DNA of 64,000 bases from Octopus vulgaris (lineage: Eukaryota), in NCBI GenBank assembly GCA_951406725.2, contig OX597824.1, forward strand, positions 64,294,001-64,358,000, in the 5' to 3' direction. A program made the position numbers and the translations under genes. Below, piece after piece: positions 1 through 64,000 of this stretch. The notes below the pieces were generated by a model, which worked only from the letters and a program-made list of their open reading frames with translations, was not told the origin of the DNA and ran no database searches. Position 1 is the stretch's first letter. Each line of letters starts with the position of its first letter.

Positions 1-279
1 TATTAGTGCGTAAGATTGGTCTGGACGTGCATATGTATGGGGTTGGTGTATGTATTAGTATGTATTAGTATGTATTAGTATGTATTAGTACGTATTGGTA
101 TGTATAGGTGTGTGTGTGTGTGAGAGAGAGAGTATAAGTGCGTATGCGGGGTCTGGACGTGTGTATGTATAGGGTTGGTGTAAGTATTAGTATGTACTAG
201 TATGTATTAGTACGTATTAGTATGTATTAGTTGGTGTGTGTATTAGTATGGCACATCATATGTGATGTGATGTGTAAAG
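1..279 (-). repeat. 3' pseudo-LTR/tail region of the Penelope element with (TAGTATGTAT)n 10-mer repeats
   Basis: Tandem tattagtatg units and two ggtctggacgtg motifs. The complement cacgtccagacc also occurs at ~14094-14105 in a second tail. Confidence 0.65.
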
Positions 280-2250
280 TCATGTGGTGTAGTGAGGAGA
301 AGAGGGGGGGAGAAGAGGGGGGAGGGAAGGGGAGGGGAAGAAGGGGGAAGAGGAGACGATGGGGGAGAAGGAAGGTGAGGAGGGGGATGAAGGAGGAAAG
401 AGGGAGAGGGGGAGAGAGGGAAGGGGGAGAGAGAGAAGGGGAGAGAGGGAGTGAGGGAGCAGAGGGAAGGGGAAGAAGGGAGGGAGAAAGAGGGAAGAAG
501 GGAAGGGGAGTAGGGGTGAAAGGATGAAGGACTGAAGAAGTAGGGATCGGGGGGAGAAAGGATAGGTGAGGAGGGGGAGAGGGGGGTTAGATGAGGAGGG
601 GGGAGAGTTGAGACCAAATGGCGTATAAGAGCGAAGAGAGAAGATTAATTCCTGTTCACGGCGCAAACGGGAATCCGGATGGCCTCTGTGTAAGGACAAA
701 CCGAACACAGATAGGTGTTGCAAGGAGTGACCGGTGGAGCGGAAATGGCGTGAGACCAGTGTGTCGTTCGCAAGGTGGATGTCACGAAGGTGTTCCGCGA
801 ACCGGTCAGCCAAGCGGCGTCCCGTTTGTCCGATGTACAAGGAATTGCAGAGAGAGCAAGAGATGCAATAGATAATATTGCTGGAGGTGCAGGTGAAGGA
901 GTGGATGATGGGATAGGGTCGATGGTGGGTGCTAGTGAGGCGGGTGGTGTTGGAGAGGTAAGGGCAAGTGCGGCAACGTGGGCGGGAGCAGGGGAACGAG
1001 CCGGGTTGGGAGGTAGGGTCAGGGAAGGAGCTATGGACCAAAAGGTCTCGAAGGTTGTGGGCTCGTTTGAAAGAGGGGAGGGGTCGGTTAGGGAAGAGGT
1101 GTGAAGTGGACGGGTCGGACTGGAGATGACGGAAAGCTCGAAGAATGGTGCGTTGGAGACGTAGGGTCGTGGGGTGGTAAGTGAGGGGAAAAGGGAGGCG
1201 GGAGACTACAGGGCGGGTTCGGGGAGAGAGAGCAGATACACGGTCCACGGACCGTGCTCTGGCAAGGGCGGTGTGGATAGTGGTGAGGGGGTATCCACGT
1301 AGGGTGAAGTGGTGAGCCATACGTTGAGACTGAGTCTCAAAGTCATGGTCGTCACTACAGAGCCTACGTAGACGGAGGAATTGGGAATAGGGGATGGAAA
1401 GCTTGGTGTGTTCTGGGTGGGAGGAAGAGAAGTTGAGGTATGAGTGTGAGTCTGTGTGTTTGTAGTGAATGGAGGTGGTAAGAGTGGAGTGAAGAATGCT
1501 AACCGAAATGTCGAGGAAGGAGACAGAGGTGTTGGAGATAGTGGAAGTGAAGTGGAGGGCTGGATGGAAAGATTGGACGAAAGAGAGGAAGGAATCTAGA
1601 TGTTCGCGGGAGAGTGAGGTGGCACCGATAATGTCGTCAATATAACGACCATATAGTTCAGGAGTGGGACCAGTGAAATTAGAGAATATTTGGGCCTCAA
1701 CATAGCCAACGAACAGGTTCGCATAGTTGGGGCCCATTCGCGTTCCCATGGCCACTCCCGAGATCTGATGGTAGAACTCGCCCGCGAACGAGAAGCAGTT
1801 CAGAGTAAGGACAAGTTCGGTCAGACGAATGAGTGTGGAGGTGTCAGGTACAGGGTTAGAGCGGAGGTCAAGAAAGTGTCGAAGGGCCTGCAGTCCTTCG
1901 TGGTGAGGGATAACAGTATAGAGGCTTTGGATGTCCATAGTAAAAAGGATTTTGGAGGAGGCGGGAGGAAAGGAGAAAGAGTTGAAAAGCCGGAGAGCAT
2001 GGTTGGTATCGTGGATGTGGGAGGGAAGAGATGCCACTAGGGGGGCAAGGACACGGTCGAGGTATTTAGAGATGAGCTCCGTGGGGCAGTTACAGGCGGA
2101 GACGATGGGGCGGCCAGGGTTGTTGGGTTTGTGGATTTTGGGGAGGAAGTAAATGGTGGGGGTACGTGGGGTTCGCACAATTAGGTTGGATGCGGTGCGG
2201 GGGAGACGGGAGGACGAGATGAGGTCTTGGACAGTAGAGGATACCGTCTG
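280..2250 (-). mobile_element. Penelope-like retroelement (Neptune-type), 5'-truncated ORF encoding RT + Cys linker + GIY-YIG endonuclease
   Basis: ORF 280..2178 has PLE RT motifs LPKIHK..PGRPIVS, DIQSLYT, GVAMG, RYIDD, a CSRPRCRTC linker and GIY-YIG NIIYCISC..YIGQTGRRLADRFAEH..REQELI..GLN. The frame stays open upstream to ~2250 with no ATG and no internal stops. Confidence 0.95.
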
Positions 2251-2266
2251 TTGGATACCGTCTGTT

Positions 2267-2316
<50 letters not shown>

Positions 2317-2321
<5 letters not shown>

Positions 2322-2712
2322 TATTATAAAAGGCAGATTTTATCTGCCTCCCTTTGGGAGTTATACAAATCTACAATATAGGATTTCTTCAATTACAATT
2401 TACCTGGCATTTTTAAGAGTACAATGCATCGCGTCATGCCAGGTCCAGTTTTTAAAATTTAAACTCCAATTAAGCAAAATTTACAGAAAACTCACATTCT
2501 GGTGTGTGTGTCAAATGCTTTTCTTAGTCTGGTTTACACCACACGCAAACGCACACACACAGTGGGCAACGAATAAAATGAAAGTAAATAGCGGACAGAG
2601 TGATTTGAGGAAGACTAAAGTGAAAGTATTCTGTCTATGACGATGATAGATACATGAGTAAAATGTATGGGAAGCTAAGAGCTAAGAGTGAGTGAAAATG
2701 TTCTTGGAAGAG
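2317..2712 (+). mobile_element. Helitron-type non-autonomous 5' segment (family B, copy 1)
   Basis: Starts TC after (TA)n with a GGCAGAT-TTT-ATCTGCC hairpin. ~270-310 bp are near-identical to 4114+ and 6639+. The 3' boundary is approximate. Confidence 0.6.
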
Positions 2713-3094
2713 AGTAATTAGTAATAAAGTAAACATACACTCATACATACATACATACATACATACATACATACATACATACACACATACACACACACAT
2801 ACATACACACACACATACATACACACACACATACATACATATACATACATACATACATACATATACATACATACATACACACACACACATACACACACAC
2901 ACAGTATTGAAGCTTGAGAACAATCAGATACATTTGCAACACATCTGTTGAAAATATTATTGTTCACACACATACATATACATATATACATACAGACAGA
3001 CAGACAGATAGACACACACACACACACACACACACACATGATCCAGCATGGCCACAACCTCAAGGCTGAAACATATAAAAGAATAACAGAATAT

Positions 3095-3455
3095 AAATGT
3101 GTGCAAAGTACAAGAAATATTAATGCAGTATATGGGGATTGGACAATAAGCGTAAGGCAGTGTCAATGGTGGTTCCAGAAATCCTGAGCCATAAACTACA
3201 GCCTAGAAGACGAGCCTCATCCTGAAAGATCTGTAGAACTCGACAAGGACATCCTGAAAACCCTGGTGGAACAAAATATCATCGTAACTGTTGAGGAACT
3301 AGCAGAGAAGCTTGGATTTGGTCATTCAACCATTCATTGAGACCTGTGTGCTATCGGAAAAGTCAGCAAATTGGGTCAATGGGTTCCTCACGAATTTTCC
3401 GAGTCTAATTGCATGCAGAGAGTGAATGTATGCTTTTCTTTGCTGTCATATCTCA
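3095..3455 (+). pseudogene. mariner transposase N-terminal fragment
   Basis: Frameshifted translation RNINAVYGD..SVRQCQWWF..SLEDEP..ELAEKLG..GKVSKLGQWVPHE (HTH plus the WVPHEL motif). Confidence 0.85.
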
Positions 3456-3475
3456 CCACTACTGCGCTATGTATA

Positions 3476-4113
3476 TCTATATATATAAAACTGTAGTTGT
3501 GTGAGTGTCTGTCCCCTTCGATTTAGATTCCTAACTACTCCCACATTTTGCGGTACAGTTTAACCAAATTCGGGTAGCTTATAGTTGTGATTCATATCGA
3601 GCCCGTCTGAATATTAGCGCGCGTCTACGATGAGTCTACGATTTTAAAAATAATTTAACATCATTTTTTATTCCATTTTAATGCATAATTTTTCGTGTGT
3701 CGATGGCGGCGGAGTTGGCGTCCACGCTCACACCTGCACCTGTGGGGAAGGGAGTGTAAGGAAATCAACGTCGTAATGCGTTGTCAAGGAGACCAGTGTT
3801 CTTTTAGAACAAAGACTTCATGGCTTGAAGACACCAAAACAGAAATGGCTAAGAAAGCGTCTACATGAGTCTACGATTTAAAAAAAAATTTACCATCGTT
3901 TTTTTTCCATTTTAATGCATTTTTTCGCTATTATATAAGGGAAGTAACTCTCTAAAAATGTCTACGATGAGTCAACGATTTAAAAAAAAAATTTACCATC
4001 ATATTTTTTCCATTTTTAATGCATTTTTTGCTATTTTTTGGCTATAACTCTCTAAAAATGCTTATATAGTTATTTCCCTTACAAACCCGAGCAACGCCGG
4101 GCGATACTGCTAG
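3476..4113 (+). mobile_element. non-autonomous Helitron (family A)
   Basis: 5' TC, 3' CCCG-AGCAACGC-CGGG hairpin then CTAG, with internal tandem ctacgatgagtc units. Five copies in the window. Confidence 0.85.
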
Positions 4114-4480
4114 TCTTATTATAAAAGGCAGATTTTATCTGCCTCCCTTTGGGAGTTATACAAATCTACAATATAGGATTTCTTCAATTACAATTTACCT
4201 AGCAGTTTTAAGAGTACAATGCATCGCGTCATGCCAGGTCCAGTTTTTAAAATTTAAACTCCAGTTAAGCAAAATTTACAGAAAACTCACATTCTGGTGT
4301 GTGTGTCAAATGCTTTTCTTAGTCTGGTTTACACCACACGCAAACGCACACACACAGTGGGCAGCGAATAAAATGAAAGTAATTTACTTACTGTAGTGAG
4401 TGATTCTTTCACTCTGCCTCCCACTTCCTCTTTCAACACAGACACGCAAATATATAAATAAAATTGTAAGCTAACGTGCG
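4114..4480 (+). mobile_element. Helitron-type 5' segment (family B, copy 2), fused directly to the preceding CTAG
   Basis: Junction reads gctag|tcttattataaaaggcag; near-identical to 2317+. Confidence 0.6.
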
Positions 4481-4611
4481 TGTGTGTGAGTGTGTGTGTG
4501 TGTGTGTGTGTGCGCGTGTGTGTGTGTGAGGGTGCGCGTGTGTGTGTGTGTGTGCGTGTGCGTGAGTGTGTGACAGGAAAGTTTTTTACGACGAATATAA
4601 GTAGCAGAAAG

Positions 4612-4985
4612 ATAAGACAGTAAGGTGTGATTTGAGGGAGATTTGGCTGCTATTTCTACCATGTCTAGCTGCCATGTAGGGGTCTCCCTCATAGGCTCAT
4701 ACATACATATATACATAGATAAGACAGTAAGGTGTGATTTGGGGGAAATTTGGCTGCTATTTCTACCAGGTCTAGCTGCCATGTAGGGGTCTCCCTCATA
4801 GGCTCATACATACATATATACATAGATAAGACAGTAAGGTGTGATTTGGGGGAAATTTGGCTGCTATCTCTACCAGGTCTAGCTACCATGTAGAGGTCCC
4901 CCTCATTGGCTCATATATATATACATACATAAGACAGTAAGGTGTGATTTGAGGGAGATTTGGCTGCTGTTTCTACCAGGTCTGT
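4612..4985 (+). repeat. tandem array of a ~107-bp unit (3.5 copies)
   Basis: ataagacagtaaggtgtgattt units start at ~4612, 4719, 4826 and 4929. The unit resembles dispersed monomers at ~19200, ~19490 and ~61965. Confidence 0.9.
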
Positions 4986-5330
4986 TAGGCCTTCTCATGT
5001 AAACTCAAGCTTTCTTATGCCTTGAACATAAGACCAAAGTAGAGAATGTATTCTTTTATTCTTCTGCTTTTTCCAGCCATTGGTCTGTGGCCATGCTGGG
5101 GCAATGCCTTGAAGAATTGTAGTTTAATGAATCAACTCCAGTTTTATTTTTGTAAGCATTGTACTTATTCTATCTGTTTCCTTTGTCAAACCACTAGGTG
5201 ACAGGGATGTAAACAAACCAACATTCGTTGTCAAGCAGTGGTGGAGGACAATCACAAGCACAGACACGCACACACACACACATACATGCATACATACATA
5301 TATATATATATATGTGTGTATATATATATA

Positions 5331-5652
5331 TTGCAGCGTGGAAGGTGTTTGTAAGCCATTTAAGAAACACACAAAAACCGTTACATTCACTTCAACATTT
5401 AAATTTCATTTGCCAAAATATTTTCGTCGCTTTGAGACCGCGACCTGTTCACTGACAAAAATATCGTGCTAACAGGTCGCGGTCTCAAAGCGACGAAAAT
5501 ATTTTGACAAATTAAATTTAAATGTTGAAGTGAATCTAACGGTTTTTGTGTGTTTCTTAAATGGCTTATAAACACCTTCAACGCTGCAACTGTTTTCGTT
5601 CCAGCACACGATCTCAGATCAAGTCACTTGCTATGCAAGTACATCTCTGTAA
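5331..5652. mobile_element. foldback of a Penelope pLTR-like sequence (arms ~5331-5449 / ~5471-5589)
   Basis: ~120-bp inverted repeat between TA microsatellites; carries a hammerhead motif. Confidence 0.7.
5409..5459 (-). ncRNA. minimal type I hammerhead ribozyme, G3:C8 core variant
   Basis: Minus strand: tttgtca GTGAACA g gtcgc-ggtctcaaa-gcgac GAAA atat TT tggcaaa. Stems I and II and a palindromic stem III are present. Confidence 0.6.
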
Positions 5653-5753
5653 CTATTTATACATTTATATATATATATATATATGTATATTGTTAAAAAC
5701 AGTAAGATAACAAAAGAAAGAAAGAGACCTCAATATTATGTAAATAGAGGAAA

Positions 5754-6148
5754 TCTTTATATATAAAAGTGAGGTTGTGTGTCTGTCTCCTACGATTTAG
5801 ATTCCTAACTACTCCCACATTTTGCGGTGCAGTTTAACCAAAACCGGGTATCTTATAGTCGTGATTCATATCGAGACCGTCTGGGTATTAGCGCGCGTCT
5901 ACGATGAGTCTACGATTTAAAAAAAAAATTACCATCAATTTTTCCCATTTTTAATCCATTTTTGACATATATAAGGGAAGTAACTCTCTAAAATTTATTA
6001 TTAAATCTCAGAACGTAAAAAGCTACAGTAACACCCCCTCCCCCTTTGTGGTTAGCCATATTGAGATGGCTATTATACTTTACATCTCTAAAAATGCTTA
6101 TATAATTATTTCCCTTACAAACCCGAGCAACGCCGGGCGATACTGCTA

Positions 6149-6149
<1 letters not shown>
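5754..6149 (+). mobile_element. non-autonomous Helitron (family A)
   Basis: A|TC...hairpin-CTAG|T termini. Confidence 0.85.
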
Positions 6150-6209
<60 letters not shown>

Positions 6210-6212
<3 letters not shown>

Positions 6213-6635
6213 TGCTGTGTGCTAAGAAACTTGCTTCTCAACCACATAGTTCTGCATTCAGTCCCACTGTGTAGTACTTTTGGCAAGTATCTCTACTATA
6301 GCCTCAAGCTAACCAACGTTTTGTGAATGTATTTGGTAGATGGAAACTGAACGAAACCTGTCATATTTATATATATGTGTGTGTGTATATGTAAGTATAC
6401 ACTTATATGTGTGTGTGTGTTAGTGTCTGTGTTTGTTCTCTTATCACTGTTTGACAACTGATGTTGTTGTGTTTATGTTCCCTTAACTTAGCAGTTCAGC
6501 AAATGAGACCATTGCTAGGCTTTAAAAATTAAGTCCTGTGGTTGATTTGTTTGACTAAAACCCTTCAAGGCAGTACACCAGCATAGTCACAGTCAAATGA
6601 CTGAAACAAGTAAAAGAATAAAAAAATAAAAGAAT
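6210..6635 (+). mobile_element. tRNA-derived octopod SINE (OR/OK-like), diverged
   Basis: Head ctgtgtg..ttcagtcccactg..ggcaagt, internal microsatellite, tail gactgaaacaagtaaaag. Confidence 0.75.
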
Positions 6636-6638
6636 ATA

Positions 6639-7790
6639 TCTCTTATTATAAAAGGCAGATTTTATCTGCCTCCCTTTGGGAGTTATACAAATCTACAATA
6701 TAGGATTTCTTCAATTACAATTTACCTAGCATTTTTAAGAGTACAATGCATCGCGTCATGCCAGGTCCAGTTTTTAAAATTTAAACTCCAATTAAGCAAA
6801 ATTTACAGAAAACTCACTTTCTGGTGTGTGTGTCAAATGCTGTTCTTAGTCTGGTTTACACCACACGCAAACGCACACACACAGTGTGCAACGAATAAAA
6901 TGAAAGTAAATAGCGACAGAGTGATTTGAGGAAGACTAAACTGAAAGTATTTAAACCACAACTCAAAAAATAAAAAAACACAGCAAACAGAAACAAATAA
7001 ATACATAACCATTTACTCCTCACACAATTTGTTCAATTAGAATTTACCTAAGATTTTTCAGAGTACTTCAGTGGGTGATGCCATAAAAAATTTCTTTCAA
7101 TTTTACCACCAATTAAGACAAAATTCGAGAAAACTCAATATTTTAACATATCACTCCGAAAGCATTGATGTACATGTGTGCGTGCGTGAGTGTGTGTGTG
7201 TCATTCCTCACATACACATACATATACAACTACATACAACTACATACACATACAACTACATACAAACACGTGTGTGTTTGTTATTAGTAAAAAAGGCGCC
7301 AAAACTCAACTCACTTATCATTCCAACACATTTGCAAAGACACACGGACAGAAAAGGTAAATTAGTTTTTATTTTACTCTGTATATATTTTATTATATAA
7401 TATTATATATAGATATATGTATATATAATTGCAGTATGAAACTGTTTATGTATAAACAGACGACACTTATATATAGTTACCAAGCCGCCCGAATTTACCT
7501 ATTCATATTTAAATGAGAATATCAGAGCAAATCTCTTTAGTACATTCGTGAAAACACGTATTATACTTCGTAAACACTTCAACTACAGTTTTGTACAAAA
7601 ATCGAAGTGTAATTTTAATTCCGTGAATTATGGGAGATTTTTTTCCGAAATTTGTTCCTATTGTGTTTTCAAAATTTGTAATTCTGACAAAAAATGGATA
7701 CGAATTTCATTATATCAAGCAGCGAGTCAGAATTCGAAGGATTTTCTACTGAAGACCTTCATAAATCTAACTCTATGACTGAAAAAAAAA
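6639..7790 (+). mobile_element. Helitron-type family B copy 3 plus filler
   Basis: Same TC-start 5' segment, followed by other filler up to the family A copy. Confidence 0.55.
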
Positions 7791-7794
7791 AGCA

Positions 7795-8169
7795 TCTTTA
7801 TATAAGAGTGAAGTTGTGTGGTGTCTGTCTCCTACGATTTAGATTCCTAACTACTCCCACATTTTGCGGTGCAGTTTAACTAAAAGCGGGTATCTTATAG
7901 TCGTGATTCATATCGAGCCTTTCTGGGTATTAGCGTGCGTCTACGATGAGTCTACGATTTAAAAAAATTTACCATCATATTTTTCCATTTTAATGCATTT
8001 TTTTCGCTTTTATATAAGGGAAGTAACTCTCTAAAAATATCTACGATGTGTCAACGATTTAAAAAAAATTTACCTTAATTTTTTTGCTATTTTTTGGCTA
8101 TAAATCTCTAAAAATGCTTATATAGTTATTTCCCTTACAAACTCGAGCAACGCCGGGCGATACTGCTAG
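7795..8169 (+). mobile_element. non-autonomous Helitron (family A)
   Basis: A|TC...CTAG|T termini and 3' hairpin. Confidence 0.85.
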
Positions 8170-8292
8170 TATATATATATATATATATATATGGTCAATC
8201 CAAACATGAACAAGCAAGAAAAACCAACAACGCAAGGACGTGGAATATGTACAGTCTTATTAGATGCTCAGGAAAGGAAAGAAAGAAAGAGG

Positions 8293-8328
8293 ATTTCATG
8301 TTTCGAGCGGAGCTCTTCATCAGAAATA
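8293..8328 (-). ncRNA. minimal hammerhead motif (cleavage site mutated) in a ~200-bp pLTR-like repeat (8192-8400)
   Basis: ttt CTGATGA a gagc-tcc-gctc GAAAC atga. Homologous to the 56749-56783 and ~16395-16435 copies. Confidence 0.6.
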
Positions 8329-8779
8329 TAGAAAAAGTCCAAAGAAGGGAAGACGGAGAAAGAAAATCGCTGAAGACAGAGATGGGTGAAGAAAAAGTTA
8401 TTCAAAAGACAGGAGAGTGCAAGAGAAGGAGGTATGTGTGTGTAGGTTTGGATATGTGTGACGAAAAAGTTCTTCGAAAGACAGGAGAGTGCAAGAGAAG
8501 GAGGTATGTGTGTGTAGGTTTGGATATGTGTGTGTATGCGCGCAGGTCTCTGTATATGCATACATATATAAATATACATATATGTATACATACATATACA
8601 AATGTATAGAGAGAGAAGGGTAAGGAGATAATATTTGTGTGAATACACACACACACACATGCACATGCGAATGCATACACACATATGTGCACACATGCAC
8701 ACACACACGCACACACATACACACATATATGCACACATCCTAATGCTGTAACACTGAATGGGAATACAAACTGCATAAA

Positions 8780-9700
8780 TCAGATATAAATAGGGAAAAG
8801 CACAATAAATCATCCAACCATCTCAAGCAGGTAACAAAAAGGGCAGCGCTTGAATTTAAGCAGTGCATAGCAACCAGCCCTGGCAGTAAGGTGTTCTGGA
8901 AATATGTACGTTTAAAGCAGAGACCTCTCCCTCCAGTTGCTCCTCTTCACAATCACCACCCAAAGAATGTGCAAAACTCATTGCTACATGCTATGCAGGC
9001 ATTGTTACTGTTGAAAACCAAAATGTTCCATCTCCACCACCTCTGACACCAAATTCCATAACAACTATGGAATTTACACCTGCAATGCTGCAATATCACC
9101 TTAAGAATAAGCGCTACTGTGTCTCTCCTGATCTTGATGGTGTTACATACCTGCTTCTCAAATGTGGTGGATATTTTCTTCTGCACCAACTATCACTTTT
9201 CTTTCGGTTCTGTCTTAACAATGGTGCTACTCCAGAGTAGTAGAAACCTACCAATGTCATTTCTCTGTTCAAAAAGGGTGACTGCAAGCACTAGCGTAGC
9301 TAGAGTGTGTGCTGCCCAGGGTGGCCCTTCCGTTTGCTGCCCCCCAGACCCCACAAAAACACATATTGCATACAGTCATAGTCTACAACCTGGGTGAAAA
9401 GCGCCACCCCTTTAAAAGTGCCGCTTGAGGCGGACCACCCCTACCACCCCCTAGCTACACTAGTGACCACATGTCACCTGTCAACTATCATCCAGTCAGT
9501 CTTACTAGCTGCATTGCCAAACTAACGGAATCCCGTGTCAGAGAAACATTCTGGAACTTCTGGAATTCTTACAGCCTTTTCTGGCCCTTGCAATTTGGAT
9601 TTATCCCTAACTCCAGCTGCTGTGATCAACTATCAGGTTTCTTAAAGACATCACATGGGTCGCTGATGGTAACTCATGGGTGGATGTTGTTTACCTTGAC
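8780..9700 (+). pseudogene. old CR1/L2-group LINE RT fragment
   Basis: NVISLFKKGD...SPVNYHPVSLTSCIAKLTE...QFGF motifs, degenerate. The 5' boundary is approximate. Confidence 0.75.
9289..9465. mobile_element. hAT-like MITE inserted in the LINE fragment
   Basis: TIRs cactagcgtagctag / ctagctacactagtg. Degenerate 8-bp TSD actgcaag/accacatg. Splits KKGD|SPVNY. Confidence 0.7.
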
Positions 9701-10075
9701 TGTGGCCATGCTGGAGCACCGCCTTTAGTCGAGTAAATCGCCCCCAGGACTTATTCTTTTGAAGCCTAGTACTTATTCTATTGGTCTTTTTTGCCAAACC
9801 ACTGAGTTACGGAGATGTAAACACACCATCTTTGGTTGTCAAGTGATGTTGGGGGGACAAACACAGACACACAAACATATATACACACATGCATATATAT
9901 ATACATATACACGACGAGATTCTTTCAGTTTCCAGCTACCAAATCCACTCACAAGGCTTTGGTTGGCCCAAAGCTATTGTAGAAGACACTTGCCCAAGAT
10001 GCCACGCAGTGTGAATGAACCCAGAACCATGTGGTTGGTAAGCAAACTACTTACCACACAGCCACTCCTGCACCT
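9697..10075 (-). mobile_element. tRNA-derived octopod SINE
   Basis: Full head-to-tail match to the copies at 25285-25676 and 49807-50205. Confidence 0.85.
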
Positions 10076-10080
10076 ATATA

Positions 10081-10166
10081 TATTTCCTGATGAGAAGACG
10101 GCATAATGAAACCTTCATTACTTCGGAATTAAGAGTATGCAGTCTTCAAAACATATGTCGAAAGTA
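10081..10166 (+). ncRNA. hammerhead motif with long stem II, G12>A decayed
   Basis: tttc CTGATGA gaagac..gtcttc AAAAC atat GTC gaaa. Confidence 0.6.
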
Positions 10167-10214
10167 AAGGAATTTGTTAAAATCTTCGTTCGACTCCATT
10201 CTTTTCATTTATTC

Positions 10215-10264
<50 letters not shown>

Positions 10265-10669
10265 CAGATCTCACTCAGACACTCCTTTACTTTGTCACCC
10301 TTCGTCACTGTCCTCCATTCATTCTTTCTTTAGCTCACTCATTCACACACATCCATTCACTAACACTCTCCTACAAACACTTACCACACTTCAGTATATA
10401 AAACCTCACACCCACCTTACCACTCTTTTATCTGTTATTGCTTTCCTTTTTACTTATCTCAGTCATTGGTTTGCAGCCATGCTGGAGCACTACTTTGAAG
10501 GATTTAGTCATACAATAATCAACACCAGCACTTATTTTTAAGTCTGATACTTAATCTATCAGTCATTTTTGCCAAACTGCTAGGTTACAGAGATATAAAC
10601 AAACCAACACCAGATATCAGGCAGTTGTTGGGAATAAACTTTATACTCAACATTCTCTTCTCATTGCAG

Positions 10670-11310
10670 CAAACAGCATAGTATGACTACTAGAATGAGC
10701 AGTACAATGCTGTTGTTATGGTGAACAGTACAATGTGGTTGCTATAGTGAATGATATTGTGTAACTATTAAAGTGCACGATACAATGTAGCTGCAACAGT
10801 AAACAGTTCAATCTGCTTGTGAACAATACAGTGTCAGTGCTATAGTGAAAAATGCAGTGTAAATGTTACAGTGAACAATACCGAATGACTGCTATTGTAA
10901 ACAGTATAGTGGGACTGTTATAATGAACAGTACAGTGTGGTTGTTAAAGCGAACAGTACAGAGTGGTGAGTGCATTGAATAGAACAATATAATGTTAAGT
11001 TAAGTTAATTTTTGGGCTCAAAAAGCAAAAAGCAAGGCCATGTAGGGGGCATGGAGTTATGTACAGGGGTGTTCATGCAAAAAGTTCAGGCTATTTCTGA
11101 TCAAGAGAGGCTTTGAATCAAGCGGTCGTCGGCATCTTCACTATCTCGTCCGGCAGCTTATTCCACGGATCCGCAACCCGGACGGAGAAAGCCCCTCTCC
11201 TTCGATTGAGATGTTACAACAGTGAACAGGACCAGTACAGTGTGGCTGCTATGCTGACAGAGCAGTAGTGTTGTCACTATAGTTAACATCATAGTGAGTT
11301 TGCTACATTT
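10670..11310 (+). repeat. degenerate ~28-bp minisatellite (gctatagtgaacagtacagtgtggtt-like)
   Basis: Recurrent gtgaacagtaca units, interrupted by a LINE 3' end. Confidence 0.75.
10994..11213 (-). mobile_element. CR1-group LINE 3' end with (TTAAC)n tail
   Basis: Translation HLNRRRGAFSVRVADPWNKLPDEIV..FKASLD. Flanked by atgtta repeats. Confidence 0.8.
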
Positions 11311-12604
11311 GAACTTCATCTGTGTCAACTTGTTTTTTGCTCAGACAACGAATGGAAAAAAAGTATATACAAATATATACACTTGTACCAAAATCTTAAT
11401 TTTGAATTTAGTATATATTATATTAAGGGATTGAACGTACAGTTTCCTGTAAGTCAGTCCACCTCATGATCTCAGTAGACAAAATGGAAAGGGCATTTCC
11501 CCAGAGGATGGTGAGGGAGATATGCTGGAACAGCCACTCCAACTTACAGGGCTTGCTCTTGCAACCATCTCTGCCCTGATAACAGTGAGTAGGGATATGG
11601 TCTAAGGGCCAAAAACACTGGAAGTCTCCACTGCCACAGGTTTTACCATGTACTGGTCAGGGAGCAAATGATACCTTGAAAGTTTGCTTTTCTCAGCATG
11701 ACAAGCAGTGGAGCCAGGGATTGGTAGCTGAACACAGGAAGTTGCTGCTGGAGAAGGTGTCATAGCATGTGGCATCCCATATTACAAGCTAAAGCAGTGG
11801 TTCCCAAACTTTTTCAGGCTACTGCTCCCTTGACAGCCAGGCCGCATCACTTGCATCCCCACCCCAACTAATCATCACAAACATAGATCTCTTTCTGAAG
11901 CAAATTCAAAGCAACTGTATTTCACAAATAAAATTTAAGCTAGTGGACTCGTTATTTTGCTGTTTTTATATGAATTTCTACCTCATTATCACCCCACTTT
12001 TCTTCAATGACCCCTTGGAACTTTCCACCACCCCTAAAGCACAACAAAACAGATGCTGAACTTTGAAATGAACTCATGACCAAGTAGTCAGTGGCTCTAC
12101 ACTTCAAGTTCACAGCTATTACACTTCAGCTTACAACTACAATTTAGGTAACCTCTTCATACAAGTTCATAAAAATAACTAATAAATGACAAATAAAGAA
12201 GAGGAAAAGCTGTATAGTTTGGGTACCAATCAACAAACAATTAACACGGTTATTAATTCTCAATGGACATCATAATATTTGATATATCTTTGACATTTCA
12301 GTAATTACTGTAACCTAAGTAGCTAGAAGTGGTGTTGTTAATAGTTTCAAGTGAGGAACGAGAAATAATGTTACAGGTGATTTATCAGGAGTCTATTACA
12401 TTATTTTACAAATAACACTTGAACTTTGAGTTTTTCAGACCATCATTATATAAATTGTTATGATTGAAATTCCTATGAACTTCATCATAAAAATTCTCTG
12501 GAAGCCACAATGATGGTAATTAACATACAGAGACACTGGACACTAAACACATACACATTCATACACACATTCCTCCTTCTCTCATTCCCTACTTTTTCTC
12601 CTTT

Positions 12605-12636
<32 letters not shown>

Positions 12637-12698
12637 ATATGTATATATGTATATACTTACATATATACATATATATATATATACATATATATACACAA

Positions 12699-12749
<51 letters not shown>

Positions 12750-12961
12750 TATATGGAGTTTTTAAATCATATATATATATTTGAGTTGCATAATAGTGGT
12801 TTTATCTCTAATTTATATTTTATATATATATATATATATAGCAAGGTGAAGTTGTAAGGTACCACACAAGTGGAAATATATATGAAAGGAGGTTTGAAAA
12901 TGCAATCTTAAAGATGTTTCATTTTCAAACCTTTCTTTCATATATATATATATATATATAT

Positions 12962-13325
12962 ATAAACATTATTATTTCTAAATCTCACAGAGATATTCGG
13001 TAACAGTTCCTTAAAGTAAAGATTATTTGCCAACATAATGTGGCTGTTCTCCCTGTTCAAAAATATAAGTAACAATCATCCCTTCCAGGACAACCACATT
13101 ATGTTGGCAAATAGACTTTACTCTAAAGAAATGCTACTAAATATCTCTCTTTGAGAGATTTAGGAATAACAATGTTTCTATTTATTAGATCAGTGCCTAT
13201 GTGTCACTTTGAAAACTATATATTTTTGAATGCCACCTAGCCAAGCAGCTACTCTGCGTTGATAAAGATGTTGCTTTGTGCTGGATGGGAGTGCTGGACT
13301 CCCTGTTCAAAAATATAAGGACACA
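12962..13325. repeat. rearranged pLTR-like repeat with inverted arms (~12962-13047 / ~13090-13180) and a 21-bp direct repeat
   Basis: ctccctgttcaaaaatataag occurs at ~13049 and ~13299. Distantly similar to 14510-14770. Confidence 0.55.
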
Positions 13326-13667
13326 GATATTGTGTCATATAGCCAGCAGGAAATGATGTTTCCTGGCATTAAACAACAGTAACAATTGTCCCATGCTAGG
13401 ACACCACCTTCAAGAATTTTAGGTGAAGAATTGACCCCAGTATTTATTTTTTCTTAGGCCTGGTACTTATTCTGTTGGTCTCTTTTACCAAACCACCAAA
13501 TTACAGGAACATAAACACACCAACGCCAGCTGTCAAGGGGTGACAGGGGACAAACACAATGACACACACACATAGATATATATACAACAGGCTTCTTTCA
13601 GTTTCCATCAACCTAATCCACTAACAAGGCCTGAGGCAATGGTAGAAGACACTTGCTCAAGGTGCCT

Positions 13668-14477
13668 TCTTCCCTCTTCTTCCTTCTCTCTTCTTCCTTC
13701 TTCTTCTTTCCTCTTCCCTCTTCTTCTTTCTTCTTCCCTCTTCTTCTTTCTTCTTTCTTCTTCCCTCTTCTCCTTCTCTCTTTCTCTCTGCTCCCTCACT
13801 CCCCTTCTCTCCCCCTCCCCTCCTCTGCTCCACCTCCTCCTCCTCTCCCTCTCCCCTCCTTCTCCTTCTCTCCTTCCTTCTCCTCTCCCTCCTCCTCCTC
13901 CCCTCTCCCCGCAGCCTTCTCCCCTCCTCTCTCTTCTCTCCCCCTCTCACTCTCCCCACAACCCCACTCTACCCCAACCCCCAGCCAAACCCACACCCCA
14001 CATGAGTTTTCCCCACTCTCGCCCCCCACCTCTCCACAACATCACACTACACTACACCATACGACATTACACATCACATCATACATACATACACACGTCC
14101 AGACCACCAGCCCTCTTTCACATGCACATACATACTCTCTTATACACACACGCACCTTCATGTTGGGGCGAGGTCACTTGACCCTGTTATCTCCCCTACT
14201 ATCCCTCTAGCGTCTAACGTCTGATCTCTGACTTCTGCCTGAAATCAGAATGCCATGTTGGATCATTAGCTCCTACACCCATTTTTTTTCTCTCCTTGTT
14301 TCTTTTCTGTGTATCTTTCTGTCGAAGAGCGTAGGATCGAAACGTAAAAGACTTGTTTTATTTCTATTCCTGAGTGCCATACTAATACAATTGTTTGTTT
14401 GTACTCCACCTGCCTTCGTCTTTTGTTTATTTTCGTAAACCTGCTTTGTCTTTTGTTTATTTTCGTAAACCTTCCCG

Positions 14478-14478
<1 letters not shown>
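13668..14478 (+). mobile_element. 3' tail/pLTR of a Penelope element inserted into a SINE (13390-13667, minus)
   Basis: Pyrimidine-rich tract and cacgtccagacc motif like the tail at 1-600. Ends with a hammerhead motif and (TA)n. Confidence 0.7.
14314..14351 (+). ncRNA. minimal hammerhead motif, CUGUCGA (A6U) core
   Basis: tcttt CTGTCGA a gagcgtaggatc GAAAC GTA aaaga. Confidence 0.55.
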
Positions 14479-14509
<31 letters not shown>

Positions 14510-15024
14510 CAGAAATATTAAAATTACTAAGTCTCTCTAAAGGAGATTATGGCAGCGTTACTGGAAATTAATAGTTATCACCATACTTATATGGCAGTCT
14601 TATAAATATAAGACTAAAGCTGTCGCTGATTAGCTCCAAGAGGCCACCGCCTCAAGCTAGCTATTTGACACACAACCTGCGTCCATTATAAACCTTCGAA
14701 CAGGGGAGGTCAGCCGCTTCATCCTATCAGTCAGACAGCTGCAGACATGTTTCAGGGTATTTGCCCTTTATATATATATGTATAAATGTATATATATATA
14801 CACACACAGACATATATATATATATATATGAATGCTCAAAATGAGGAGTAGATAGGTAGCCAATAACTGATGAAGTGTCTTTTCTCTGTCTTTACTTGCC
14901 CTGTTTTCTATTTTTTCTTGTTGAATAAGTATTTTACTCGTTTTTTCCTCATTTGCTTACGTATTTCATGTTATTTTAACCACTGGCGACGTCTTGTACC
15001 CATATGAGCATGTATGTATATATG

Positions 15025-15067
<43 letters not shown>

Positions 15068-15319
15068 ATGCAAGTGTATGTGTGTGTGTACAGCAATGCA
15101 ACTACACACATGCTGTAGTTGGGTTTTTCCTTCTTTGGACTCTGATGAAGAGCTATGCTCAAAACTCTCTCTTCTTACCAAGCCTCAAACTAATACATTC
15201 CATGGGCACATCCTCTTATTGCTTGTTATTGTTATTTCTAAAGTTAGTTTATTTGATTTGACTATCTATTATCATCGTTTAGCGTCCGCTTTCCATGCTA
15301 GCATGGGTTGGACGATAAG

Positions 15320-15662
15320 GTTGTCAAATAAATTCATTCATTTTCCTTCTGTCTATTTTAATCCTTATTTTTCATCAACAATTTTAGCAAATTCATCAAT
15401 AATATATCCTTCTCCATTGTTCACAACATTTTGCCAATGTTTCTCTAGCTTGTCAATGCCTTAATGGTAGAAATTATTGGGTCTTGGCTCAAAGAATTCC
15501 TCAAACCATGTTTCCAGTTCTATGGTGTTACTGAACAAAATTCCTTGAAGATTGTTGATGAGCAACTGGAAAAGGTAATAATCTGATGGGACTATATCAG
15601 AAGAATATGATGTGTGTGACAGAACTTCCCAATCAAGCTTTTGAATGGCATTTTGAGTCAAA
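15320..15662 (-). pseudogene. mariner transposase C-terminal fragment
   Basis: LDWEVLSHTSYSSDIVPSDYYLF..GIDKL..WQNVVNNGEGY (YSPDLAPSD motif). Confidence 0.9.
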
Positions 15663-15940
15663 TTAGCAGCCTGAGTGCAACCGGAACTGTGAAGAGATAG
15701 CAGAGACGAAGTGATAGAGAAGAGAGTGAGAGTGGGGATAGAGAGAGACAGAAAAATAGACAGACAGAGTCAGAAAGACAGACAGATGACAAAGTTGGGT
15801 AGGCTGCAGGATTGATGGAGGAAAGAGGCAGGAATTATGTATGATGAGAAGTAATTTGATTCTGTGGAACAGTATTACACAAACATACATACATACATAC
15901 ATACATACATACATACATACATACATAGGTACATACATAT

Positions 15941-15982
<42 letters not shown>

Positions 15983-15999
15983 ATATATATATATATATC

Positions 16000-16265
16000 A
16001 TCATCATCATCATCATCATCCTTTAATGTCCGTTTTCCATGCTGGCATACGTTGGACGGTTTGACTGTGATCTGGCAATGTTTCAACAGCTGGATGCCCT
16101 TCCTAACGCCAACCACTCCAAGAGTGTAGTGGGTGCTTTTTACATGCCACTGGCACAGGAGTCAGTCAGGAGTCACTGGCATCAACCATTTTCAGATGGT
16201 GCTTTTTAGGTGCCACCAGCACAGGTGCCAATCAGGCAGATCTGGCATCAACCATGTGTGGATGG
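16000..16265 (-). mobile_element. RTE-linked 3'-UTR/SINE repeat with (GAT)n tail
   Basis: Same tail as the RTE at 21761-24600. Other copies at ~27848-28220, 43681-44080, 44195-44283 and 48056-48517. Confidence 0.8.
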
Positions 16266-16793
16266 ATATATATATCATAATCATCAGTCAATTCAAAGAA
16301 CAAAATTTTTAAAAAAAACAGAAAAAAAGAATAAAATACGAATGTGATGACGTGCACAAGCAATATATTAATTTTACACCCAGTGAAAGGAGAGAGATGT
16401 TAACACTTCAAGCATAGCTCTTTGTCGGAAAGAGGAAAGTCCAAAGAGAAAGAAGGAAAAATCACCAACAATCCATGCATGGTTACATACACCTATGTAC
16501 TGTATACATGCATACATATATGCATATATATATATATATATACACATACACACACACTCACATGTATATATGTATGTATGCATGCATGTATGTACATATA
16601 TTGTTTTACCTCTATCTTGTTTCAGTCATTAGAATGTGGCCATGAAGGAGCACTGCTTTGCTTAATATTATAGCAAAATGTCTACTTCATCTTGCCTGTG
16701 GCATTCCTTCACACGTGCACACGCACGTGTGTGTGTGTGTGTGTGCACATGCATGTGCATGTGTGTGTATGTGTGTGTGCACATGTGTGTGTA

Positions 16794-16833
<40 letters not shown>

Positions 16834-17989
16834 CATGTGTGTGCATGTGTGTTAATTGCTAATCCTCCAAGACTGGTGTTATTGATGTTGTTTGAGGGTC
16901 ATCTTGAACTCTCTGCTCAATGTTGATGGAGTTGAGTGTTAAGAAATGTCTGGTGTCATGTTATTGAAGTTAGCAAATAAATTCCAAGGTGTTACAATCT
17001 CTAGAAAACCAAGGATTGGGCAAAATGTTTCCTGGTAAGATGCCTCATCTGTCAGTTTACTAACTTACCATTCATACAGGAGGTGTTTCTATATTTGTGA
17101 GAGTTATTACACATAACAAGACACATGAGCTGGGTAGGCAAGTTCACAAATAAATTACGTGTTGATGATGTTATAAAAAAAAATTTCATTTACTTTGCCT
17201 GTGGCATCCTTTCACAAAACAAAGCCATTTGCTGGGACCATAATTTACTATGTCTGCTAACATTTATCAGAGTGTCAGCATGTCATGTTTACACAATGAA
17301 ACTTCCGTCTTGTTTTTTCTTCTTCTTTCCTTTTTTTAAGAGTTCACAAAATATATGACTCCAAGATATGTAACATTTTTTTTTGACACAAATGTCTTCT
17401 TTTAGATCTGCTTCCTGCATTTTAATTTACTCACCACCATCAGATTTGTGGATAATCTTTTTTTTTTACATCTAACTACCAAGACATCTGCCACCTTGTT
17501 GTACTCAAGAAGACATGCCCACCACAGCAGAATTGATACCTGTGCTGGTGCCACATAAAAAGTACTCATGCTGGTTCCACAGTAAAAGCAATTGTTCTGG
17601 TGCTGGTGCTGGTGCCACATAAAAAGCACACTGTGGAATGGCTGGCATTAGGAAGACATCTAGCCATAGAAACCATGCTAGAATAGACAATGGAGCCTGG
17701 TGTGGCCCTGGTTTTATCAGTTCCAGTCACACCATCCAAGCCACAGAAAATGGATATTAAATGATTATGATTATGATGATGATTATGATGATGATGATGA
17801 TGACGACGAAGACGACGACGACTATGACGACGACGACGACGACGATGATGACAATGAGGATGGCACTTCTAATTTGTTAATTTGTTGAGGACTGCTGTAT
17901 TCTAATGCATGAAGTTTGCAATGGTAGAAGACAGATACCCAAGGTACTGTGTTGTAAGATTGAATCTGGGATGCATAGATCAGGCATAA

Positions 17990-18382
17990 CTCTTTTACTT
18001 GTTTCAGTCATTTGACTGTGGCCATGCTGGAGCACTGCCTTTAGTCAAGCAAATCAACCCCATGACTTATTCTTTGTAAGCCTAGTACTTATTCTATTGG
18101 TATCTTTTGCCAAACCGCTAAGTTACGGGGATATAAACACACCACCATCGATTGTCAAGCGATGTTGGGGGGACAAACACTGATACACAAACATATATAT
18201 ATGTATATACATATATATACGATGGACTTCTTTCAGTTTCCATCTACCAAATCCACTCACAAGGCTTTGGTCAGCCCGAGGCTATAGTAGAAGACACTTG
18301 CTCAAGGTGCCATGCAGTGGGACTGAACCTGGAACCATGTGATTGGTAAGTAAGCTACTTACCACACAGCCACTCCTATGCC
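17990..18382 (-). mobile_element. tRNA-derived octopod SINE
   Basis: Full-length match to the other copies. Confidence 0.85.
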
Positions 18383-20361
18383 TTTTACAAGAAACAGGCC
18401 AGTAGGCCACACAACTAAATAACTGAAGTTAATTTTTTATCAGATGTGCCATCCCAATAAGCCCCACAGGCCACAATTTACCCATGACTGTCTGAGATCA
18501 AAATCTTCTTTTGATGTTCAAGTATTTTATGTAATTGATTCCTCCCATCACTTTTTATTCTTGTTCAACCCAGTACTGTTAAAAAATCTGTTAAAATTTT
18601 TTTAACCAGTTTTTCTAAACTAAACCATATTCAGCCAACATACATAGACATTAGTATACATTAGAAATTAGTATAAATATCATTGTTATGAATAATCTGT
18701 GTTTGAATCATGCAGCAATTAATTTTGCCTTAAATCCTCTCAAGATAGATATGGCACCAGTCAAGTCTTGGGACCTACATTCTAATTATAATTCCTTTCA
18801 CATCTAGCATGTGGATGGAATTTTAATAAAAAACAAGAACTGTATGGTCTTAATGACAAGATTCTCTAGGGACAGCAAGGTGGCAGAATTGTTAGCAAGC
18901 CAGGGAAAATTCTTAATAGCATATTATGTCTTATGCCTTTTATCCTTTTAGGGTTGGTAAAAATAAGTACCAGTTGAGCACTGGGGTTGATGTAATCAAC
19001 TCACCCTTGTCCTAAAATTGCTGGTATTGTACCAAAATTTGAAACCAATGACAAGATCTCCCATGTGTCCATTGTTGTTTAACTCCAAGCCAATCCTGAT
19101 AGAGGAGACTTATGATCAAAGGTATTCCAGCCATAACTATTTTGTCTTTTGGTTTATCAGGGAGTGCTTTGTCCAGTATATCCATCTTTATTTAAAATAG
19201 TAGAATGTGATTGGAGGAAAATTTGGTAGTTATTTCTAGTAGAGTGAGTAACCACATGAAGGTTCCCTTACTAATATGTAAATTTTCAGTGCTGGCATAC
19301 AACAGCCATTTTAGAAAATACAAGACCCAGTTGGAATGCATTAGGTGTTGTAGTAGTCCCAAGATGAAACCTGAATGAGCAGACCAATAAACAGAATCAT
19401 TCCATGACCAGTCATTTTTTCCTTCTTTCTTTCTCTTCAATCACTGCACTGTACTGTCTATATTCTTCAATGGTTCCTTTTAGAAAATAAAATGTGATTT
19501 GAGGTAGATTTGTTTGCTACTTCTAACAGATTATGTGACCATATATAGTCTCCCTCATCATCCAAAGTTATCGAAATATGTAAAGCTAAAAATTTGAAAG
19601 TAAACTGAAGGCGCTGGAAAGACTTTCATCAAATTGCCATGATATAAAATCACATAAAAGTAGAAAGCAAATTGAAAGTACAGAGAAGAATTTAGTAAAA
19701 TGGCAGTGAAACAATAATAGAAAAGTAGAAAGCAAACTGTGAATAACAATAAAATAATGTAATAATATTCAAGTATATTTTTTATTTTTATGGCACAATC
19801 ACGAAAATGACTAATTTTTGGATTATATAAATTTGGAATAGTGAATTGGATATAGTCAATAATATATGTTATTTGACATATGTACAACAACAGTAAAATT
19901 TGATAAGCTCTATTTTTCAGTATATCAGGTTTTTCTCTCATTTTGTGTGTATGTGTGTGTGTGTGTACACAATTTATAATAATGGATATTTTTCTGCCAC
20001 TTAATACTTTACACTATAGGCTAGATACATTTTCACCATGAGTCATGGGTTACCTGCATAATTTTCAGAGCTAATATTAGTTCTGCTCAGTTGTAATGGA
20101 TAATATAAGTCACATGCCAGCACTATGTATGACTGTCTGCTTCTGTGTTTAGTTATTTGAAGTCTTTCTGTAAGGAAAGAATTGGTTTCTAACAAATATA
20201 CAAAGCCCCATCATCGAAATGTAGGTAATAAAAACAATATCATATGTTGAACTCGAGAAATAAGAAATGTCTTGCACACCTTTACTGTTTCACTTACAGA
20301 TTTTATTTTTCACATTTCCAGATTATCTCCTAGGCATTTATTATATCTGTGCGTATGTATG

Positions 20362-20395
<34 letters not shown>

Positions 20396-20444
20396 TGTAT
20401 GTATGTATGTATGTATGTATGTATGTATGTATGTATGTACTACT

Positions 20445-21022
20445 GGTAACATGTAACCCAGTACAACCTGTTGCGTGGTCAGGCCATTGGCGACTAAACT
20501 GGCAACCCCACCAAGCTTGCTTGGTGAGGAGGGTGTTTATTAGACACCCTGCGGGATGAAAAACAAAACCCGTCAAAGGACAGAGGAACTCTTGAGAGTC
20601 AATGGCCATCCAATAAATGTGTATTTTTTTCTTTTTCTCTTAAGGCTTAAGGCTGTATCATGCGCGGAGACATAGAAATAATCAGACTGAATACCCCCGA
20701 TCACGTGGTTAAACCATTGAGAGTGAAGGACTCCTAGCCTTTGTTAGGGCATCCTTCTAGGAGAAGGTAACTCAGGTAACTGGGATAACTCCGACATAAA
20801 ACCTGCAGCTCAGTGGTTACCGATGATGTTGACTTGTTCTTCTTTTCGGATTATGGCTACTGTTGCTTAATGAGTGGGATTGACTCAGTGCACAGCCTTT
20901 CCTCACTTTAAAAAAATCTTCTTGCACAGGCATTGCACGATAACAACATTGTTCATGATTGTTGATGGTGCTGTGAGTCTCAACTGAATGGCTGGCTGTA
21001 GCCTTAAAAAGCAAATAAAAGT
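20445..21022 (+). mobile_element. RTE-derived non-autonomous element (5'UTR-like part plus 3' part)
   Basis: Contains the RTE-5'UTR-like ctaggagaaggtaactc motif, is GC-richer than its flanks and has no ORF. Confidence 0.45.
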
Positions 21023-21174
21023 CACATTCAGTCACAGCACCAATAACAGTTAAGCTTCATGCAATGGCCATACTCGACAATGAGGGGGCAGCCATCATGT
21101 ATGTATGTATGCATGCGTGCATGTATGCATGTGTGTGTATATGTATGTGCATGTGTCTGTGTGTGTGTGATTAT

Positions 21175-21760
21175 TCAGTTTTATTTCAATATTTCTTGCT
21201 AATAGAGAAAGAACCACTTTTTAATCTAGATCTAAGGCTCCTTCTTTGGAATTTCAATATCAACAACAGGGTATTTTTATATATGTGTATACATGCAGAT
21301 TTGTCTGTTTTGTTTTATGTATGTCTTCTCATGCATATACTTGTGTATCTAGACATGTTCATATATACTTAAATGATAAACTTCTGAAAAGTTTTACAGA
21401 TTTTTACAGTTCCAGTGATGGCTTGGATCTGTAGTCTTCAAACCAGCTTTCTCCTTTCTGGTTTTGAGAAGCCTAATTTCACAAGATTTGTATTTAGGCA
21501 GTGTTTTACATACCCAAGTGATCCAATAATTACAGGTATAAACCTGAACTTGTAATCTGGGTAGAGTAACTGCAGATTTCTCTAGTTCAGCCTAGGTATT
21601 CTCTTTTTCACTTATCCTCAGCTCTATATTAACATCCACTGGGCAGTTAATTTTCATAACTGTCCATAGTTTCTCTTCTCTATCCAAAAACATTATGTCA
21701 GGTCTATTGTATTAACATTTTATCAAAGCTTTCACTGGGACATTCCACCAGTACTCTTTT
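21175..21760 (-). pseudogene. R4/Dong-type LINE 3' end, restriction-like endonuclease domain
   Basis: Translation KEYWWNVPV..NRPDIM..EKE..LLYPDYKFRFIPVIIGSLGYV..GTVKICKTFQKFII* (PD..E RLE signature), followed by a 3'UTR. Confidence 0.8.
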
Positions 21761-24600
21761 TGGGTGGATAAGGTCATAGAGGTTGTCAGGGTATGTGATA
21801 GAGTGCTTAATCTCAGGCTAGTCCTGCAGAACAGTATAGCAACAATTATCTCTGTCTATGCCCCACAAGCGGGCCTACCAAATGATCAGAAAGACCATTT
21901 TTATGATACCCTTCTACAGGCTATCTCAAAGATGAGTGGCAATGACCTCATCTTTGCAGCTGGAGATTTTAATGGGCATGTTGGACAGCAATCCGGTATC
22001 TTCACTGGGGTACACAGGGGTCATGATATTGGTTCCCAAAACGAAGAAGGAACCAGGCTACTGGAGTTCTGTGATGCATGTAATCTTTTAATCTGCAACA
22101 CTAACTTCAGGAAGCCAGGCAGCCACCTGATAACCTATCTATCAAGTGACTCTAGTAGCCAGATCGATTTCATCCTCACCAGGCAGCAGGACGCAAGGTT
22201 GCTCTTAAATACAAAGACCCTCCTGGGTGAAGAATGTACCCCCCAGCATAGACTAGTCATTAGTGACTTTAGACTCGAGGCCAGAAGGATGTCAAGATGC
22301 AGACCCATCCAGAAAAGAAGGATTTGGAAACTAAAGAACCCTTCACATGGTCAGAGATTTAGGGATATCCTCATCAAGAAATTTGATGAGAAGGAGGAGC
22401 TACAGACCTCAGACATAGAGGGTTGCTTGAAATTCCTACAGGACAGCTTACTGAGTGCCACAGACCAAGTCTGCAGATTGTGCAAAGTCCCTTCCAGACC
22501 TAGAGTATCATGGTGATGGAACAATACAGTAGACAAAGCCATTAGAGCAAAGAAACAGACCTGGAAAGCCTGGAAAAGTTGGGATAGCAGAGAACTGTAC
22601 CAGATAGCCAGAAGGGAGGCTGGGGGACAAGGGAGATGCAGAAAAGAAGAGGTTTGCCAATGTCCAGTGACATGAAGACCAAAAAGCTGAAGTATTTTGG
22701 ATTGCAAGACAGTGTGTGAGACAAAATTGTGATGTCACAGGAGAGAAATGCATCCGCATGGATGATGGTGCACTTGCTTTTAATGATTCTGCAAAGAAAG
22801 AGGCTTGGAGATGGCATTATGAAAGACTGCTAAACGTGGAGAATGAATGGGAGGAGGAGAGCCTGCCAAATGCTGACCCAGTTATCCAAATAGACAGCAC
22901 CCAGGTAGATAAAGCAATTAAAGGTATGAAACCAGGAAAAGCCCCTAGCCCATCAGGAATCACTGCTGAGATGCTTAAGACATCTGGTGGTGTGAGCTAT
23001 GGCCTAGTCACCCGTATTGCAGTTCATGACCATAGTCAACTGCTACAAGGGTAAAGGTGATGCTTTAGATAGAAATAACTACAGGGGTATCAAACTGCTG
23101 GATCAGGTGATGAAGGTCACGGAGAGAGTCATAGCCCAACTAATTAGGGAGAGAGTCTGCTTAGATGAGATGCAGTTTGGTTTTGTGCCAGATACAAGCA
23201 CCACTGATTCTATATTCCTGGTACAGTAACTGCAGGAGAAATACCTAGCCAAAGATAAACCCCTATACTTTTGTGGACCTGGAGAAAGCCTTTGTCAGGG
23301 TCCCCCGATCCTTTATCTGGTGGGCGATGCGAAAGCTGTGGATTGACAAATGGTTAATAAGGGCTGTACCAGCCCCATACAGAGATGCTGTTAGTAAGGT
23401 TAGAGTTGGCAATGAGAATAGTGAAGAATTCCAGGTAGAAGCAGGGGCCCACCAAGCGCCCTCTTATTCATCATAGTCCTCCAAACAAAAAGAGAGGAAT
23501 TCAAGACAGGTTGCCTCTGGGAGCGCCTCTATGCTGATGACCTTACCCACATAGCAGAATCACAACCAGAACTACCTAGTAGTTGGGGCGGATGCTCAGA
23601 GAGCATTACCACTAGAATGAGAATTGTCTGGGCAATGTTCAGATTGCTTCTACACCTACTGGTGACAAAGGGCCTCTTGTTCAGAGTGAAAGGTAGATTG
23701 TATGATACATGTGTGCAAACTGCCATGCTTCATGGCAGTGAAAGATGGCCTGTGACTGCTGAAGACATGTGTAGGCTCAAAAGAAATGAAGCTAGCATAA
23801 TCTGCTGGATAAGTAATGTCAGTGTGCATACACGACAGAGTGTAAGCACCCTGAGAGAAATATTGGACATAAGAAGCATTGGATGTGGCATGCAAGAGAG
23901 ATGTCTGCTTTGGTATGGTCATGTACTATGGATGGATGAGGAGAGCTGTGTGAAGAAGTGCCACTCCCAAAGAGTGGAAGGATTCTTGGGTAGAGGGAGA
24001 CCCAGGAAGACTTGGGATGAGGTGGTCAAGCATGACCTTTGAACGTTGGGCCTCACAGAGAAAATGACGAAAGACAGAAACCTCTGGAGATATGCTGTGA
24101 CTGAGAAGACCCAGCAAATAAAGTGAGATCACAGCTATAACCTACACCAGTTTCACATAACCAGACAACTCAAAGGATTGTAGGGCAACTTGCTGTGCTT
24201 GAGGAGACCTATTGAGTAAAGTACATCAACATCAAAATCAAATCAAATCAAATCACATTCAAATGAAAATTTTAGCTGTGATCCCCATGCAGGTGGCACA
24301 TAAAAAGCACCATCCAAACATGGCCAATGCCAGCACCGCCTTGACTGGCTCCCCTGCCAGTGGCACGTAAAAAGTACCATCTGTTCATGGTCAATGCCAG
24401 CCCCTTCTGGTCCCTGCACCGGTGGCACGTAAAAATACCCACCATACTCTCGGAGTGGTTGGCATTAGGAAGGGCATCCAGCTGTAGAAACACTGCCAGA
24501 TTAGACTTGTGCCTGGTATAGCCTCCTGGCTTTCCATACCCCAGTCGAACTGTCCAACCCATGCCAGCATGGAAAACGGACGTTAAATGATAATGATGGT
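21761..24600 (+). mobile_element. RTE-clade LINE, 5'-truncated and decayed (APE endonuclease + RT + 3'UTR)
   Basis: SVYAPQ, GDFNGHVG, QIDF, QHRLV (EN); NYRGIKLL, QFGF, DLEKAF, YADD (RT); GRPRKTW; (GAT)n tail. Confidence 0.95.
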
Positions 24601-25144
24601 GGTGGTGGTGGCAGCAGCTATGGTTTCTGCCATACTGTGTGTTCTTATTTCTTTCTCCTTGGGGTTATCCTTCTGGCGGATTTCATTATAGAGTGTCCTA
24701 GCTACAATATCATGTTTCATTGGTAGATAATACTGTGATGACATTTTCAGACAATCGTTTATGATGTGGATGAAATCTTCAGTGTGAACTCAACAAAGTC
24801 TGCATTGGTTGTCACATTTTACTGCGTTTGTTGCATCTCTCTATTTATGTATGTATGTATGTATGTATGTATGTATGTATGTATGTATGTATGAATTTAT
24901 GTACATTTGTATGCATATTGTTATCACTGGAAATTTATGCATATGTGTGCTTATGTGTGTGTATGTTTCTGTATATATGTGTGTATATTTGTATGCTTGC
25001 TTATGTGTGTTGTTTATGTATGCATGCATATGTATGTTATTTATGGATATACATATTTATGTATGTATGCATATATATATGTGTGTGTATGTATATATCT
25101 ATATCTACATCTGTCTATCTTTCTGTCCCCCACTCTCTCTCACC

Positions 25145-25177
<33 letters not shown>

Positions 25178-25241
25178 TGTATGTATGTATGTATGTATGT
25201 ATGTATGTATGTATGTATGTATGTATGTATGTATGTACGTG

Positions 25242-25273
<32 letters not shown>

Positions 25274-25284
25274 TGTGTATATAC

Positions 25285-25676
25285 TCTTTTACTCTTTTAT
25301 TTGTTTCAGTCATTTGACTGCGGCCATGCTGGAGCACCGCCTTTAATCGAGCAACTCGACCTCGGGACTTATTCTTTTTGTAAGCCCAGTACTTATTCTA
25401 TCGGTCTCTTCTGCCGAACCGCTAAGTAACAGGGACATAAACACACCAGCATCGGTTGTCAAGCAATGCTAGGGGGACAAACACACACACGCATATATAT
25501 ATACATATATACGACGGGCTTCTTTTCAGTTTCCGTCTACCAAATCGACTCACATGGCTTTGGTCGGCCAGGGGCTATAGCAGAAGACACTTGCCCAAGA
25601 TGCCACACAGTGGGACTGAACCCGGAACCATGTGGTTGGTTAGCAAGCTACTTACCACACAGCCACTCCTGCGCCT
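25285..25676 (-). mobile_element. tRNA-derived octopod SINE, low divergence
   Basis: Head ggcgcaggagtggctgtgtggtaag..ggttccgggttcagtccc; tail cagtcaaatgactgaaac. Confidence 0.9.
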
Positions 25677-25964
25677 ATATATATACATATATATATGTAT
25701 ATATATATATACACATACATACACACATATACATATATATATACATACATATATGTATATATATATATGTACATATACACATATATATATATACACACAT
25801 ACATACATGCACTATAAATAGATGAGTGTATTTTTACCTTGTTAACAATTAACACAGAAAAATAAATAAATAGTTACCAGGACAGCAAAAATCTCACAAG
25901 TAAAGATGTTGTAAAAATATTCAACATATATATATTACATATACAACACATATACATTACAACA

Positions 25965-26716
25965 CAACTATACTGGTCCAGGAGGGATCGAAATCCCAGT
26001 ATCGAAATCAATACGGGACCTGGGGATAGACATGAGTGACGATGCATCTTTTTCTTCACACATCGCGAAGGTGGCGACAATGTGCAGACGACTCACTGGC
26101 TGGATCCTGAGGACATTCCGGACAAGAGACCGCGAGACCATGCTGACACCACGGAGGACACCTGTCCCAAGCCGCCTGGACCACCGCCCCCAACCGCGGC
26201 CACCGCACAGTGTCAAACCAACCACAGAGCCCGAGACAATCCAAAGACACTCCACCAAGAGGACCCCCACCATGAAAGAAAAGAACGATTGGGAGAGGCC
26301 TAGGGAACTCAACTTGCACTCCCTGGAACGAAGACGAGAGAGACATGCAGCGACACACACACAGAAAATCCTGGAGGGACCAGCACCAAACCCTGGAATT
26401 GAGAGCTGTTCCAATCCCCGCACAGGACGCCACCGCGTGGTGCCAAAGGTCCCGACCCCCACATCCAGGGCAAGGAGCAGATACTGCAACAGCCCGGGGC
26501 CCAGGGGCCCCCAGCTGCTCAACAAACCGCCAAGAAAACCAAGAGACCCACACGATGCGGACGCGGACACCCCCAAAAAACATCCAGACAAGCTGCCCTC
26601 CGGGATCCCAGATGAACCCACCGCAAGGCACGAAGGCAACCCAAGGGCAGCAGCCACAAACTCTCTCCCAGATCAGTGGCCAGCCACGGCAAACCGGACC
26701 CAGAGAGGGTAGCAAC
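25965..26716 (+). pseudogene. CR1-group LINE RT C-terminal fragment, T>C hypermutated from 26149
   Basis: Intact IRDLGIDMSDDASFSSHI..GWILRTF, then SRLDHRPQPRPP (for LDYCSQLWSP), LHSLERRRERH, GPQLLNKPP, IPDEP, AATNSL. Confidence 0.9.
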
Positions 26717-26719
26717 AAG

Positions 26720-26861
26720 TTAAAGTACTTGAACAATCAGATACAGATGTAATGTCTTGGTTCAAAATATTATTACCCATGTAATAAATATGATATGCTA
26801 TATGAGGTGGTATCAAAAAGTTCCCGGACTAGTTATGTATATATAAATGTATGTATGCATG

Positions 26862-26894
<33 letters not shown>

Positions 26895-27200
26895 GGCCAC
26901 AGACTAATGACTGAAACAAGTAAAAGAGTATGTGTATATGTGTGTGTGTCTGCATGTAAGTATGTATGTATATTACATATATATGCACGTATAGACGTTT
27001 TTGTATATTGGTCCATCATAATAATAGGTGAAAACATTGATAAATGTCAGCAACTGAGGAAATATATGTACATACTCGGAATTAAAGTACTTGAACAATC
27101 AGATACAGATGTAATGTCTTGGTTCAAAATATTATTACCCATGTAATAAATATGATATGCTATATGAGGTGGTATCAAAAAGTTCCCGGACTAGTTATGT
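26720..27200 (+). repeat. 119-bp direct duplication (26720-26838 = 27082-27200)
   Basis: Identical by eye; includes the mariner TIR start gaggtggtatcaaaaagttcccggact. Confidence 0.9.
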
Positions 27201-27845
27201 TTATTAAAAATAGCTATTTTGCTTAGTGCAAACATCATCTCCTTCAAAATAGTCACCTAGTGCATGAATACACCAGTTCCAGCCATTCCTGCTACTTTTG
27301 GAAACTAGCCTGGAAGTCATTTTCCATAAGCGAGTCAAGGATCTTCTGTGATTCGCTCTTGAACTCAACAATGGTATTAAAATGGCAACCTTTGAGCAGC
27401 ATTTTCATCTTGGGAAAGAGATGTAAGTCTACTGGTGAATAGGGTGGTTGTGGAAGTGATACCATGCTGTCTTTGGTAAAGAACTCACAAGTGGGGAGAG
27501 CTTGGTGATGCCACATGTTCAAATATTAGGACTGCCTGTATAAGCTCATACAACAGACCTTCAACATCAGCATTGGCGTTGATTGTACTCCAAAGATTCT
27601 CATGCACAAGCTGATGAATTTTCTCCTCATTTCTGGTGGGTGATGCTCATGGCAGGATATTCTTCCACTTTTGAAGCACCTGTGCCACTCAAAACATTGT
27701 GTAATACCCATTGCCTCATTGCTATAAGCTTATTGAAGCATGCTCAATGTCTCTGTAGCAGACTTCCCAAGTTTTATGCAAATTTTCACATTGGCTCTTT
27801 GTTTCAACTTCCTATCCATGACAAAAATCGCAGACTACGGCATAC
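27165..27845 (-). pseudogene. internally deleted mariner element
   Basis: FEWHRCFKSGR (HTH) and LPQPPYSPVDLHLFPKMK..F (catalytic C-terminus). TA-flanked TIR at ~27165. Confidence 0.85.
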
Positions 27846-29919
27846 ACATCATCATCATCATCGTTTAACATCCGCTTTCCATGCTAGCATGGGTTGGATG
27901 ATTTGACTGAGGTCTGGCAAACCAGATGGCTGCACCAGACTCCAATCTGATCTGGCAGAATTTCTACGGCTGGATGCCCTTTCTAACGCCAACCACTCCG
28001 AGAGTGTAGTGGGTGCTTTTTACATTCCACAGGCACGAGGGCCAGTCAGATGGTACTGGCAGCGGCCACGCTCAAATGGCGTTTTTTATGAGCCACCTGC
28101 ACAGGAGCCAGTCCAGCGGCACTGGCAACGACCTCGTTTGAATGTTTTTTCATGTGCCACCAGCACAAGTGCCAGTAAGGTGACGCAGGTAACGATCACA
28201 CTCAAATGGTGCTTTTTACATGATCACAAAAGCAGTTTGGCAAAAGAGAACAACAGAATAAGTAAGAGGCTTAAAATTTAAAAGTTAAGTACCGGGTCGA
28301 TTCATTCGACTAAAAATTCCTCAAGGCGGAGAACCCCAGCATAGCAACAGTCTAACAACCAAAACAAGTAGAAGATAAAACATAGAAGATAAAGTATCAA
28401 AAACAAAAAATAGAAAAGAATAAAAAAGCAAAATTTAATACTTCTGCATTATTTGATTTCCTATAAAAATTATCAAAAAATGTTTTAGTTTCAAAGTTAA
28501 CAATTGTTTCAAGATAAAATTGTCACAGATAAAATTATTACAGAATTAGTGTTGATACGGATATCCTAAATCTGTAATTAATCTCAAATTTGAAGCATAA
28601 CACACACACGCGCACACACACACACACACACACAATACTGCAATATTGATATGCTAAGGTATAACAGATAAGAGCATTTTTTTTATTAATTCATATATTC
28701 TTTATACAGAAGCACTCAATCTCTCTCTCCCCCTCTCTCTCTTCTGTTCACTATTTCATTGTCATTATTTGTATATTCTTTCTTTACTATCCTCTAAATA
28801 AAGGCAACTCCCCTGGGTAGTAGACTATCCAGTGTAGCAGTATGACAGACATTATAAAGCAATATGACTTATATAGTGTCACAGTATGACCTACATAACA
28901 TAACTATATAATATATACATATGGCCTGCATACTGTAGCACTGTGAACTACACTGAATAGAATTATTCTCTACAAAATGTATCAATATAACTGATCTACA
29001 TAATGCTATGATCAACATATCATTGACCTACATGACCTTGAGGTATGATCCGTGTAATGATCTGCAAAATGTACCACTGTGATCTACGTAATGCAGTATT
29101 ACAATTTCATTGATTTAGCACTATGGAATCATTATCATCCTCATCCTCATCCTCATCATCATCATCATTGTCATCAGCTAACTGACATGAATTGGACCTT
29201 TCAACAGAAGTTGGAGACAGGAGACTGCATCAAACTCTATTGACTGTTTTAGCATGGTTTCTATAGCTAGATAGTGGGTGGTTTTTTATGTGGCACCAGC
29301 TTCAGTGAGGTCACCAAGTAAATTAAATACAGGACAAGATCCCTCGACTGAGGGGAGAGTAGTGTAGAAAGATGTGGTTTATGTCAAGGGATAAAAGGTT
29401 AGAGCATAATAGAGGCCATAATGCTGTAGAGGACAATGCTACCTCAGTTAGAAAGGGAAAAGAGAGAGGGAAGGTGAGAGAGAGGAGGTGATGAGAGATG
29501 AGGAGAAAGATGAGGAGAGAGAGAAGAGGAGAGAGGAGATGGGGTGGGGAGGGGAGGGGGGACAGAGGAGAGCAAAGGTGAGAAAGTGGGAAGGAGAGAG
29601 AGAAGATGGTGAAGCAGATGTATTGGGATGCACCCCTAGGATGCAAGGTGGAAGAGTATATAAGTGTAGTGGTACAGAGGACTGGGTAGGGTAAATGGGC
29701 AAGTAAGTTCACAGGAGTGCAAAAGGAGTGTAGTAGATGGTAGGGATGAGGGGCTAGAAAGGATGAGTTACCAGAGAGAGAGAGACTCATTGGGGACAAA
29801 TTGCGAGCAGATAAGTTCATGAGAATTTGAAAGGAGAATGAGAGATAAAGGGGAAGGGGAGGGGAGCATGGGTGGAGGGAAGAAATGGTGTTAGATGAGT
29901 TGTGGAGTAGAGATGCATA

Positions 29920-30163
29920 AGGTGGCAAGCTGGCAGAAACATTAGTGCGCTGGACGAAATGCTTAGCAGTATTTCATCTGCCGTTATGTTCTGAGTTCTA
30001 ATTCCGCCGAGGTCAACTTTGCCTTTCATCCTTTTGGGGTCGATAAATTAAGTACCAGTTACACACTGGAGTCGATGTAATCGACTTAACCCCTTTGTTT
30101 GTTCTTGTTTGTCCCCTCTATGTTTAGCCCCTTGTGGGCAATAAAGAACTAAAAAGAAATAAG
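29920..30163 (+). mobile_element. tRNA-derived SINE with an A-rich tail shared with Tx1/L1-like 3' ends
   Basis: Head ggtggcaagctggcagaa..gagttctaattcc; tail cccttgtgggcaataaagaa; gatgcata TSD-like flanks. Confidence 0.75.
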
Positions 30164-30673
30164 GGATGCATAGACATAAATGGCACCTTTAAGGCCTCGT
30201 TTTTGCTAAGATGGACAGCAGGGCTGGGAAGATGAGTTGCCAGGGAGACAGACTCATTGGGAACAAATTGTGAGCAGGTAAGTTTGCGAGAACTTGAAAG
30301 GAGAATAAGAGATAAAGGGGAAGGGGAGGGGAACATAGTGAGTGGTGAATATGAATAGAGGGAAGGAAGGATGTTAGATGAGTCATGGGATAAAGGGTAA
30401 TAAACATGAATGGCAACTTAAGGGCTTCATTTTTGCTTAGATGGACAGCACTATTTCTAACCTATGTAATGTAATAATACAATGAAATAACATCTGAGTC
30501 ACCTTCATATAACACCCTCATGCCTTTTATTATATTATGTAGTCAAATATTACCCTAAAAAAGGGAATGTTTGTCATTACAAATATTGAGATCTCTGGTC
30601 TCCTTAATTAGATTTGACTAGGAAGCTAATTAACAACACAAAATAGCACCATAGCCTACAAGCTGTATCACTA

Positions 30674-31190
30674 AAGGTAAAGGTAAAATTACTTTCTCGA
30701 GTCATGCTAACTCATAAGGGTCAGTTTCCCAGCTTCCATGGTGTATATATTCCCCATCTGGACAGGACACCAGTCTGTTGCAGGGTTACTCATTTTAGCC
30801 AGCTGAGTGGGCTGGAGCAATGTAAAATGAAGTGTTTTGCTCAAGAACACAACATGTCACCCAGTCCAGGGATCGAAACCACAATCTTATGATCATGAGT
30901 CCAACACCCCTAACCACTAAGCTACATGCCTTCACTAAGTAAAGTTCCTTCATGAGTCATATAGAGTCATGGGACCAGTTTCCCAGTTTCCATGGCATAT
31001 ATATTTCCAATCCAGACAGGATGCCAGTCCATCACAGTATTACTCATTTTTGCCATCTGAGTGGACTGGGGCAACATGAAATGAAGTGTTCTGCTCAAGA
31101 ATACAATGTGTCGCCCGGTTCAGGAATCGAAACAACAATCTTACAATCACAAGTGCAACATCCTAATCATTAAGTCATGTGTCTCCGCAA
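30674..31190 (-). mobile_element. two tandem copies of a ~250-bp SINE with (TTTACC) tail
   Basis: 30674-30930 and 30940-31190 are homologous; B-box-like ggtttcgatccc. Confidence 0.75.
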
Positions 31191-31213
31191 TGTACCACTA
31201 GGACCAATACAAT

Positions 31214-31244
<31 letters not shown>

Positions 31245-31374
31245 CAGCAGCAGCAGCAGTAACAGCAGCAGCAGTGGTGGAAGTATCAGCGGTGGAGGCA
31301 GTGTCAGCAGCAGTGGCAGCATCATCAGCAGTGGCAGCATCAGTGGCAGTGGAAGCGGTAGCAGCAGCAGTAAC

Positions 31375-31473
<99 letters not shown>
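31214..31473. repeat. (AGT)n/(AGC)n microsatellite
   Basis: Directly visible. Confidence 0.95.
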
Positions 31474-34400
31474 TGTTTAGTTTTCAGGTCAGCTAATTGA
31501 CTATTTTGAACTAAAAAATCTTTTGCGGAGGACGTTGACCCATTACAGATGAACTTTTCGAGTCATCTGTACAGGCAATTCGCGAAAAAAATGACCTCGC
31601 AAACTACAACACTCACAGACAGAAAAGAGAAGGGTGAAACTACACCCTCCCTCCCGTTAAAACAGTAAGTTTTAAACATTCGACTAATTTTTCACATTCT
31701 CTTTTAAACTCGGTTGTTTAAATATTCGCGGCCTGGGGTCGTATTGGAAGCAAGGTTACCTCCTCAACGACCTTGGGTCGCATCGTTTGGATGTAGTTGC
31801 AATTACCGAATCCAGACTGAGTGGGCTGCAGGCTTTTTCGCCCCTTCTAAACAGCTACGAGAAATACGTTTCTCCCTGTCGACCGGGAGGGGGAGGAGGA
31901 GTGGCAGTGCTGGTCGGAAAAAACCTGGATTTAGAGATTAGAACTGTCTTTATAGATCCGGAAGGCAGGTTGGTCGTTTTGCTATGCTCCCTGCGAAGGA
32001 AAAGCCGGGCAGAAAGATTACTTCAAAAGCCTAGAGAATTTTCTCGGCACGTCGAACACGTTAGTATTGCTAGGTGACTTCAACATAATTTGCGATGCAC
32101 GCATAGATTATGTTGGCTCGAGAAAGAATAGGAGGGGATTACCTCACCTCAACGATCTGCTAAGTCGTTTCGAGTTGGCAGATCGATTCAGACTGGACCA
32201 CCCAGACGCTCCAACGTGGACCTGGGCAAGAAACGACGGGTCATCCAGATCTTACATAGATAGAATCATAACTAGAAGGAAAGGTAAGAAAATACTTAGC
32301 TGGCCACAACACCATATCGTCAGCTACAGCGATCATAAATTAGTGACCTTATCGCTTAACATAGATTGCATGTGTAGACGAGGTACCGGTTACTGGAAGC
32401 TAAACAAGTCACTATTGAACTGTGAAGCCTACAGGAATCGGATTAAACAATTAGTAATGAGGGCGTTAACTAGATCCATTATCAACAACAAATGGTGGTA
32501 CGACCTGAAAAGAGCCATCAAATTTGAGTCAATTAGGTTTAGCAAAGAATTAGCTAGTGCTAAAAACAAAGTAGAAAAGGAACTAGTCAAGGCAATAGAT
32601 GAGGCAATGAGGTCAGGCAGTGCATCGAACGTGTTAGCGGCGAGGTTGGCACTCGACCAACATCTCAAAGCTAAACATGAAGGGTGCATTGTCAGGGCTA
32701 AGATCCGTACAATGAGACAGGAAGAGATCAACGCAGCTAGATGGGCCCGGGTGTTAGAGGGCCAGCGTCGCAACAACTCAACCATTCGATCTTTGACGGA
32801 CCCAAATGGTCGATCAGTAAACGAACCCATGGAGATGTGCAATGTGTTTCACGATCATTTCGCCCAGCTATTCGAGAGGAGCAGCGGACTGGAGCGCGGG
32901 GAGAAGCTCGCAGACTTCCTAGCCGGTTCGCCGCATCTATCGAGGCCGGATGCGGAATCTTGTGAGGCGCTGATCACAGCCAAGGAAGTCGAGGATGTGT
33001 AGGTAGACTGCGGCGGGGACAAATCGCCGGGACTCGATGGTCTGCCTTACGAACTCTATAGTAGTATGCCAGACTTGTTTGGGCACCTACTTGCATGCGT
33101 GTACACCAACTGGCAGCAGAACGGGAGAATTCCTAAGTCTGTGAGCCGAGGGGTGGTAGCGCTGTTAAGAAAGGACCCAAACAAGGGGGATTTTATTTAT
33201 AATTTTCGGCCCATCACTCTGCTTAACGCAGAGTTGAAGATTTTTGCCAAGGTCTTAGCAAAAAGGTTGGCGCGGGTTGTGGGTGAACTTGTTGGCGAGG
33301 CGCAAACTTGCGCCATCCCTGGATTGACCATTCACGATAATCTCCACTTTCTACGCTATGCCTTAGGGTAAATAGGATTCCTGGCAGGGATGGGGCTATG
33401 GTTCACTTGGACCAATCGAAAGCGTTCGATTGGGTGGACCATCAGTATCTAGTGGCGGCTGGCTTCGGCCCGACCTTCCGCAGATGGATCAACGCTTTAT
33501 AAAGCAACATCGAATCGGTAGTTCGGGTGAACGGTTTCTTTTCGGAGCCGTTCCGCATAGAACGTTCGGTACGTCAAGGGTATCCTCTCTCCCCGCTTCT
33601 CTACGTTTTGGCCCTCGAGCCGTTGCTGAGGAAGTTGGAAACTATGAGGGGCACTCCGCAAGATCTAGGGTGCGGAAAGTCAGCTTCGGCATGTGCGGTC
33701 GACATCACTGTCATCGTATCCCGAGTCGAGCACCTACAGTGGGTGGGTGAGGTCTTAAGGGATTACGAAGTGGTGGCAGGAGCGAAAGTCAACCGGGATA
33801 AATCGGTCGGCTTGCAACTCGGCACCTGTAGGAGTAAGTCGATGTCTTCCGACTGTTGTTGTTATATATATATAATGTATTGAGTATTAAAGGAAGTAGT
33901 GAGCATAGGACGTTGGACGGAAAGGCCGGTGAAAATGCTTGGAATCAGGTTAGGTCCAGATCTCCAGATAGAGAAGAATTGGAGTGAGGTGGCGAGAAAG
34001 GTGGCTCTCCTAAATCAGACATGGTCTGAGCGGAAGCTGTCGTTGAAAGGGAGGGCGGAGGTTGCAGAGGTGTTTATCGCCTCTGTAATCACTTACCGCC
34101 TGACCGTCGTGCCTTGCCCCAATTCGTGACTGAACAAGCTGGAACGCATGTTCTTTCGCTTTTTGTGGAGGGGCAGCAGACCTCTTGTAAGGCACTCTAT
34201 ATGCTGCCAAAAGACACTGAAGGGTGAGTTAGGGATGCCGTGGTTAAAAATGCGCAGACATGCGCTCAGGCTTAGGCACCTCTGGCTTTACCTGTACGGT
34301 GAGCAGGTGTGGTCTCCGTTCGTCAAACTGTTATTTCCACAGTTCACATCGTTTACCAAACTGAACCCATGGATCGAGTGTAGACCGAGGTTGGGCGTGT

Positions 34401-35326
34401 GGCATGTAGAGTGCCATCAGGCACTCGTGCTTCTCTCCCAGTCGGGCAACGCCGGTGGCGGGGGTACTACCTCGTTCTTCTATAGAGGGTTAGTAGAGTT
34501 TAAGTGTGACGATGTCCTGGGAGAAACCCTGGGCTTCGACGAAAATCAACTGGCCATCCTGTTCCAAAGAACATTCGGTCCGGGGCCTATGGATAATTAC
34601 CAAAAGTCCCAGGCCTGGCAATGTTACAGAGGAGCTTTACCGGTTCGAGATAAGCTCTTTAGACATGGGTGTGCACCTTCGCCGGTTTGTGCAAGATGTG
34701 AGAGGGACATTGAAACTGTCCTGCATGCGATTGTTCAATACCCCAAGGTGACTGAACTCTGGGCTTATGTCGAACACCTGCTGTCGCATTCAAGAAGAGT
34801 ACAACTGTCGAGCGAATCTGTAATTAAGATCGTTCCGCCGACCTCCCTGAATAGGGAGGAGCGAGCCTGTTTTCTCTCGGTAGTTGCTGTGGCGAAAGAA
34901 GTAGTATGGAAGACGAGAGTGAAAGGAATTGCAACAGGCATGTTTATATCCAGTCTCGAGCTAATCGACTTTTTCGTTTTCCACATGAAACGGAAAATAA
35001 GGCTGGAGAAGAAATGCCTGTCGCAAAGTGTGTTTCGTAAAAGATGGAAGTATATAGCAAGTATGTTGTGAGTGAAAGAACCTGTTTAATCGAGAATGTA
35101 AAAAAGGAGAAAGCAAAGTCTTCAGTGTGAGTATGTGGTTTGTGGGGTCAACCTTGTCCTCCGCTTCATTTTGATTTAATCACTCATTCTAATTTAATTG
35201 TATATATTTTAATTGTTTGTTTATTCATACGTTTCGTCTCATTCGATACCCTGACCCCAACGTTTGTTTTGTCTGTCCCCGTATTGTCCCCTCTTTTTCT
35301 CAACCTTATGGTGAATACAGAAATAC
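31474..35326 (+). mobile_element. Tx1/L1-clade LINE, near-complete ORF2 (APE EN + RT + C-terminal Cys/His), with frameshifts and stops
   Basis: CLNIRGL, GDFN, YIDRI, YSDHK, GYWKLN (EN); KSPGLDG, NFRPITLLN, SVRQGYPLSP (RT); CARC..ETVLH. The 3'UTR ends at (TC)n. Confidence 0.93.
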
Positions 35327-35327
35327 T

Positions 35328-35373
<46 letters not shown>

Positions 35374-36648
35374 GTCTTTCTCTGTTACCCTCCTCCCACT
35401 ATCACATGATCTGCGATGGCCTATGGCAGTGTCATTTTTTATTGTGTTTCCTTCAACCGGACTGGTCACAATTTTCTGTGCTCCTCACTCTACCCTCCCA
35501 TGTCTATAGTCCTTTAGGACAGTCTTCGTTTCTCCTTCGTGTTACCCATTTTTGTCTTGTCTTGCATCCCTAAGCCTTTTTTTTTCCCTGCTGCATTTGT
35601 ATTATTATCATTTTAAGTGTTTTCTTCATGTGGCCCTAAGTCTTTATTCTGTTTACTGTTTTGTCCTTCATCTGTTCTCTAATGGTCTCGTCTTGAGCCC
35701 GTCTCATTTTGTTACGCTTTGGTTCCGTTCCTAGCAAGTTTCTTGCCAGTGCCTCCAGAGTGGAAGTAATATCATCAATAATGCCCCAATGTACAGGTAT
35801 GTCAAATTTTCTGTTTGTTGTCTTTTTATTTAATCCTGAAAATGTGTGTGTGTATGTGTGCATATGTGCCTGTGTACCTGTGTTTATGTATATACCAATG
35901 AAATTTTCATTCTTTTGAGACTGATAAAAACCAGTCCAAGGTGATGGATTGACACTATCATTAGTGCATTGAACAAGAGATCTTGTAATACCCAGTCCAG
36001 CTCCTTGAATTCTGAGTTCAAATCCTGTCTAGGCAGTCAAATCTCACCAATCAACATCTCATCACTCACTAAGAGAATCAATCGTGAGCTACAGCACAAG
36101 CATCTCTTTGCAATGAAAGCAGCCTCAGCATCATCTCAGCACAGTGGCCCCATAGATAGAGGAGCTTTGAAAACCAAGTACTGTAACAATGGAACTCCTG
36201 ACTTTTTCGCTACACTAGTGAATAGTCATAGAATTTGCAAATCCAAACACATCTCCAACAAGGAAATACTGCTGCCAACTGTTGTGGGGTTTTTTATGGT
36301 TAGGCTGTTGTTCGGTGTCAGTGTAGTTTTGTTATAATGCCTAAACTGATATGTCTCTTCAATATATGCAGAGTAAAGATACATAAGAAGATAATAATAG
36401 TCATTTGAGTAACCTATTTATTAGTATTATCTGTCCAAAGTGAATTGTTCTCTTGACATTTTATAAGAAGACACTGGTAAAAAAAAGCATACAAATACAT
36501 AAGCAGAATATATGAGGAAGTATCTAGGAATGTTTATTCATAGGAAAAAACAAATCATAGAAGTCAGTAATAAATTTATTATATCTTATTGAAAGCACAA
36601 CACAATGGTTGTGAATGTAAATTATAATGGACTCACCCAATCATACCT

Positions 36649-36852
36649 TTAACCCTTTAGAATTTAAACTGGTCATATCTGTCTCAAATACTTTACCTGT
36701 TTTATAGTCACACCTACCCTACAATGTCATTCTAAAGATAAACCATTACATCATTGAAATTTCAAAGATATAAGATAATACATGATTAATTCAAAACAAT
36801 GTGAATATATAAACATTAGATTTGATAGAGTAATCTGAACGCTAAAGTGTTA
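36649..36852. mobile_element. piggyBac-type MITE
   Basis: TTAA-CCCTTTAG ... CTAAAG(T)G-TTA termini. Confidence 0.6.
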
Positions 36853-37869
36853 TACAAAATTATATACGTATGATCTCACCTAAATATAATCTTTTAACTG
36901 TTAAACTAGGTAATCCAAAATGATTGGTGGACTCACCCAGACATACTTTTAAATAATGTTTAACCAGTGAACTCACCTGAACAAAGTTAAATATGAGTCA
37001 ATGAATCAACTTCTACATCATTGTTCAAATTGCTACCAATAAGAAACAAATCTCTCTAAAATCATATCATTCTCTCTTTACAAAGGAAGGACACAGTTTA
37101 CAATGTAGTCCTAGATACACAACGCCTGTACCCACCATCAGTCCTCCAATGAGTTTGTCATGAGTGAAATATCTTTGATTATAGAGCTGCTTAGTCACAG
37201 CTGATCTGGGGTTAAAGAAAAAACGTCAACAACATTAAACAGAAAAATGCGAAGTTAATAACTGACTCGCCCAAATACTTTTTTAATAATGATAAAGACC
37301 CACTGGGTATATTTTTAAATATATTTTAGACAAGAGAATTCTAAAAGAATAGTGAGTCAACATGAATGAATCTCTATAGAACAATAAGCACTATATAAAT
37401 GCTGGTTATTTATTCAGTCTGCTGGTTCATTGGTTGGCCGGTTGTTTTTTTGTTTTTTTTTAATTTGTTTCAGTTATTTAACTGTGGCCATGCTGGGTCA
37501 CTGCCTTGAAGTCAAACAAATTTAGTCAAACAAATTGACCCCAGGAATTTTCTTTTTTTTTTTTCTTAAACTTTGTACTTATTCTTTTAATCTCTTTTGC
37601 CGAACTGCTAAGTTATGGAGACATAAACACACCAGCACCAGTTGTCAAGTGGTGGGGGTGGGGGACAAACACAAAGACACACACATCGATATAAACACAT
37701 GTTTGTGCAAGCGCGTGTGCGTGCGTGTGTGTGGTTATACAATGGGTTCTTTCAATTTCTGTCTACTAAATCCACTCATAAGGCTTTGGTCAGCCCCAGG
37801 CTACAGTAGAAGGCACTTGCCCAAGTGGAACTGAAGCTGAAACTATTGTGGTTGGGAAGAAAGCTTCTT

Positions 37870-38216
37870 TATTTCATTAAATTTGCCACAAGGGCAGCAC
37901 ACAGAGAGAAGCTTGAGGGCTAGACAGAGACATTAATGGGATGAATGATGAGGATATGGGAATGATAAGGATGGGAGAAGACGAAAAGCGCCCACCGACT
38001 TTCGCTTCTCTAAAACATTGTTCTTTTTTTCTTTTTTTTTAAAAACACAATGAGGCAATAAACCTCTTACACAGTTCAAAATTTAAATTAAAACACAAAC
38101 ACGAGGCAATAATCCTCTCACTTTTTACATTTTTAGTCTCTTTTTGAGGTAATACACCTCTTCAATTTTTCCGCCCAGCCAGGCTCCTCGCTTCATCGAA
38201 GCACCTGGTCCGTTCC
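37870..38216 (-). mobile_element. LINE 3'-UTR insertion inside a SINE (37463-38245)
   Basis: 11-bp TSD gaaagcttctt at 37859-37869 and 38217-38227; tail gcccttgtggcaaattta. Confidence 0.75.
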
Positions 38217-39249
38217 GAAAGCTTCTTACCACATAGCCATGTCTATGTATTTGGTTGATTTCTCCACTCACATTTTACATCATATAGAGGGAAGAGGAGA
38301 GAGTGAGAGTAAAAGAGAGATACAGAGAGAGGTGCAAAGTGACTATCTCTTTTAATTGATCTGTTTGTCTTAAGCAAATGGACTCACCATAGGGCAGTGG
38401 AGACCTTTTAGTGGACCCTTTAGAAGATGCTTTAGTTATGGTGGTCATGGTGGTTTGAAGATAACTTCACTGAGCTGGTGCCAAAATAAAGTGTTCACAG
38501 TACATTCTGCAAAGTGGCCAATATTAGGAAGTGCATCCATAGAAATCTATTCCAAAAATCAAATACATGGGCAAGATGTGGTCCTCTGATCCATAAAGAA
38601 GGGTGGTAACTCCATATAAGAACTAACTCAGGCCATGACAAACTGTCCAAGCAATCCCATTATGGAAAGTGGACATAAAACAACAAGGTATGATGATTAA
38701 TTTTTTTTTCATAGTAAATGGTGTGTCATGACCTTTATGTCTACAGTTTATTATATAGCATTTTCATTAAGATTTTACATTTTAACAAAATTTTATCCCA
38801 TAATGACACAACAAAATTTGTCTCAACACAGGAATTTGCATAAAGAATCTTGCAAACCAGATAAAATTTTATAAAATATTTGAAAATAAAACAATATCAA
38901 AAAAAAAAAGAAAACATTTTTAACACTTCACATCCCATTTTCAAATTATTCAGTGACTGTAATGTTAGTCATGATTCATAGGTTAGGAATTATTGGTCTA
39001 CATCAAATTCATATAATATTCATACAAAAATATTTGTGATACATATCAACTTGACTGGCTACAGTATATTGATAAGGTATGCTAGAGATAATAACAATAA
39101 GATGTTGTCAGTTTTTTCCAAGGCCATAGATTTGATTATAAATGGTCATAATAGAGAATATCTGAAACATTCTATCAAATTCATGCATATTAATTTACTA
39201 TTAAGTTACATTACAGTATTTTGTTTCTTGTTGGAAAACTAATGGAGTT

Positions 39250-39480
39250 GCTTTTTCAGATAGTGTTCAGTTCATTATGGCAGCAGAGATCAAATTCTTG
39301 TAATCTCCTTTTTTAAGATTTGCCATCCTTGGTCAAACTGAGCTCTAGTTACTTGAAGGTGTCCACTTTGTCAAGTCTTCTCTCTGATGTTGGCTGCTAT
39401 ATTTTGGTTGTTACTATTAACCAGGATCTTGCTCTCTTCTGGAATGATCTCCATCCCATATACTCATGATACTTTTTCCA
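39250..39480 (-). pseudogene. old RTE-like RT fragment
   Basis: YGMEIIPEESKILVN..VDTFK*L..LTKDG. Confidence 0.6.
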
Positions 39481-39577
39481 CAATTTTTGTCTCTTTCCAG
39501 CTCCACTCAAGTCACTTCTTCCCTCTATCCTCTAATGTGAGTAGCCATGTAACTCCTCTACTACTAGAAACCTTGCT

Positions 39578-39608
<31 letters not shown>

Positions 39609-40280
39609 GGAGAGAGAGCATGTGTGTATGACAAATAAAGTAGGGAGAATGAAGGTCAATGTGAAATGGTGTTCAATAGTGGTATGGAATAGCATTGAGG
39701 ATATAAAGTGGGTGACATGCAGAGGTGGCTCCAAGGATAGGGGAAACCAGTAGCACAAAAGCATGGGGGATGAAATATGTGCATCTCATACAATTATAAT
39801 TACAGCAGCTGAGATAGTACCGTAATTAGAAAATTCAAGAAAGATGGGTTGTGGCAATGGCTTGAATGCAGGAGCATAGGCAAACAGTATGGTTTTAAAA
39901 CCACATTTTAGCTGGAGTGGATAAGTATTCTTGAGCACAGCAATTGCCAGTCATTGCAAATCTTTATCCTTTCTTTTTATGAGGCTCAACATGTCATGCC
40001 TCTTATACCCAGATTTCCTCTTAAACCATTTACACTCTGTTGTGCATGCACACTGACATTAACCATCCAGCAGAGCTTGCTGGCTTCATTTCTTCCAAGC
40101 CTTCACATATCCTCTACAGACAAAGCCCATGTTTCACTGCCATGTAGTATAGCTGTACATACACAGGCACCATACATGCATACATACATACATACATACA
40201 TACATACATACATACACATATATATGTATGTATGTGTGTATGTATGTATGTATGTATGTATGTATGTATGTATGTATGTA

Positions 40281-40313
<33 letters not shown>

Positions 40314-40682
40314 ATGTATGTATATATGTAATGAAGAAATAAATGAGATGATTATCCCCTTATACAGCTCCACTAATTAGAGCTCTAATAGAGCCTCAGG
40401 AATATAAGACCATGAATGAGAGAACAAATTTCAAAGGTCAGTGTTCATAGTAACTCAATATATTTCAAAGCATTGCAATACTCCACAGCATACATAGTTG
40501 CATTCATATACACAAAATATAATATAAAAATTTATAAATATATAAATATATAAAAATACATAAATGTACTTGTGAAATTGTATGTCCGTATTAAAATCAA
40601 TATAATATGTGGATGGTGAATGTATAGCGGTAATCCAAATAGATGAGAAAGTTGGTATAAAAGGAATCTTGAGCAGGTGCAA

Positions 40683-40767
40683 AGTCTGACAGCCATTTTG
40701 AGAAGATATAGATATGGGCAAGTTAATACCAACCATAACAATCCTTTATATTTCTCTCATCAGAGTT
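40683..40767 (-). ncRNA. hammerhead motif in the pLTR of the decayed Penelope
   Basis: act CTGATGA gaga..tctc AAAAT ggct GTC agact (probable CpG decay of cGAAACg). Confidence 0.55.
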
Positions 40768-40989
40768 AATTTAAAGGATTTATAAAAGAGTTATTTAAAT
40801 CTTAATGTTTTAAGCAACATGAGAAATTTAAGAATTTTAAAAAATCGAGTGCTGTGTTGAAACATACTGTTCAGGCGTATGATATAATAAGAGCTAAAAT
40901 TACATGCTTAAATAGATTATGAAGCTATAGATAATAGCATTTTAAGATGAATCCAAATACATGAATGGTACTAAGTTAAAATTATATAA

Positions 40990-41490
40990 ACTAATTATTT
41001 TGGGAAAAAATTTAAAAGTTGATAAATATTTATGTCTACAAAGAATAATGACATCTGAGATCTTGTTAAGTAAACGTTTTTTGTCAGCACGGAGTATATA
41101 GATAACTTCTTTTGTGCATAATTTGTAGTTTCTGGTGTGTGTATTGTATGATGTGGTTTCTGTTATAATAGATCATTCTAGACTGAATTCTTTATTGCGC
41201 ATTTTTAATTTATTAATGTGGGTAGCTAGTGCAGTTGAATTTTCTGTTTCTTGATTAATAAATGTGTGCGTGCCCTATATCTAGTCTTAAAATCAGTCAT
41301 ACTTCCTATGTAAATCTTTTTTGATTCACTAAGGGTTGAAACCTCAGCTTTATATATGACATTTCTCCTTCAACAGAATCCCTTTAAGGGACATAATTCT
41401 CAGTTACGGCAATTACATGTTTTATTTCCATGCTTCACCTTTATATTTTTAATAATAGGATTCTTGTTATTATTCTTCATATTAACGTCA
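40990..41490 (-). pseudogene. decayed Penelope-like GIY-YIG endonuclease (CxCx5Cx5C linker, Nematis-like, tentative)
   Basis: CNCRN*ELCPLKGFC*RRNVIYKAEV..IYIGSM..FKTRYRAH..LCTKE..LLNK..CRH. Confidence 0.85.
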
Positions 41491-41684
41491 GCTATATTGC
41501 AATGCTTTGAAATATATTGAGTTACTATGAACACTGACCTTTGAAATTTGTTCTCTCATTCATGGTCTTATATTCCTGAGGCTCTGTTAGAGCTCTAATT
41601 AGTGGAGCTGTATAAGGGGATAATCATCTCATTTATTTCTTCATTATATACATACATACATACATACATACATACATACATACA

Positions 41685-41715
<31 letters not shown>

Positions 41716-42282
41716 GTATGTATGTATGTATGTATGTATGCATGTATGCATGGTGCCTGTGTATGTACAGCTATGCTACATGGCAGTGAAACATGGGCTT
41801 TGATTGTAGAGGATGTGTGAAGGCTTGGAAAAAAACGAAGCCAGCAAGCTCTGCTGGATGGGTAATGTCAGTGTACATGCACAACAGAGTGTAAATGGTT
41901 TAAGAGGAAATCTGGGTATAAGAGGCATCACATGTTGAGCCTCATAAAAAGAAAGGATAAAGATTTGCAATGACTGGCAATTGCCCTGCTCAAGAATACT
42001 TATCCATTCCAGCTAAAATGTGGTTCTAAAACTATAGAAATTGTTTACTTATGCCTCTGAATTCAAGCCATTACCATAACTCATCTTCCCAACACCCATC
42101 TTCCTTGAATATTCTAATTACTGAACTTTCTCAGCTAACTATCTTTCTAAGCCTAGTACTTATTCTATTGGTCTCTTTTACTGAACTGCTGAGTTACAGT
42201 ATGTAAACACACAAGCACTGGTTGTCAAATGGTGGAGGCAGTGGGACAAACACACTCACACACAAATATATATACATTTATA

Positions 42283-42670
42283 GGTACAGGAGTGGCTTCC
42301 CAGCCACATGGTTCCAGGTTCAGTCTCACTGTGTGGCACCTTGGACAAATGTCTTCTACTATAGCCTCAGGACGACCAAAGCCTTGTGAGTGGATTTAGT
42401 AGACAGAGCTTGAAAGAAGCCCATTGTAAATATATGTATATATATGTATGTATTTGTTATTTGTGTCTGTGTTTTGCTCCCACCGTCGTTTGATGACCGA
42501 TGTTGGTGTGTTTACATCCCCCATCACTTAGCAATTTGGCAAAAAAAGACTGATAGAATAAGTACTAGGCTAAGAAAGAATAAGTCCTGAGGTTGATTTG
42601 TTCATCTAAAGGTTGTAATCCAGCATGGCCACAGTCAAATTACTGAAACAAGTAAAAGAATAAAAAAATA
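42283..42670 (+). mobile_element. octopod SINE nested in an older opposite-strand SINE (42143-42783)
   Basis: The older copy resumes at ~42675. Confidence 0.8.
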
Positions 42671-42832
42671 TGCAAGAGGCTTCTTTCAGTGTCTGTCTAC
42701 CAAATCCACTCACAAGGCTATAGTAGAAGACACTTGCCCAAGGTGTCACACAGTGGGACTGAACCCAGAACCAAGCTGTTGGGAATTTGATTTACAATAA
42801 ATTTTCTATCTAGAAGATACCTGCATATATAC

Positions 42833-42922
42833 TGTCTCCAATGACAGAATACCCAGTGTATGAAAATATGGATCAACACATTGACCCATTACCTGGGATA
42901 TCCCAGAAACAGCTGTAAGACA
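42833..42922 (+). ncRNA. decayed hammerhead motif
   Basis: tgtct CCAATGA ..cccag..ctggg.. GAAAC agct GTA agaca. Confidence 0.5.
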
Positions 42923-43471
42923 TCTTATTTACTTTTACTTTTGTTTACTTTAATCCACCTTAATATTAATTAAAATAATTTAAATGCTCTGATAAGCTTA
43001 TCCTGCCTGGGTTTTGTTTGCCTCTTCTTTTAATTTATACCCTCTCACTCGGAAGTAAACAATGGATCCCCAGCTCCAGCCCCCGTTGTGAACTTGGATC
43101 CTAGCAGCTTACCAATTACAGCACTCACATAGCATACCTATTAGTTTTGATCATCAGTGGCCTAAACTCTTCCGATTCTGTATAAGCAAGCACACATATA
43201 TATGTGTATGTATATATATAAAAAATTAAAATCCAGTGCAAGGAAAATAATTTCCTCTATAGGGATAAAAACATCCAATTTTTCATTGGTTTTGTGGTTT
43301 TATACCCAATTTAGCAGAGAAAAACTTTTCTACAAGTCACATGGGTATATAATCAATATACAAAAATGAAAAGAAAATAGAGATTTATGATTGATATATT
43401 TTAATTTATTAACATAATATTATATTATTATTATAACATAATATAATATAATATAAATATAAATATTATAA

Positions 43472-43667
43472 CCCTACAATTGTTTCAATTAACACCCAAT
43501 AATAAATTTATAAAATTCATGTTTATGGGTAAGAGTCTCATCAGGGAAATATTTGACAAAAATTACATATAAGGATTTTTGTCAAATATTTCCCTGATGA
43601 GATTCTTACCCATAAACATGAATTTTTATAAATTTATTATTAGGTCTAAATTGAAACAATTGTAGAA
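43472..43667. ncRNA. head-to-head inverted pair of hammerhead motifs (43472-43548 minus; 43589-43667 plus)
   Basis: cc CTGATGA..GAAAC aatt GTA in both arms of a ~90-bp inverted repeat. Confidence 0.6.
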
Positions 43668-44519
43668 TTCTAATATTTGTCATCATCATCATCATCATCG
43701 TTTAACGTCCGTTTTCCATGCTAGCATGGGTTGGACGGTTCTACTGGGGTCTGTGAAGCCAGAAGGCTTCATCAGGCCCAGTCAAATCTGGCAGTGTTTC
43801 TACGGCTGGATGCCCTTCCTAACGCCAACCACTCCGTGAGTGTAGTGGGTGCTATTTACGTGCCACCCGCACAGGTGCCAGACAGAGCTGGCAAATGGCC
43901 ACAAACGGATGGTGCTTTTTATGTGCCACCGGCACGAGGGCCAGGCGAGGCTGGCAACAGACACGAAACAGGGCGGTGCTGGCAACGGTCGCGAAACGGA
44001 AGAGTCTCTTACATGCCACCGGCACTGGTAACACATCTGCAATTTCCATTGATCGATTTCCATTGATCGATTCGATTTCCATATATATATTATAATAATG
44101 ATATAATATCATGTTAAATTAAAATGTGTGACTCGTAAATCTCTATTTTCTTTTCATTTTTGTATATTGAATAAATAAATATATATGTATAGCTAGTGCA
44201 GCCTCCTGGCTTCCCAGACCCCGGTCGAACTGTCCAACCCATGCTAGCATGGAAAACGGACGTTAAACGATGATGATGATGATGTATGTATGTATGTATA
44301 TAAAAGACAGTGATAAAGTATCCAAGTGGGTACCATACAAGCATTCGGTTTTAATCTGGGTTACGGCTAACTGCATCAAGTTGAAAGGAGTAGCTAGGAC
44401 TACTTAAGGTAAGCAATCCCTCTGTATTTCATCCAATAGGTAAGTCCTGGATTTGCTTTGCTGGTTTATAAATGTTTTACTAAGGTGTATATCCTAGATG
44501 ATTTCAATGAATATAGAAA

Positions 44520-45530
44520 AGGCCCCGGGCTATCAGGAATCACTGCTGAGATGCTTAAGACATCTGGTAGTGTGGGCTATGGCCTAGTCACCCACATTGT
44601 AAACCAGGTAGTTCATGATAGAGTCATACCCAATGACTGGCATAGCAGCACCATAGTCAACTGCTACAAGGGTAAAAATGATGCTCTAGATAGAAATAAC
44701 TACAGGGGTATCAAACTGCCAGATCAGGTGATGAAGGTCAAGGAGAGGGTCATAGCCCATCTCATTAGGGAGAGAGTCTGCTTAGATGAGATGCAGTTCA
44801 GTTTTGAGCTGGGTAGAAGCACCACTGATGCCATATTCCTGGTTCGACAACTGCAGGAGAAATACCTAGCTGAAGATAAACCCCTCTACTTAGCTTTTGT
44901 GGACCTGGAGAAAGCCTTCGACAAGGTCCCCCAATCCCTTATCTGGTGGGCGATGCAGAAACAGGAGATTGACGAATGGTTGATAAGGGCTGTGCAGGCC
45001 CTATACAGAGAGGCCATTAGTTGGCAATGAGTATAGTGAAGAATTCTGGGTAGAAGTAGGGGTCTACCAAGGTTCAGCCCTCAGTCCCCTTTTATTTATC
45101 ATAGTCCTCCAGGCAATAACATAGGAATTCAAGATGGGTTGCCCCTGGGAGCTCCTCTATGCTGATGACCTGGCCCTTATAGCAGAATCACTACTGGAAC
45201 TAGAAAAGAAATTTTGGGTGTGGCAGCTAGGTTTAAAATCAAAAGGCCTTAGATTCAATGTAGCAACGACCAAAGTTATAGTAAGTAGGAAGGCAAACTC
45301 ATCACCCCCCCCCCCTCAGGTAGGTGGCCCTGCTCGATCTGTAGAAAAGGTGTATGTAGAAACTCCATAAGATGTACCCAGTGTAAGCTATGGACGCATA
45401 AGAGGTGCAGCAATATTAAAGGAAAATTTACTGAGAAGATAGCTTTCATGTGCGGCAGACTCCGGTTGAACCGTCCAACCCATGCTAGCATGGAAAACAG
45501 ACGTTAAACGATGATGATGATGATGATACA
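44520..45530 (+). pseudogene. RTE LINE RT fragment joined to terminal tail
   Basis: GITAEML, NYRGIKL, DLEKAFD, QGSALSP, YADD; (GAT)n end. Confidence 0.92.
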
Positions 45531-45633
45531 TATATATATACATTTATATATATACACACACATATTTATATGTCTTTGTGTGTGAGTGTGTGTATTATCT
45601 AAAGTGTATAGTATTATATATCCATTACAGCCT

Positions 45634-45717
45634 CTATTACCAATTGGTTTCACACTCGGGATTTAACGGAATGTTAGGTAACAATCCAATTATGTAACCC
45701 TACACTCATCAGAAATA
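45634..45717 (-). ncRNA. hammerhead motif
   Basis: tattt CTGATGA..GAAAC caattg GTA ata; palindromic stem III accaattggt. Confidence 0.55.
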
Positions 45718-45880
45718 ACTGGACTGTCATCTAACACTCTGTTGAATGTCTAGCACAAGACCAACTGGTAAGATTGGCTATAATGGATATACAAAACTGT
45801 ACATTTCAGATAATATACCCACTCTATTGATAGATATATGAGTGCATTTTTTACCTGACTGATGGATTCTTAGACGGTTT

Positions 45881-45929
<49 letters not shown>

Positions 45930-45944
45930 CACGCACACACACAC

Positions 45945-46018
<74 letters not shown>

Positions 46019-46020
<2 letters not shown>

Positions 46021-46476
46021 ATAATCACTCGCCATATCAAGGTTCACCTATCGCACCCTCAATACATCGCAGACTCCTCAGTATATCATGGGTTTCTGCA
46101 GCTGATAGTTATTTAGATTTTTTTTAGATTTTATTCATTTTTGTGGTAAAATAATCATTTTCAGGATTAAAAATTAATAAATTGATATATAGAAATACAA
46201 TACCATACTGCACTATATAACAGATTAATTAAAATATATTAGAAGAAAATACTTAGCATACCACAGATGAGTAAACAAAGAACCACACATATTTGATGTA
46301 AAACGAAATTCAGGAGATGAGTGTGTGGTGTTGTTTTGCATTTATAATAAAATAAATACATACAAATTACAAGAATAAAAAAATATACAGTGCAGTATTG
46401 TTTCTACTTTGAGGATTTTCACCTATCGCAGTGGGATTTTGGAATGCAACACCTGCAATAGTTGAGGAATTACTGT
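46019..46476. mobile_element. pogo/Tigger-like MITE
   Basis: TA-flanked degenerate TIRs ca(g)taatc.ctc / gaggaattactg. Confidence 0.55.
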
Positions 46477-47250
46477 ATATTAAGTATATAGGAACTGGCA
46501 TGGTTGTGTGGATATAAGCACAAGTGTGGTTGTATGCATATAAGTACAGGCAATGTTAGCTATCAGGTTTTAAAATATTATAGGGGGTAGCAGGATTGCT
46601 TATGTATGTTGGGAAGTTTCTCATTAGGGTTATAGTATGGTTTATAACTCTTACTCTTATAAACCATATCATAAGCCGAACAAGAAACTTTCCTACAAAT
46701 GTAAATAGTCCTGCCACCCCCCAATGAAGAGAGTGTAGACATATCAAGGTTTAGCTAAACCTGGATATGTCTTCACTCTCTTCATTGATGCCCAAATGAG
46801 AGGATCAATTTACATACCACATCGTGGTATCTCCAAACTAAATTTAACATTTTTAATTCACTGAACAAAAACAGTTTTTTTTTTCCATGATGTAATTGAA
46901 TCAATATAAAATGTATCTGAAACAGCTGTAGTGAACCTTTACTTCATTTGCGTTCTTATTTCATGTAAACACCATTCCTTGAACCTTTCCTGTGTTGGAT
47001 CTGGAACTTACATTGGATTGTGAAACTGCATATCCATATGCATGGGTATATAATTTCATGTACATATAAATCTTCTTGTAATGTGTATATTTGTCTGTGC
47101 ATGAACATGTATGTGTAAACGCATGATTATGTCTATATATTCAGAGCATATACAGGTGTGTTTGTATACGATATATATATGGATGTGCAGATCTCAACTG
47201 TTGCTTGATGTTCTTAAGATCAAAATACCTGAATTCAAATGAATTCTACA

Positions 47251-47316
<66 letters not shown>

Positions 47317-47341
47317 GATCAAAACAGTTTGATTCAAATTC

Positions 47342-47385
47342 ATTGGTACTCTTGAGTTTCAAGTACGATGTTGTTCATCAGCCAT
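47342..47385 (-). ncRNA. hammerhead motif in the loop of a 35-bp inverted repeat (47307-47423)
   Basis: atgg CTGATGA..GAAAC tcaaga GTA cca. Confidence 0.55.
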
Positions 47386-47499
47386 TTTGAATTTGAATCA
47401 ACCTGTTTTGATCCATACATGTAACTTCCAATAAATTGGTTAAGTGCCCTTCTTTCATTTGTCCACTTACTCGTGTATATATAAATATATATATATATA

Positions 47500-48055
47500 T
47501 TAGACCCAGGAAAACATGGGATGAGGTAGTCAAGCATGACCTTCAAACGTTGAGCCTCACAGAAGCAATGACGAAAGACCAAGACCTCTGGAGATATGCT
47601 GTGACTGCAAAGACTCGACAGATAACGTGAGTTCATGGCTGTTTCCTACACCAGCTTCACATAGAAGCCCCAGCCCATTCAAAGTACCTTGGATCGCAGG
47701 ACGGCCTGCTGTGTTTACGTAGGGCGACCTGCTGTGCTTGAGGAGACCTATTGAGTCAAGTACATCAACATCAAAAAATCAAATAGAAATTGTAGTTGTG
47801 ATACCTGTGCTGGTGGCACGTAAAAATCACCAACCGATCGTGGCCATTGCCAGCCTGCTCTGGCCCCTGTGCCAGTGGCACGTAAAAAGCACCTACTCCA
47901 CTCATGGAGTGGTTGGCGTTAGGAGGGGTATCCAGCTGTAGAAACACTGCCAGATCAGACTGGAGCCTGGTGCAGTCTCCTGGCTTCCCAAACCCCAGTC
48001 GAACCATCCAACCCATACTAGCATGGAAAACGGACCTTAAACGATGATGATGATA
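47500..48055 (+). mobile_element. RTE LINE 3' end
   Basis: RPRKTWDEVVKHDL...; 3'UTR matches 24000-24600. Confidence 0.9.
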
Positions 48056-48516
48056 TAATCAAATTCGATGGCTGGCATCTGTGCTAGTGGAGCGCTAAGA
48101 GCACCATCCGAGCGTGATCGTTGCCAGAGCAGCTGATTGACTTCCATGCTAAGTGGCACGTAAGAAGCACCATTCGAGCGTGATCGTTACCAGTGTCGCC
48201 TTACTGGCACGTGAAAATATATTCAAGAAAGGTCGTTGCCAGTGCCGCTGGACTGGCTCCTGTGCAGGTGGCATGTAAAAAACGTCATTTGAGCATGGGC
48301 ATTGCCAGTACCGCCTGATTGGCCCTCTTGCTGATGGTACGCAAAAGCACCCACTACACTCTCGGAGTGGTTGGCATTAGGAAGGGCATCCAGCTGTAGA
48401 AACTCTGCCAGATCAGATTGGAGCCTGGTGCAGCCATCTGGTTTGCCAGTCCTGAATCAAATCGTCCAACCCATGCCAGCATGGAAAGCGGATGTTAAAT
48501 GATGATGATGATGATG

Positions 48517-48553
<37 letters not shown>

Positions 48554-49806
48554 ATTCAAGTAAACTGGTAGTACTCATAAAAATGCTCCTTAATGTGCAT
48601 TTTGCATTAATGCAGGCATGTAAGTAATTTATTTATTGCTAAATATAATAACATAAATCATTTACATGTTTTTAAGTTACAAAACAATTTGTTATGAAAT
48701 TAGAAAATTTCTCATTGTTAAATAAAATTTCATCAATCTATTTTTCTGTCATTTGTGACTACTTCACAGATGGTAAATGAATGAATCTCTCTCTCTCTCT
48801 CTCTCTCCCTCTCTCTATCCCTCTCTCTCTCTCTCTATCTATCTCCCTCTCTCTCTCTCTCTACCTCTCTCTTTGTGTATCACTTGCTCACATGATATAC
48901 AGATGGAGGGAGAGACAGACAGACAGACAGACAAATTCATTCATTTACTATCTGTTTTCCCATACTTGCACGAGTTGGATGAGGACATATTTCAGCACAT
49001 GTGGATTGCTACTAGAAGTAAATGTGGTAACATGTAGACCACAAGAAAAATATAGCGGGTAGAATGATAGATTGTTTTTAAAAGTTGATGAAGCAGAATG
49101 TAGGAAGACAGAAGAATTGTTACTGGAAGAGAAGGAAGTAGAAGGTAGAAAGGACAGGTGGATTTTTACTAGAAGAGAATGAAGTAGGTGTAGAAAAAAG
49201 AACAGGTGGGTTGATACTAGAAGTGAGGGAAATGAGGTTTAAGTGGATAGTTGGATTGTTATTAGACAAGAATGAGGTCAGGGTAGAAAGAGAGGTAGAT
49301 TGTAATAGAAAGAGAGTGAAGAATGGGATGGAAAATACAGGTGGCTTGTTAGTGGAAAGGAACGAAATGGGTCATGGGTACAGAAATAGGTGGAGTGTTT
49401 TTTGAAACGTAATGAGGTATGGTTATTTCAGTCATATCTGACAGGGAAGGAATAAATCGTGACTGCTCTGGAATGAAAGAACTACCGGAACTAACTTACC
49501 TCACCCTGTGGAATGTGGGCGTTTACACACACATATATGTGTGGGCTGTTATGAATGTTTTGGGGGAGAGGGGGAGGAGCAGGAGGAAGAGGAGGAGCAG
49601 GGAGTTTAAGCCTGGGAAATTATGTGTGTATTTCCCAATGACTCTCTCAAACACACACACACACACGCACACACAAGCACAGCCATATTATTCTGAACAT
49701 GTATAAGTGATTTTTTCATGGGTTTCTGTATGTATGTGCATGTGCATATGCATCATGCATATCCACACAATCCTTCTTTGTCTTTATTTTCTATACATAC
49801 ATATAT

Positions 49807-50205
49807 AGGCACAGGGGTGGCTGTGTGGTAAGTAGCTTGTTTACCAACCACATGGTTCCGGGTTCAGTTCCACTGCATCTTGGGCAAGTGTCTTCTTCTA
49901 TAGTCTAGGGTCGACCAAAGCCTTGTGAGTGGATTTGATAGACGGAAACTGAAAGAAGCCCGTCGTATATATATATATATATATATATGCATGTGTGTGT
50001 TTGTGTGTCTGTGTTTGTCCCCCTAGCATTGCTTGACAACCGATGCTGGTGTGTTTATGTCCCCGTTACTTAGCGGTTCAGCAAAAGAGAATGATAGAAT
50101 AAGTACTGGGCTTACAAAAGAATAAGTCCCAGGGTCGAGTTGCTCAATTTAAGGCGGTGCTCCAGCATGGCTGCAGTCAAATGACTGAAACAAGTAAAAG
50201 AGTAA
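49807..50205 (+). mobile_element. tRNA-derived octopod SINE
   Basis: Full-length copy. Confidence 0.88.
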
Positions 50206-50565
50206 AGAGTATATGCAGATACACATACAAACACATACAGTCTCTCTCTCTCCCTCTCTCTCCACTACATGGTGCCTTGGGCAAGTGTCTTCTGCTATAG
50301 CCTTGGGCCAAACAAAGCCTTGTGAGTGGATTTAGTAGACAGGAACTGAAAGACACTATCACTGCTTGACAACAAGTACTGGTGTGTTTATGTCCCCATG
50401 ACTTAGCAATTTGGCAAAAGAGACCAATAGAATAAGTATCAGGCTTTAAAAACTTAAGCACTGGTGGTTGATACATTCAACAAAAATTCTTCACTCTGGT
50501 ACCCTGGAACAGCCACAGTCTAATGACTGGAATAAGCAAAAGATAAAGGAAGATAACGATATATA

Positions 50566-50619
<54 letters not shown>

Positions 50620-50651
50620 TATATATATATATATATATATATCCATAAATA

Positions 50652-51268
50652 CAGGGGTTGGACAAAATAATAGAAACACCTTAAAATTTCAAACAAATTT
50701 ATTTTAATATGGGGTAAAGGAATTTGTGTCCATTCTTCCACTAAAACAGTTGCCAGTTCTTGTAGTGATGATGGTGGAGGATATCAAGTCCTTACTTGTT
50801 TTTCTAAAATGCATCATAAATGTTCGATAATATTGAGATCAGGGGACTGTGGTGGCCAGATAAGATGTTCAACTTCACTAGAATGTTCCTTGTACTATTC
50901 AGTAACAACTTTAGCTGTGTGAATTGGTCCATCACCATCCTGAAAGATTACATTTCCCTCCAAAAACAGTTCCGCAGAATGAATTTGATCAGATAAAATG
51001 CTTAAATAGTCTTGACTATTAATTCTGCCATAAAGGGAAACCATTGGGCCGGCAGATTTCCAAGATATAGCCTCACCCCTGATCATCACAGGTCTTCTTC
51101 CATGTTTAACAATTGGAAGAAGGCAGTCTAGGTCAAATGCTTCTTTTAGCTGTCTCCACACATATACTCGGCCTGTGGTTGGAAATGAGGTAAACTATGA
51201 CTTGTCCATGAAAATAACTTTCTTCCAATGCTCTAGGGACCAATTCTGTAGGTTTTTACTCCACTCTA
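50652..51268 (-). pseudogene. Tc1-like transposase fragment with one TIR
   Basis: VKHG..VMI, FQDGDGPIHTAK, WPPQSPDLNIIEHL; TA-CAGGGGTTGGACAAAA terminus. Confidence 0.92.
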
Positions 51269-51893
51269 AATTGCTATTGCCAACAAGGTAACTATCTGAT
51301 GCCCAGTCCAGTAGAATGGTACCGCATTGAGCATGGCAGCCATGTTGACTGCTGATGCAATAAACTCATGCATGAGTATTGCTGGCATTTTACAATGGAA
51401 TTCCTCGGTTAAAAAATTTACAGCTATCATCATAGATAGACAGATAGACAGAGAGAGAGAGAGAGAGATACACATACACTCATACATATATAATACCATG
51501 ACCACAAATATTAACACCCCCACCCGATTTATGTTAAATGATTTGTGTTTTTATTCTTGTATTTTCTTCTTAACCAAATCTTCCTCATTAGTGCAATTGA
51601 ATCTGAATGGCTGGAATCTCTTAATACCACCAATTTACCTGACACAAAATCGAAATGTAAATCTGTGAATTCATAAGCATATTATGCCACACGAAGAGGC
51701 TCTTTTGCACTGTGTGTTGCATCTGGTGTTACTGCATCACTCCACACCCACTTGGAAACCATGCAACTTAAAGCCAAAACCATTGTTGAGCCAATAAATG
51801 CTTTTTGTTATACTCCATCTTCTTTATTAATCTTTAATACACATGTGTGTGTGTGTGTGTGTGTGAGTGTGTAAACAATTTTGAACACACATA

Positions 51894-52792
51894 CACAAGG
51901 TATGTGTTTTGCTACTTCATGGCTAAGCTGCACTTATAGGCATAAGAGAATAAATTCTCATCGATAAGCCTGGTGTTAAAACACAGAGAAGTCATTGATA
52001 AGTGAGACAACTTGCATCTGGTCCCATTCAGGAGCAATACACTTCGATGTTTCATCATTATTATGACTTGTTGATACTGTGTATCCGAAACAAGGTTCAA
52101 TGCAATTTTAATTGCTGTCTATGAGTATACACAAAATAGTGTACGAACCATCTGCTGGTATGTCCCAACATTTCATACCGAGGAAAAAATTCAAGTATGG
52201 ATTAATAGCAGCTCAAAGAATAGAAACAATATTGAACGATATACGCAAGGTATGTGTTTTGGTAGTTTATGGGTTGGTTACACTTGTAGGCATAAGAGAA
52301 TATATTCTCGTTGTTGCACCTGGTGTTAATATCATAGCAAAATTTCCTGAATGGGACTGCATGCAAGTTATCACACCTGATTATGACTTTCATTTGTTTT
52401 AACACCAGGCACATTGACAAGAATATATTCTCTTATACCTATAAGTGCAGCCTACCCATGAACTGTTTAAATCCCTTGAACTGCTTTTAATTCATATTTG
52501 GATTTTTTTCTGTGATAAGAAATGTTGGAACATACCAGCAGGTGGTTCTTACACCATTTTGCATATACTGTGATTAAACTTGCATTGGGTCTCATTTCAG
52601 GTACATCATATTGACAAGTCACAAAAATTATGAAACATCGATGTCTATCACTCACTGAATAGGACCAGATGCAAGTTATCTCACTTATCTATGACTTCTC
52701 AGTGTTTTAACACCAGGCTTATTGGTGAGAATTTATTCTCTTATGCCTATAAGCGCAACCTAACTATGAAGTAGTAAAACACATACCTTGTG
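51894..52792. mobile_element. TA-flanked foldback element with long inverted arms and an internal duplicate of the terminus
   Basis: ta-cacaaggtatgtgtttt ... aaaacacataccttgtg-ta; a second terminus copy lies at ~52242. Confidence 0.7.
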
Positions 52793-53017
52793 TATTTATT
52801 CTGCCATTTTTCAAACTGATAAAATCAAAGCTATTTGTTAACTGCATTTGAAGCAGTTGACATTTGAATGAGAATGCTTATTTAGAGAAAGATAGAGAGG
52901 AAACACAGAGAGAAAAACACAGGTGACATAACCAACATTACAACAAACATTACGCACATCAAAATTACATAAACCTGACTGTAGTGATTTATGATGTGTC
53001 CAGTGGTTTATCTTAAA

Positions 53018-53415
53018 CTAGCAGTATTGCCCAGCGTTGCTCGGGTTTGTAAGGGAAATAACTATATAAACATTTTTAGAGAGTTATAGCCAAAAAATAG
53101 CAAAAAAATGCATTAAAAATGGAAAAAAAATTATGGTAAATTTTTTTTTAAATCGTTGACTCATCGTAGACATTTTTAGAGAGTTACTTCCCTTATATAA
53201 TAGCGAAAAAATGCATTAAAATGGAAAAAAATAATGGTAAATTTTTTTTTAAATCGTAGACTCATCGTAGATGCACGCTAATACCCAGAAGGGCTCGATA
53301 TGAATCACGACTATAAGATACCCGGTTTTGGTTAAACTGCACCGTAAAATGTGGGAGTAGTTAGGAATCTAAATCGTTGGAGACAGACACACAACTTCTC
53401 TTTTATATATAAAGA
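53018..53415 (-). mobile_element. non-autonomous Helitron (family A)
   Basis: Minus strand A|TC...CTAG|T. Confidence 0.85.
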
Positions 53416-53976
53416 TTTCTGCTAAGATGTATTTTTTAAATAGTTAAGAAAACATCTTGTTCCTAGATCTTACACAATCATCAGAGGCTCTTATGTTTTT
53501 TAAAAGGTACAGTTTTTCCAGAGAACATATCAAACATCTTTTTGTCACCTTAATATTGAGTTTAATCATGGAATCAATTTTCCATTTAATGTTGTTGGTG
53601 TGTGTGAGAGAGAGAGATTATGTGTGATTGTGTATGCAACTATTAATATATTTGCTAATATTTTTTGTGTGTATTCTTTCCATTAACTGTTGTCTAACTT
53701 GTGTGTGTGTATATGTGTATGTAGAAATATGTTTATACATATGTATACACTTGTACAGAAACACACAGAGACAGGTATTTACACAATTATATATATTTTT
53801 TAAATCTTTTATTCTTTTACTTATTTCATGGACTTATTCCGTGTAGGCTTAGTCCTTATTCTATTGGTCTCTTTTGCCAAACCACTAAGTTACAGCAATA
53901 TAAACACACCAACATCAATTGTCAAACGATGGTGAGGGGACAAACACATAAGCAAAGACACACACACATAAATATA

Positions 53977-54022
<46 letters not shown>

Positions 54023-54188
54023 GCTTCTTTCAGTTTCCAACTACCAAATCCACTCACAAGGCTTTGGTCAACTCAAGGCTATAGTTGAAGACACTTGCTC
54101 AAGGTACCATGCAGTGGGACTGAACCTGAACCAAGCTTTTAACTACACACCCACACCTGTATCTATATACCACACAGCCACTCCTGTG

Positions 54189-54230
<42 letters not shown>

Positions 54231-54231
<1 letters not shown>

Positions 54232-54430
54232 CATAATTAAATCTCAGAATGAGATTGAAACAGTAATCGCTCGATAATGTAAAGTATAGAAGCCATCTTA
54301 TCATGGCTAACAACATTGGAGCTACAGTAACAACCCCCTCCCCAATGTGGTTAGCCATGATAAGATGGCTTCTATACTTTACATTATCGAGCGATTACTG
54401 TTTCAATCTCATTCTGAGATTTAATTATGC
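54231..54430. repeat. ~90-bp near-perfect inverted repeat built on a Helitron-internal motif
   Basis: gcataattaaatctcag... / ...ctgagatttaattatgc. The core is shared with 6000-6085 and repeated at ~54676-54742. Confidence 0.85.
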
Positions 54431-54529
54431 TTACTGTTCGTTTTTCGACATCAGTGGCAGACGCCATTAGAAAAACTTATATCTATTTGCAAAGGAGCCT
54501 TCACGTTCATCGCTGCCTGGTGGTTACCA

Positions 54530-54568
54530 CCCGTTGACGAGGGACAACCATCCCGAAACTAGTTCGAG
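54530..54568 (+). ncRNA. minimal hammerhead motif, U3 variant
   Basis: cccg TTGACGA ggga-caacca-tccc GAAAC tag TT cgag. Confidence 0.55.
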
Positions 54569-54835
54569 CGTATCACTCAGGCTTGCGAGGAAGGGATGGC
54601 CTTCCTTTGCAAATACTCCAAAGACACAGACATTGTGTTTAGAGCCAGCTAGAGACGAAGATCTCTTGGGGCTATAAAGCTACAGTAACAACCCCCCTCC
54701 CCAATGTGGTTAGCCATGATAAGATGGCTTCTATACTTTACATATATATATATATAAATGAGAAAAAAGAAGAAAATGGAGAAACTGACATCAGTTTATT
54801 CAAAGATATTTCAATTAATATAAAATGAAATTTTT

Positions 54836-54940
54836 ATTCCTACAGCCATTTCCATACCCAATTAGTTCAATTAGAGAAATTAAAGTAATCTAAAATCTTC
54901 AAATTGAAACTGGTTGATTGGGTATTTCATCAGGGGAGAA
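54836..54940 (-). ncRNA. hammerhead motif with long stem II
   Basis: tccc CTGATGA a atacccaat..attgggtat g GAAA tggct GTA gga. Confidence 0.55.
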
Positions 54941-55429
54941 TTTCCAGAAAGGATTTACATTCAAACATGTTGGTCGACCTTTGACAGACTCAGATGTGCA
55001 TATTTTGGTAATGCATGTATTTAAAAAAAAAACGTTAGAGTATATTTATAGACTTATAAACAAATATGTATGATATAATTGTGTGTGTGTGTGTGTTTGT
55101 TATACATATATTTGTTATTGATGGTGGTGTTACAGTTAGGATGAGCTATGTGTTAGAGAGAGAGATTGAAATAAATCAGAGAACAAGAATGCAAACATTC
55201 CTTAAAGGATTATAGTTCCTTGGCTTGATTATATAAGCATAAATATTTCGATATATATATATATATATATATATATGCCCATACACACATTGTAAATTAA
55301 TACACGTATCTGTTAGATTTACACAAGTTGCTATTGACAGGTAATAGGAGCCACGCCTCACATATTATAAGGAAATTTAAATTAGGTGTAGCTACATAAT
55401 ACATAGCCACAATGATAAAATATTTCCAT

Positions 55430-55441
55430 TGATAACACTGG

Positions 55442-55473
<32 letters not shown>

Positions 55474-56060
55474 ACGGCAATGATGACATCATTGTCATTA
55501 CAATGATATGATCGTGGTCAACATCATTATCATCATGACATTGCCATCATCATCTTCTTCATTACTGTACGAATGTAGAAATCCTCCTACTTATCAAATA
55601 GCTAAAAACTTCATCATCATCATCATCATCATCATTGTCATCATTATCATCATCATCATCCTTTCCTATATGATGACTGCCATCATCACCACAACCACCA
55701 TCACCACATCCAGATGACAAACACCACAACGATCACCAAAACAATGACCACCACTGCCTCCAAAACCACCACCACTGCTACTGCTGCCATCACCACTGCC
55801 ACCACTGCTGACATCACCACTCCTGCCACCACCACTGCCACCATTACCATGACCATATCGACAAGCTATGCCACTACCACCACCACCACCATCACCACTC
55901 CCACCTCCACAGCCAGCAAAATGAATACTATTGTCATTGTTGTCTTCATTGTCGTCACTGGTTATTGGTGTCAATGTTGCTGTCGTCAACATAACCAACA
56001 GGTCTTTGTCAAATACCTCATTCCCTTCTTCCTTATTGCACTTGCCGTCATCGCCATGGT
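55430..56060. repeat. low-complexity (GAT/CAT/ACC)n region
   Basis: Directly visible. Confidence 0.85.
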
Positions 56061-56292
56061 GTCAAATTGTATCATCCGTGAAAGAATACTAGTTTAGAAT
56101 ACACATTACATATGTGGGATTGTATAACGCAACACACACAAACACACATATGTATGTATGTATACATTTATGCATATATATATATGTATATAAAACCATA
56201 TGAATAAGAATTGAGAATATCACACATTCTTTTGAAGATTACATCATACATGCTCAATGATTACTTCCATGGTGTAAACATTTATAGATATA

Positions 56293-56328
<36 letters not shown>

Positions 56329-56748
56329 TGTATGTATGTATGTATGTATGTATGTATGTATGTATGTATATGTGTGTGTGTGTATATATATATACATGCA
56401 TAAATTTATATAAATAAGGATAAGATCGATATTTAAATACCTATCTCATCAGGTGGCCAGCATGGGAATAAAAACCTTCAAAGGTAATTATTTAAAATGA
56501 TATGCTATGACATATACATACATACATATATACATACATATGTTTATATATATATATATGCATATATTACGTACATATGCATATAAATAGATACTAAATC
56601 AAGGTTAAACTAGAGCAAAACAACACATACATGCCATACACACACTAGTTAATCCAAACATGAAAACACAATGAGAAAACACAACAACGCGAGGACGTGG
56701 AACAAATATAGTATTATTGGACGCTCAGGAGGGAAGGGAAGAAGGAGG

Positions 56749-56783
56749 GTTTAACGTTTCAAGCAGAGCTCTTCGTCAGAAAC
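56749..56783 (-). ncRNA. minimal hammerhead motif in a ~200-bp pLTR-like repeat (56645-56860)
   Basis: gttt CTGACGA a gagc-tct-gctt GAAAC GTT aaac. Confidence 0.65.
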
Positions 56784-57018
56784 ATAGGAAAAAGAAAGTT
56801 CCAGAGAAAGGATGAAGGAGGAAAAAAAATCATCAACAGTACACACACGGTCACATCTTAAAATATATATATATATGTATGTATGTATGTATGTAAGTAT
56901 GTATGTATGTATGTATGTATGTATGTATGTATTTATATAGATTCATATAAAATATATATATGTATATATTATATATATATATGAATATATATATATGTAT
57001 GTGTATGTATGTATATCA

Positions 57019-57286
<268 letters not shown>

Positions 57287-57289
57287 CTA

Positions 57290-59292
57290 TGAGGCTCTGA
57301 AAGCAGTGTATGGCCCCACCTACCTGGTCCAGAGTCCCCTACGCAGTTCAGATGGAGAGGACCTCCTCACCGATAACACCTCCATCCTCACTCACTGGTC
57401 CGAGCACTTCCAAAGCTTCTTCAGTGCTAACTGTACCATACAGGACGCTGCCATCCTTCGCATTCCTCAACTTCCACTCAAAGAGGAGCTCAACAAACCA
57501 CCCACCCTCAAAGAAACGATTGAAGCCATAGGACAACTCAAGAGTCGCAAAGCAGCAGTAGTGGACGGCATTCCACCAGAAATCTGGAAGAATGGAGGTC
57601 CAATGCTCCATGACAAGCTCCATGATTTTCTTGTCTGCTGCTGGGACCAGAGCAAGCTGCCACAGGATCTTCGCGACGCCGTCATCATAACACTGTACAA
57701 GAACAAGGGTGAAAAGTCTGACTGCTCCAACTACCATGGAATCACCCTACTCTCCATCACTGGCAAAGTACTTGCCAGGATCCTGCTCAATAGGCTAGTA
57801 CCAACCATTGCTGAAGAAAACCTCCCCAAGAGCCAGTGTGGCTTCAGAGCCAACAGAGGCACAACGGATATGGTGTTCGTCATCCGCCAACTCCAGGAGA
57901 AGTGCCGAGAACAAAACAGGGGACTCTATGCTACTTTCGTCGACCTTACAAAAGCATTTGACACAGTGAGCAGGACAGGACTATGGCTCATCCTGGAACA
58001 ACTTGGCTGTCCCACCAAGTTTCTACAGATGGTGATCCAGCTGCATGAGAATCAGCCTGGTCAGATCAGACTCAATGCTGACCTGTCGGAGCCCTTCCCC
58101 ATTTCGAACAGCGTGAAGCAGGGTTGCGTCCTGGCACCGACTCTCTTCAGCATCTTCTTCAGCATGATGATCAAGCATGCAACTGAAGATATGGAGGATG
58201 AGGATGGGGTGTATGTCAGGTATCGTCAGGATGGCAGTCTCTTCAATCTACGGCGCCTCCAAGCTCACACCAAGACCCAGGGGAGGTTGATTCGAGACCT
58301 TCTCTTCGCAGACGACGCTTGTCACCCACACAGAGTGATCTCTGCAGCGCATCACGTCCTGCTTTGCAGATGCCTCGCAGCTCTTTGGCCTGGAGGTCAG
58401 CCTCAAGAAGGCGGAGGTGTTTCACCAACCTACACCCCAAGAAGAATACCGCCCACCCCACATCACTATCTGCGGTACCGAACTGAAATCAATACAGCAG
58501 TTTACATACCTGGGCTGCATCATCTCATCCGATGCAAGGATCGACAAGGAAATTAACAATAGACTTTCTAAGGCAAATAGCTCCTTTGGCAGATTGTACA
58601 AACGTGTTTGGCACAATGGTGGCCTGAGGAACAAAACAAAGACCAGTGTTTACAGAGCCGTGGTTCTCACCACTCTTCTCTACGGCTCAGAAACCTGGAT
58701 CACTTACCACAGTCACATCCGTCTCCTCGAAAGCTTCCACCAGCGATGTCTCCGCACCATCCTCAACATACATGGGTGTGACTTCGTTACAAACATTGAA
58801 GTCTTGGAGCGGGCCGAGATCCCCAGCATTGAAGCCACGCTACTGAAGTACCACCTCCGATGGGCAGGCCATGTCTCCAGAATGGAGAACCATCGCCTTC
58901 CTAAGATTGCCCTGTTTGGCTAACTTTCCACCGGCCACTGTGTGAGAGGAGCTCCGAGGAAGCGCTACAAAGACTGCCTCAAGAAGTCTCTAACGGCATG
59001 TCATATTAACCACCAATGCTGGTCAAACCTGGCAGCGGACCGTGATGTCTGGCGCCACACGATCTTCAACGCAGTCAGCAAGTTTGAGGAACAAAGAAGA
59101 GATGCACTTAAAGACAAGAGATGCAGGAGGAAGGCGCAAGCCGCCTCTGACACCACACCGGATGTTACCTTCGTCTGTGGACACTGCTCACAGACCTGCC
59201 TTTCCTATATCGGACTTGTCAGTCATGAGCGTGCATGCACGCGACATGGACAGCCTTCCTGATCTTCGTTCGCGAAGCCAAGCCATGATGAT
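57290..59292 (+). mobile_element. RTE-BovB-type LINE, 5'-truncated, few lesions
   Basis: [58 protein letters not shown]-terminal C2H-C finger; tail gcgaagccaagcc(atg)n. Confidence 0.95.
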
Positions 59293-59436
59293 GTATGTAT
59301 GTATGTATGTATGTATGCATGTATGCATGTATGTATGTATGTATGTATGTATGTATGTATGTATGTATGTGTATGTATGTTTGTATGCATATCTATCTAT
59401 CTATATATATGTGTGTGCATGTGTGTGTGTGTATAA

Positions 59437-59822
59437 AGGCGCAAGAGTGGCTGTGTGATAAGTAGCTTGCTTATCAACTACATGGTTACGTGGCCCCTTG
59501 GGCAAGTGTCTTCTACTATAGCGTCAGGCCGACTTAACCTTGTGAGTGGATTTGGTAGACGGAAACTGAAAGAAGCCCGTCGTATATATGTATATATATA
59601 TGTATGTGTGTGCATATGTTTGTGTGTCTGTGTTTGTCCCCTCAACATCGCTTGACAACTGATGCTGGTGTGTTTACGTCCCTGTCACTTAGTGGTTCGG
59701 CCAAACAGACTGATAGAATAAGTACTAGGCTTACAAAGAATAAGTCCTGGGGTCGATTTGCTCGACTAAAGGTGGTGCTCCTCCATGGCCGCAGTCAAAT
59801 GACTGAAACAAGTAAAAGAGAA
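59437..59822 (+). mobile_element. tRNA-derived octopod SINE
   Basis: Near full-length copy. Confidence 0.85.
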
Positions 59823-60391
59823 TATATATATATATATATATACAAATTGAGATAGGGGTTTTAAATGCAACTCGGACGTAAATATGTGCACCTGTGGATC
59901 TTAATGTAGTGTAAACAGAATGCTTGTACTTCATATTTCGTATGTATATGCGGATATTTAACATTTTGCATGGTATTGTAGTACTATTGTGACTATATTG
60001 ATAATAATGGAATCTATGTATTGTTTTTCTAGTATTAGCGTCATTAATAATAATATGAAGGATGATATTGATTGCATTAGTGGTAATGACAAAGGTAATG
60101 ATGCTAACATTAATGACATTTTGGAAATCAGTAGGAATTAATATAATGTACTCTTGACTCTGTATATCTGCATTTAGGTATTAATATGTGTATGTTTTTC
60201 TACATTGTAATTATCACAATATTAAGTTGAAAAACTGTAACATTGAATGTGGAACATATGTATGTTTATTAATTTATATTATTTATATCATTATGTATAT
60301 GTATATTTATATGTATAGGAGTATGAGTATATGCACTCATATGTATATGTATATGTTTTATTATGGGTATGTACCCACACCTGTATAAGTA

Positions 60392-60518
60392 ATCTCTGAA
60401 GAGGCCTTAGGATATTTTTGTAAATGTCTCATTTATAACTACATATTGACCTACCATAAATGGCTAATATAAGTAAAATGAGACATACTTATCTGCATGG
60501 CCGAAACAGCTGTAAGAT
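60392..60518 (+). ncRNA. type I hammerhead motif with intact core and ~100-nt stem II
   Basis: atct CTGAAGA ggcc..atgtctcattt..aaatgagacat..ggcc GAAAC agct GTA agat. Confidence 0.75.
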
Positions 60519-60776
60519 GTAGTCTATATTTATATTTATATGTACTTATATTTACATTCTCTTATACATATTCTACTTATTGTATAACATTACTCTTTTA
60601 TGTACACTCCTTTATGTACACTGTTTTGTTCTACATTATTATGTTTAACCTTATAGTTTCTTATGTGGTGGTTTAATAAAGTATGTGATTGAGTATTATC
60701 TGGTAATTGATATTTGATTTCGATGTATTTCTCCATTTTCTTATTTTGTATATATATATATATATATATATATATA

Positions 60777-61173
60777 CTAGCAGTATCGCCCGGCGTTGCT
60801 CGGGTTTGTAAGGGAAATAACTATATAAGCATTTTTAGAGAGTTATAGCCAAAAAATAGTCAAAAAAGGAATTAAAAATGGAAAAAAAATTAGGGTAAAT
60901 TTTTTTTAAATCGTTGACTCATCGTAGACATTTTTAGAGAGTTACTTCCCTTATATAATAGCGAAAAAATGCATTAAAATGGAAAAAAATGATGGTAAAA
61001 TTTTTTTTTAGTCGTAGACTCATCGTAGATGCGTGCTAATACCTAGAAGGGCTCAATATGAATCACGACTATAAGATACCCAGTTTTGGTTAAACTGCAC
61101 CACAAAATGTGGGAGTAGTTAGGAATCTAAATCGTAGGAGACAGACACACAACTTGACTTTTATATATAAAGA
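60777..61173 (-). mobile_element. non-autonomous Helitron (family A)
   Basis: Minus strand A|TC...CTAG|T. Confidence 0.85.
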
Positions 61174-61328
61174 TATATATATGGGTGAGTTGACAAATGA
61201 AAGCAAGTGACACTCAGCACATTTGATAGCAGTTACATATTTTGTAACATGCCATTTAAAGTTTTGTAGGCTCGTTATACAAGCATACATACATGGTGCC
61301 AAATCAAGCTATTATTAGTTAATATATG

Positions 61329-61369
<41 letters not shown>

Positions 61370-62070
61370 CTAGCAGTTAAGCCCGGTTTCACCCGGTCTG
61401 TTTGGATGATGTGGCTTTGATCGTTTTCGGTTAGGCATAATCTATAACAGCATTTCTCAACCTTATCATTTCGGGTCTCCTATTTCAATTGGAGCCTCCA
61501 ACTTTATGAAAATTTTCTGCCCCCCGCCCACCCACTTGACAGAAAACTGCTTCAGGAGTTGTGAAGAACGAATTTGTACGTAGTCTGTTTCTGAGAGCTA
61601 TTCTATTGGACCTCTGTCTAATCATTAAAACATTGATTTAATTATGAACATAGAAATCCCTATTTTTGTAAGCAGTTTTATCCATAAAAAATTTTATTTG
61701 CAGAGAGTAGAAATTGAAAGAAGATGTATTAAATGAACGTATGTGTGTGCGTGTGTGTGCTTGCGCATGTGTATGTGAGAGAGAAAGAGGGTGGGAAAGA
61801 GAGATAGAGTGAAGGTGTGTGTCATGATGATTGACGTATTTTAAGGTACGCACACATACATAGAACATGTCATCATACAAAAATTTTTACGATAGTTTAT
61901 TTATGGAAAAGATTATGTTAAATTTTTGTAATGCAAATATGTGAATGAAAATTAAATTCAGACCTCTACATGGTAGCTAGACCTGGTAGAAATAGCAGCC
62001 AAATCTCCCTCAAAACACCCTACTGTCTTAATCCAACAATTCTGCCTATTATGTAGCTTGAATCAGAAGC
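61370..62070 (-). mobile_element. Helitron 3' end of another family (5' boundary uncertain)
   Basis: Minus strand ccgggtgaaaccggg hairpin, then ttaactgCTAG|T. Confidence 0.55.
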
Positions 62071-62673
62071 TGTAACTAAAGATTAAGATTATTAACCCCC
62101 AAAAAAGGCGAAAGAAGAGAGGCAGCATAGCGAGTTTTGGCTGACTGTCAACCTGTACTCCCCTTGCTGCGAGTGAAATAGTAAATGCCGGCTGTGTGAG
62201 CAACTGGTTGTTTTAATGGTGGACATGTAATAACGTACGTATTTCATATATTTATATATGTGATCTTATATGTGTATTTATGTTAATATACACTTTTGTA
62301 TACACATGTATACGTAATTTTATTTTGTGTACATTCGTTACACATAATCAACCACCTATCTTTCTTTCTTTCCTTTCCTTTCCTTACAGAATTAATGTAT
62401 TAATTACGGAATTAATGTATCAGTTATATTAATTGAATTATATGTCATATATAATTATTTGCAATATGTATTTGGAATCTGCTCTTAGATTTAAGGTTTT
62501 CCTCGATTTTTATAATAGGATGAATTTATATTGAATTCATTTATTTTGTTTATTTTGTTCATTGCTTGCTTAAGACCGTTAATTGAATGGACCAACGAAA
62601 CAAATCCATTTCTAAAGGTGTATCCTTTAGCTAGTTTTGATGATATCATTATTTCTGTTCTATTTAAACAAAA

Positions 62674-62856
62674 CTGTCCAACGAATGGGAACGTGAAACT
62701 CTGAGTAACAGCTTTTGCTATATTTCTGCTGCTTTTAAATAAATTATATATATACAGGCATTTTTCATAGTTTTTTTTTCTGATGGCCAGATAACTGAAG
62801 AGATGGCAGCATAGATTTCCACCTCAGTATCCGAAACTCAGAGTTTTATCATGGCT
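62674..62856 (+). ncRNA. two tandem hammerhead motifs (62674-62711 decayed; 62785-62856 core intact)
   Basis: ctgt CCAACGA..GAAAC tctga GTA acag; gataa CTGAAGA..GAAAC tcaga GTT ttatc. Confidence 0.6.
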
Positions 62857-62885
62857 ACCGAATAATTGTCACATATTACATTTAC

Positions 62886-62944
<59 letters not shown>

Positions 62945-62984
62945 CATATATATACATATCTATATATGTATGTATATATGTACA

Positions 62985-64000
62985 GGAAACCCACCTCTCA
63001 CCTAGTCACCTACCGTTCTGGCAGACACACTAGCCAGATTGACTACATCCTTGCCAGAAAAAGGGAAAGAGGGCTGCTTATAAATGCCAAAACCTTTCCA
63101 GGCGAAGAATGTACTCCTCAACATAGATTAGTAGTTAGCGACTTCAGGATCAGAGCTAAATGGTTGCCCAGAAGAAGACCAGCTTGGAGGAGAAGGGTCT
63201 GGAAGCTTAAAGATCCTGCAAATGGACAGAGATTTAGAGACATACTACTTGAAGCCTTTGACGAAATAGAAGGGGATATAGCTTCACTTAATGTGGAAGA
63301 CAACTGGAGATTTCTACGGGACAATCTGCTGACAGCCACTGACCAGATCTGTGGATGGAGCAAAGTACCATCTCGACCCAGAGTAACATGGTGGTGGAAC
63401 ACTGTGGTTGACGAGGCTATTAGACAAAAGAGACAGGCTTGGAAGGACTGGAAGAACGGTGGTAGCAGGGAATTGTATCAGACAACCAGAAGGGAAGCTA
63501 GGAGACAGGTTTATTTAGCCAGAGGGGAAGTGGATAAGAAAAAATTTGCCAATGTTCTGAGCCGTGAGGATGAAAGACTTGAGGTATTTCGTGTTGCAAG
63601 ACAGTGTGTGAGAGAGAATCGTGATGTGGTAGGAGAGAAGTGTGTTCGCATGGATGATGGTTCACTTGCGCTAAATGAGGATGCAAAGAGAGAGGTTTGG
63701 AGATGCCACTATGAAAGGTTGCTGAATAAAGAAAATGAATGGGATAAAGAGAGTCTGCCGAATGTCAACCCAACAGAGGGACCGGCCATCCGAGTTGAAA
63801 ATTCTTTGGTAGTTAAAGCAATTAGAAGCATGAAGACAGGGAAAGCCCCAGGCCCATCAGGAATTACTGCAGAGATACTCAAAATATCTGGCAGTGTCGG
63901 CTATAACCTAGTCACCCATATAGTCAACCAGGTGATACACGAAGGAGTCATACCCAATGACTGGTGTAGCAGCATACTAGTCAACTGCTACAACGGTAAA
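62985..64000 (+). mobile_element. RTE-clade LINE (EN end, linker, RT start), runs off the window
   Basis: QIDYIL, QHRLVV, WWWN, GKAPGPSGITAE; a relative of 21761-24600. Confidence 0.92.

What the first reader, a model, noticed from the sequence alone, without database searches (positions are those of the whole stretch)
26149..26712. LINE fragment with massive strand-specific T>C (antisense A>G) hypermutation and an ADAR-like context bias: an edited nucleic acid fixed in the genome
Seen in sequence: from 26149 the conserved CR1-group RT C-terminus is rewritten almost only by T>C. Examples are LDYCSQLWSP>LDHRPQPRPP, LW>PR, RY>RH, LGF>PGP, LFN.LP>LLN.PP and V>A; I infer more than 30 such codon changes. 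By hand count T falls to 46/564 nt (~8%), versus ~19% in the unaltered 5' part (25981-26148). Surviving Ts are TC 19, TG 20, TT 4, TA 3, so on the minus strand adenosines after G or C survived and those after U or A were mostly lost. Established: this matches the ADAR 5'-neighbour preference (U>A>C>G), and coleoid cephalopods have unusually extensive A-to-I editing. Inference: either (a) an antisense, dsRNA-hyper-edited transcript was reverse-transcribed into the germline, or (b) an adenosine deaminase edited the first-strand cDNA in the RNA:DNA hybrid, an adenosine analogue of APOBEC3 retroelement restriction. Either would be a route from editing to heritable mutation. The ancestral sequence was reconstructed from my knowledge of the motifs, not from an alignment.
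Basis: partly seen in the sequence, partly recalled or inferred. Interest (0 to 1): 0.92.

Follow-up and report, generated by a model that had tools for sequence, protein, structure and literature searches.

The report
Antisense RNA edits fossilised in DNA
A 775-base piece of a young jumping gene in an octopus-type genome carries about 75 changes with the signature of the RNA-editing enzyme ADAR on its antisense strand and is inherited, most likely because a heavily edited RNA was copied into a chromosome break.

Summary
Real and heritable. Against 29 young family copies the fragment (25945-26719) differs at 77-78 sites, 72-74 of them T>C and none A>G in most comparisons. The tract is 26131-26701 (74 of 123 T); 0 of 38 T upstream changed. 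Minus-strand adenosines after U or A were hit 47 of 54 times, after G 10 of 28 (p 5.5e-6). A second sample's DNA holds it on one 649-nt contig; no other genomic copy shares it. The piece lacks the LINE's 3' tail and has break-repair junctions. Tail-bearing copies show sense A>G clusters (4 in 99 copies) and no T>C clusters, and RNA-type runs hold independently T>C-edited family molecules. Best reading (0.7): an ADAR-hyper-edited antisense RNA was reverse-transcribed into a DNA break; cDNA editing in the hybrid is disfavoured (0.1). Bonus: a younger subfamily seems to descend from an A>G-edited RNA. The source duplex was not found. The scan noted sense-strand ADAR fossils before in other genomes; none listed was antisense. 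No paper found in 10 searches.

The parts
25813..25914 (+). Left flank: first ~102 nt of a multi-copy repeat, cut off here; its usual continuation is missing
   Evidence: 40 scored of 1219 candidates at 97-100%; 10 of 11 sister copies run on with a shared sequence, 1 breaks at about the same place; no continuation near the insert within +-100 kb
25914..25925 (-). 12-nt filler: inverted copy of sequence that lies 36-47 nt beyond the break in sister copies of the left repeat
   Evidence: 12-nt match in 6 of 11 sisters, 11-nt in one more; 2 of 3000 random 200-nt stretches hold such a word
25926..25944 (+). TA-rich filler resembling the first bases of the LINE piece (slippage-like; read by eye, not tested)
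   Evidence: sequence
25945..26130 (+). Unedited part of the LINE fragment
   Evidence: 0 differences, 0 of 38 T changed against copy L013
26131..26701 (+). Hyper-edited tract: 74 of 123 T read C (A>G on the minus strand); probably 75, as the second sample has C at 26455; the family's stop codon is among the changes
26702..26719 (+). Last 18 nt of the LINE fragment; the family's 3' tail that follows in 29 of 29 copies is absent
   Evidence: window piece = positions 2556-3330 of the 3395-nt reference stretch
26720..26838 (+). 119-bp exact, unedited duplicate of 27082-27200, joined to the LINE without microhomology
   Evidence: only these two places match at 100%, next best 87-91% over shorter lengths; junction bridged in the second sample
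26839..26894 (.). TA/TATG microsatellite, the kind of site this family inserts into
   Evidence: sequence; family 3' flanks
26893..26930 (+). Remnant of a related short-repeat tail, 89% like the LINE tail, one of many in the region; not the missing tail itself
27082..27200 (+). Source of the duplication; its last ~40 nt begin a high-copy repeat (mariner-like by recall)

Best explanation
A transcript that read through a copy of this young LINE in antisense paired with a sense copy (an inverted neighbour or a separate transcript). ADAR deaminated about 60% of the adenosines in the paired 570 nt; the unpaired 186 nt stayed unedited. In a germ-line cell this RNA, or a cDNA made from it, was used as a patch at a DNA break: reverse transcription read inosine as G, fixing C on the sense strand. 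The same repair lost part of the left repeat, added short templated filler and copied 119 bp of local DNA. Shown: spectrum, context, sharp border, inheritance, singleton status, abnormal junctions, inverted pairs and ADAR genes in the genome, sense A>G clusters in ordinary copies. Inferred: the enzyme, the duplex and its partner, the reverse transcriptase used, and that all of it was one event.
For: 74 T>C and 0 A>G against L013, even across codon positions (25/27/22), 5' neighbour U 24/26, A 23/28, C 17/39, G 10/28; UAG 10/10. G depletion upstream is the cross-species ADAR motif (PMC5625713, passages). RNA-type contigs carry most of the same T>C sites plus others the window lacks (26251, 26287, 26289, 26677) and one is edited upstream of 25945, where the window has no copy; a probe for that variant finds 0 in the genome. 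In 99 ordinary copies (189 kb) rare variants form 4 A>G clusters (21 sites; null mean 1.8 sites, 0 of 1000 shuffles), 1 A>T cluster and 0 T>C clusters, so edits enter this family's DNA from RNA. Inverted pairs of 94-99% identity a few kb apart were seen in 7 of 10 loci picked for having close neighbours, some with truncated partners. Four loci encode the ADAR-type deaminase domain. Tail absent here, present in 29 of 29 and 80 of 80 sampled copies reach beyond it. Break patches from RNA without tail or target duplication are described (PMC5110952, PMC4516963, passages).
Against: No source duplex found: none of the sampled copies starts at the border with an inverted mate; the best candidate (L182) has none within 40 kb. 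The 'RNA' label of runs X4 and X5 is the tool's guess, contigs show no strand, X4 is another species label, and edited genomic copies private to those animals are not excluded. The junctions do not fix the direction of synthesis: either direction needs one change of template strand. It is a single case: three T>C probes elsewhere in the element found no second one. G depletion before the 34 clustered sense sites is not significant (4 of 34 against 24%, p 0.10).
Confidence: 0.7

Rival explanations
1. ADAR or another adenosine deaminase edited the first-strand cDNA inside the RNA:DNA hybrid during insertion of a sense LINE RNA; the last-made 186 nt escaped; the tail was lost by a rearrangement.
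For: Polarity fits; the unedited part is the one made last. ADARs can deaminate the DNA strand of hybrids with their usual context preference (PMC5389660, passages). A review calls it unknown whether this happens to retroviral hybrids (PMC12925331, passage).
Against: 0 T>C clusters in 99 ordinary copies against 4 A>G clusters; no second T>C copy among at least 453. In vitro a matched 90-bp hybrid was edited at three sites only. Editing is flat along the tract and stops abruptly, with no gradient. RNA-type runs already hold such molecules.
Confidence: 0.1
2. The copy first sat here unedited and was later rewritten in place from its own edited antisense transcript (RNA-templated repair in cis); the border at 26131 is where the rewrite began, and tail loss plus the duplication are its scar.
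For: Explains the sharp border, the perfect 5' part, the missing tail and the local 119-bp template in one step. The site is TA-rich like normal targets.
Against: No inverted family copy within 100 kb on either side, only a 64% relative at -69 kb. The left junction is itself abnormal (lost repeat, inverted filler), which suggests that the whole piece arrived in one repair. No host gene was seen in the window (ORFs read by eye are repeats).
Confidence: 0.1
3. A DNA-level process without ADAR (error-prone polymerase, unknown deaminase on single-stranded DNA, or TpA-directed hypermutation) hit the patch.
For: TpA sites are the most affected (23 of 26).
Against: Strictly one strand: at the same 26 TpA steps 0 A>G. 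The adjoining duplicated and flanking DNA, rich in TA, is untouched. The full order U, A, C, G matches ADAR (order recalled; G depletion, 5' T best).
Confidence: 0.05
4. Assembly or base-calling artefact, or a diverged subfamily.
For: None found.
Against: Held by a second sample with only 2 differences in 649 nt; no copy shares the alleles.
Confidence: 0.01

Closest known systems
ADAR-type A-to-G hypermutation recorded in avian retrovirus DNA (Rous-associated virus, avian leukosis virus; Felder 1994, Hajjar and Linial 1995, seen only through the review PMC12925331)
   Same: About half of the adenosines of a stretch changed to G, ascribed to dsRNA editing followed by reverse transcription.
   Different: Those are exogenous retroviruses copying their own RNA; this is a non-LTR element, antisense polarity, inserted outside its normal route and inherited in an invertebrate germ line.
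APOBEC 'DNA editing' of LTR elements fixed in vertebrate genomes (PMC4866542, passages)
   Same: Dense, one-strand, context-biased hypermutation of a single retroelement copy that became heritable and wrecks its reading frame.
   Different: G>A by cytidine deaminases on cDNA; that screen covered LTR elements and found its 19 invertebrates depleted. Here the change is A>G on the antisense strand of a LINE, most likely at RNA level.
ADAR hyper-editing of repeat RNA, very high in octopus (PMC5625713, PMC9068888, PMC9989829, passages)
   Same: Clustered A-to-I in young repeats, G depleted upstream, duplexes from inverted neighbours or sense-antisense pairs.
   Different: Described in RNA only; here the pattern stands in genomic DNA of two samples.
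Class 2 templated sequence insertions and RT-product-mediated break repair (PMC5110952, PMC4516963, passages)
   Same: Patch truncated at both ends, no tail, no target-site duplication, deletion and filler at the junctions, composite inserts.
   Different: RNA origin there is shown by lost introns; here the edits are the marker. The passages I saw do not mention RNA editing (0 hits in PMC5110952).

Membership tests
ADAR hyper-editing cluster | Dense A>G on one strand only | tested here: met
   74 T>C of 77 differences, 0 of 176 A changed to G
ADAR hyper-editing cluster | 5' neighbour: G avoided, U favoured | tested here: met
   U 24/26, A 23/28, C 17/39, G 10/28; p 5.5e-6
ADAR hyper-editing cluster | Lies in long dsRNA | tested here: inconclusive
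   No self-hairpin (z -0.34 for an unedited copy); inverted pairs exist; actual partner not found
ADAR hyper-editing cluster | Same edits arise in RNA but not in matching DNA | tested here: inconclusive
   Independent T>C patterns in two RNA-type runs; label guessed, no matched DNA; one variant absent from G000
ADAR hyper-editing cluster | ADAR genes in the genome | tested here: met
   PF02137 over cut-off at four loci; dsRNA-binding domains not checked, so ADAT or ADAD genes may be among them
ADAR hyper-editing cluster | Dependence on the enzyme | not testable with these tools
   needs biochemistry or knock-down
APOBEC DNA editing of retroelements | G>A on the sense strand | tested here: not met
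   1 G>A in 775 nt
Canonical target-primed LINE insertion | Intact 3' tail at the target | tested here: not met
   ends about 45-50 nt short; 29 of 29 others keep it
Canonical target-primed LINE insertion | Target-site duplication flanking the insert | tested here: not met
   the only long direct repeat has both copies on the right side; a short duplication hidden in TA repeats cannot be excluded
Class 2 templated insertion / RNA-patched break | Truncated at both ends, no tail, deletion and filler at junctions | tested here: met
   the deletion is inferred from sister repeats, which are often internally deleted themselves
Class 2 templated insertion / RNA-patched break | Junction microhomology | tested here: inconclusive
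   0 nt at the LINE/duplicate joint; the other joints lie in TA repeats
Class 2 templated insertion / RNA-patched break | Empty allele known | tested here: inconclusive
   no joint or empty allele listed in 4 runs of contigs
LINE (non-LTR retrotransposon) | Endonuclease plus reverse transcriptase in one frame | tested here: met
   L099 1066-aa frame: RVT_1 E 2.9e-30, Exo_endo_phos_2 E 1.9e-12; the window piece alone matches no Pfam family
CR1 group of LINEs | Placement in the CR1/L2 clade by RT tree | not tested
   no named clade references were at hand (one search gives almost no names)
TpA-specific hypermutation of integrated DNA | Both strands hit at TpA | tested here: not met
   23 T>C, 0 A>G at 26 TpA steps

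The most novel reading that the evidence does not exclude
The germ line of this animal has a route that writes A-to-I edits back into DNA at the very locus that was transcribed: this copy was rewritten in place from its own edited antisense RNA during break repair. Such a route would act on edited genes too and turn frequent edits into heritable A>G mutations.
Probability: 0.1. Interest if true: 0.92.

Novelty: new variant of a known kind. Interest (0 to 1): 0.72.

Why it matters
RNA editing is held to leave the genome untouched. This locus is a clean, inherited counter-example in a lineage with extreme editing, and the same family shows the milder, sense-strand form in ordinary copies and probably in the founder of its younger subfamily. 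It gives (1) a fossil record of ADAR activity in germ cells, (2) a marker proving that a break patch came from RNA, here an antisense RNA that the LINE's normal route would not insert, and (3) a simple genome-wide test, polarity against presence of the tail, for how often edits become mutations. The locus itself is probably without function.

Tried and rejected
A fixed-start '980-bp unit' seemed to appear; rejected, as my reference L013 was itself truncated. Long T>C runs between loci were microsatellite flank motifs; after masking, only the window copy had a cluster of 9 in 10 like changes among 12,058 alignments of 412 kb. Genome-wide short probes: two for sense A>G gave 0, three for T>C outside the window's tract gave 0, one inside gave only the window; each needs two or more fixed sites edited within ~24 nt, so they miss short or light tracts such as those, and only the 3' motif had an unedited control (453). 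No RNA holder was listed for the stretch, which says nothing on expression. Self-folding of the fragment: no signal. Search for the source duplex: 10 picked loci, +-100 kb around the window, +-40 kb around L182: none. Outgroup proteins polarise the subfamily tract only weakly: most sites lie before the first Met or are silent. Depth ratio duplicate/edited tract is 24.7/13.3 in X2, which fits a homozygote better than a heterozygote; X1 is unclear (54.8 or 79.3 against 45.2); weak. No earlier notes exist for this genome or for an antisense capture. Hajjar and Linial 1995 is not held. No supplements were read; the invertebrate note of PMC4866542 could bear on novelty. Literature: 10 answered searches listed no report of ADAR-type tracts in germ-line LINE copies; subscription journals are largely missing.

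Full report
Observation. A search of the own genome (2.8 Gb) returned 39 other matches at 90% identity, 40 scored of 1542 candidates. Against each of 29 fetched copies the fragment aligns ungapped over 25945-26719 with 72-74 T>C among 77-78 differences. Against one copy (L013): 74 of 123 T in 26131-26701 read C, 0 of 38 T in 25945-26130, 0 of 176 A read G; changes fall evenly on codon positions (25, 27, 22) and alter 47 residues including the stop codon. The other copies differ from each other by a median 0.26%, with 26 T>C in 10,807 T cells (70 alignments, five duplicate loci left out). The three remaining differences are T>G 26287, G>A 26363 and T>A 26455.

Context. Read on the minus strand, edited over total adenosines by 5' neighbour are U 24/26, A 23/28, C 17/39, G 10/28 (G against U+A, p 5.5e-6); by 3' neighbour G 27/38 and 47/83 for the rest; UAG 10/10. 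Depletion of G upstream is the motif shared across animals (PMC5625713, passages); a 5' T is called the best neighbour in PMC5389660 (passage); the full order U>A>C>G is recalled. Four loci of this genome encode the deaminase domain PF02137.

Not an artefact, not a subfamily. Three DNA runs of two samples and two studies hold 89-94% of the sampled words. In the 2018 sample one contig spans 26101-26749, across the right junction, with two other letters: T at 26329 and C at 26455, so that site too was first T>C. The 2023 sample may be the assembly's source. Searches with each half of the tract found no other copy above 87% over the length (40 scored of 595 and of 545); a T>C probe hit only this copy, against 453 copies with the exact unedited 3' motif.

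What the element is. Long copies have one frame of 1066 codons with endonuclease and reverse-transcriptase domains; the best named relative is from Argonauta hians, 59%, from which I infer an octopod host. The clade was not tested. The window piece covers positions 2556-3330 of a 3395-nt reference stretch.

Junctions. All 29 compared copies continue with a tail of about 50 nt into TA repeats; the window copy stops short, and 80 of 80 sampled copies reach past that point. Instead there is an exact, unedited 119-bp duplicate of 27082-27200, joined without microhomology. On the left, a multi-copy repeat is cut at 25914, its continuation is not found nearby, and the next 12 nt are an inverted copy of sequence from the lost part (6 of 11 sisters; 2 of 3000 by chance). 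One of the 11 sisters breaks at nearly the same place, so the deletion may be older than the insert. These features match break patches made from RNA (PMC5110952 and PMC4516963, passages), not ordinary target-primed insertion. They do not tell in which direction the patch was made.

RNA route or cDNA route. (i) I fetched 80 of the first 100 listed of the 453 copies (contigs C1-C3, all chosen by an unedited 3' motif) plus 10 loci with close neighbours. In 89 non-overlapping loci (L106 left out as overlapping), 99 copies and 189 kb, variants carried by at most two copies form 4 A>G clusters in 3 copies (21 sites), 1 A>T cluster and no T>C cluster; shuffling gives 0.6 A>G clusters and 1.8 sites, and 0 of 1000 shuffles reach 21. 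Editing of cDNA during normal insertion predicts the opposite. (ii) Contigs of two RNA-type runs carry most of the window's T>C sites in different combinations, with extra sites, and one is edited upstream of the window's piece; that variant has no match in the genome. The RNA label is a guess and one run is another species. (iii) Near-identical inverted pairs lie a few kb apart at 7 of 10 loci picked for close neighbours, some with truncated partners that would give sharp edit borders; the fragment has no hairpin of its own. (iv) In vitro, full-length ADAR2 edited three sites on a matched 90-bp hybrid (PMC5389660, passages). Against: the source duplex was not found, no second antisense case turned up, two sense probes found nothing, and the G depletion at the sense clusters is not significant (4 of 34, p 0.10).

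An edited founder. Long copies fall into two types that differ at 17 columns, 12 of them A/G, 11 within positions 192-536 of the sense strand. The 15 A-type copies are more diverged than the 22 G-type copies (median 3.9 against 1.5 changes per kb, p 5e-4), so G is probably derived. Most sites lie before the first Met or are silent, which would let an edited RNA stay active. Outgroup support is weak and the root was not tested by a tree. The window copy carries the allele common in the older type at 26517.

Verdict on mechanism. Capture of a hyper-edited antisense RNA at a break 0.7; cDNA editing 0.1; rewriting in place 0.1; a non-ADAR DNA process 0.05 (TpA both-strand model fails: 23 T>C, 0 A>G at 26 steps); artefact 0.01.

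Comparison and novelty. ADAR-type hypermutation recorded in DNA is known for two avian retroviruses (review PMC12925331, passage; the original paper is not held). Heritable hypermutated retroelements are known as APOBEC G>A in vertebrate LTR elements, with invertebrates depleted (PMC4866542, passages). A trace survey found no excess of A>G or T>C clusters in high-quality DNA reads of human and frog (PMC2873906, passage). Cephalopod editing of repeats is described at RNA level (PMC9068888, PMC9989829, passages). Ten searches listed no report of such tracts in germ-line LINE copies; I saw listings and passages only, no whole texts or supplements. The scan has four unchecked notes of A>G fossils in other genomes, three stated as sense-strand LINE cases and one in an LTR; I did not test them. 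What is particular here: antisense polarity, entry outside the element's own route, a second individual, and both polarities within one family. New variant of a known kind; interest 0.72.

Noticed in passing
L099 reference positions 192-536 (L099:5212-5556); types listed: The LINE family splits into an older A-type and a younger, larger G-type by 11 A>G sites in 345 nt of the sense strand, with a nested branch adding two more: a likely ADAR-edited founder that stayed active. One site is the base right after the first start codon.
   Followed up: partly
L097:6060-8881 (ref 757-815, 990-1054), L163 (ref 2639-2699), L137 (ref 2164-2173): Private sense-strand A>G clusters of 3-7 sites in ordinary tail-bearing copies.
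   Followed up: yes
L097, L100, L101, L102: Long head-to-head inverted pairs of this LINE (arms about 3 kb, 96-99% alike, 0.8-3.3 kb apart); loci were picked for this, so the frequency is unknown.
   Followed up: partly
runs X4 and X5 laid on window 26153-26323, 26574-26719 and upstream of 25945: RNA-type contigs with independent T>C hyper-editing of this family; X4 bears another species label.
   Followed up: partly
window 280-2370 (-): Open frame of about 690 codons that reads like a Penelope-type reverse transcriptase with a GIY-YIG end (recalled motifs, not tested).
   Followed up: no
window 21716-24042, 31688-35071, 44440-45030, 57300-59262: Further broken LINE reading frames (RTE-like and L1/Tx1-like by recall); no host gene recognised in the window.
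   Followed up: no
L192-L202 and window 25813-25914: A young repeat in TA sites with internal inverted arms and frequent internal deletions; it could form hairpin RNA on its own.
   Followed up: partly
flanks of L023, L032, L069, L072: Kilobase-long TA arrays that grade into TACA or TATG variants with a strand bias; whether editing of UA-repeat RNA has any part in this is untested.
   Followed up: no
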